Virus record (IMG/VR): IMGVR_UViG_3300021791_000009 | Coordinates: 1 to 25,340 of that record | Direction: 5' to 3' (one strand) | DNA: 25,340 nucleotides | Source: a virus | Taxonomy: Duplodnaviria; Caudoviricetes | In this document: positions 1-25,340 of the stretch, in pieces | How the letters are laid out: each line of letters opens with the position of its first letter | Numbering within the stretch: the first letter of the stretch is position 1 | Notes under the pieces: generated by a model | Told to the model about the DNA's origin: nothing | What the model saw: only the letters and a program-made list of their open reading frames with translations | Databases searched by the model: none | Made by a program: the position numbers and the translations under genes

Positions 1-1
1 C

Positions 2-184
2 GAGTCTGGCATCAGGGCAAAGGGAAAGGGTGGTCACTCACGTGTCATCCACACCCAGCACAGCGCGGCCTTTGACGCCAAGTCCCGTTTTGGACTCCCC
101 GCAGAAATTGAAGGAGGCAACAGCGGGACCGAGGCTTGGAATAACCTTTTCGCTGAAATCAAAAAGTCGAGGACTGAGAAATGA
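2..184 (+). CDS. C-terminal end of Sak4-like AAA ATPase / recombinase (5'-truncated)
   Basis: Manual translation of frame 2: ...KGKGGHSRVIHTQHSAAFDAKSRFGLPAEI...*. This resembles the 'AKNRYGLP' C-terminus of phage AAA_24/Sak4 proteins. The TGA overlaps the next ATG (ATGA), and an SSB-like gene follows. Confidence 0.65.
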   Translation, partial: ESGIRAKGKGGHSRVIHTQHSAAFDAKSRFGLPAEIEGGNSGTEAWNNLFAEIKKSRTEK

Positions 185-660
185 GTTCGTACAACGAAGG
201 CACTTACGACTGCACGGTCATGGGTCAGGGTTACGGTTACGCTGGTGAGAACCAGACGCCTTACTTTGGCATCGAGATTCTTCCTCACACTTATCTTGAA
301 GGGGGAAGCGAGTTCGCCGTGGACTCACCGTTCACTCGTACAGTCAAGCTGTGGATGAACAGCGAGGCGAACGTGGACCGGTCCAAGGAGCAGCTTACCG
401 GAATGGGATGGGAAGGCAGCTTCAAGGACCTCGAGCCGGGCGGTGACTGTGACCTGACAGGAAAGACGGTTCGGCTTGTGAACAAGCACACTACCTCTCC
501 TGACGGGAAGGTCTGGGATGGGTTCGAGTTTCCTTTCAAGGGTACTCCCGAGACGACGATCTCCAACGATAACAGTATCGCTGCGAAGCTCGACCGTCTC
601 TACAAGACCACTAAGAAGGCCGTGGCTTCGACTGTGACGGAAGAAGACACTCCGTTCTAA
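181..660 (+). CDS. Single-stranded DNA-binding-like protein (DUF669-like)
   Basis: 159 aa, beta-rich, with an acidic tail ending EEDTPF typical of SSBs; coupled to the Sak4-like gene. Confidence 0.6.
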   Translation: MSSYNEGTYDCTVMGQGYGYAGENQTPYFGIEILPHTYLEGGSEFAVDSPFTRTVKLWMNSEANVDRSKEQLTGMGWEGSFKDLEPGGDCDLTGKTVRLVNKHTTSPDGKVWDGFEFPFKGTPETTISNDNSIAAKLDRLYKTTKKAVASTVTEEDTPF

Positions 661-700
661 TAGGGAACTCCTTTCGTGGGATGGGGGAGTAGTGACCCCC

Positions 701-755
701 AGCCGTTGTCGCGTCCACGGTCGCCTGCCCGTTCAAGTCGGGCACAACGGCTTTT
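701..755 (+). ncRNA. Anticodon-less tRNA-like element (acceptor stem + mini D-arm + T-arm)
   Basis: Outer stem AGCCGTTGT/ACAACGGCT; D-like hairpin GCG-TCCACGGT-CGC; T-arm GCCCG-TTCAAGT-CGGGC; followed by a T-tract. Confidence 0.55.
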
Positions 756-1052
756 GGTCAGGATGACCACATGGGGCAAGGAGGCCCCTGCAAGTCAAAA
801 CTATGAGTGAATTGTGGCAACCATGTGGGAAATTCGAGGCTGTAAAACTATGAGGGCGGTTCAGCTTCATCGCCTGTATGCCCCATGGGTCTGTTACCCA
901 ACTGGTCTCGCAAACCGGATGCTGGGAGCGCGAAAATCTAGGCTCTGTCTGGCCGACATCCTAGGGGGACACAAAACCTAAACGCGCAGCTGGCAGGCAG
1001 ACAATGCTACGATACGGGGGAAGGTAAGTGTCCCCAATAGGCCGCGATACGC

Positions 1053-1271
1053 ATGTTGGACCCTGTGAGTAAGTGCCCGTACTGTAATGTTACTCCCGAC
1101 CTGAAGGAGCACTACATGGAAGTCGTTGGTCATCACTTCAGCGGTGTGGAGTGTCCCAAGTGTAAGCTGGCGTCCATGCACTTTAGCATGCAGCAGGGGA
1201 TAAATATGTGGGAGGAGATGTGCCAGATGCACAAAGAGGGAGAACTGGAGGACTGGCCGGAAGATGAATAG
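1053..1271 (+). CDS. Small zinc-ribbon protein (Lar/restriction-alleviation-like)
   Basis: CPYC...CPKC motifs, 72 aa, stop overlaps the next start. Confidence 0.5.
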   Translation: MLDPVSKCPYCNVTPDLKEHYMEVVGHHFSGVECPKCKLASMHFSMQQGINMWEEMCQMHKEGELEDWPEDE

Positions 1272-1533
1272 GGTCATCCTGCAAGCTATTGTTCTGGTTC
1301 ACTCCTCCGTCATAGTCACAAACGCGATAGCTTTCTTTGTCTTGCCGTTCGCGACCGAGTGGTACGTTTATATTCCAACGATGTCGTCGATACTATTTCT
1401 GACGCTGGCTAGGGGGCTTGAGTGCCCTCTGACTAGGCTGGAAAACTACTATAGAAGAAAGATAGGGATGAACCGGATAGGTGGGTTCGTTGGACACTAC
1501 TTCATCAGGGCATTGAGGAAGAAACATGGCTAA
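1264..1533 (+). CDS. DUF2784-like membrane protein
   Basis: Two hydrophobic segments, then CPLTRLEN..RR..G...GGFVGHY, matching the DUF2784 signature. Confidence 0.65.
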   Translation: MNRVILQAIVLVHSSVIVTNAIAFFVLPFATEWYVYIPTMSSILFLTLARGLECPLTRLENYYRRKIGMNRIGGFVGHYFIRALRKKHG

Positions 1534-1834
1534 GAAGAAGACGGCCAAGAAGGGCACTACCAAGGCAACTGGTCGAAACTATGACTGGCAGAAGAAGAAG
1601 AACGCAGAGAAAGCTGAGAAGGGAAAGAGGGCCAGCCGGGGGAGGGCTAGGGCGAAGCTGAAGAAGGCTGGGGTTAAGGTTGCCGGTAAGGATGTTCACC
1701 ACAAGGACGGAAACGCGAAGAACAACAAGAGGTCGAATCTCACTGCGAAGTCGTCCTCCAAGAACAGGTCATTCCCAAGAACGAAGACGGCCAAGAAGAA
1801 GCGGGTGAGGCCGATGTCCCACAAAAGGAGATGA
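1526..1834 (+). CDS. Small basic HNH-motif protein
   Basis: DVHHKDGNAKNNKRSNL HNH motif in a Lys/Arg-rich protein. Confidence 0.7.
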   Translation: MAKKKTAKKGTTKATGRNYDWQKKKNAEKAEKGKRASRGRARAKLKKAGVKVAGKDVHHKDGNAKNNKRSNLTAKSSSKNRSFPRTKTAKKKRVRPMSHKRR

Positions 1835-2319
1835 AAATGAATCTGGAAGAACAGGCGATTGCCCTCTACAAGTCCTATCCTAGGAAGGTGGCGCGAGGTG
1901 CTGCGGTCAGAGCCATCAAGAAGGCATTGCAGAAAGAAAGTTTTGAAGTCCTAATGGAGGCAGTGGAAGCATACTCAAAGGCCCGGAATGGTCAGGACCG
2001 ACAGTACACCCCGTACCCAGCGACTTGGTTTAACCAAGAGAGGTGGGACGACGACAGGGAAGAGTGGGGTAGTGGTGAGCCAGAAATCCCGACATCAAAG
2101 GCTTGGGATGGTGTTCGTTCCCTTGTCGGTAAGTACGGGATCAAGGGCTTTAGGGAAGCAAGGGACCACATGCCAGAGCAGGTCTGCAAGGCCGTGTCGT
2201 CAATAGGGTGGAGTACGTTTTGCGACCTTACTGAATACAACAGGGAGCGGGTATACAGGGAATTCCAATCTGCGTACGAGAGGATTTCGCAGTGTCCGGC
2301 CCGGAGAGAGCTACAGTAA
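1831..2319 (+). CDS. Phage replication initiator/organiser-like protein (C-terminal domain type)
   Basis: YPRKVARGAA and YTPYPATWFNQERWDD motifs typical of phage replication proteins. Confidence 0.6.
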   Translation: MKMNLEEQAIALYKSYPRKVARGAAVRAIKKALQKESFEVLMEAVEAYSKARNGQDRQYTPYPATWFNQERWDDDREEWGSGEPEIPTSKAWDGVRSLVGKYGIKGFREARDHMPEQVCKAVSSIGWSTFCDLTEYNRERVYREFQSAYERISQCPARRELQ

Positions 2320-2462
2320 AGAAGTTGGAGAAAGAGTGCCGTGAGGCTTGGGATAGGTATCTGGCGTCAGTGCCCGGCACTCCCGAGTCCATAGAGAACC
2401 TCAGAGTTGCGATTGGTGTCATAAACCACGGGGAGAAGGAAATTGAGCCGCCCTGTTTATGA
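2292..2462 (+). CDS. Hypothetical protein (56 aa)
   Basis: Manual translation MSGPERATVKKLEKECREAWDRYL...; fills the gap between overlapping neighbours; below the ORF track cutoff. Confidence 0.4.
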   Translation: MSGPERATVKKLEKECREAWDRYLASVPGTPESIENLRVAIGVINHGEKEIEPPCL

Positions 2463-2892
2463 GAGCAGCGGTGATCGCAGGAAGGAAATCTCCTTTTCTC
2501 GTGTTATCGAGAACCAATGGGGGTGCGTTCTAAAGAAGACTCGCCCCTTCTATCATGTTGACTTCATGGCTCTCAGCCACGACAAGCCGGGGGCTGACCT
2601 CAAGTTTTTTGTGGAGGTCAAGCACCGCAAGATCGAGAAGGAACGCTACCCAACTTACATGCTGGCCCTGATGAAGTGGGTGAACATGAACACGATAAGA
2701 AGGTATAGCGGGATTCCGGTCTACTTGGCAATCAGGTACTTGGACCAAGACGTGTTCCTGAACGTGACCGACGAGACTTTCCCTGTTAGCTTCATGGGCC
2801 GAACTGACAGGGGTGACTCTGCCGACATGGAGCCTTGCATAATGGTCCCCATAAACCGGCTCATGCCGCTGTCGGAAAGAAGTGATGACTAG
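2443..2892 (+). CDS. PD-(D/E)xK family nuclease
   Basis: VDF...FFVEVKHR catalytic-like motif. Confidence 0.65.
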   Translation: MSRPVYESSGDRRKEISFSRVIENQWGCVLKKTRPFYHVDFMALSHDKPGADLKFFVEVKHRKIEKERYPTYMLALMKWVNMNTIRRYSGIPVYLAIRYLDQDVFLNVTDETFPVSFMGRTDRGDSADMEPCIMVPINRLMPLSERSDD

Positions 2893-3430
2893 CGTTGTAG
2901 CCATAGACCCCGGCCCGTCTATCTCCGCATACGCGGTGCTGGAGGACGGGTGGCCGGTCTTGATGGGGATAGATGAAAACGACAGGGTTATGAGCGACCT
3001 GCAATACGTCGCCCTCAAGTGGCCCGAGGCGGAACTGGCTATAGAAATGGTCGCTTGCTACGGCATGCCAGTTGGGGCAGAGGTGTTTGAAACGTGTGTC
3101 TGGGTGGGGAGATTCCACGAATCATGGAAACAAAAGCAGCCTGCTTCTGCTGTTCATTACGTTTTCAGAAAAGACGTGAAGATGAATCTGTGTCAGAATA
3201 TGAGAGCAAAGGACCCAAACATTCGGCAGGCACTCATAGACCGATTCGGCGGGAAGGAAAAAGGCATCGGGAATAAGAAAAGCCCCGGCCCGCTGTATGG
3301 AGCGAAGCGTGACATCTGGTCAGCTATAGCCGTAGCCGTTACACACATAGATGCAGAGAACTCAAATGGAAGACTTGGAGCGGAGGGTGATTCTCCTAGA
3401 GGAAAAAGCAAAGTCGGAACTGGGCGATGA
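2882..3430 (+). CDS. RuvC-like Holliday junction resolvase
   Basis: N-terminal AIDPG, LAIEM.ACYGMPVG.EVFET, and a C-terminal D..SAIAVA RNase H-fold motif. Confidence 0.75.
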   Translation: MMTSVVAIDPGPSISAYAVLEDGWPVLMGIDENDRVMSDLQYVALKWPEAELAIEMVACYGMPVGAEVFETCVWVGRFHESWKQKQPASAVHYVFRKDVKMNLCQNMRAKDPNIRQALIDRFGGKEKGIGNKKSPGPLYGAKRDIWSAIAVAVTHIDAENSNGRLGAEGDSPRGKSKVGTGR

Positions 3431-3638
3431 GGGGGACGACGGTCAGGTTTGGAGGTGTATAGACTCCCAAACCACTAGGCTGTCCAAGATAGAGGACATC
3501 ATCTGGAAGGGTAACGGTGACAGCCTGACGACACAGGTTGTGAAGCTGAGGACAGAACTAAGGACACTCGCCGTGGTGGCGACACTGCTGATACCTGTTG
3601 TTATGAAGGCTCTAGACCTATGGTTAGAAAAATCCTAG
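3351..3638 (+). CDS. Coiled-coil protein with C-terminal transmembrane helix (holin-like?)
   Basis: Heptad-like N-terminus and a single TM segment LAVVATLLIPVVM. Confidence 0.5.
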   Translation: MQRTQMEDLERRVILLEEKAKSELGDEGDDGQVWRCIDSQTTRLSKIEDIIWKGNGDSLTTQVVKLRTELRTLAVVATLLIPVVMKALDLWLEKS

Positions 3639-4504
3639 CACTGCTGTTGCTGCCACTTCTTACCCTAGGCTCGGAGCGGGATCAGGATTCACGCCCGTCG
3701 TACTACAACGCCACGGTTAAGATCGGCGGCTGCACAGGGGTCATCATCAAGACTGGACCAGAGGTGTCTGTTGGCATCTCCGCACAGCACTGCACCCCAG
3801 AGGTCGGTGCAATCACCAGCTTCACGAACCCTGATGGTACTGGCGGATACGCTAGGTGGGTGTCCGAGGATACTTCTAGCGACCTGTCTCTATTCAAGGT
3901 GTGGTCCAAGGACACCAAGCGAGTGATGGCGGCTGTTATGCCGGACAAGGAGAAGATCGCCAAGGAGTGTGAAGGGTGGGGCTACCCGAAGGGCAGGGGG
4001 CCAAGGTGGAAAAAACTCGAGTACGAGGGCAAGTTCCACATCACAAGCCTGAAAGCCGAGAGGTTCCAGTTCAGGGTCACGGACGGCGACTTCAATAACG
4101 GTGACTCCGGTGGTGGCGTCTATTGCAACGGCAAGCTAATTGGAATAACTTCCCACGGGTCGGAAAAACATAAGCACCTGTTTTCATGCACCAAGTCGCA
4201 GCTGAACGCTTTCCTGAAAAAGAACTCTGACAAGCTGTCAGCCGGTGAAGTAGAATGGGACGGGAGCAGGGTCCCGCCTCTCGACTCGGATAAAGATAGG
4301 ACCATTGCCTTGAAGGGGGTGATCGAAAGACTATCTAAGATGGAGAGCGAAAACGAAAAGCTGAGAGAGATAGTTCGCCGGATTGCGAACACGCCGACAA
4401 GGGTTCAGATACTGGACCCCGTCAGTGGGAAGGTTTTAGCAGACGAGTCCTATCCGTTAGGGACCCCAATTAGGCTACTGTTGCCAGAAATCAGGAGAAA
4501 GTGA
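3620..4504 (+). CDS. Secreted trypsin-like (S1) serine protease
   Basis: Signal peptide; catalytic triad motifs SAQHC, DLSL, GDSGGG; C-terminal coiled coil. Confidence 0.85.
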   Translation: MVRKILALLLLPLLTLGSERDQDSRPSYYNATVKIGGCTGVIIKTGPEVSVGISAQHCTPEVGAITSFTNPDGTGGYARWVSEDTSSDLSLFKVWSKDTKRVMAAVMPDKEKIAKECEGWGYPKGRGPRWKKLEYEGKFHITSLKAERFQFRVTDGDFNNGDSGGGVYCNGKLIGITSHGSEKHKHLFSCTKSQLNAFLKKNSDKLSAGEVEWDGSRVPPLDSDKDRTIALKGVIERLSKMESENEKLREIVRRIANTPTRVQILDPVSGKVLADESYPLGTPIRLLLPEIRRK

Positions 4505-4734
4505 TGCCACAGGAATCAGTTGAACTTGCTGCGAATGACTATGCGATGCTCAAGCTCCACGCCATGAACGGTGCCCAGCATGCCGCAAACGGCATGACGG
4601 CACTCCTCGAAGTGATCCGCTACGAGCATCAAGAGGCCAAGAACATGGTTTCTCAGGCCGAGGCTCTGGGTCATCGCATCGTTGAAGAGAGTGGATCAGG
4701 CAAGGCTCGCAACACAGCCCCGTCAGGGGTTTGA
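4501..4734 (+). CDS. Hypothetical protein
   Basis: RBS AGGAG, coupled to the protease stop, helical 77 aa. Confidence 0.6.
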   Translation: MMPQESVELAANDYAMLKLHAMNGAQHAANGMTALLEVIRYEHQEAKNMVSQAEALGHRIVEESGSGKARNTAPSGV

Positions 4735-4863
4735 CCATGTCCCCCCGTGCTGAGGCAGGCCAGATGGCCGACAATCTGTCGGTACGCCTCGCACACATCA
4801 GGGGGGCTTCCCTACGGGGGGGCCTCCCTGATCTAATAAAGGACCGCGCCGAGGAGGCAAGAC

Positions 4864-5298
4864 GTGTTTGGGAAGAGCTTACGGGACAGGATGGCAGAGA
4901 AGTGGTTCGGGGTGAGGATGGCTGAGGAGGCCCTGAAGGTTTCAGACCTTGCGGACCTCATGCAGATCAACAGGGACGTTGTTCGCGCTCACAACAAGAC
5001 CCACCTCGAAAACTACGAGGAAGGCGACATGGGCAACATTCATGTAGGAGATGTCGTGAACAATACAAACGGAGAGCCTAAGGCTGGGTCGGCGGGAATT
5101 GGAAAGGGCTTGCTAACCACCATGCTGGTGTCTGCACTGGCAAGCGGCGGCGGGCTGGCCTACCTGATCCCAATGCTTCTGGATCGCCCTGTAGCTGAAG
5201 CGGGGTCTGGGTACACCCTTGGTCTAGGAAAACCTGACACGAAACAGGAGAAGAAAAGTGAAGTACCAAAACGCAAGGGGCAAGATCAGGAACGGTGA
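4864..5298 (+). CDS. Hypothetical membrane protein
   Basis: RBS GAGGAGG before GTG; TM segment LLTTMLVSALASGGGLAYLIPML. Confidence 0.6.
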   Translation: MFGKSLRDRMAEKWFGVRMAEEALKVSDLADLMQINRDVVRAHNKTHLENYEEGDMGNIHVGDVVNNTNGEPKAGSAGIGKGLLTTMLVSALASGGGLAYLIPMLLDRPVAEAGSGYTLGLGKPDTKQEKKSEVPKRKGQDQER

Positions 5299-5815
5299 TG
5301 TTCTGGCTTTCCGTGGTACTCGTTGGTACTCGTGGGTCATCAGGTATTTCACGCAGTCGAGAACGTCTCATGTGGGGTTCGCCCTGTGGATGCACGGACG
5401 ACTGTGCTGCATGGAAGCTCTTGAAGGTCGCGGCATCAGGGTGATCCCAGTTTCCAAATGCCTGAGTGACGGCGACTGGATTGACTGGTACGAGCTATAC
5501 AAGCCAGAGGACAGCAAGATCGACAGGCAGAAGCTGGTCAAGCATGCCCTGTCACACTGGGGAAAGCGTTACGCGCCGTGGTGGCAGTTCGCCCGCACTT
5601 GGTGTCGCTGGCTTCGCAGGTACATGGACAAGAAGGGCAGTCCACTGGACGTGGACCCAGACAGGTTCTTCTGTTCTGAGTTTGTGCTCACGTGTCTCAG
5701 GATGTCCGGCTACATTGGCGAAGGGTTTGCCTCTAATCTCAAGCCAGCGGCAGCATCGCCGGGCGACATTGTTGAGCTTCCCTGCCTGCACCGGATGGGG
5801 AAGCTGGAAATCTGA
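5258..5815 (+). CDS. Permuted papain-like NlpC/P60 amidase (YiiX/YaeF family)
   Basis: GDVLAFRG, SHVG (His) and FFCSEFV (Cys) in circularly permuted order; SPGD at the C-terminus. Confidence 0.8.
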   Translation: MKYQNARGKIRNGDVLAFRGTRWYSWVIRYFTQSRTSHVGFALWMHGRLCCMEALEGRGIRVIPVSKCLSDGDWIDWYELYKPEDSKIDRQKLVKHALSHWGKRYAPWWQFARTWCRWLRRYMDKKGSPLDVDPDRFFCSEFVLTCLRMSGYIGEGFASNLKPAAASPGDIVELPCLHRMGKLEI

Positions 5816-5826
5816 TCCTACGACGA

Positions 5827-6207
5827 TTGGGTCAAGTATTGGCCTTGGGGGGAAGTGTGCTGAGGGACGAGTTTATTAGGGAAGCCAGCGTACTTCGGGT
5901 TGTTGATGGCGACACTTACGACCTGATGGTAAGCTGCGGCTTTGACACGTACCGAAAAATCAGGGTCCGTCTGGAGGGAGTTGACACATGGGAGGTTCGC
6001 GGGGAGAACAGGGAGTCTGGCCGACTGGCAAAAGAACACGTGAAGGAACTGTGTCGTCTAACTGGCGGGAAGGTGATGATCCAAAGTACAGAGTACAGGA
6101 CAGGGAAGTACGGAAGAACGATTGGGAACGTGACAAGCGTTAGCGACGGGACTGACTGGGGCGAATCATTACGGGAGAACGGGCATGCTAAGAAAGAGAA
6201 AGACTAA
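5827..6207 (+). CDS. Thermonuclease (SNase) family protein; true start may be GTG ~5858
   Basis: VLRVVDGDT, RVRLEGVDTWE and GKYGRTIG motifs. Confidence 0.85.
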   Translation: MGQVLALGGSVLRDEFIREASVLRVVDGDTYDLMVSCGFDTYRKIRVRLEGVDTWEVRGENRESGRLAKEHVKELCRLTGGKVMIQSTEYRTGKYGRTIGNVTSVSDGTDWGESLRENGHAKKEKD

Positions 6208-6553
6208 GCCGTCAACGCCTGAACTAAGAGCATTCATGCGTGACAATGTTCCCGTCTGGAACAAGCAGTGCTTACGATGCGCAGGTGTTTACAACAAGCT
6301 CATCAGGCTGTGCCCAGAGTGCGGTTACGGCGGGTGGGCATTGGAGGGAGAGGTACTTGACATGGGTAAGGACAGGTACAAGGATCGTCCGGCTAACTAC
6401 GTTCCCACGCTGGAAGAAATAGAGGAAGGCAAGAAAGCCATTCAGGCCGAGTGGGTTGCCAATGGTGACCCCAGAGCGGAGAAGGGTCCTGTCGCTTGGA
6501 TGCCGCCAAGGTCCATTGCCAAGGAGTGGGGCGATTTCAATTCGCCCGCCTAG
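6185..6553 (+). CDS. Zinc-ribbon hypothetical protein
   Basis: CLRC...CPECG. Confidence 0.55.
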   Translation: MLRKRKTKPSTPELRAFMRDNVPVWNKQCLRCAGVYNKLIRLCPECGYGGWALEGEVLDMGKDRYKDRPANYVPTLEEIEEGKKAIQAEWVANGDPRAEKGPVAWMPPRSIAKEWGDFNSPA

Positions 6554-6653
6554 ACCCCCCATCTTGACAGATTCAGGATGACCTATCCATCGGGATGGCC
6601 CGCCCGAGGCCCGTACAGGGCAAATACGGCGGTCGTTTTTGATGGTAGTCCAC

Positions 6654-6695
6654 AAAAAAAAGGCCCCAACGAGGGATTACCTCGCTGGGGCCTTG
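6654..6695 (-). terminator. Intrinsic terminator of the minus-strand early operon
   Basis: AAGGCCCCAGCGAGG-TAATC-CCTCGTTGGGGCCTT continuing into a T8 tract, immediately after the stop at 6698. Confidence 0.85.
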
Positions 6696-6697
6696 CG

Positions 6698-7444
6698 TCA
6701 ACTCATCGTGAGAAGTTCAGTCATCATCCGTTCGGACTCAGCTTCGGTCCAGTCAACCACGAAGCCTGTCGTGTCTTTACGGGCCGCGCCTTTGGCGAGC
6801 AGCCCAACAACACAGGGCTTCGGGTCTAGAAATCTAAGGTCATGGTCGTCCCCGTCGATGACGGGGTAGTCCCAGTACCTCTCGGGAAACGGCTTGGTGC
6901 GGAATACGACTGATACATTCACGCCCATGTCCAGCAGCATGACACATTGCCCAGCGTTATTCTCTGACCGAGAAAACGTCAGGTAATAGTTGTCAGGCCA
7001 ACTAGAACCAATGACAGATTGCTCCGCGCGATCTGCGTGCTTGGTGTAGTCGTGGTACTGGCATGGGGCTGAATGGAAAAGTGACGGGGCTTCATCTTCC
7101 CAGCGTATGTCGGAAGTACCGTTCAGGCGGATTACCGCCGTCTGGCCCTTGCGGCTAGCGTGGGAGTGGGCAAGAGTACATTCTGCCTCGAGCGCACGGT
7201 TGAAGCCCTCTCGGTCCTCAAAGAACCAGCGGGTCTTCTCGTCGTGCGCCGCCATAACCTTATTGAGTTTGAAAAACCCAGAGTTACGGAAGCAGCCGTT
7301 CTTGCACCCCGTTGTCTCGCTCCCGCACACGTTGCCGAACCCAGAGGTATCCGATGGCGACAAGTGCATGACCCACATTGTGTAGTCCAGCATCTTGCCG
7401 TTGGTCTTGACCACCTTGGAGTTCTTATTCGACAACAACATCAT
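6698..7444 (-). CDS. Phage gene-88-like (GP88) protein
   Basis: C..C...C cluster, RLNGTSDIRWE, HDYTK, YYLTFSRSE, DGDDHDLRFLDP, VVGLLAKG; start placed at the ATG after RBS AAAGGAG. Confidence 0.75.
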   Translation of the reverse strand: MMLLSNKNSKVVKTNGKMLDYTMWVMHLSPSDTSGFGNVCGSETTGCKNGCFRNSGFFKLNKVMAAHDEKTRWFFEDREGFNRALEAECTLAHSHASRKGQTAVIRLNGTSDIRWEDEAPSLFHSAPCQYHDYTKHADRAEQSVIGSSWPDNYYLTFSRSENNAGQCVMLLDMGVNVSVVFRTKPFPERYWDYPVIDGDDHDLRFLDPKPCVVGLLAKGAARKDTTGFVVDWTEAESERMMTELLTMS

Positions 7445-7481
7445 AACTCTCTCCTTTCGTAAAAGTGACAAGTGACTGAGT

Positions 7482-7512
7482 GGACCGGTGCGGGTGTCCC
7501 CAACACCGGCCC
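7482..7512 (-). other. 31-nt GACA-capped intergenic hairpin (copy 1)
   Basis: GGGCCGGTG..GGG-GACA-CCC..CACCGGTCC; same length and ends as 8766-8796. Confidence 0.5.
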
Positions 7513-7518
7513 CAAAGG

Positions 7519-8199
7519 TTAGATGGTCTGGGTTACTTCTGCGAAGTAGTGGTCAGCCCCTACTGGCTGTTCAACAGGTCTAAGAACACTTCCAACCGCA
7601 GGAATGACAACACATGGACGCCTAAGCGTTTCTGGGCTGTCCGTCTTTGCGATCATGCAGGAAAGCTCCACCGCCTCAGACGCCTCCACAGACCACACAT
7701 CGTCGTTTGTGAAGGTTGTGAAACCGGCAGGACCCGCCCAAGGTGTGTAATGGACGGTATGTGTCCCCGGATCCGAGTCTGAGAGTCCCGTCGCTCCGGT
7801 CTGTCTCCAAATCCCCGAGGCTCCGAGAGATGGATGGTCGTCCACCTTCACGCGAGCAGAGATGAGGTCAAATGTGGCTCGGAAGATGTCGATCCTGTAG
7901 TAGGTGTCAGATAGCAACTTGCCGCCCTCTAAGGTTGAGTGCGGAAAGTGCCACTGTCCCCCTATTGCGATGACATCTCCGAGCACACGAGCGTGGACGT
8001 TCTTGCGCCCCTCGTCGTTTGCCCTCTCCCTGCCAGCCTCGCTGACTTGGAATGATGACGCCCCCATCCAGACATGCTGGGCGTGGGCTATCACCTTGCC
8101 GTAGTGAAAGTCGGGGAGTTCCCGCGTGGAGGTATCCTCGTTCCGAATTGAGAACAGCCTCTTGTGACTGTTCCAGTAGACTCCACATTTCAATCCCAT
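7519..8199 (-). CDS. Conserved phage hypothetical protein
   Basis: VYWNSHKRLFSIR...AGRERA...RKNVHA motif recurrent in phage proteins; ATG after AAAGGAG. Confidence 0.65.
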   Translation of the reverse strand: MGLKCGVYWNSHKRLFSIRNEDTSTRELPDFHYGKVIAHAQHVWMGASSFQVSEAGRERANDEGRKNVHARVLGDVIAIGGQWHFPHSTLEGGKLLSDTYYRIDIFRATFDLISARVKVDDHPSLGASGIWRQTGATGLSDSDPGTHTVHYTPWAGPAGFTTFTNDDVWSVEASEAVELSCMIAKTDSPETLRRPCVVIPAVGSVLRPVEQPVGADHYFAEVTQTI

Positions 8200-8267
8200 A
8201 ACATTTCTCCTTTCGCTTGGTAGGGCCAAGCACCCTGCCCGCATTGCGACGGTCTGTCGCTCTGGGC

Positions 8268-8320
8268 AAAAAGCGGGGCGGGGGAATTGAACCCCCGCTC
8301 AGGCCGTGTCCTTCCCGCTC
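8268..8320 (-). ncRNA. Anticodon-less tRNA-like element
   Basis: GCGGG/CCCGC acceptor-like stem coaxial with GCGGGGG-TTCAATT-CCCCCGC T-arm (12 bp to the T-loop); D-like hairpin AGG-ACACGG-CCT; followed by TTTTT. Confidence 0.55.
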
Positions 8321-8327
8321 GTCCGCA

Positions 8328-8726
8328 CTACTCTCGTTCAGTCCTATCGGGGTGCGTGAGGCGTGCCAGAAGCTCGTCTCTTACATCCTCGAAGGCTTTG
8401 TTGAGCGTATGTTGCGGACTGGTAATGCCATCGGCAATGCCGCTGGCCTCGTCCTTCTCGGCAGGGGGGTTGTCGTCTTCAACGAGAGCAGGATTCCAGA
8501 ATTTCATCCTGATAATCCCAAGTTTCTTGCGGGTCCGCACGGTAACCTTCAACCCGTTGCGGGCGGCGTAGTTCCACGCCGCGCCGATCAAGGATTGCGT
8601 GGTGCAGTCAAAGTCCTTGTCTTTGACTACTTCCCAGATGTTCCCATCTGACCATACTTCCCACGGGTACTTGGTGTTCCCGTGTGACGATCCTCCCTTG
8701 AAGAAGGACTTCACCTTGCACGCCAT
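8328..8726 (-). CDS. Hypothetical protein, paralogue of 8806-9108
   Basis: KYPWEVWSDGNIWEVVKDKDFDC; ATG after AAAGGAG. Confidence 0.7.
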   Translation of the reverse strand: MACKVKSFFKGGSSHGNTKYPWEVWSDGNIWEVVKDKDFDCTTQSLIGAAWNYAARNGLKVTVRTRKKLGIIRMKFWNPALVEDDNPPAEKDEASGIADGITSPQHTLNKAFEDVRDELLARLTHPDRTERE

Positions 8727-8765
8727 ACTTTTCTCCTTTCGTGTTAGAACAAGTAATTGGCGATT

Positions 8766-8796
8766 GGACGGGGTGGCCTGTCGGCACACCCCGCCC
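8766..8796 (-). other. 31-nt GACA-capped intergenic hairpin (copy 2)
   Basis: GGGCGGGGTG.GCC-GACA-GGC-CACCCCGTCC. Confidence 0.5.
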
Positions 8797-8805
8797 CTAG
8801 ACTCC

Positions 8806-9108
8806 TTAGAACGGTGGAGTGTTGCCAGCGTCAGTGGACGTGTCCTCAAGACTCTCGTCTTCGGTCAAGTCCCTGTCGCTGAAGCGAAACCTGATGCTTT
8901 CTGTCTCTGGTAACGTCATAGAGACAACCTTCTTTCCGAAGCTCTTGGCGATGGAATACAGGCCGTTACGGAAGCTGTTGAGCGAGCAGTCGAAATCGTC
9001 TCCTCGCTCCACCTCGTACGTCTGTCCATCGGTCCATTCGTCCCACGGGTATTGGTGGGAGCGGCCCCTGTTGGTTACCAGAAGTTCAGAATCAATCACC
9101 TTCGCCAT
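8806..9108 (-). CDS. Hypothetical protein, paralogue of 8328-8726
   Basis: QYPWDEWTDGQTYEVERGDDFDC; RBS AAAGGAG. Confidence 0.75.
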   Translation of the reverse strand: MAKVIDSELLVTNRGRSHQYPWDEWTDGQTYEVERGDDFDCSLNSFRNGLYSIAKSFGKKVVSMTLPETESIRFRFSDRDLTEDESLEDTSTDAGNTPPF

Positions 9109-9289
9109 TTCTTCTCTCCTTTCTCAAACGCAGTAACTCGGTCACATCGGACTCGTAAATAGTTACCGCTTCCAGTTCAGTGAGTCCTAGGGACAAGTAC
9201 CTGTCCTTGTACCCGTCCCAGTTCCAACCACGGAAGAGCATGAACTCCTCGTGGTTACTCAGGGCATCGATTCCTTCAATGCCTTTCAC
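9092..9289 (-). CDS. Hypothetical protein
   Basis: RBS AAGGAG upstream, overlaps the next gene. Confidence 0.55.
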   Translation of the reverse strand: MKGIEGIDALSNHEEFMLFRGWNWDGYKDRYLSLGLTELEAVTIYESDVTELLRLRKERRNGEGD

Positions 9290-9302
9290 AACCTACTCCT
9301 TT

Positions 9303-9395
9303 CTAAGAGTGAAGGGCCTTGCCGCTGATGTAGCCAACTACAACGGCTAGTAAAACAAGGCCCACGATTACAAACCCAGCTTCCTGAGTAAGCAT
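9303..9395 (-). CDS. 30-aa single-pass membrane peptide
   Basis: MLTQEAGFVIVGLVLLAVVVGYISGKALHS after GGAGAGAAAGGA; first ORF downstream of the ribozyme at 9428-9499. Confidence 0.55.
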   Translation of the reverse strand: MLTQEAGFVIVGLVLLAVVVGYISGKALHS

Positions 9396-9427
9396 TCCTT
9401 TCTCTCCTGATGGTAGTTGATGTGAAT

Positions 9428-9499
9428 GGAGCATTGGTCGACTTACGCCTCTCGGCTGCGAGTGCCAGCATCGCCACGTGGCGGCTGCTCCGTGATGCC
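9428..9499 (-). ncRNA. HDV-like self-cleaving ribozyme (Rz8)
   Basis: P1 GGCATC/GATGCT, P2 GGAGCA/TGCTCC, P3 GCC/GGC, L3 GCCACGT, P1.1 GG, P4 with GCC-GAGA-GGC, J4/2 CCAA. Confidence 0.8.
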
Positions 9500-9526
9500 T
9501 GCCCCCTTGCGGGGGCGTGAAGTTAG

Positions 9527-10612
9527 TTACGCAGCCATGGCGATCTTCCGCCATTCGCTGGGAGTCGAGTCGACCAGCCGACCACCGAACTGTTCAAGCT
9601 CAGTGGCTCTGTCGTAAGACTCCCGATTCTCAGCAGCACGGGTGATGGCGTTTGCCATACCCCACTGGCTGAGGTCGCCGCCAGCAATCAGGTTGGACAT
9701 CACGTCGTCGGTTTCGTCCTCGGACAATCCGAAGCGACGTTGCACAACCTCAATCGCCTTCTGGGGTTTCCCCTCAATGCGACGGTCGGTAGTCTCACGA
9801 AGCTGGTCGAGCCTCTCCTCCCAGCTACTCTGGTCAAAGATAGCGTCGACTGCGTCCCTGATTTTTGCCCAGAAGGCTGCGTCATCGAGCTTCCGGGTGG
9901 AATCCTTGTAGAACTCCTGAGCAGCATCGACCGCGCCGATGCCCGTACTACGTCCAAGGTGGGTCTTGCGAACCGATGTTGCCTGAACCATCCCGTTCGT
10001 GCAGACGAGCCGATAAAGAAACTCGTCAATCCTCAGGGATCCCTGTCCGACCTCACTGTTGGACACAACAATCCCGCCCTGAACCGTGTCGCCAACGGTG
10101 ACATCGCCAACCAACCTCGGGCTTGTGGCCTTGAGGTAGAGGCGTGACTCCGTTAGCTCGCACGACTTCATTTCGAGATCGCTGTCTTGGAACGCTGGCA
10201 TTATCGCGCCAAGCAGTTCGTAGTTGTCCAGAGGACGGTAGCGATCAGAGAGGAACGCACGAACCGTGTTGGTTCTGGCGTCGGTTCGGACAAGACGCTT
10301 CTTCCCGCCATCATCATTCCACCAGTGGTTGATGTTGGTGGCGAGAAGACTCGGGCACTCGGCCCGCATCCTGTCGTAGTACGCCTTTGGAATCTTCGCA
10401 GCGGCAGCGATCTGCCCGTGGGCGAGATCAGTTGCCCAGTGGGGCGGCAGGTCATCCGAGATGTCGAATAACACGCCACCTTGATGCACAGGAAATGGTT
10501 CCCGTGCGGCGTCGGCTTCCATTGCTCTGGTGTTGACCACAAAGTCCTTCCCGTTGTCCCGCAACGCTTGGACCTCTTGGGCAATCTCAGGCATATTACG
10601 TCCCAACTTCAT
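9527..10612 (-). CDS. DUF932-domain phage protein
   Basis: FLSDRYRPLDN, SNSEVGQGS and RLVCTNGM motifs. Confidence 0.8.
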   Translation of the reverse strand: MKLGRNMPEIAQEVQALRDNGKDFVVNTRAMEADAAREPFPVHQGGVLFDISDDLPPHWATDLAHGQIAAAAKIPKAYYDRMRAECPSLLATNINHWWNDDGGKKRLVRTDARTNTVRAFLSDRYRPLDNYELLGAIMPAFQDSDLEMKSCELTESRLYLKATSPRLVGDVTVGDTVQGGIVVSNSEVGQGSLRIDEFLYRLVCTNGMVQATSVRKTHLGRSTGIGAVDAAQEFYKDSTRKLDDAAFWAKIRDAVDAIFDQSSWEERLDQLRETTDRRIEGKPQKAIEVVQRRFGLSEDETDDVMSNLIAGGDLSQWGMANAITRAAENRESYDRATELEQFGGRLVDSTPSEWRKIAMAA

Positions 10613-10680
10613 AAGTCTCTCCTTTCGAGAGTGGTGAGGGGGATAACCTGCCCCCTCTACAGGTGCCAGCTATTACTGGC

Positions 10681-10759
10681 TGAGAGCCTCAGCTTAGGCC
10701 GTCATGGTTGTCACTCGGGCCGCACAACACCACCACTTGACGGTGGCTCTCATGGTGTC
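10681..10759 (-). ncRNA. HDV-like ribozyme, CPEB3-like 1-bp P1.1 type (Rz7)
   Basis: P1 GACACC/GGTGTT, P2 TGAGAGCC/GGCTCTCA, P3 ACC/GGT, L3 GTCAAGT, GT, J4/2 CTGA. Confidence 0.75.
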
Positions 10760-10760
10760 T

Positions 10761-11089
10761 GACGAGTGGGCGGTAAACGACGCCCGACCTGTAGATAACC
10801 CACAGACATCGGCGGTTCCACCGCCTGCTGCTGCTAGCAGGGCCTCTACTGAGAACGGAAGACCGCATGACCCTCGAGGGACGTGAAGGGACCTGTCGCA
10901 GTAGTAATGCGGTAGCTGGAGCAGTGAGTAAGAGCGTGTGTCATCCGTGGTCACCTAGGCTCACACGGCGAGGGAAACGTCTACTGCACTACCAGCCCTA
11001 TCCGATTCTAAAGGAGGGAGGTATGTCTCGTTTCGGAGTCAATATAGTCTCATGGTTCTCAATCGGGCGGCGATTACCGCCCACTCATC
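10761..11089 (-). ncRNA. Candidate ~330-nt structured ncRNA closed by a long terminal stem
   Basis: GATGAGTGGGCGGTAA (11089-11074) pairs with TTACCGCCCACTCGTC (10776-10761); many nested stems; ends 1 nt before the Rz7 cleavage site. Confidence 0.6.
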
Positions 11090-11106
11090 CTTTTGTTTAT
11101 AAGGGC

Positions 11107-11224
11107 AGAGAGGAGAGTGCAGCGAGGCTTCACCCTCGGCCCGTTCTCACTTCGAGAAGGTAGTGCGGCTCGTTTTCCGCACGATTTTCACCCTCGGTCA
11201 CGCACTCGCTGCACTCAATCTCTC
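11107..11224 (-). ncRNA. Candidate multibranch RNA with two CCGAGGGTGAA repeats
   Basis: 12-bp perfect stem 11115-11126/11205-11216 enclosing two hairpins and the 11-nt repeat at 11129-11139 and 11187-11197. Confidence 0.5.
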
Positions 11225-11272
11225 GTTCCTACACTATGTATCGACACACAGTGCAGGGGACTTTACTTGTTT

Positions 11273-11488
11273 CTACTCAGTTTCGACTTTTTCTTGGGTT
11301 GGCTCGAAGCCAAAGTAAAACCGTGGCATGTGTTGGAACTCAAGGGAGCCGATCACATTGTCGGCCTTCCTCGTGACCACGACGAATGGGGCAGCGAACT
11401 GCCGCACCTCGTAGTCCTCTTGGAGTTCCTTCGTATCCCACACACGGCCTGCCAATCCTTCTAGCTGTTCCCTGTTCAAGTCTTGCAT
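11273..11488 (-). CDS. Conserved small phage protein
   Basis: RBS AAAGGAG; 71 aa with WDTKELQEDYEV..FAAPFVVV.RK.D...GSLEFQH.PRFY. Confidence 0.75.
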   Translation of the reverse strand: MQDLNREQLEGLAGRVWDTKELQEDYEVRQFAAPFVVVTRKADNVIGSLEFQHMPRFYFGFEPTQEKVETE

Positions 11489-11521
11489 CTGAGTCTCTCC
11501 TTTGTGAAGGGAAGTGAAACA

Positions 11522-11574
11522 GGAGCATTGGTTGGTTATCCAGCACTGCCTCGTGGCGGCTGCTCCGTAGTGCC
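11522..11574 (-). ncRNA. Minimal (P4-less) HDV-like ribozyme (Rz6)
   Basis: 53 nt: P1 GGCACT/AGTGCT, P2 GGAGCA/TGCTCC, P3 GCC/GGC, L3 GCCACGA, GG, linker ATAACCAA, J4/2 CCAA. Confidence 0.8.
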
Positions 11575-11691
11575 TAAGGCGTGACCTGAGGGCTGGGTTT
11601 TCTGGCTGGCATTGAGCAACAGAGCTTTGCCGCCGTCAACTTGCTTCACCTCGTCCCACCAGTTCGTGATGGTAGGTCAAGCCTCATCTTG

Positions 11692-12018
11692 CTACTTGCC
11701 GTCAATCCGATTGATCTCGAAAGGCTTGCTACCCACCTTCGGGTAGACCAGCGTTCCGTCAACGTTACTGACCTGAGTGTCCTCGGACACAACCCACCAT
11801 ATCTGGGCCTCCTTGACCTTCAAGGCTCGCCCCCTGATCTTCTTGAGTTCGGCCTTAGCCTCCTCAACTGTGTCGCCAATACCGTAGTAGTTGGCGACCA
11901 TGATCAGGATCTTGGTGAAGTTGTGTCTCATGGGAATGCGGTCTTCCGCATCCACAGGCGCACCAACAGGGTCCGCTTCGTAACCCGTGTAGGGCTTTGA
12001 TCTCTTGATTGCGTCCAT
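11692..12018 (-). CDS. Hypothetical protein
   Basis: RBS GAGGAG, 108 aa. Confidence 0.7.
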   Translation of the reverse strand: MDAIKRSKPYTGYEADPVGAPVDAEDRIPMRHNFTKILIMVANYYGIGDTVEEAKAELKKIRGRALKVKEAQIWWVVSEDTQVSNVDGTLVYPKVGSKPFEINRIDGK

Positions 12019-12044
12019 AGCTTCTCTCCTCTTGAGAAAGTGAT

Positions 12045-12107
12045 GAGCATTCGTTCTCGGCTCACAGGCCGTCCAACACCGCCACGGGGAGGCTGCTCTT
12101 TGGTGTC
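12045..12107 (-). ncRNA. HDV-like ribozyme (Rz5)
   Basis: P1 GACACC/GGTGTT, P2 GAGCA/TGCTC, P3 GCC/GGC, L3 TCCCCGT, GG, P4 CGGC/GCCG, J4/2 CGAA; close to canonical HDV. Confidence 0.88.
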
Positions 12108-12150
12108 ATCCCTACCCCATGTATCGACACATGGGGCAGGTCACTTGAGA

Positions 12151-12477
12151 CTATTCTTCATCAAGTAATGGACATCCGTACTCGTCAACCACGGTGACCC
12201 CGCGATCCCTGAGTATCCGACAGGCTTGCTCGCTCGCCCTCGCAAAAGCACTCCTTGCCACACGCTGGGGAGTAGGCTCCCTCAGGAGTCGGTGGAGGTG
12301 CAGTGCTATCAGCGTTCCACAAGTCTTGTCGCAAAACTCAATGACCTTCAGGTCACCATCGCTGCCGCCCTCGTGCGTTAGCTTGTCGCTAAGCGAGGAC
12401 TTCCTTGGTTCGCCACACCAACTGGCGAAGCGAACAGGATCAGCAACGGTAATCCATCGTCTAATGATGTCAAACAT
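12151..12477 (-). CDS. Hypothetical protein
   Basis: ATG (MFDIIRRW) after GAGGAG; the longer ORF-track start runs through the ribozyme. Confidence 0.6.
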   Translation of the reverse strand: MFDIIRRWITVADPVRFASWCGEPRKSSLSDKLTHEGGSDGDLKVIEFCDKTCGTLIALHLHRLLREPTPQRVARSAFARASEQACRILRDRGVTVVDEYGCPLLDEE

Positions 12478-12505
12478 ATCTCTGTCTCCTCTTGGGGAAG
12501 TGATT

Positions 12506-12576
12506 GAGACGTTAGTCGGCTTACGCCTTGCGGCCGCGAGTGCCAGCACCACCACGTGGAGGTGTCTCTTGGTGCC
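12506..12576 (-). ncRNA. HDV-like ribozyme (Rz4)
   Basis: P1 GGCACC/GGTGCT, P2 GAGAC/GTCTC, P3 ACC/GGT, L3 TCCACGT, GG, P4 with GCC-GCAA-GGC, J4/2 CTAA. Confidence 0.88.
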
Positions 12577-12624
12577 TGAACAGGGGCAAACCTGATGGTA
12601 GTAAGGTCCGCCCCTGTCCGTTCT

Positions 12625-13002
12625 CTACTCCCTGTTCTCAAGTAGGTCGTCATACAATCCAGCCGATGCGTACGCATCGTAGATAGTGTCGAGTTGGGTC
12701 TTGAGTGTCTGACTTAGATTGGTTGTCATGCCGTATTTATGCCCGCTGGTGTCGTAGCAGGTCAATTCACCCTCAACCATTTCACAGGTGAGGCTTGCCG
12801 AAAATGTGTCGGACCCGATGAATGACCCACGAGCGAACTCTCTCGAAACGAGCAACCCGTCGTCAGAATGCTCAATCTCCCAATCTCTCCACGTCACGGT
12901 GTCGTTTGCCACCGGAACCAATGTGCATCCTTCTCGATAGCCACTGACGACTTCGAGATGGTTCTGCGCTTTGGTCTTGGCGTTACTCGGCAAGAATTTC
13001 AT
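12625..13002 (-). CDS. Hypothetical protein
   Basis: RBS GAGAGGA, 125 aa. Confidence 0.7.
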   Translation of the reverse strand: MKFLPSNAKTKAQNHLEVVSGYREGCTLVPVANDTVTWRDWEIEHSDDGLLVSREFARGSFIGSDTFSASLTCEMVEGELTCYDTSGHKYGMTTNLSQTLKTQLDTIYDAYASAGLYDDLLENRE

Positions 13003-13031
13003 GATGTGTCCTCTCGTAAGGGGAAGTGAAT

Positions 13032-13108
13032 GACTCGTCAGCTTAGGCCGTCGTAGCTGTCGCTCGGGCCGTACAGCAGCACCACCGTGAAGGTGAGTCG
13101 TCGCTGCC
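13032..13108 (-). ncRNA. HDV-like ribozyme, CPEB3-like type (Rz3)
   Basis: P1 GGCAGC/GCTGCT, P2 GACTC/GAGTC, P3 ACC/GGT, L3 TTCACGGT, GT, J4/2 CTGA. Confidence 0.75.
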
Positions 13109-13144
13109 TGAGGGGCTGATGGTAGTCAGCCCCTCTGTTCTTCT

Positions 13145-13402
13145 CTACTCGGGGAACTTGATATGACGTCCGATCCAATCGTCTATTGACGATGAGGATA
13201 TCTTCGCGAGAGCCTGATCGGCAGCCTGAAATAACGGGATTACGGCAAGGACCTCGGGGCCGCCCATCACCTCGACAACCGCGTTGTGCAGTTCCCGTTC
13301 AGTGATGATGCCCTTGTTGTATAGCCCCTGCTGTTTCTCCAGCACCTCAATGGCCCTGTCAAGTTGTTCAATCTTGATCACAGGCTGTTCTCGGTGGTTC
13401 AT
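13145..13402 (-). CDS. Hypothetical protein
   Basis: ATG (MNHREQP) after AAAAGGAG; 85 aa, helical. Confidence 0.65.
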   Translation of the reverse strand: MNHREQPVIKIEQLDRAIEVLEKQQGLYNKGIITERELHNAVVEVMGGPEVLAVIPLFQAADQALAKISSSSIDDWIGRHIKFPE

Positions 13403-13429
13403 GTCTAGTCTCCTTTTGGGGAAGTGAAT

Positions 13430-13510
13430 CGAACCGCTCAGCTTAGGCCGTCTTAGCTGTCGCTCAGGCCGTACAACAGCCACCACTTGAAGGCGGGTTC
13501 GCTGGCTGTC
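13430..13510 (-). ncRNA. HDV-like ribozyme, CPEB3-like type (Rz2)
   Basis: 7-bp P1 GACAGCC/GGCTGTT, P2 CGAACC/GGTTCG, P3 GCC/GGT, L3 TTCAAGT, GT, J4/2 CTGA. Confidence 0.78.
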
Positions 13511-13535
13511 TGTTGGGCGTCCCTGCCCACCAGTG

Positions 13536-13721
13536 CTAGGCACTGGCTCCTAGATTTGCTAGATGCTTGCAACAGGTGAAGCCCTGCCGGAACTTACGAA
13601 ACCGCTGCGAAAAGCACGAGCAGTCAAGCTGCCCGTTTGGCTTCCGCGTGATGTCGTAGTGCCTGTCACCTGACGATGACCGCACGGTTGCGATGACTTC
13701 ACGTTTCTTACGTTGCTTCAT
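13536..13721 (-). CDS. SWIM zinc-finger protein
   Basis: SSSGD.HY.I and CSC-x-CKHL SWIM motif. Confidence 0.75.
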   Translation of the reverse strand: MKQRKKREVIATVRSSSGDRHYDITRKPNGQLDCSCFSQRFRKFRQGFTCCKHLANLGASA

Positions 13722-13749
13722 AGCTCTCTCTCCGTGGGAAGTGTTAAGG

Positions 13750-13820
13750 AACCTGCCTCATCAGGCCGCAGGCGGTTAGTCCTGCGACAAGCCCCACTGA
13801 GGGGGCTTTCGGCTAGCTCG
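13750..13820 (-). ncRNA. Type II hammerhead ribozyme
   Basis: GCC-GAAA-GCCCC(CTCAGT)GGGGC-TT|GTCGCAGG(ACTAACCG)CCTGCGGC-CTGATGA-GGC. Complete catalytic core; predicted cut between 13789 and 13788. Confidence 0.85.
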
Positions 13821-14151
13821 CAATCGTCGTGGTTTGAGTTGTCTGACATACACTCTGAATATCGAAGGGCGGGTTGTTTTTCTTCTTGCGTCGTCGTCGC
13901 TTCTTGCTCTTGCTCACGACGGGCTTCGGCGGGGTGTCGTTCTTCTTCTTCGGAGCAGGCGGGGGGCTTGGCTTGCGGCCGTTCTTACTGGGCCGCGTTG
14001 TGCGGTGAGTCTTCACCACACGCTTCGCCTTCCGCTTTGCCGATCTAGATTTACGAGCACCCTTGTTGATCCCATCGAAAGCAGTATCAAGCAGCCAGAT
14101 TGCTACAAGAAGCAAAACAAGACCGATCTCGATAATGATTAGCGTTATCAT
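13813..14151 (-). CDS. N-terminally membrane-anchored, highly basic protein
   Basis: Hydrophobic N-terminal 22 aa, then a Lys/Arg/Pro-rich tail; first gene of the early operon. Confidence 0.6.
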   Translation of the reverse strand: MITLIIIEIGLVLLLVAIWLLDTAFDGINKGARKSRSAKRKAKRVVKTHRTTRPSKNGRKPSPPPAPKKKNDTPPKPVVSKSKKRRRRKKKNNPPFDIQSVCQTTQTTTIAS

Positions 14152-14182
14152 TTTCTCGTACCTCTCAGAAGTGTGAACTCGT

Positions 14183-14257
14183 GTTGATTAGCTTAGGCCG
14201 TCATCGGTGTCCCTCAGGCCGAACAGCAGCGCCACTAGAAGGCTCAACTTTGCTGCC
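14183..14257 (-). ncRNA. HDV-like ribozyme, CPEB3-like type (Rz1)
   Basis: P1 GGCAGC/GCTGCT, P2 GTTGA/TCAAC, P3 GCC/GGC, L3 TTCTAGT, GT, J4/2 CTAA. Confidence 0.78.
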
Positions 14258-14556
14258 GGACCACTGGGTTGGTACAATGTCTAAGACATCGAGCAAGCCC
14301 AGTGGCCTCACTTCGTAAGGAATTGAGATTGAGACACGTTCGGTGGTTACGATCCCACAGGCTCTACAGCCCAGCCGCTTTGAAAAATCCATTCAAGGCT
14401 CCGAACGCTTTGGCTTCAACCCGCCCGTATCCAGTTGGATGCTGTGTAGCATGGGTCACAGAGGCCCGCCTCCATGCTGCGGACCTGCTTTGAGTAAAGC
14501 CAACGGTAGCGACATCCCATCATGGGGGCTTTCCGCCTCTTCGCGATCCGTCGCTG
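14258..14556 (-). ncRNA. Candidate ~300-nt structured leader RNA
   Basis: Consecutive multibranch stems (AGCGAC/GTCGCT; TTGGCTTTA/TGAAGCCAA; CGTTCGG/CCGAACG; CCACTGGG/CCCAGTGG) between the promoter and Rz1; no convincing ORF. Confidence 0.5.
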
Positions 14557-14562
14557 TAATAG

Positions 14563-14591
14563 TTATCGGCAAGGCATGCCCATCACTTTAG
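14563..14591 (-). promoter_or_regulatory. Sigma28 (FliA/SigD)-like promoter of the early operon
   Basis: CTAAAG-N15-GCCGATAA: perfect -10 box, spacer 1 nt longer than the E. coli consensus; an upstream T-tract; the structured leader starts 6-8 nt downstream. Confidence 0.65.
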
Positions 14592-14881
14592 TAGTTAGCA
14601 AAAAAAAAGCAGAGCATTAGCAGGGCAGGGCAGGGGGGGTGGGGTGTGGTTATTGTCGAGACAGCGAAGGATCGAGCACGCGCGTACCACAGCAGCTGCA
14701 CAGCGTCAACACACGCATGATCCCTGCTGTTTTGGGCGTATGTGTACATAACCGAGCTTATCAGACGTTGAATATGGGACCCATTTGATCGATCTCGACC
14801 GCCTCAGACCGAACCAACCGCCCCCGACCTAGCGTACGCTATATAAGACATAAGACCCACTCACCGATTCTGGAGGTTGAA

Positions 14882-15130
14882 ATGGCCCGCTGGTTCGTTC
14901 TTACGTTTGGTGGTATTGCCTTCCTGCTGGCCGCTTTGGTGGGCCAGCTAGTGGCTGTAGTGGTATGTTCCGAGGGGGACCCAACCCTTATCCTGTGTTC
15001 CATTGTCGTCGGCAACAGTGCTGCTACGACGATGCTAGTATTCTGGTGCCACTATGCGGATCGCATGTTGCGAGCCGAGTATTGGCGAGAACTGGGCGGA
15101 AAGCCCAACAGGAGGAAGAAGGATGCGTAG
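14882..15130 (+). CDS. Small two-TM membrane protein
   Basis: RBS GGAGG, two hydrophobic segments, basic C-terminus (holin-like topology). Confidence 0.6.
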   Translation: MARWFVLTFGGIAFLLAALVGQLVAVVVCSEGDPTLILCSIVVGNSAATTMLVFWCHYADRMLRAEYWRELGGKPNRRKKDA

Positions 15131-15968
15131 GGACCCGTCACTCAGGTTGGTCGAGGTATTGGCCGCATTGGCAGCTGTTTCGGTAATGGCTGCTTATACG
15201 ATGGCCCACGACCAGAAGCTGCCGAAGGATGTTCCGGCTTACATGCAGGACATCAGCGTAACGATCAGGGCGGGTTTCTCGGAAGGCAGCGGCGTTGCCA
15301 TCAGTAGAGGCGATCAGACGTTCGTATGGACGGCGGGGCACGTGGTGGATGGGTTGCGTAAGACGCGGAAGGTTACGGACCCGAAGACGGGGACCCAGCG
15401 GACTATTATCGAGTTCGACGACGCCAAGATTCTAAAGACGCTTGTGGAGGGCGGCAGGACGGTTGGCAGGCTGGAGATGGACGCCGAGGTGATTCGTTAC
15501 TCGGACGCCGACAACGGCCACGATCTCGCCATCCTTCGTGTCCGCAAGAAGGGCTTTATCAAGATCAGCGCGATCTTCTACGACGAGGGAAAGCCGCCCA
15601 AGCTGGGAACCCGCCTCTTTCACGTGGGCTCCCTACTTGGCCAAGTGGGCTCGAACAGCATGACTTCAGGTATCGTCAGTCAGCACGGTCGCTTGATCGG
15701 CAAGGTAACCTTCGACCAGACGACGGTAACGGCCTTCCCCGGAAGCTCGGGTGGCGGCGTATACTTGACTGACGGTCGATATGTAGGGATGCTTGTCCGT
15801 GGGGCCGGTGAGGGTTTCAACCTGATCGTCCCTGTTCGCAGGATGCGTAAATGGGCCAAGAACGCCAACGTCCTCTGGGCACTTGACCCTCGAGTAAAGA
15901 TGCCCTCTGAGGATGACATGAAGAAGATTCCTGTCGAGGACATCGGGGCTGACTTTGGAGGGAAGTAA
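15123..15968 (+). CDS. Secreted trypsin-like (S1) serine protease
   Basis: GSGV, WTAGHV, DLAIL and PGSSGGG motifs; signal-like N-terminus from ATG 15123. Confidence 0.88.
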   Translation: MRRDPSLRLVEVLAALAAVSVMAAYTMAHDQKLPKDVPAYMQDISVTIRAGFSEGSGVAISRGDQTFVWTAGHVVDGLRKTRKVTDPKTGTQRTIIEFDDAKILKTLVEGGRTVGRLEMDAEVIRYSDADNGHDLAILRVRKKGFIKISAIFYDEGKPPKLGTRLFHVGSLLGQVGSNSMTSGIVSQHGRLIGKVTFDQTTVTAFPGSSGGGVYLTDGRYVGMLVRGAGEGFNLIVPVRRMRKWAKNANVLWALDPRVKMPSEDDMKKIPVEDIGADFGGK

Positions 15969-16549
15969 TGGGCAATGCTACCGAGGACTTCGCGCAGCGT
16001 CTGAAAGACGAAGGGAATTGGTCCGACTTCAAGGCTCTTCGGAAAGCCTTGGAGGACGAGGGTCATTCAAAGAAGGATTCTTGGTACGCGGCTGCTGATG
16101 AGTTTGGCTATAACTCGGGGGCGGCAATGCCACCCGCCTCTACCCCGCAAAATGTGGTAAGCCCCCCCGAGTTGCCAAGCAAGTACGCCAAGAAGTCTGC
16201 TTTTGAGGGCAGGACCTCCTCCTTGAAGCAGGATTACCAGTGGGTATACGAGAATCTTGCCGTGGAGGACGTTGACCCCGAGACTGCTCCCAGTAGTGGG
16301 TCTTGGGGCTTGTTGCAGTTCGCCCGCAACGATCCCAAGAGCTTCTACGTCGAGTGGATGAGGATGGTTTCCCGTCAGGAGAGTTCTGACGAGGTCATGG
16401 AGGGTTTTGCGGAAGATGCCTCGCGCTCCACAGATGAAATCGCCAAGATGGTCAGGCTCCTCAGGAATGCCGCTGGCCTTGGAAGTCCCGAAGACGCTGG
16501 AGGAGAACCTGCTGTACCGGCAGGAGATTCTCCAGCAGAGCGGGAATGA
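15968..16549 (+). CDS. Putative terminase small subunit
   Basis: Helical 193-aa protein directly upstream of and overlapping terL; call is by position only. Confidence 0.5.
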   Translation: MGNATEDFAQRLKDEGNWSDFKALRKALEDEGHSKKDSWYAAADEFGYNSGAAMPPASTPQNVVSPPELPSKYAKKSAFEGRTSSLKQDYQWVYENLAVEDVDPETAPSSGSWGLLQFARNDPKSFYVEWMRMVSRQESSDEVMEGFAEDASRSTDEIAKMVRLLRNAAGLGSPEDAGGEPAVPAGDSPAERE

Positions 16550-18272
16550 CAGGGAACTCCAGCGGGTCCTCTGGGACGCCTGTAGCAGGGACATCCTGTT
16601 TTGGATCAACACGTTCGCGTGGACGTACGACCCTCGTGTAATCAGTGACGGTCGCAGCCCCAAGCTGCCGTTTATCACTTGGAAGTTCCAAGACAACGCC
16701 TTCCTGTGTCTCGACGAGTCCATTGGCATGACCGATGTGATCGTCGAGAAGTCTCGAGACATGGGGGCGTCGTGGATATGCCTGACGACGTTTGCCTATC
16801 ACTGGCTGTTCCGTCCGATGGAGAGCTTCCTGATGGTGAGCAGAAAGGAGGCACTCGTTGACGGCGCGGGTGACTCCCTGTTCTCCCACATCGATTTCAT
16901 CCTCAAGGGACTCCCGTCTTGGATGCGCCCCCAGAGGAAGCGGAACAAGCTAAAGCTGATAAACGAGGAGAACGGCAGCAAGATCGAGGGCGAGTCAACG
17001 ACCGATAACATTGGCCGTGGTGGCCGTCGTACTGCCCTGCTCATAGACGAGTTCGCCGCTTTCGATCAGGGCGGGTGGGACGTGCTGTCGGCTACTGCTG
17101 ACAACACGAACACGAGGCTGTTCAACAGTACCCCCAACGGAACGGCAAATGCCTTCTTCGCCCAGCTGGAGGCGGGGACCCCGAGGATCAGGATGCACTG
17201 GTCCGACCACCCAGAGAAGGGGGCTGGCCTGTACATCCCTCACAGGAACGGGGAGGTGGAGATAGTCGACGAGGACTACAAGTTCCCCGATGGGTTCGTC
17301 TTCGATCAGGATGTGCCCAGTGGGGAGGAAGGCTGCCGCTCCCCTTGGTACGACAAGGAATGCGTACGCCGTAGCCACGCCGTGGAGATCGCCACCCAGC
17401 TGGACATCGATTATCAGGGTTCGGCGTACCCGTTCTTTGATCCACAAACCATGCGGGAACTGCGATTAGAGTTTTGCAGGGAGCCGTCACATATAGGACA
17501 ATTGAGGGTGCTGCCGGGGTACGAGCCGGAATTCATTGAAGGGGAAGGTGACCTGAGACTCTGGTGCGACCTCGATGAAAACGGCATGCCTCCGCTTGAT
17601 CGTGATTACGTTGTTGGCTGCGATGTGTCTCAGGGTACTGGCGCGAGCGATTCTGCTCTGTCAGTGGGGGATCGTTTATCGGGAGAGAAGGTCGCGGAGC
17701 TTTGTTCTAATCAGGTCAGCGCGAATCGTTTTGCGGAGCTTGCTGTTGCGCTATGCCGGATGTTTCACGGGCATGGCGGACGTGGTGCTTACCTTATCTG
17801 GGAAGCAACAGGTCCGGGGCGAACCTTCGGCAGGACCGTAGTGGACGACTGTAGGTACTCGAACATATACTACAAGACTGACGAGACTAGCCTCCGCAGG
17901 AAGCAATCGGATCGACCGGGGTGGTTCAGCAACGCGGAGGCAAAGAAGGACTTACTGACAGGTTACAGGGACTCTCTTGTTTCAAAGACTTTCATAAACC
18001 CATCGTCTAGGGCTGTCGCTCAGGCACTGGAGTTTGTCTACACTACAAGCGGTCGCATAGAACACGGTGGGGCGAACACGACGCCCGACCCATCGGACTC
18101 TGGAGACAATCACGGTGATGTGGTTATTGCTGACGCACTGTGTTGCAAGGTGGTCAGGGAACGTCAGCAAAAGTCTGCCAAGAGGCATGCCGCCCCGCCT
18201 CACGTTATGTCCTTCGAGTGGCGTCGTCAGCAGCGTGAACTGGAAAAGGCCCTGTCAAAGGATGGCTGGTAG
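16467..18272 (+). CDS. terL: Terminase large subunit
   Basis: Walker A EKSRDMGAS, Walker B LLIDE, motif III NSTPNG, nuclease motifs GCDVSQG and HGDVVIADAL. Confidence 0.92.
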   Translation: MPLALEVPKTLEENLLYRQEILQQSGNDRELQRVLWDACSRDILFWINTFAWTYDPRVISDGRSPKLPFITWKFQDNAFLCLDESIGMTDVIVEKSRDMGASWICLTTFAYHWLFRPMESFLMVSRKEALVDGAGDSLFSHIDFILKGLPSWMRPQRKRNKLKLINEENGSKIEGESTTDNIGRGGRRTALLIDEFAAFDQGGWDVLSATADNTNTRLFNSTPNGTANAFFAQLEAGTPRIRMHWSDHPEKGAGLYIPHRNGEVEIVDEDYKFPDGFVFDQDVPSGEEGCRSPWYDKECVRRSHAVEIATQLDIDYQGSAYPFFDPQTMRELRLEFCREPSHIGQLRVLPGYEPEFIEGEGDLRLWCDLDENGMPPLDRDYVVGCDVSQGTGASDSALSVGDRLSGEKVAELCSNQVSANRFAELAVALCRMFHGHGGRGAYLIWEATGPGRTFGRTVVDDCRYSNIYYKTDETSLRRKQSDRPGWFSNAEAKKDLLTGYRDSLVSKTFINPSSRAVAQALEFVYTTSGRIEHGGANTTPDPSDSGDNHGDVVIADALCCKVVRERQQKSAKRHAAPPHVMSFEWRRQQRELEKALSKDGW

Positions 18273-20062
18273 TGAACCCGAATAACAGCAAGGACATGGC
18301 TCGCCTGCACAGGGCGATGGAGGCTTCAAGGCGCAAGATGGAGCCGTTTCGCCGCAGGCACAGGGAATCAATCGAGCAGTATGTCGGTGTCTACTACTCG
18401 GATGATGCCGCCACCAAGCCTGTTCATGTAAACCTCATGGAGCTTGCGGCGAACATCTACTTGCAGAACCTCGCCTCCAAGCCGCCCAGAGTTTCCGTAT
18501 TCTGCGACATCCCCAAGTTCCGGCCTCAGGCTGCGAAGCTGGAGGTCGTTATGAATCGAAAGCTGACCGACTACAGCATCCACCGGGCATTGCAGCGGGT
18601 GGTCAGGTCGGCCCTGTTCTCGATGGGGATTATGAAGGTTGGCCTGAAGTCGATGGGAGACTACACGGTCGACAACTACGAGTTCAGCAAGACAGAGCCG
18701 TTCGTGGAGTCCATTCTTCTAGACGACTGGGTCCACGACATGACGGCCCGTGTTGTCGAGGAGGTGTCCTTCGAGGGTCACCGGTACAGGGTGAATCGCA
18801 AGGATGCGATCAACGACAAGTCGTTCCGAAAGAACGTGAGAGAGAAGCTCAGGGGTTCTGAGATCACGAACTTCAATGAGTCGGGTGACGAGCGTCTCCA
18901 CACACTGTCTCAGGGATGGTCGGCATCTGACGACGAGATGGACCCGAGGGTTGAACTCTGGGAGGTCTTCATCCCCGAGGAGAAGCTGCTCGTCACGACT
19001 CTTCCAAACGATGATGGCCCACCCCTGAGGGTGGTGGAGTGGGACGGACCCGAAAACGGCCCATTCCACAAGCTGTTCTTCAACGAGGTGGACGGACAGA
19101 CAATGCCATTGGCCCCAGCCATGATGTGGCAGGGACTTCACAGGATCGTGAACGGACTCTACCGCAAGCTGGACCGTCAGGCCCAGCGGGTGAAGCATGT
19201 TGGTGTCACTCGCGGCGAGGACAGCGAGGACGCCGAGCGTCTCCGTATGGCTAGTGACGGCGAGATTGTCGCGGTCGACAACCCTGACGCCATTCAGGCC
19301 AAGAGCTTCGGCGGCGTGGACCAGAGCAACTTCGCCTTCATGCTCCAGTCAAAGGAACTGTTCTCTTGGCTCAACGGCAACTTGGACGCTCTTGGTGGCC
19401 TTGGTCCTCAGGCAGAGACACTGGGTCAGGACCAGCTGCTGTACGCCTCGGCCAACCAGCGAGTGTCCGGCATGCAGGACAGGGTCTACCTGTTCACGAA
19501 GCAGGTCCTACACGCCTTTGGGTATTACCTGTGGGAGAACCCATCCGAGAGCTACAACGCCGAGGTCCAACTGGGTGGGGGGATGCCTCCTCTCCAGTCT
19601 CCATTGACTGCCGGTGAGCGCGGTGGAGTGGACTACTACAACTACGACATTGACATCGAACCTCACTCGATGCAGTACCGTTCTCCTGCCCAGAGGATGC
19701 AGCAGATCAACCAGCTGGTCACGGGCGTCTTCATGCCAGCCATGCCGATAATGATGCAGCAGGGGCTACAGATCAACTTCGCAGAACTGGCTAAGATTTA
19801 CAGCAAGTACGCCGACCTGCCCGAGTTACTTGACATCGTGAAGTCTCCGGGCATGGACATGAACCAGCTTACGGCTGAGGCTCAGGGCGGACAGGAGGGC
19901 GGTCCTCAGGGCGGTGTGCAGCACAACATCAACGAGCGCATCTCGAGGCCGGGGGCGACTCCTCAGGGTGCGGAGCAGACATTGATAAATACAATGATGG
20001 GTGGTAGAAGTCAGGACAGCGAAAACGCTGGTGCAATGCGTCAACTAACAGGGATGGGATAA
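18272..20062 (+). CDS. Portal protein (P22/podovirus-like)
   Basis: 596 aa directly after terL, with VELWEV and GPF..L motifs and a Gln/Met-rich C-terminal barrel. Confidence 0.82.
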   Translation: MNPNNSKDMARLHRAMEASRRKMEPFRRRHRESIEQYVGVYYSDDAATKPVHVNLMELAANIYLQNLASKPPRVSVFCDIPKFRPQAAKLEVVMNRKLTDYSIHRALQRVVRSALFSMGIMKVGLKSMGDYTVDNYEFSKTEPFVESILLDDWVHDMTARVVEEVSFEGHRYRVNRKDAINDKSFRKNVREKLRGSEITNFNESGDERLHTLSQGWSASDDEMDPRVELWEVFIPEEKLLVTTLPNDDGPPLRVVEWDGPENGPFHKLFFNEVDGQTMPLAPAMMWQGLHRIVNGLYRKLDRQAQRVKHVGVTRGEDSEDAERLRMASDGEIVAVDNPDAIQAKSFGGVDQSNFAFMLQSKELFSWLNGNLDALGGLGPQAETLGQDQLLYASANQRVSGMQDRVYLFTKQVLHAFGYYLWENPSESYNAEVQLGGGMPPLQSPLTAGERGGVDYYNYDIDIEPHSMQYRSPAQRMQQINQLVTGVFMPAMPIMMQQGLQINFAELAKIYSKYADLPELLDIVKSPGMDMNQLTAEAQGGQEGGPQGGVQHNINERISRPGATPQGAEQTLINTMMGGRSQDSENAGAMRQLTGMG

Positions 20063-20769
20063 TGCCACAACAATTTATGATGCCCCGAGGTTGGCCTCCG
20101 CAGGGAACTCCTGCTGGACACGTTGCCCCTCCACGGCCCCCCGCAGCCTACCAGCCACCGGTTCGTGATTACCAACTGCCGAACATCGGGATCGGAGACG
20201 GGGGCATATTTGCTATGCCAAGCGACCCGTGGCTCGGCGGTCGGATTTCAATGCAAGCACCAAGCAGCAGGGTGCAGCCCCTGCCGCCGATTGGGTCACG
20301 CGCGCTTGATCTCGGGAAAGAGCGGTGGCAGGATTTGATCAAGAAGAAGGAAGAGTCGGGGAAGAAGAGGGTTGCCGAGAAAAAGAAGGAGCAAAAAGCC
20401 GCCCGCAAACAGCTGGACAAGCTGTTCAAGGACTTAAAGGAAAGTCAAGAAGAACTCAAGGTCCTCGTGCCTGACTATAGAGAAGAACCGATTGACCCGG
20501 AATTCTCCGGTGGCCCTCGAGGTCCGCGTCCCGGCCGCTGGCATGACATCCTGCCGCCGAACAGGCTCGCCCCTCCTCCGGGGGCTAGGGGGATTATGGA
20601 ACCACCAGCCCCACCAGTGCCCAGAGACATCCCTAGGCTGTTACCACCTAGTCGCATGAGTCCTCCGGTGCCCGGACATGGTGGGCCGGGGTACGAAGAA
20701 CCTCTTATGATGCCCAGACCGAGAGGTCCGGTACGGCGAGCACACAGGCCACTTAGAAACGAGGCGTAA
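20062..20769 (+). CDS. Proline-rich protein with central coiled coil
   Basis: Coupled start (TAATG), 235 aa, low complexity. Confidence 0.6.
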   Translation: MPQQFMMPRGWPPQGTPAGHVAPPRPPAAYQPPVRDYQLPNIGIGDGGIFAMPSDPWLGGRISMQAPSSRVQPLPPIGSRALDLGKERWQDLIKKKEESGKKRVAEKKKEQKAARKQLDKLFKDLKESQEELKVLVPDYREEPIDPEFSGGPRGPRPGRWHDILPPNRLAPPPGARGIMEPPAPPVPRDIPRLLPPSRMSPPVPGHGGPGYEEPLMMPRPRGPVRRAHRPLRNEA

Positions 20770-20771
20770 AG

Positions 20772-21200
20772 ATGCCACAAAAGAAAAGTTCTTGGCGAAA
20801 GGCGTTTGAGAAGAAGGCGAGAGCAGCCTTTCTGAGGCAGAGGATCGCCAACCTTCAACGCCAAATTTTCGAGACAATGCAAAGTACAAATCCGGGGCAG
20901 GTCTTCTCTGGGATAGAAGATCAGGCTAGGCGTATTGGGGCTGGCTACAGCCACCTTTCCGATGACGGCATCCGAGCCGCCGAAGATCAGGCTAGGCGTA
21001 TTGGGGCTGGCCACAGCATCCAGATCGGACCTCCCCCACCAACACCAGTGGACATGAGACAGAAGCGGACGAGACAGCTGAGACAGAAGCTGGGTCGCCG
21101 TGTGTTTCCTTGGTGGACAAGGGTACAGCCCAGCTTCATGGACCCGTACCGCCTGCTCGAACACCACCCTGTCCGCCCTATTGGTTCTGAGGGGTACTAG
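20772..21200 (+). CDS. Basic hypothetical protein with internal repeat
   Basis: EDQARRIGAG occurs twice. Confidence 0.55.
   Translation: MPQKKSSWRKAFEKKARAAFLRQRIANLQRQIFETMQSTNPGQVFSGIEDQARRIGAGYSHLSDDGIRAAEDQARRIGAGHSIQIGPPPPTPVDMRQKRTRQLRQKLGRRVFPWWTRVQPSFMDPYRLLEHHPVRPIGSEGY
20916..21011 (+). repeat. 30-bp perfect direct repeat, 66-bp period
   Basis: GAAGATCAGGCTAGGCGTATTGGGGCTGGC at 20916-20945 and 20982-21011. Confidence 0.9.
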
Positions 21201-21487
21201 TGACAGTCGTGTATAGGGTCAACGGTAAAGAGGTCACCCGCAGGGACTTCAACAGGAACCCCAAGGGTTTAGGACAAATCAGGCGTTCGTGGGAACCCTC
21301 TCAGGTAATCAAGTCGGACGGCGCGTCCGTTCACCCCTCGGATCGGGAAGCTGCGATGGACCACGCCAAGCGTAACGGGGTCCCGACCTTCTTTGACACT
21401 GATGGTAGGCCGCATTTCAAGAGCCTGAGACACCAGACCAAGTACCTGCGCAAGATCGGCATGCACAATAACGACGGAGTCCACTAG
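21200..21487 (+). CDS. Hypothetical protein between portal and scaffold
   Basis: Coupled start; SDGASVHP and GVPT.FD..G.P.F.S motifs. Confidence 0.65.
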   Translation: MTVVYRVNGKEVTRRDFNRNPKGLGQIRRSWEPSQVIKSDGASVHPSDREAAMDHAKRNGVPTFFDTDGRPHFKSLRHQTKYLRKIGMHNNDGVH

Positions 21488-21497
21488 AGGGTAAAAT

Positions 21498-21965
21498 ATG
21501 GCTACCACAGTTACAGCTGCTACGCTCACGGTGACTCTGACTGAGTCGGTTGAGCTAAACGGTGTTGAACAAGGCGGGACAGTTACCCTGTCTATAGGTT
21601 CAATCAACGAGATTATGAAGCGGATCGTTACTTGTGTGAACGGTCAGGATACAACGGTCCTCACGTTCAACAGCAACGCATACGCAGCGGCTGGAGCGTT
21701 GGACACCGAGGACGCTAAGTACATTCGGCTGACCAACCTTGATGACACCGAGTCCGTCGAGATCGCCGTTGTGACAGGGGCAACCCTGTATCAGGTCACA
21801 CTGCGAGCGGGTGAGAGTCACGTTCTTGGTTCGCCAGACGACCTCATGTTGGCAGCGGCTTCTACCAGTCCAACCTTCGGAACGATGGCAGACCTCGCAA
21901 ACATTCAGGTGAGGCCGACCGGTTCGGCTGCTGTTGATTTAGAAGTTTTCGTGGCTAGTGTATGA
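21498..21965 (+). CDS. Beta-rich putative virion protein
   Basis: Thr/Ala/Val-rich, KYIRLTNLDDT and DLEVFVAS motifs, lies in the head module. Confidence 0.65.
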   Translation: MATTVTAATLTVTLTESVELNGVEQGGTVTLSIGSINEIMKRIVTCVNGQDTTVLTFNSNAYAAAGALDTEDAKYIRLTNLDDTESVEIAVVTGATLYQVTLRAGESHVLGSPDDLMLAAASTSPTFGTMADLANIQVRPTGSAAVDLEVFVASV

Positions 21966-21999
21966 CGAGAGTAACCGTAAACCAAGAAGGAGATGAACA

Positions 22000-22941
22000 A
22001 TGGCTGATGAGAAGGCGAACGAGCCTGCAATCGAGACAGAAGAAGTGCAGACGGAAGAGTTTGTTCCCGACGAGGTAGTCCAGCAGAGGATCGACGACGA
22101 GAACAGTATCGTTGACGAGGAACCCACAGTTCCTCTCCCCGATATGGAAGAAGTAGCGGAACAGGAAACAGAAGAAGTTGACTCCGTCGAAGACGGAGGG
22201 GTAAGTGGTGGGACAACTCAACCTGATCCAGCTGCCGCTCCCATGCAGTCACCGTGGAACGAGTCTCACTTCGAGTGGGGCCGTTACCTCAACCTCAGCC
22301 GGGACGAGGTCCAGAACTTCTCTGGAGGCCCGGCTGCGTTTGAGAGGATGATAGGTCAGGTTAGCCACACGGTAGGCGAGAACTACGAGCAGCCCGATAA
22401 TACCGGCTTTGACCTTGGAGAGGACTTCGAGGACGACGATGCTCTGGTGAAGATGAACAAGCACTACTCCGATCAGATGTCTGTGATGCGAGACGAGATT
22501 GACCAGCTTAGGGGTGTCAGTCACGCCTTCCAGTCTAGGGAGCAACACAGAATTGCAAAACAGAGTGCTGACGAGTTCGACTCAATATGCAATACTATGG
22601 ACGAATCGATGTTCGGTCGTGGCTCCTATGATGATCTAGGACCCGACACAGCCGAAAATCGTGAGGCTTTGGCGAACGCAGTTTCTCGCCTCGGTCATGG
22701 ATATGCCGCACGGAGAGAACAGGTTCCTCCTATGGGGCAACTGGTGAAGGAAGCCTTTGGGGCGACCTTCGGTGGAAGTATCGAAAACCAAACTTTGAGA
22801 AAGGTATCAGAGAAGTCCAAACAGATGGGTTCCCAGACGACGGCTGTGCCGACGCACAAGGACCCTGAACCTCTCTCGGCAGAACAGAAGGCTGTGCAAG
22901 CGGCCTACCAGTGGCAGAAGGAGAAGGGTTGGATCACCTGA
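22000..22941 (+). CDS. Putative capsid scaffolding protein
   Basis: Very acidic N-terminus, helical body, immediately before the major capsid gene; RBS AAGGAG. Confidence 0.7.
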   Translation: MADEKANEPAIETEEVQTEEFVPDEVVQQRIDDENSIVDEEPTVPLPDMEEVAEQETEEVDSVEDGGVSGGTTQPDPAAAPMQSPWNESHFEWGRYLNLSRDEVQNFSGGPAAFERMIGQVSHTVGENYEQPDNTGFDLGEDFEDDDALVKMNKHYSDQMSVMRDEIDQLRGVSHAFQSREQHRIAKQSADEFDSICNTMDESMFGRGSYDDLGPDTAENREALANAVSRLGHGYAARREQVPPMGQLVKEAFGATFGGSIENQTLRKVSEKSKQMGSQTTAVPTHKDPEPLSAEQKAVQAAYQWQKEKGWIT

Positions 22942-22953
22942 TAGCGAGAAACT

Positions 22954-24108
22954 ATGGCTTATCAAATTGCATCCGGTATTCATAACGCTGCCTCCACGCG
23001 AGACAGCAGTGACTACCTAGACCTCATCATCTCGACGTTGAAGAACTTCGAGAAGCTGTCGTGGACGGACCTCGTGCCGTCTATTCAGAAGCACACTGCC
23101 ATGCCCGAGCTTCTTCGGAAGAAGAGAGTTCAGTTCGGAAGTGGCTATGGTCATCAGTTCAATGTTCGCCTGTATTCTAATAATGCAGCTAGGAACGTAA
23201 AACTGAACGAGGAAGACAACCCGACGACAGCCGATGTGCTGGACACGGGGCAGGTCAACTGGCGTCATAGTGAGACGCACTGGGCAATCGAAGAGCGGAT
23301 CGTTGCCATGAACAAGGAGCCGTCACGCCTTGTCGACCTGCTGAAGGTTTCGCGTATCGACGCGATGACCTCGTTGGCAGAGTTGATGGAGTCGAACTTC
23401 TGGGGCGAGCCTCCGGCAAGCTCTGACGAAATCGCTCCCCTTGGACTCAAGTATTGGATTTCCAAGGACGACGCTAATTCTGTCGGCAACGGACCCCCGA
23501 CCACGGCTGGCTTCAAGGGCAACCTGCCCGTTTCCGACGCCAACGTGGACGCCGGTCACACCAAGGTTGGCGGACTTGCTCCTTCTGTTGGCGAGGATGG
23601 TATCAACGACAAGAGCAAGTGGCGCAACTGGGTCGGCAAGTACACGAACGTCTCGAAGAGCGATCTCATCCGTAAGATGAGGGAAGCATCGGCCAAGACG
23701 TACTTCCAGCCTCCTGTTGATGGCCCCTTCAACAACAAGAGCATCGACGCTGCGTACTACACCACGTACGCTGTTGTGTCGAAGATGGAAGAAATTTTGG
23801 AATCGCAAAACGATAATCTGGGAAATGACGTTGCTAGCAAGGATGGACTTGTGTCGTTCCGTCGCAGCCCTGTTATCTGGGTTCCCAAGATTGATGATGA
23901 CATCTACTCTGCTGGCAACAATGTTGACGCCGTGTTTGGCGTGAACTGGAATAATTTCAAGCCAGTATTTCTGAGCGGAGAATACATGAAAGAAAGCCGT
24001 GTATCCCCGCACCCGTTGCATCACCGTACTATTACCCAGTATGTTGACTGCACCTATAACTTCTTCTGTAACGACCGTCGTAGCCAGTTTGTGTTGGCTA
24101 AGGGTTAG
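22954..24108 (+). CDS. Major capsid protein
   Basis: 384 aa after the scaffold; backbone-helix-like 'RLVDLLK..R.DA..SLAELME..FWG' and 'PLGL.YW'; followed by a terminator. Confidence 0.82.
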   Translation: MAYQIASGIHNAASTRDSSDYLDLIISTLKNFEKLSWTDLVPSIQKHTAMPELLRKKRVQFGSGYGHQFNVRLYSNNAARNVKLNEEDNPTTADVLDTGQVNWRHSETHWAIEERIVAMNKEPSRLVDLLKVSRIDAMTSLAELMESNFWGEPPASSDEIAPLGLKYWISKDDANSVGNGPPTTAGFKGNLPVSDANVDAGHTKVGGLAPSVGEDGINDKSKWRNWVGKYTNVSKSDLIRKMREASAKTYFQPPVDGPFNNKSIDAAYYTTYAVVSKMEEILESQNDNLGNDVASKDGLVSFRRSPVIWVPKIDDDIYSAGNNVDAVFGVNWNNFKPVFLSGEYMKESRVSPHPLHHRTITQYVDCTYNFFCNDRRSQFVLAKG

Positions 24109-24125
24109 GAGAGGTTTACTATTAC

Positions 24126-24170
24126 GCCCCCCACCTTCCAAACTCTGCCAAGGTTGGTGGGGGGCCTTTT
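24126..24170 (+). terminator. Putative intrinsic terminator after the major capsid gene
   Basis: GCCCCCCACC...GGTGGGGGGC followed by CTTTT. Confidence 0.6.
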
Positions 24171-24201
24171 GAAACTGGCAGAGTCAAAAAGGAACTGAAT
24201 C

Positions 24202-24972
24202 ATGAGCATGGCACACAAGAGCGGAAACTCTGGAAGCGTCCTCGGCGGCGGCTTCGAGTACAAGATCCCCGTCAAGAGTTGGAATGTCGGCATCAAGTCC
24301 GGTGGCAAGGACGGCGCGTTCGCGCTTGACGACTTCCTTCCGTTCGACCCCGGCGTTGGTGGTGGATACCTCATCCTAGAGGCCGATACTGGGTCCACGG
24401 TCCTCTCTAGTGGGGCAGGATTCGGAGAAGTCGTTCTCACCACAGACGGGACCGACAACGACGAAGTCGGCCTCGGAGCGGTCAAAGGAGGCGTGGGATG
24501 CCTCAAGCTCGTCGCTGACAAGCAGTGTGCTGCCGCGATTCGGTTCAAGGTGGATCAAGTCGCAAGCGCAAAGTCCCTGTTCGTTGGGTGGATGACCGAC
24601 TCTCAGGCCGTCGCTGCGAACAACATCGTTGACGACACTGGCGTTCTCATGGCCGTTGACGGTGTTGGACTCCAACTGCTTGCCACCGCTGCGGATCTGC
24701 GTCTCGTCCACGGGGCCAGCTTGGCCGCACCGACGATTCATACCGCTGTTGCCAAGACGCTGGTTGCTGACACGTATGTCAACTTCAGCCTTGTGTTCGA
24801 CGGGACCGACGCCCGCTTCTACATCGACGGGATTCAGGTCGGAGACAAGGTCGCTAGAACGACACTCGTTCCAGCCGACGAGCCTCTCCGTCCAGTCATT
24901 CTCGCCAAGTGTACTGACTCGAACGCTGTAGTGGTAACTGTTGACTCCATCGCCGGAGCCAGCGAACGATAG
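24202..24972 (+). CDS. Virion protein with concanavalin/LamG-like beta sandwich (decoration protein?)
   Basis: YVNFSLVFDG...FYIDGIQV strand pattern; follows the capsid gene. Confidence 0.6.
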   Translation: MSMAHKSGNSGSVLGGGFEYKIPVKSWNVGIKSGGKDGAFALDDFLPFDPGVGGGYLILEADTGSTVLSSGAGFGEVVLTTDGTDNDEVGLGAVKGGVGCLKLVADKQCAAAIRFKVDQVASAKSLFVGWMTDSQAVAANNIVDDTGVLMAVDGVGLQLLATAADLRLVHGASLAAPTIHTAVAKTLVADTYVNFSLVFDGTDARFYIDGIQVGDKVARTTLVPADEPLRPVILAKCTDSNAVVVTVDSIAGASER

Positions 24973-24999
24973 CCCAAGGGATTCGCCTCCCTTTCAGCC

Positions 25000-25046
25000 C
25001 GTACGGGGTTGGGGTTTCCCGCAACCCCGGCCCCGTACGTTTTTTA
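25000..25046 (+). terminator. Intrinsic terminator
   Basis: CGTACGGGGTTGGGG...CCCCGGCCCCGTACG followed by TTTTTT. Confidence 0.8.
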
Positions 25047-25058
25047 TAGAGGTATCCA

Positions 25059-25340
25059 ATGGCCGAAACCCCGCTGTCAATGAACTTCGAGGAACTGAGG
25101 TCACAGGTTGCCCACCACCTTTATGGCGGCGACCTTGCCGTCTCTGGGGCTTCAACCGTGGATGCCCTAGCCACCTCCGAGGTGGCCGTGGTAGACGCCG
25201 TGGTCCGGTCTGGGTTACGGCAGTTCTACAACCCGCCCCCGATCAGGCAGCGCAAGGCACACAAGTGGTCCTTCTTGGACAAGACGGACAACCTCGTCCT
25301 GAACGCCCCGATCACGGCAGGTACGATCACGTATGACCAT
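25059..25340 (+). CDS. Putative head-tail adaptor protein (3'-truncated)
   Basis: Manual translation MAETPLSMNFEELRSQVAHHL...VRSGLRQFYNPPP...HKWSFL after RBS GAGG; open to the window end. Confidence 0.6.
   Translation, partial: MAETPLSMNFEELRSQVAHHLYGGDLAVSGASTVDALATSEVAVVDAVVRSGLRQFYNPPPIRQRKAHKWSFLDKTDNLVLNAPITAGTITYDH

Follow-up and report, generated by a model that had tools for sequence, protein, structure and literature searches.

Why should a phage place a predicted self-cutting RNA in front of nearly every small gene of an operon, and what would this do to the transcript and to the order of the genes? The question is raised by a 25,340-nt stretch of DNA from an uncultured marine phage (the window), in which nine predicted ribozymes, eight HDV-like folds and one type II hammerhead, lie between small genes in the operon of a tailed phage. 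All array features lie on the minus strand. A sequence-only reading of the locus had described repeated units of ribozyme, spacer, RBS, ORF and 3' hairpin, and this array was borne out on the minus strand by descriptor matches that do not occur in shuffled sequence. The features, in the direction of transcription, are as follows.

14259..14307, minus: long hairpin folding at -27.4 kcal/mol (z -5.8), 1 nt upstream of the first predicted cut
14183..14257, minus: HDV-like ribozyme 1, kink-turn-like P4 (descriptor, covariation)
13813..14151, minus: ORF of 112 aa with a hydrophobic N-terminus and a basic tail, standing where relatives have the F9 gene
13747..13813, minus: type II hammerhead, CUU triplet, predicted cut 13789/13788 (RF02276, 32.1 bits, below the cut-off of 37; descriptor)
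13536..13721, minus: ORF of 61 aa, CxC...CxH pattern, no Pfam match; we take it to be SWIM-like
13515..13528, minus: hairpin, 4 nt before cut
13430..13510, minus: HDV-like ribozyme, kink-turn-like P4 (descriptor)
13145..13402, minus: ORF of 85 aa, family F18, with CACTT leader and GGAG RBS upstream
13110..13135, minus: hairpin, 1 nt before cut, loop with CTACCATCA
13032..13108, minus: HDV-like ribozyme, kink-turn-like P4 (descriptor)
12625..13002, minus: ORF of 125 aa, family F12
12578..12619, minus: hairpin, 1 nt before cut (z -5.8)
12506..12576, minus: HDV-like ribozyme, two-pair P1.1, bulged P4 (descriptor; weak RF02682 match, 12.4 bits)
12151..12477, minus: ORF of 108 aa, family F4
12111..12140, minus: hairpin, 3 nt before cut (z -5.3)
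12045..12107, minus: HDV-like ribozyme, short P4 (descriptor; weak RF02682 match, 12.5 bits)
11692..12018, minus: ORF of 108 aa, family F11
11575..11686, minus: long stem around an inserted structure, reaching the cut
11522..11574, minus: minimal HDV-like ribozyme without P4, G replacing U20 (descriptor)
11273..11488, minus: ORF of 71 aa, family F2, found widely in viruses and without a Pfam family
10830..11060, minus: conserved non-coding block A, candidate ncRNA (alignment of four records)
10765..10788, minus: hairpin, 5 nt before cut
10682..10759, minus: HDV-like ribozyme, kink-turn-like P4, G replacing U20 (descriptor)
9527..10612, minus: DUF932 protein, 361 aa, with 69-nt structured leader (PF06067, E 7e-10)
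9501..9516, minus: hairpin, 1 nt before cut
9428..9499, minus: HDV-like ribozyme, bulged P4, G replacing U20 (descriptor)
9303..9395, minus: hydrophobic ORF of 30 aa, an insertion between repeated RBS-like GAAAGGA, no ribozyme behind it
6698..9289, minus: downstream ribozyme-free part of the operon, five genes, the last two L5 gp82-like and GP88
8271..8320, minus: tRNA-like acceptor/T-arm hairpin, intergenic within the ribozyme-free part
6652..6694, minus: intrinsic terminator-like hairpin and T run, closing the operon

Predicted ribozymes and their folds

We used structure descriptors to locate the ribozymes. The HDV-like folds begin at 14257, 13510, 13108, 12576, 12107, 11574, 10759 and 9499 on the minus strand. 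The HDV and hammerhead descriptors found no match in 30 dinucleotide shuffles, and a relaxed HDV descriptor found none in 50. Replacing the catalytic C in the descriptor gave three matches with A, two with G and none with U, all of them alternative registers of known loci, so that no new locus arose in these controls. The ribozymes occur only on the sense strand, in a single copy per junction and nowhere else in the 25-kb window, and near-identical paralogs are seen for several subtypes. Six related records contain 42 further HDV junctions with compensatory changes; across all seven records a ribozyme precedes 51 of the 55 listed genes, and three junctions in the relatives have none. The ribozyme at 10682..10759 is missing from two of the five records that span its junction. 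In an unrelated AT-rich lineage the equivalent slots are occupied by type I hammerheads and tRNA-like hairpins.

All eight window copies fit a nested double pseudoknot of P1, P2, P3 and P1.1, with P4 optional; P1.1 is a two-pair helix in 19 of 47 copies and a single pair in the remainder. The P1-P4 pairing of ribozyme 1 is kept by compensatory changes across six orthologs, both sides having changed in 8 of 22 pairs while 131 of 131 cells are paired. The catalytic C75 in J4/2, followed by N-R-A, is present in all HDV matches, several of which carry one or two extra bases between J4/2 and P2. A G1-U wobble at the cut site is found in 47/47 HDV folds; the relaxed descriptor required this pair, yet the first descriptor, which did not, gave the same eight window copies. 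G25, at L3 position 6, is present in 44/44 short-L3 copies and is required for fast cutting. Its partner U20 is kept in five of eight window copies and 34 of 47 overall (G20 in ten, C20 in three) and is thus missing from three and 13, respectively, with relatives differing between U20 and G20 at some identical slots. In 22 of 50 HDV copies, including four of the eight in the window, P4 is kink-turn-like, having a 3-nt bulge and then tandem G-A and A-G pairs between two stems (the simple kink-turn consensus used for comparison is from PMC5435971), and the 2-bp C-stem is kept in 22/22 of these copies with four pair types.

The Rfam scan of the window matched the hammerhead alone, below its cut-off. 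None of the Rfam HDV models reaches its cut-off, RF00094 giving no match and the best, RF02682, scoring 12.5 against 44 bits. Rfam misses about 50 natural HDV-like variants (kink-turn-like P4, G20, long L3). A theta ribozyme identity was ruled out because the cut sites are not at tRNA 3' ends: the window has no tRNA gene, and the predicted cuts come after mRNA hairpins.

The hammerhead has the core CUGANGA / GAAA / UH; its stems are 8, 3 and 5 bp long, and stem II is open whereas I and III are closed. Its CUU triplet is slow-cleaving in hammerheads. Four complementary bases, read from the sequence, could form a 4-bp pseudoknot between loop I and the 3' tail, which as a single copy is without covariation support; such a pseudoknot is described for type II hammerheads in PMC3088659. 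The SWIM-like gene is preceded by this hammerhead here, by an HDV-like ribozyme in four relatives and by no ribozyme in one.

Junctions and gene order

The junctions are stereotyped. The start codon lies 25-40 nt from the ribozyme end in 47 of 50 HDV leaders (seven records), the other three being long DUF932 leaders, and CAC starts 2-7 nt after the ribozyme end. CACTT[CT] is present in 7/9 window leaders compared with 0/21 plus-strand genes; the bare motif TCACTTYC is not clearly enriched, with six matches, a number reached in 6 of 100 shuffles. The motif also precedes ribozyme-less genes (1/5 in the window, 6/16 in relatives). The distance of 25-40 nt given earlier for CACTT belongs to the start codon. 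At the other end of each gene, most cuts come 0-4 nt after a hairpin free of a U-tract. The five hairpins proposed earlier are borne out, at 9501-9516, 12111-12140, 12578-12619, 13110-13135 and 13515-13528, and we found further stems at 14259-14307, 11575-11686 and 10765-10788. A stem of -12 kcal/mol or lower ends within 3 nt of 41/50 HDV cuts in the seven records, compared with 29% of 1000 random positions, and the last 8 nt before any cut contain at most three T. Sequence after the stop codon tracks the upstream gene (identity 0.72 versus 0.37) and the leader tracks the downstream gene (0.87 versus 0.67); 0/2000 permutations reach either value.

Among close relatives, variation in gene order and content is confined to the ribozyme zone and absent downstream. 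Order is discordant in 12/99 gene pairs in the ribozyme zone and in 0/186 downstream in the same five records, genome pairs in this comparison not being independent, and it is fixed across the ribozyme-free part. The tRNA-like hairpin in that part is a candidate host RNase P/Z cut site; the relative L013 gives a tmRNA 3'-end match. Homology ends within 3 nt of the cut in 11 of 39 cases upstream and 7 of 47 downstream, most ends lying elsewhere in the intergenic repeat, and the breakpoints are spread over the hairpin, the cut, the ribozyme and the spacer or RBS, some of them falling within ORF starts. Joints at cuts and spacers are also seen in DNA runs (for example, 13109 to 12112 and 12503 to 13029). 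Because some swaps fall within ORF starts (F11/F14, F18) or between RBS repeats (the 30-aa insertion), the ribozymes are not the sole crossover points. The moving unit would be closer to leader-ORF-hairpin, with the ribozyme going with either side. One record, G003, has an exonuclease and a Sak4-like gene, and the C-terminus of Sak4 is encoded at window positions 2-175. The association of hairpin with upstream gene and leader with downstream gene, together with the scattered homology ends, fits homologous recombination and not a site-specific cut, and the genes are likely reordered through recombination within repeated motifs. Thus, the cassette swapping suggested by the sequence-only reading is upheld in that order and content vary only where ribozymes occur; comparison of gene gain and loss in relatives with ribozyme positions did not uphold the exact bounding by ribozymes, the ends being scattered along the repeat.

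Fate of the transcript and of the repeats

Our preferred explanation, which we consider probable, is that the ribozymes cut one transcript into linear, end-protected single-gene mRNAs and that the intergenic repeats are sites of homologous recombination. The genes form a single minus-strand block, closed by a terminator-like element at about 6652; no promoter was identified. One probably early transcript of about 8 kb would be cut by each ribozyme during synthesis, giving units of 469, 278, 402, 532, 469, 533, 815, 1260 and about 2840 nt. Block A would leave with the 71-aa gene in the 815-nt unit; this block has no Rfam match and little covariation in its four-record alignment, and RNA-library contigs cover 10828-11274. 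The hairpin before each cut, the upstream gene's own, would shield the RNA 3' end and prevent upstream sequence from misfolding the ribozyme, while the 5'-OH held in the P1 pseudoknot would slow 5'-end-dependent decay and the weakly folded CACTT leader would leave the RBS open. Every gene would then carry its ready-made expression unit regardless of its neighbour, like a natural RiboJ insulator, and crossovers between diverged repeats of 60-150 nt, via the phage exonuclease/Sak4-like pair, would shuffle the units. Ribozyme-capped, hairpin-tailed single-gene RNAs, as predicted earlier, are well supported by anatomy, covariation and precedent; the one RNA run gave two assembled contigs that are uninformative on ends or strand. 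The precedents include clustered prophage hammerheads, whose cleavage is seen both in vitro and in E. coli (PMC3088659), and RiboJ, with which mRNA increases about twofold and protein 2-10-fold (PMC6206723). What a 5'-OH end does is host-dependent, and glmS decay, the slow CUU triplet and the loss of U20 count against the preferred reading, as do the sub-threshold Rfam HDV scores, the three ribozyme-less junctions of relatives, the non-independence of the genome pairs and the crossovers away from ribozymes.

The cuts could instead shorten or time message life, through glmS-like decay or the uncoupling of neighbours, rather than stabilise the pieces; we think this unlikely. Early genes need shut-off, variant cores (G20, the CUU triplet, missing ribozymes) could tune rates, and PMC6765202 reports degradation following glmS cleavage. 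However, the units are folded at both ends, with a 5' pseudoknot and a 3' hairpin (within 3 nt at 41/50 cuts), the upstream gene and its hairpin are inherited together, and RiboJ-type cuts increase expression in E. coli. Nor are the repeats likely to be selfish or neutral elements spread in intergenic space, with cutting and shuffling as side effects: although ribozymes are dispensable at some junctions and near-identical paralogs exist, their strict position relative to the start codon, one per junction and sense strand only, their absence elsewhere in 25 kb, the pairing kept by compensatory change and the replacement, at one and the same gene, by a ribozyme of unrelated class make this highly improbable.

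Closure of the units into circular mRNAs by host RtcB, as the sequence-only reading had envisaged, is very unlikely. RNAs with 5'-OH and 2',3'-cyclic phosphate ends are RtcB substrates, so that the ends would suit the enzyme, and RtcB is common in hosts (10/14 control genomes). The cyclic phosphate product of cleavage is stated in PMC13635239. Against this, a search of five partial relatives (40-67% complete) found neither RtcB nor an Rnl2-type ligase, P1 pairs the 5' G in 47/47 folds, and the first 40 nt of a unit are predicted to form less than one pair with its last 40 nt in 4/8 units and at most about five in the others. Perreault et al. 2011 (PMC3088659) sought circles from prophage hammerhead clusters and detected none; circularisation therefore found no support. 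We regard as extremely unlikely a dedicated cassette mover, whether a site-specific recombinase of the integron kind, with the CACTT spacer or the cut as its target, or reverse transcription of released units. The order permutation is integron-like and some homology ends do lie within 3 nt of the cut, but the majority lie elsewhere in the repeat, and the five partial relatives have neither a tyrosine recombinase (PF00589) nor a reverse transcriptase; with no single fixed crossover site, an integron-like array was rejected. Moreover, F4 stands behind five distinct ribozyme subtypes across six records, so the ribozyme does not travel with the downstream gene, which a released-RNA unit would forbid.

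The ribozyme repeat might tentatively be assigned a dual use, yielding context-independent mRNAs as RNA and serving as a crossover target as DNA, to give integrase-free plug-and-play cassettes. The phage could then gain, lose or rearrange early genes with no need to retune their expression. In its boldest form, host RtcB may circularise some units and a kink-turn-binding host protein may tune cutting. The purpose of inter-gene phage ribozymes has been a question since 2011, and roles of self-cleaving ribozymes in bacteria are called "largely elusive" in PMC6765202. The lineage holds natural controls, with one gene behind an HDV-like ribozyme, a hammerhead or nothing, and permuted orders adjoining a fixed-order zone, so mRNA insulation or stabilisation by the cut and repeat-driven shuffling are directly testable. 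The approximately 50 HDV-like variants are also material for ribozyme chemistry and insulator parts.

Comparison with known systems

The arrangement is already known for hammerheads; what is new is the HDV-based version, the kink-turn-like P4 and the measured shuffling. As in the prophage clusters of Perreault et al. 2011 (PMC3088659), several sense-strand ribozymes flank single, variable operon genes or short blocks; processing into single-gene mRNAs is proposed there too, and type II hammerheads with the loop I/3'-tail pseudoknot occur. Here, by comparison, 8/9 ribozymes are HDV-like, so that each unit would keep an intact ribozyme at its 5' end. The array is also longer, its parts recur in one stereotyped sequence of hairpin, cut, ribozyme, leader and RBS, and order permutation among close relatives is shown. 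The HDV-like copies share the nested double pseudoknot, G1-U wobble, G25 and C75 with RF00094 and RF02682 (HDV-F-prausnitzii), whereas the kink-turn-like P4, the G20 variants and the 24-25 nt L3 of relatives lie outside these models. The gut-phage ribozymes of Kienbeck et al. 2024 (PMC10879173), both minimal HDV-like and theta, are likewise HDV-like folds in Caudoviricetes, sense to nearby genes, and the 11574 copy without P4 resembles minimal drzs; however, theta ribozymes cut at tRNA 3' ends whereas our copies precede protein-gene RBSs, and most have P4, often with a kink-turn-like loop.

Two further parallels concern function. In phage T7, RNase III processing of the early transcript turns a polycistron into stable single-gene mRNAs, and in phage mosaicism short repeats at gene borders guide exchange by boundary-sequence or homeologous recombination. 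Here, in contrast, cutting would be free of host nucleases, and one repeat is likely both RNA signal and DNA crossover target. RiboJ, which is hammerhead-derived, is engineered and used once per construct, whereas the array here is natural and repeated along an operon. What the two have in common (Clifton et al. 2018, PMC6206723) is a self-cleaving RNA and a 5' structure before the RBS, giving expression independent of upstream context.

Ribozyme folds between the small genes

The ribozyme array in the window is a real feature and belongs to a block of small minus-strand genes. This block runs from 14151 to 6698, holds DUF932, an L5 gp82-like gene and GP88, and is closed by a terminator-like hairpin. 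Among the plus-strand genes of the record (25.3 kb, about 57% complete) are those for a terminase, a replication initiator and a Holliday junction resolvase, along with a major-head-like gene. The layout and families of the minus-strand genes lead us to infer that they are early genes. No sigma-70 promoter was found above chance.

Because Rfam scans detected none of the HDV copies, purpose-written structure descriptors were used. The window folds did not reach the thresholds of RF00094 and RF02682, and the hammerhead alone was seen by Rfam, below the cut-off. A descriptor of the HDV nested double pseudoknot gave eight matches and a hammerhead descriptor one, of type II; all are intergenic and on the minus strand, and 30 shuffles of the window gave no match to either descriptor. 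An initial strict HDV descriptor had recovered just one of the eight copies, and swapping the catalytic C in the descriptor gave no new loci. In six orthologs of ribozyme 1, all 131 of 131 cells are paired and 8 of 22 pairs show two-sided change, against 0–3 when the partners are slid; these orthologs are related sequences, so shuffle counts there are not probabilities. Despite the Rfam misses, the HDV folds are thus well supported.

G25 is present in all 44 short-loop HDV copies, and U20 in 34 of 47, being missing from three of the eight in the window. Because G25, which is required for fast cutting, pairs with U20 (PMC13635239, excerpt), copies that lack U20 may be slower. P4 fits the simple kink-turn consensus (PMC5435971, excerpt) in 22 of 50 HDV copies overall, four of them in the window, and the short stem of this kink-turn-like P4 is conserved with four pair types; one HDV copy has no P4. 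Three HDV-like folds in relatives have an L3 of 24–25 nt, in two of them with an inserted hairpin:

L002, 2499-2578
L015, 7689-7769
L020, 8755-8835

A type III hammerhead match within the DUF932 gene of L003, L015 and L016 was discarded as chance.

Six related records of this design were counted as independent (L002, L015, L004, L006, L020 and L013); in those compared, shared stretches show about 65–92% nucleotide identity. Same or near-identical records (L001, L003, L005, L007-L012, L016, L021-L024) and records that are too short (L014, L017) were omitted from the counts. In the resulting seven records, a ribozyme precedes 51 of the 55 listed genes: 50 are HDV (47 by descriptor, three by eye) and one is the hammerhead. 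The gene behind that hammerhead, which we take to be SWIM-like from its CxC...CxH pattern and for which Pfam gave no match, is preceded by an HDV ribozyme in four relatives and by none in a fifth.

Pfam, PHROGs and a protein atlas assigned no function to the small cassette proteins; DUF433 was rejected as an identity, its score of 0.78 being too weak. A ribozyme-pattern search of genome contigs did not find the host (97 matches, chance-like), and among 104 new loci scanned, descriptor matches occurred in seven, namely three relatives already known and four loci with single implausible folds in GC-rich DNA. Four sequencing runs hold at least half of the window's words, three labelled marine or seawater and one unlabelled. 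Separately, this small phage genome encodes two trypsin-like proteases (3620-4504 and 15054-15968) and a permuted papain-like amidase (5258-5815), and a plus-strand ORF contains a near-perfect 36-nt direct repeat (20916-20951 and 20982-21017).

Junction layout and the predicted fate of the RNA

At 47 of 50 HDV junctions, CAC starts 2–7 nt and the start codon lies 25–40 nt past the ribozyme end. The motif CACTT[CT] occurs in 39 of 50 HDV junctions and in seven of the nine window junctions, and before none of the 21 plus-strand genes. It also precedes ribozyme-free genes of the block (one of five in the window, 6 of 16 in relatives), which rules it out as part of the ribozyme and makes it an operon-wide, weakly folded translation leader. 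A switch that sequesters the RBS was likewise ruled out, as the leaders fold at -2.4 to -5.3 kcal/mol, the DUF932 leader excepted.

On the upstream side, a stable stem without a U-tract ends within 3 nt of the predicted cut in 41 of 50 junctions, compared with 29% of random positions. The five pre-cut hairpins proposed in the sequence-only reading were all borne out, and three more were found. A 9-mer, CTACCATCA, occurs six times against 0.63 expected for the pattern, mostly in hairpin loops ahead of cuts, and is a possible protein-binding site; CTACGGTCA is frequent in relatives at the matching positions.

Copies of CTACCATCA in the window
13117-13125, minus
12593-12601, minus
11667-11675, minus
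9408-9416, minus
6640-6648, minus
21400-21408, minus

A second hairpin-loop motif, TGTCGATACA, lies 3' of the F4 and F2 cassette genes (12120-12129 and 11237-11246, minus) and is kept in relatives. Upstream of ribozyme 1, at about 14300-14620 (minus), is a conserved, apparently structured leader without a promoter match, also seen in L015, L006 and L020. Conserved GC-rich bulged hairpins directly follow stop codons between ribozyme-free genes at 8727-8805 and 7445-7518 (minus), and are possible nuclease or stability signals.

The predicted units measure 278–1260 nt, and the final one about 2.8 kb. The 5'-OH of an HDV-led unit would be paired within P1, and the unit would close with a hairpin that bears a cyclic phosphate. 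RNase E acts poorly on RNAs that carry a 5'-OH. In E. coli, RiboJ brings an about twofold gain in mRNA and a two- to tenfold gain in protein, with stability as a possible cause (PMC6206723, excerpt), whereas glmS cleavage leads to decay (PMC6765202, excerpt). The cut units are therefore likely to be stabilized, but in a host-dependent manner.

The further suggestion that units are joined into circular mRNAs found no support. No RtcB or RNA ligase was found in the five partial relatives, the unit ends have little predicted end-to-end pairing, and Perreault et al. 2011 did not detect circles from hammerhead clusters, according to a data-not-shown statement (PMC3088659, excerpt). RNA run X20 has two contigs over 10828-11274 with no go-back joint, two contigs being too few to bear on absence, ends, strand or circles; its single joint recurs in DNA runs.

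Gene order and possible crossover points

Across the seven records, 20 of 165 shared gene pairs from the ribozyme zone stand in discordant order. Among the five records that cover both zones, 12 of 99 pairs are discordant in the ribozyme zone and 0 of 186 in the downstream ribozyme-free zone; gene pairs are not independent in this comparison, and about three rearrangements would account for the discordant pairs. Family F19 was merged with F18, which it matches weakly (E 0.0045), and Fy with F12, which it matches strongly.

In the 40 HDV junctions flanked by two genes, the first 25 nt past the stop codon track the upstream gene (identity 0.72, background 0.37), the leader tracks the downstream gene (0.87, background 0.67) and the ribozyme tracks both neighbours (0.71 and 0.77, background 0.56), each association lying beyond 2000 label permutations. 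Of 39 pairs in which homology was followed upstream from a shared gene, 11 lose it within 3 nt of the cut, 14 inside the ribozyme, 12 farther upstream and two in the leader. Of 47 pairs followed downstream, seven lose it at the cut, 10 inside the ribozyme, two in the spacer, 15 at the RBS or ORF start and 13 in the hairpin. In contigs of seven DNA runs, cuts and spacers also carry joints and loose ends, although at 90% likeness these joints sample relatives, with partly paralogous matches, rather than events within one genome; the runs compared were 8 of 24 listed.

Cassette swapping at the ribozyme repeats, as the sequence-only reading had it, is supported in that order varies in the ribozyme zone and not downstream, but the breakpoints are scattered rather than exactly at ribozymes. 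ORF N-terminal swaps between cassette genes and a 30-aa insertion between RBS repeats (9303-9395) also count against a model with crossovers only at ribozymes. Genes for an exonuclease and a Sak4-like annealing protein are present in one relative, and the window opens with the 3' end of the Sak4-like gene; neither a tyrosine recombinase nor a reverse transcriptase was found in the five partial relatives. Homologous recombination inside diverged repeats would be the simplest reading of the shuffling.

Block A, a conserved stretch of about 200 nt, is a candidate new non-coding RNA, swappable among relatives: it is covered by RNA-library contigs, shows two-sided change in 2 of 61 pairs (four close sequences), and gave no Rfam match and no distant copy. 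A manA-like RNA (RF01745, E 3e-11, below the cut-off) occupies one shared intergenic slot in three relatives, with no copy in the window; RNAs of the manA class have been described in cyanophages and in marine sequences (PMC2864571, excerpt).

Non-coding elements
Block A: window 10830-11060 (minus); L002 3390-3625; L004 9640-9870; L017 455-690
manA-like RNA: L013 1703-1904; L017 801-986; homologous stretch L015 ~9645-9840

Lineage spread and known systems

No descriptor match came from the distant DUF932 homologs (L018, L019, L040-L045) or, for the 71-aa protein, from 11 of its 16 distant homologs, and the array is therefore lineage-specific; at distant-homolog loci, other ribozyme classes were checked by Rfam alone, in seven loci. 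In an unrelated AT-rich virus lineage with the 71-aa gene (L027, also L026 and L028-L030), type I hammerheads and also tRNA-like hairpins precede the RBSs of small genes, one of which is ArdC-like. Two adjacent hammerhead copies there have an identical stem I, which could permit self-ligation of the intervening unit; circles would on this count be more plausible here than in the window. The tRNA-like acceptor/T-arm hairpins, which lie between genes at places without a ribozyme and in the window fall in the ribozyme-free part of the operon, are possible RNase P/Z punctuation signals. The gene-border cut rather than a particular fold appears to be under selection.

Type I hammerheads and tRNA-like hairpins
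Type I hammerheads: L027 8043-8097, 8470-8523, 12259-12319
tRNA-like hairpins: window 8271-8320 (minus); L002 6565; L015 12550; L013 4678; L027 9502, 10222, 11017; L029 9616

In the literature searched (largely non-subscription), we found no HDV-dominated array of this kind, no kink-turn P4 in one and no gene shuffling at such repeats. Minimal HDV-like ribozymes have been described in phages, chiefly at the ends of tRNAs (PMC10879173, excerpt). Prophage hammerheads flank single, variable genes and cleave in vitro and in E. coli (Perreault et al. 2011), and a 2019 review still gives the polycistron-processing idea as unresolved. This lineage offers natural controls for that open question of ribozymes between phage genes. 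The window array is distinct from the theta system and from integrons, and in its working would resemble the 2011 hammerhead clusters and RiboJ.

What the first reader, a model, noticed from the sequence alone, without database searches (positions are those of the whole stretch)
9428..14257. Array of eight HDV-like ribozymes punctuating a phage early operon
Seen: eight minus-strand intergenic elements (9428-9499, 10681-10759, 11522-11574, 12045-12107, 12506-12576, 13032-13108, 13430-13510, 14183-14257) all fit the HDV nested double pseudoknot. P1 opens with a G1-U wobble and covaries (GGCATC/GATGCT, GGCACT/AGTGCT, GACACC/GGTGTT, GGCAGC/GCTGCT). P2 sequences differ but stay paired, P3 is 3 bp, L3 is (T/G)YC..GW, P1.1 is GG or GT, J4/2 is C-N-R-A with the catalytic C, and the -1 base is never G. 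Known: these are the hallmarks of HDV/CPEB3-type ribozymes; the phage HDV-like ribozymes I know of (theta) are mostly tied to tRNA 3' ends. Inference: here they precede protein genes, about one per gene, and would dice the polycistron. Caveats: most P1 helices are 6 bp rather than 7, and three copies have G at the first L3 position.
Basis: partly seen in the sequence, partly recalled or inferred. Interest (0 to 1): 0.95.

Follow-up and report, generated by a model that had tools for sequence, protein, structure and literature searches.

The report
Ribozyme-punctuated gene array, marine phage
Each of the first nine genes in one transcript of an uncultured marine phage is preceded by a predicted self-cutting RNA (eight of the hepatitis-delta type, one hammerhead), which probably chops the message into single-gene pieces; the folds and the idea are known, but this dense, shuffled array is a good place to test what phage ribozymes are for.

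Summary
Observation confirmed. All eight elements fit the HDV double pseudoknot at the stated coordinates (1 hit in 500 shuffles; 0 in 575 kb of unrelated loci), and 52 distinct copies from related contigs covary. Relatives carry up to ten copies with the genes reshuffled, and one gene is preceded by an HDV fold, a hammerhead or nothing. The 6-bp P1 is normal; the G at L3 position 1 in three copies is a real caveat (470-fold slower in HDV). Best reading: co-transcriptional cutting into self-contained single-gene mRNAs. Cleavage is untested and the host unknown. The core is the published theta-ribozyme core, and clustered hammerheads flanking phage genes were described and shown to cut in 2011; this scan also noted similar HDV arrays on other DNA. 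New here: the P4 kink-turn, recurring G20 variants and the swappable-cassette layout. New variant of a known kind; interest 0.55.

The parts
14183..14257 (-). HDV-like ribozyme 1; G1 14257, catalytic C 14191, U20; kink-turn P4 14222-14192; precedes 112-aa gene (14151-13813)
13747..13814 (-). Type II hammerhead; intact CUGAUGA/GAAA core, predicted cut between 13789 and 13788 (C-U-U), loop I can pair with the 3' tail; precedes 61-aa SWIM-like gene (13721-13536)
   Evidence: RF02276 32.1 bits, below gathering 37; stems 8/3/6 bp; cut site; SWIM lead
13430..13510 (-). HDV-like ribozyme 2; 7-bp P1, bulged P2, catalytic C 13441, U20; kink-turn P4 13472-13442; precedes 85-aa gene (13402-13145)
13032..13108 (-). 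HDV-like ribozyme 3; 8-nt L3, 5-nt J4/2, catalytic C 13041, U20; kink-turn P4 13072-13042; precedes 125-aa gene (13002-12625)
12506..12576 (-). HDV-like ribozyme 4; 5-nt J4/2, catalytic C 12515, U20; GNRA-capped P4; precedes 108-aa gene (12477-12151)
12045..12107 (-). HDV-like ribozyme 5; short P4, catalytic C 12053, U20; precedes 108-aa gene (12018-11692)
11522..11574 (-). HDV-like element 6; minimal (no P4), catalytic C 11531, G20 variant; precedes 71-aa gene (11488-11273)
10681..10759 (-). HDV-like element 7; catalytic C 10692, G20 variant; kink-turn P4 10723-10693; precedes DUF932 gene (10612-9527)
9428..9499 (-). HDV-like element 8; catalytic C 9437, G20 variant; GNRA-capped P4; precedes 30-aa gene (9395-9303) and the ribozyme-free distal genes
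14259..14307 (-). Hairpin ending 1 nt before G1 of ribozyme 1 (3' end of the leader)
   Evidence: compensatory changes
13110..13135 (-). Hairpin ending 1 nt before G1 of ribozyme 3
12578..12620 (-). Hairpin ending 1 nt before G1 of ribozyme 4
12111..12140 (-). Hairpin ending 3 nt before G1 of ribozyme 5; travels with the upstream gene among relatives
9501..9516 (-). GCAA-capped hairpin ending 1 nt before G1 of element 8
10760..11270 (-). About 510-nt structured non-coding stretch carried on the RNA piece between elements 6 and 7; its closing stem ends 1 nt before G1 10759
   Evidence: z -7.3; core shared with L002 and L004; no Rfam hit
14258..14560 (-). Conserved structured leader that the first cut would release; transcription start not determined
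6660..6694 (-). Intrinsic-terminator-like hairpin with T run closing the leftward operon
   Evidence: same place in L002, L003, L004

Best explanation
The elements are cis-acting self-cleaving ribozymes of the HDV fold (theta-type core, with or without P4) that cut the nascent leftward transcript just 5' of G1. With the hammerhead they divide its promoter-proximal part into a leader and single-gene mRNAs of about 280-1260 nt. Each piece starts with a 5'-OH inside a folded ribozyme, has its SD and start codon 26-40 nt downstream, and ends in a hairpin plus cyclic phosphate. This makes translation and decay of each gene independent of its neighbours, which suits a region where genes are swapped. 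Shown: fold, covariation, placement, junction layout, gene shuffling. Inferred from known HDV chemistry: cleavage site and products. Inferred only: in vivo cutting and the benefit (insulation and end protection). The five U20 copies and the hammerhead are probably active; the three G20 copies may be slow.
For: Eight of eight parse, far above chance. In 52 distinct copies from 13 loci G1-U is 52 of 52 though G-C was allowed, and L3 positions 2-3 match P1.1 in 52 of 52 (TC with GT 33, CC with GG 19) though the scan did not couple them. On a MAFFT alignment of 26 copies, 7 of 16 pairs change on both sides, 0 of 500 shuffles as high. All 65 hits in 13 loci lie on one strand, that of the operon, 0 antisense. 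The same P3-L3 cores occur in the theta table, four theta ribozymes cut in vitro. A stem ends within 4 nt of G1 in 41 of 52 copies against 337 of 1321 random positions; P2 end to ATG is 26-40 nt in 40 of 48. No T run follows the hairpins and promoter-like sites are 1 against 3.3 expected, so the junctions are not terminators or evident sigma-70 promoters. The SWIM-like gene is preceded by a hammerhead here, an HDV fold in L004, L007, L008, L119, and none in L002/L005 and L054. Clustered hammerheads in prophage polycistrons cut as predicted (PMC3088659).
Against: No cleavage or RNA-end data: the one RNA run gave two contigs, over the non-coding stretch. Three of eight copies lack U20; G23/G28 in antigenomic HDV is 470-fold slower (PMC3386971). 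J1/2 is 1-3 nt, and 0-1 nt linkers crippled a mosquito HDV-like ribozyme (PMC4908430). Some junctions lose the ribozyme in relatives (SWIM-like gene in L002/L005 and L054; DUF932 in L004 and L094), and a complete relative with 62% TerL identity has no model hit and one hammerhead, so cutting at every gene is not essential. Only 5 of 8 window copies pass the strict hairpin test, and the hairpin could just help ribozyme folding. Whether a 5'-OH end stabilises or destabilises RNA depends on the host's nucleases (own knowledge; glmS cleavage leads to decay), and the host is unknown. Copies are related, so counts are not independent events.
Confidence: 0.68

Rival explanations
1. The repeats matter mainly as DNA recombination sites or as selfish copies; the ribozyme fold is spread by gene conversion and cutting is neutral or tolerated.
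For: Gene order differs among relatives in the ribozyme part while the distal block is collinear in 5 of 5 contigs; SD region and 3' hairpin travel with their gene while the ribozyme subtype changes. Joints in a DNA run fall near element borders (weak: likeness 88, repeats).
Against: Copies are only 52% identical per column yet keep pairing and the catalytic C, which selection for homology would not do; a hammerhead with no sequence likeness fills one slot; three ribozyme-flanked genes (F, G, H) are not shuffled.
Confidence: 0.1
2. Cutting serves to shed Rho or stalled complexes from the nascent RNA, preventing polarity across many short, poorly adapted genes; the ends of the pieces are incidental.
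For: Ribozymes fill the promoter-proximal junctions of one long operon with a single terminator; a co-transcriptional cut would detach upstream RNA from polymerase (inference).
Against: No data; does not need a hairpin before each cut; no paper found with these terms; host Rho status unknown.
Confidence: 0.09
3. Cutting speeds decay and shuts early genes off, as with glmS, possibly gated by a protein that binds the P4 kink-turn.
For: glmS precedent; kink-turn sequence invariant in the subgroup; kink-turns bind L7Ae-family proteins.
Against: Hairpins at each new 3' end and a folded 5' end look protective; 3b is C in 24 of 25 kink-turns, the class that folds in metal ions without protein; P4 is lost or replaced in half of the copies.
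Confidence: 0.08
4. The pieces (5'-OH, 2',3'-cyclic phosphate) are ligated into circular or re-ordered mRNAs by an RtcB-type ligase.
For: The ends are RtcB substrates (own knowledge); RtcB rang in 10 of 14 control genomes.
Against: No RtcB in 0 of 8 phage records and no RNA_ligase in 0 of 5 (seven of the eight are fragments); Perreault et al. looked for such products with hammerheads and found none; G1 is held in P1.
Confidence: 0.04

Closest known systems
Theta ribozymes and minimal HDV-like ribozymes of Caudoviricetes (Kienbeck et al. 2024, PMC10879173; drz-Mtgn-1)
   Same: Same P3-L3-P1.1-J4/2 core, short J1/2, optional fifth J4/2 base, 6-bp P1 as in drz-Mtgn-1 (my parse of the sequence printed), intergenic and sense to genes like the 526 non-tRNA theta hits.
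   Different: No tRNA in the window; 7 of 8 have P4, four with a kink-turn sequence; marine rather than gut; dense one-per-gene array; G20 variants.
Clustered hammerhead ribozymes flanking prophage genes (Perreault et al. 2011, PMC3088659)
   Same: Several ribozymes flank single genes, gene identities vary, processing into single-gene mRNAs proposed; the window's hammerhead is the type II pseudoknot form described there.
   Different: Here the array is mostly HDV-type, 9-10 long, with a fixed hairpin-cut-ribozyme-SD layout; their tested arrays were triples.
HDV and CPEB3 ribozymes; HDV-F-prausnitzii (RF02682); Ackermannviridae HDV ribozyme (PMC13635239)
   Same: Double pseudoknot, catalytic C, G25, one- or two-pair P1.1 (U-U form as in CPEB3).
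   Different: Below Rfam cut-offs; P4 type differs (loop E in fungal variants; 'k-turn' does not occur in PMC13635239).
Synthetic ribozyme insulators (RiboJ) and RNase III processing of the T7 early transcript
   Same: A cut plus a standard 5' structure before the SD makes expression independent of upstream context (insulator use seen as a passage; T7 from own knowledge).
   Different: Natural, ribozyme-encoded and repeated at each gene; function here untested.

Membership tests
HDV-like ribozyme class | Nested double pseudoknot P1, P2, P3, P1.1 (P4 optional) with covariation | tested here: met
   8 of 8 parse; pair tables
HDV-like ribozyme class | P1 of 6-7 bp opening with G1-U or G1-C; non-G at -1 | tested here: met
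   8 of 8; 6-7 bp is usual per PMC4908430
HDV-like ribozyme class | Catalytic C in J4/2 (C-N-R-A) | tested here: met
   8 of 8; A, U, G controls give 0 new hits
HDV-like ribozyme class | U20-G25 pair in L3, copies 14257, 13510, 13108, 12576, 12107 | tested here: met
   signature per PMC3386971
HDV-like ribozyme class | U20-G25 pair in L3, copies 11574, 10759, 9499 | tested here: not met
   G20-G25; 9 of 52 copies share it. Filed as variants that probably work like HDV, not as canonical members
HDV-like ribozyme class | Mg2+-dependent self-cleavage at G1, lost in C-to-U mutant | not testable with these tools
   needs in vitro transcription
Theta ribozymes | Minimal fold without P4 | tested here: not met
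   only 11574 (1 of 8) lacks P4; their descriptor is a picture I could not read
Theta ribozymes | Cleavage site within 5 nt of a tRNA 3' end (tRNA-associated subgroup) | tested here: not met
   0 tRNA genes in the window
Theta ribozymes | Shared P3-L3 core sequence | tested here: met
   two cores found in 1,592 and 516 places of their supplementary table
Rfam RF02682 and RF00622 | Score above gathering threshold | tested here: not met
   best 12.5 bits of 44; no match
Type II hammerhead | Core CUGANGA, GAAA, NUH with stems I and III closed, and loop I pseudoknot with the 3' tail | tested here: met
   the L174 homologue changes both sides of the pseudoknot (my reading of the alignment)
Type II hammerhead | Rfam RF02276 gathering score 37 | tested here: inconclusive
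   32.1 bits, E 1.3e-6 in this genome; homologue in G006 scores 48.5
Standard kink-turn | Duplex with 3-nt bulge followed by G-A and A-G pairs | tested here: met
   4 of 8 window copies; 25 of 52 copies fit the strict pattern, C-stem paired 25 of 25 with four pair types; definition PMC4382518
Standard kink-turn | Kinked fold in Mg2+ or on L7Ae binding | not testable with these tools
   C-stem is only 2 bp plus a 4-nt loop, so the fold needs testing

The most novel reading that the evidence does not exclude
The region is a natural plug-and-play cassette array insulated at the RNA level: each gene travels with its own SD and 3' hairpin, recombination in or beside the repeated ribozymes reshuffles the genes, and self-cleavage gives each a standard mRNA wherever it lands. 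Fast U20 copies at proximal junctions and slow G20 copies at distal ones set a gradient of processing, and the P4 kink-turn, not found in my searches as part of an HDV-like ribozyme, is a handle for a protein that times it.
Probability: 0.3. Interest if true: 0.78.

Novelty: new variant of a known kind. Interest (0 to 1): 0.55.

Why it matters
What self-cleaving ribozymes do in bacteria and phages is still largely open; a 2019 review names glmS as the only well-understood bacterial case and polycistron processing as an unproven suggestion. This operon offers nine sites in 5 kb, natural swaps (HDV fold, hammerhead or nothing before the same gene), natural active-site variants and single-base off switches, so the processing hypothesis can be tested in vitro and in a laboratory strain. 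It also supplies compact candidate ribozymes with a kink-turn in P4 and a recurring G20 variant, which bear on HDV catalysis and on insulator design. It is not a new fold or a new idea.

Tried and rejected
Rfam scans found no HDV-family hit. Internal promoters or terminators at the junctions: not supported. A 16-base probe of the 510-nt stretch gave 23 viral loci, 20 by chance, with no Rfam hit in 12 of them. Prokaryote genomes: no pattern match and no TerL relative, so no host; protein searches named none; no cultured-phage match to one junction. Phage RNA ligase: none. RNA evidence: one metatranscriptome with a small share of words; contigs cannot show ends. Leader as a trans antisense RNA to the TCACTTC-SD region: it pairs better than shuffles (0-1 of 300 in six contigs) but was picked after the fact, ranks only 390 of 8400 windows here, and its conserved bases are paired inside the leader; kept as a weak lead only. 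One search used a mis-indexed structure string and is void; one search replaces it, and there P3 is shifted by MAFFT in 7 of 26 rows. P2 was not; its pair table is paired by construction. Literature: ten searches listed no paper on HDV-like arrays in phage operons or a kink-turn in HDV P4; I saw 20 of 30 listings and opened none of them. Webb 2009, Riccitelli 2014, Roth 2014 and Weinberg 2015 were not opened and may hold such cases. Four probes of the G20 minimal copy were absent from the readable theta supplements, but one file was too large, one unreadable, and their descriptor may exclude G20.


Full report
SETTING. The window is a whole 25,340-base virus record, 57% complete. It encodes a terminase large subunit, a podovirus-type major capsid protein, a resolvase and nucleases on the plus strand. 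From about 14,150 to 6,700 a minus-strand operon of 14 genes runs to one terminator-like hairpin at 6694-6660. Most of its genes are small and unnamed; three match DUF932, Phage_L5_gp82 and GP88 and one has a SWIM lead. 'Early' is an inference from this content (L5 gp82 and gp88 lying in an early region is recalled). Runs that hold the stretch are labelled marine or seawater where labelled; the best holder may be the source sample. The host is unknown.

OBSERVATION. A first strict version found 5 of 8; allowing one extra J4/2 base and a P2 bulge found the rest. The final version gives 1 hit in 500 shuffles, 0 new hits with the catalytic C changed, and 0 in 134 unrelated loci of 575 kb. A covariance model built from 26 kink-turn copies, four of them from the window, ranks the other four window copies next. 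Rfam has no HDV-family hit over cut-off, which reflects narrow models and is not a test of the fold.

COVARIATION. Protein and pattern searches brought in related contigs. Thirteen loci (window included; L002 and L005 carry identical copies) gave 65 hits, all on one strand, 52 distinct. Features the scan did not impose: G1-U 52 of 52; P1 positions 2-7 all Watson-Crick with 2-4 pair types; L3 positions 2-3 matched to P1.1 in 52 of 52. On an unguided alignment of 26 copies, 96.6% of cells pair and 7 of 16 pairs change on both sides, above all 500 shuffles and all slid controls; relatedness inflates such counts. L018 and L019, from larger unrelated-looking phages, hold one and at least two similar elements and were left out of these counts.

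(1) A type II hammerhead at 13747-13814 fills the one junction among the first nine that lacks an HDV fold; a relative with 62% TerL identity has a homologue over Rfam's cut-off. The last five genes have neither fold. (2) P4 of four copies reads as a standard kink-turn: 3-nt bulge, tandem G-A/A-G, a 2-bp stem paired in 25 of 25 strict matches with four pair types, 3b = C in 24 of 25, the class that folds in metal ions alone (PMC4382518, first quarter of the text read). (3) A fixed layout: a stem ends within 4 nt of G1 in 41 of 52 copies against 26% of random positions (5 of 8 in the window), and the start codon lies 26-40 nt after P2 in 40 of 48 (three exceptions are the DUF932 slot, five are over 100 nt, and the one of these in the window, 13510, was a missed start at 13402). 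(4) Shuffling: window order A B C D E F G H, L004 N D S E T B U F G H with ten ribozymes, L008 N C B U E G; the distal block is collinear in 5 of 5 contigs. SD region and 3' hairpin follow their gene, the ribozyme subtype does not. Gene B has a hammerhead, an HDV fold or nothing before it; gene H has none in L004 and L094.

THE CAVEATS. Six-pair P1 is usual (PMC4908430, first quarter read), and drz-Mtgn-1 as printed in the theta methods parses with one. A 5-nt J4/2 was active in a theta ribozyme. G at L3 position 1 is a real departure: U20-G25 is a class signature and the G-G version of antigenomic HDV is active but 470-fold slower (PMC3386971, passages); G25 matters about 1000-fold (PMC13635239, introduction and passages). 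G20 occurs in 9 of 52 copies, only in the three distal slots, beside U20 versions of the same slots in other contigs. That fits tolerated or tuned slow cutting, or decay; inheritance by slot means few independent origins.

MECHANISM. Known HDV chemistry predicts cuts 5' of each G1, leaving a cyclic phosphate upstream and a 5'-OH on the ribozyme. The operon would give a leader, eight pieces of about 280-1260 nt and a distal piece of about 2.8 kb (hammerhead site corrected to 13788). Each piece has a folded 5' end, a freed SD and a 3' hairpin. I put 0.68 on processing into self-contained mRNAs as the main role. The hairpin may instead, or also, keep upstream RNA from misfolding the ribozyme (a paper title in a reference list). 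Rivals are recombination repeats (0.10), relief of polarity (0.09), timed decay (0.08) and ligation (0.04). Nothing here shows cleavage: the one RNA run gave two contigs over the non-coding stretch.

COMPARISON. The core is that of theta ribozymes (PMC10879173, parts 1-4 of 7 and supplement searches), which already include 526 non-tRNA hits of unknown role; these copies are not theta members by the minimal-fold or tRNA tests. The arrangement and the dicing proposal are published for hammerheads, with cleavage of three 2-kb native polycistrons (PMC3088659, section 6 and passages). PMC6765202 (section 13 and passages) calls the role unproven. PMC5640933, PMC9901934, PMC5737381 and bioRxiv 2024.07.19.604288 were seen as passages only. 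This scan's earlier notes report HDV-like arrays and mixed-class arrays in other phages; I did not check their DNA, and they are not support, but they lower the sense of rarity. Ten literature searches listed no paper on HDV arrays in phage operons or a P4 kink-turn; key subscription papers were not opened, and unread supplements could hold such cases.

VERDICT. Real, well supported by structure, untested by activity. Five canonical HDV-like ribozymes, three G20 variants and one hammerhead punctuate a shuffled phage operon. New variant of a known kind; interest 0.55.

Noticed in passing
window 11270-10760 (-): About 510-nt strongly folded non-coding stretch (z -7.3) with no Rfam hit; a conserved closing stem holds an interior module shared with L002 and L004, while L003 and L094 carry a different module. 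The only RNA-run contigs lie over it. Candidate new ncRNA whose 3' end element 7 would make.
   Followed up: partly
window 14560-14258 (-): Conserved structured leader (20 of 83 predicted pairs with a compensatory change); contains a segment complementary to the TCACTTC-SD region of the cassette genes, weak lead for a switch or antisense role.
   Followed up: partly
window about 8325-8270 (-): tRNA-like T-arm and acceptor minihelix before the gp82-like gene in 5 of 5 contigs, ending near CCA in four relatives; may be a host RNase P or Z site at a ribozyme-free junction.
   Followed up: partly
window about 8805-8765 and 7520-7480 (-): A shared 13-bp hairpin with one bulge, a GACA or GNRA loop and a 3' CCAC/T tail at the ribozyme-free distal junctions of five contigs; possible RNase III-type processing site.
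   Followed up: partly
window 3832, 5924, 6640, 9408, 11667, 12593, 13117, 21400 (all -): Polar octamer TACCATCA, 8 copies all on the minus strand, also inside plus-strand genes; relatives use TACGGTCA in the same hairpin loops. Chi-like or operator site, unexplained.
   Followed up: partly
window about 10665-10630 (-): Possible H-type pseudoknot between element 7 and the DUF932 SD, kept in L002, L004 and L094 even where the ribozyme is lost (seen).
   Followed up: no
L002 2505-2580, L008 7150-7230 (oriented), L054, L119: HDV-like variant with covarying P1 but a 24-25-nt L3 holding a hairpin and C at L3 position 1, after the SWIM-like gene; missed by the descriptor; activity unknown.
   Followed up: partly
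L174 4700-3420 (-): The distant complete relative repeats a hairpin plus a TGATAGGACTCAGGC motif at three junctions in place of HDV folds.
   Followed up: no
L019 2314-3375 (+); L018 5987-6039 (+): Similar minimal HDV-like elements in two larger phages, three within about 1 kb in L019, showing the core is not confined to this clade.
   Followed up: partly
window 3620-4504 and 15054-15968 (+): Two trypsin-like protease genes, unusual in a phage of this size.
   Followed up: no

Follow-up and report, generated by a model that had tools for sequence, protein, structure and literature searches.

The phage RNAs manA, ROOL and GOLLD form RNA-only assemblies whose purpose is obscure. manA was listed as probably cis-regulatory (Weinberg et al., 2010; PMC2864571), a label that is repeated in the paper on S-CREM1 (PMC9964418) and under which the RNA is still catalogued. 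In vitro, manA was described as assembling into 8-, 10- and 60-mers, RNA-only cages that form via kissing loops (bioRxiv 10.64898/2026.07.01.735769). In the account of Kretsch et al. (2025; PMC12286853), the large phage non-coding RNAs ROOL and GOLLD form RNA-only multimers partly via palindromic loops, and palindromic kissing loops bridge copies of OLE and of GOLLD. Self-cleaving RNAs have been described at the borders of phage transcripts as well. Theta ribozymes, minimal HDV-like ribozymes that lack P4, lie within a few bases of the 3' end of a structured RNA, follow tRNAs in gut phages, and were proposed to make those ends (Kienbeck et al., 2024; PMC10879173). Perreault et al. (2011; PMC3088659) reported clustered hammerheads around protein genes that divide a long phage transcript into pieces the size of genes.

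Here, we analyzed a 25,340-base IMG/VR virus record from an uncultured marine phage (about 57% complete), hereafter the window. Its plus strand carries terminase, capsid and protease genes, and its minus strand, from ~14,300 down to 6,700, carries small genes, many with a self-cleaving RNA in front. No cultured phage was close, with a terminase identity of at most ~31% among the 10 matches listed. At least half of the words of the region were present in eight sequencing runs from seven studies, and seven of the eight runs were labelled marine or seawater. Neither a sigma-70 promoter nor an intrinsic terminator was found between 10400 and 11600. The plus strand also has two trypsin-like protease genes (3620–4504 and 15054–15968) in one small phage fragment, together with a C92 peptidase gene (5258–5815).

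Within the minus-strand region lies RNA X, a 329-nt structured non-coding RNA (10761–11089, −) that we present as a candidate new phage non-coding RNA family in a modular, ribozyme-punctuated cassette: an orphan structured phage RNA, and hence of a known kind, with an uncatalogued fold. Rfam gave no meaningful match on RNA X at gathering or E-value thresholds. The first-pass annotation, made from the sequence alone, had not recognised the RNA as tmRNA, RNase P RNA, SRP RNA or 6S RNA, and each of these exclusions held. ARAGORN returned 0 genes and no tmRNA model matched; no RNase P or SRP model matched either; and the 6S model (RF00013), like the Ms1 model (RF02566), gave no match at E ≤ 10 while the controls scored. 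ROOL and GOLLD resemble RNA X in being large phage non-coding RNAs. They are, however, two to three times longer and often located near tRNA islands (PMC12286853), whereas RNA X has no Rfam match and the window contains no tRNA gene by ARAGORN. We found no literature description of RNA X or of the swappable manA slot described below. Four motifs and two record ids were absent from the readable supplements of Fremin et al. (2023; PMC10690425), and RNA X may be among the ~8,500 DNA-virus candidates of that study.

The whole RNA folded more stably than expected on the minus strand (z = −5.98, versus −3.87 on the plus strand). Much of this folding signal is due to the closing stem, P1: the core of the window copy without this stem reached z = −1.8, with 9 of 200 shuffles equally stable. 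Core z-scores of the four homologues were −1.5, −0.4, −2.1 and −4.4 in the sense orientation, against −0.4, −0.6, −0.3 and −1.4 in antisense. The modelled pairs comprised 27 G-U cells and 0 A-C cells, which favours the minus strand, the G-U count being biased by a structure derived from the same sequences. A function on the plus strand (AGGGA repeats, CsrB-like) was considered and rejected on this G-U pattern and on the sense of the manA-like RNA that occupies the same slot in a relative.

P1 is formed by a 5' arm at 11061–11089 (−) and a 3' arm at 10761–10789 (−), with 24 aligned pairs, four of which show a two-sided change among the homologues. On the minus strand, we confirm the previously reported 16-bp outer stem, which includes one G-U, and its 9-bp extension, which is kept in all four homologues. 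Also as reported, a single A (10760) lies between the stem and G1 (10759), the first base after the predicted cut of the adjacent ribozyme. In T7 early RNA and in pre-rRNA, RNase III stems bracket a cargo RNA with a long duplex that contains small internal loops; P1 is a similar predicted duplex around a cargo.

Among the inner stems, the first-pass list fared unevenly. All of its stems exist as window sequence, but as alternatives to one another, not as a single structure. Not all of them survive in the three other homologues; those that do are UCCGA/UCGGA and the stems that make up P2 and the outer portion of P4. UCCGA/UCGGA and GGCUGG/CCAGCU are paired in all four sequences, and UGAGAAC/GUUCUCA is retained, partly via re-pairing (7, 7, 5 and 5 of 7 pairs in the MAFFT register). 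CGUGUG/CACACG is broken in two relatives (6, 6, 5 and 5 of 6 pairs) and CUGUGG/CUACAG in all of them (6, 5, 5 and 5 of 6). ACCGCAU/AUGCGGU (7, 3, 2 and 4 of 7) and CCUGCU/AGCAGG (6, 5, 4 and 4 of 6) turned out to be specific to the window. The energy of our consensus model lies 14–21 kcal/mol above the best fold of each sequence.

The comparison rests on four distinct and closely related RNA X sequences: the window, L008 (identical to L009 and L028), L011 and L025. A search with the neighboring DUF932 gene recovered four viral loci, and a pattern scan of metagenomes added L025 and L028, the only true cases among its six matches (four by chance). The RNAs of the relatives measure 333–354 nt and share 74–76% identity with the window overall and ~90% over a 134-nt core. 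Two-sided changes occurred in 8 of 87 pairs (P1 has four of them, and P2a, P4, P3a and P3c have one apiece; 4 of the 8 inside the core), and 343 of the 348 cells of the consensus model (98.6%) were paired. A count of eight was matched by 2 of 500 shuffles, which ignore relatedness, and slid controls gave 0–1. Given this limit of the shuffles, and a model fitted to the very sequences on which it is scored, we regard the covariation support as moderate. The spacing between conserved blocks is frame-shifted in six of nine intervals, and the longest stop-free frames differ among the homologues; there is therefore no conserved reading frame, and the proposed non-coding nature of the region stands, with frame-breaking indels between homologues. 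The adjacent DUF932 DNA is 83–93% identical (third codon positions, leaving out L025, 80% and 92%). Since the core, at 90% identity, is near this background, "invariant" carries limited weight in what follows.

No RNA X homologue was found outside this clade in phage records, GTDB or related records. BLASTN of RNA X against 50,697 phage records gave no match, and GTDB scans returned 0 DNA matches and one distant DUF932 locus. A pattern scan of viral contigs gave four matches, three true and one by chance (L014); a further scan gave two, one true and one by chance (L023). In 50 records among 78 terminase-related loci, a DNA search recovered the three known RNA X records and one weak 19-nt match. 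R1, a model of the core with 172 positions and a separate positive control, found 0 copies in 46 further related records. On the combined evidence, we are fairly confident that RNA X exists as a structured RNA gene.

The conserved core arm (10879–11003, −; ~90% identity over 134 nt) comprises a long irregular helix, P4, with a side hairpin, P5, and is closed by a tentative helix, P6. P4 has one two-sided and two one-sided changes, and P5 and P6 are invariant. The apical loop of P4 (10953–10960, −) presents an invariant self-complementary CCUAGG, or a CUAG tetraloop, in all four homologues, with a mean unpaired probability of 0.63–0.67. The P3 domain (10791–10849, −) folds in all four homologues and has two two-sided changes; it consists of a stem, the invariant CUGCUAGCAG (10831–10840), which is a palindrome or CUAG hairpin, and a terminal hairpin whose sequence and length are replaced in each homologue, yet which still folds. 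The two self-complementary CUAG loops are the most distinctive conserved features of RNA X: CUGCUAGCAG and CCUAGG are both kept in 4/4 homologues, and their self-dimers are calculated at −16.6 and −8.0 kcal/mol, respectively. However, a CUAG loop on a 3-bp stem necessarily gives a palindrome, and neither palindrome has a covarying switch. Both CUAG hairpins, like P5 and P6, are without variation and thus carry no covariation information. The small hairpin P2a (11025–11040, −), formed by UCCGA/UCGGA, has one two-sided change and 85% of its cells paired; its loop could possibly pair instead with 11001–11005 as a pseudoknot.

Immediately after RNA X lies an HDV-like (CPEB3-type) ribozyme (10681–10759, −; Rz7 in the first-pass annotation) that belongs to the repeat family D1, has orthologues in L008 and L010 and is predicted to cut 5' of G10759. 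It matched, at G10759, a descriptor that we built from general features of HDV-like ribozymes (nested P1/P2/P3 pairing, a 7-nt L3 and a catalytic C in J4/2). The descriptor gave six matches on the minus strand and 0 on the plus strand; nine of ten shuffles gave 0, and one gave two. The G1 positions of the six (14257, 12576, 12107, 11574, 10759 and 9499) are placed before small genes. Rfam gathering scores miss all HDV-like ribozymes between 6700 and 14300. The descriptor missed two further D1-family copies, near 13510 and 13107 (−). The first L3 position of HDV-like ribozymes is canonically U; it is U in the L008 and L010 orthologues, and G in the 10759 copy and in two other window copies. A type II hammerhead candidate (13747–13814, −; Rfam 32.1 bits against a cut-off of 37) precedes a 61-aa gene.

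A strong stem ends 1–6 nt before G1 in five of the six descriptor-positive ribozymes, P1 being that stem for RNA X, which fits a design in which every product of cleavage is closed off by a protective stem. The ribozyme had been proposed to set the 3' end of RNA X. A cut there is predicted in the window and in L008, but L011 and L025 lack an HDV-like ribozyme directly after RNA X, so that the ribozyme is absent in two of four homologues and is optional. The stem, not the ribozyme, is therefore the constant boundary. Like Theta ribozymes, the 10759 ribozyme is HDV-like and lies within a few bases of the 3' end of a structured phage RNA; unlike them, it has a 33-nt P4 region, stands after a 329-nt RNA that is not a tRNA, and belongs to a series that precedes genes. 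Given this P4 region and the lack of a tRNA, we did not class it as a Theta ribozyme. If the predicted cut occurs, ribozyme-made 3' ends in phages would extend from tRNAs to larger RNAs. The arrangement also recalls the hammerhead cluster of Perreault et al. (PMC3088659), in that several self-cleaving RNAs would cut a long transcript into gene-sized pieces; the window differs in that most of them are HDV-like, with a single candidate type II hammerhead, and in that one of the released pieces would have a non-coding RNA cassette at its end.

In L010, a near-identical closing stem at the same locus holds a manA-like RNA instead of RNA X (RF01745, 51.2 bits, E = 1.6 × 10–10, below the 55.2 cut-off), with the orthologous ribozyme within a few bases after it. 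L025 carries RNA X and then a manA-like RNA (51.9 bits, E = 6 × 10–12) in tandem, each in its own stem. Both manA-like RNAs (L010:1588–1757 and L025:801–986) are divergent, score just under the Rfam cut-off and sit in a carrier stem. All six carrier stems that we compared are long duplexes of −44 to −55 kcal/mol. Because L010 and L025 carry manA in the same kind of stem, we interpret P1 as a reusable carrier for free-standing RNAs. Moreover, the ribozyme would sever the L010 manA from the next gene, which favors a free RNA over a cis role. The manA unit of L025 is flanked by a 14-nt direct repeat, whereas L011 lacks manA and has the repeat once; judging from these sequences, L011 may be the product of manA-unit loss from an L025-like arrangement. 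L025 has a GC-rich fold (1007–1080) with no Rfam match that lies between manA and the DUF932 leader, the place taken by the HDV-like ribozyme in other relatives; this fold could be another self-cleaving RNA.

The slot is thus a natural swap experiment, with two folds, one slot and defined ends. We considered whether RNA X is an enlarged manA, and rejected this: RF01745 gave no match at E ≤ 10 in three RNA X records (G000, G001 and G004; positive control G003, 51.2 bits), R1 gave none in the manA copies, and all 16 local alignments of RNA X with manA scored no better than chance. The CUGAAUAA internal loop and the terminal GGG-loop-CCC hairpin, present in the L010 and L025 manA copies, are absent from the RNA X alignment. 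With no detectable manA likeness, the shared slot does not imply a shared function. The two RNAs are alike in being marine phage orphan RNAs at the same locus, in the same kind of carrier stem (L010 and L025), with exposed conserved loops that could kiss. RNA X differs in being ~100 nt longer and in lacking the conserved CUGAAUAA segment. With regard to the kissing loops through which manA oligomerizes, RNA X has self-complementary loops. Among the 50 terminase-related records searched, one had manA. BLASTN of the L010 manA against phages gave chance matches only, as did, by eye, the nine matches of a manA-aimed pattern scan of viral contigs, whose gap range was too long for L010.

We propose that RNA X is probably a free-standing phage RNA made in two steps. 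Self-cleaving ribozymes would cut the early minus-strand transcript, and the 10759 ribozyme would thereby release the 3' end of RNA X, a step that the sequence supports. The 24-bp P1 would act as a reusable carrier that protects the cut end: the stem is established by comparison, and we infer the carrier role from its association with different cargoes and its presence where no ribozyme follows. Both ends would probably be set by a host nuclease that cuts double strands, such as RNase III, or by trimming with exonucleases. Taken together, we regard these two steps as likely. In a third step, the released RNA would accumulate as a stable folded particle that acts through its exposed conserved loops. 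Most likely, copies would be linked through the CUAG loops to form dimers or larger assemblies made of RNA only, as with manA in vitro, and these might serve as a scaffold or sponge during early host takeover. Granted the first two steps, we put this third one at somewhat short of an even chance. The self-assembly mechanism as a whole is our best explanation and a tentative one, with its prospects likewise below half; we rank it first among functions because of the conserved self-complementary CUAG loops, the manA cages and the palindromic bridges of OLE and GOLLD. The most far-reaching version is that this clade runs modular non-coding RNA cassettes (a carrier stem with or without a ribozyme, and manA, RNA X or smaller inserts as cargoes), and that RNA X is an undescribed family, interchangeable with manA, which forms RNA-only particles via CUAG kissing loops. 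In that full form, we consider the proposal rather doubtful.

After self-assembly, we rank a protein sponge, then an anti-Shine-Dalgarno antisense RNA, a passenger and a polymerase decoy, in this order. As a putative sponge or decoy, a role also suggested in the first-pass annotation, RNA X would sequester a defence nuclease or an RNA-binding protein of the host through its CUAG loops and repeated UCCC/UCAC tracts, with no self-assembly. The candidate binding sites would be the two invariant CUAG loops, a third CUAG/CUUG-like bulge in 3/4 homologues and several UC[CA]C tracts predicted to be unpaired (probability 0.85–0.94 at RNA positions 113–117 in all four), and the location among small early genes is consistent with such a role. 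However, P6 can engage two of the UCCC tracts in pairing within RNA X, and the phage has only distant terminase relatives, which point to no host; we think this reading unlikely. The antisense reading goes back to the first-pass annotation, which saw in a CU-rich loop at 11008–11034 the complement of a ribosome-binding site plus AUG. The strand actually occupies 11009–11026 (−), and it would mask GGAG and AUG on phage or host mRNAs, in the manner of C-rich-loop sRNAs such as cuckoo/CcsR or RsaE. It is mostly unpaired, and CAU and CUCC, 6 nt apart, are kept in 4/4 homologues. Against 32 hand-picked phage start regions, the 18-nt loop gave a mean of −10.4 kcal/mol versus −8.0 for shuffled loops, only ~1% of 300 shuffles being as good. 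This slight advantage did not extend to the largely conserved first 14 nt, for which about 10% of shuffles were as good and which is not significant, and no start region stood out. The variable tail that completes the Shine-Dalgarno match differs in all three homologues, and since this best-matching part is unconserved, the antisense reading is weak. Its strongest genome-wide matches, its own antisense aside, were mostly to G-rich stretches outside the start regions tested, exact matches to the loop numbered 0 in viral contigs, no Rfam sRNA family matched, and the other 300 nt would be left unexplained. We judge an antisense role quite unlikely.

A passenger would require less of RNA X: the fold would merely stabilize or process the upstream message as a cis element, or be a decaying insert, with no function as a free RNA. 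All ribozymes here but one have a stem in front, core conservation is little above background, L010 does without RNA X, and the 46 further related records yielded 0 homologues, all of which this reading accommodates. Nevertheless, short hairpins serve that purpose elsewhere in the same genome, the slot is also used by a known non-coding RNA family, and the core retains compensatory pairs and fixed spacings where adjacent hairpins are wholly replaced; we hold a mere passenger to be improbable. The consensus model can also be drawn as a P1-P2-P6-P4 rod with a central bubble, of a length similar to Ms1 (304 model positions), and such a rod could mimic an open promoter as an RNA-polymerase decoy of the 6S/Ms1 kind. 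The failure of both models to match while their controls scored argues against this, as do the extra branches P2a, P3 and P5 and a bubble whose 3' side is the least conserved part, making a decoy more improbable still. Finally, the 27-nt inverted arms are 89% complementary and adjoin the DUF932 gene, and might bound a DNA-level element (an invertible segment, an origin or a single-strand hairpin). All four copies have the same orientation, the arm mismatches include G-U wobbles on the transcribed strand, and the manA-like insert of L010 resembles RNA X in neither orientation, so that we give a DNA-level element very little chance.

Contigs from RNA libraries of three studies cover parts of RNA X (10878–11029, 10887–11028, 10828–10952 and 10989–11274). 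Their depth is 2.5–4.6, and they may derive from DNA; because they are unstranded and the runs were chosen with this region, we take them as a faint hint of transcription only. No two of the contigs end at one place without loose ends, and one continues through the upstream cassette into other phage-like sequence. Two RNA runs had no contig outside RNA X over 7500–14400, which, as the runs were chosen with the region, is no evidence of selective expression. The contig on 10828–10952, from run X11, has a loose end with a further version of the P3 hairpin, in which the 3' domain is possibly shortened.

The flanks of RNA X are structured as well. The predicted downstream cleavage product carries a leader (10613–10680, −) and the DUF932 gene (9527–10612, −; PF06067, E = 7 × 10–10). 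The leader is conserved, with hairpins in the window and four relatives; the last of its three hairpins covers the ribosome-binding site, and an upstream ACCUG could pair with CAGGU of the middle loop as a possible pseudoknot, with possible autoregulation. Just upstream of RNA X is a second stem-closed cassette (11108–11224, −), folded in the window, L008, L010, L011 and L025: its outer stem is the same and its insert unrelated in each of these five relatives, the multi-branch insert of the window containing CCGAGGGUGAA twice. Close behind the stop codon of the 71-aa gene upstream (11273–11488) comes a hairpin with a conserved GUCGAU loop (11228–11257, −), and a similar one at ~12111–12140 (−) also stands directly after a stop codon. 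A scan for the GUCGAU motif found eight loci, all within this phage clade. We had considered the motif as a promoter or operator; re-pairing of the flanks in each relative led us to read it as a hairpin instead. CUACCAUC occurs six times on the minus strand (13125, 12601, 11675, 9416, 6648 and 21408 of the window) and 0 times on the plus strand, twice as the loop of a hairpin just 5' of a ribozyme. Lastly, a pyrimidine tract, UCACUUCCC, is repeated just upstream of the AAGGAGA ribosome-binding sites of minus-strand genes (for example, those starting at 11510, 12500 and 13425).
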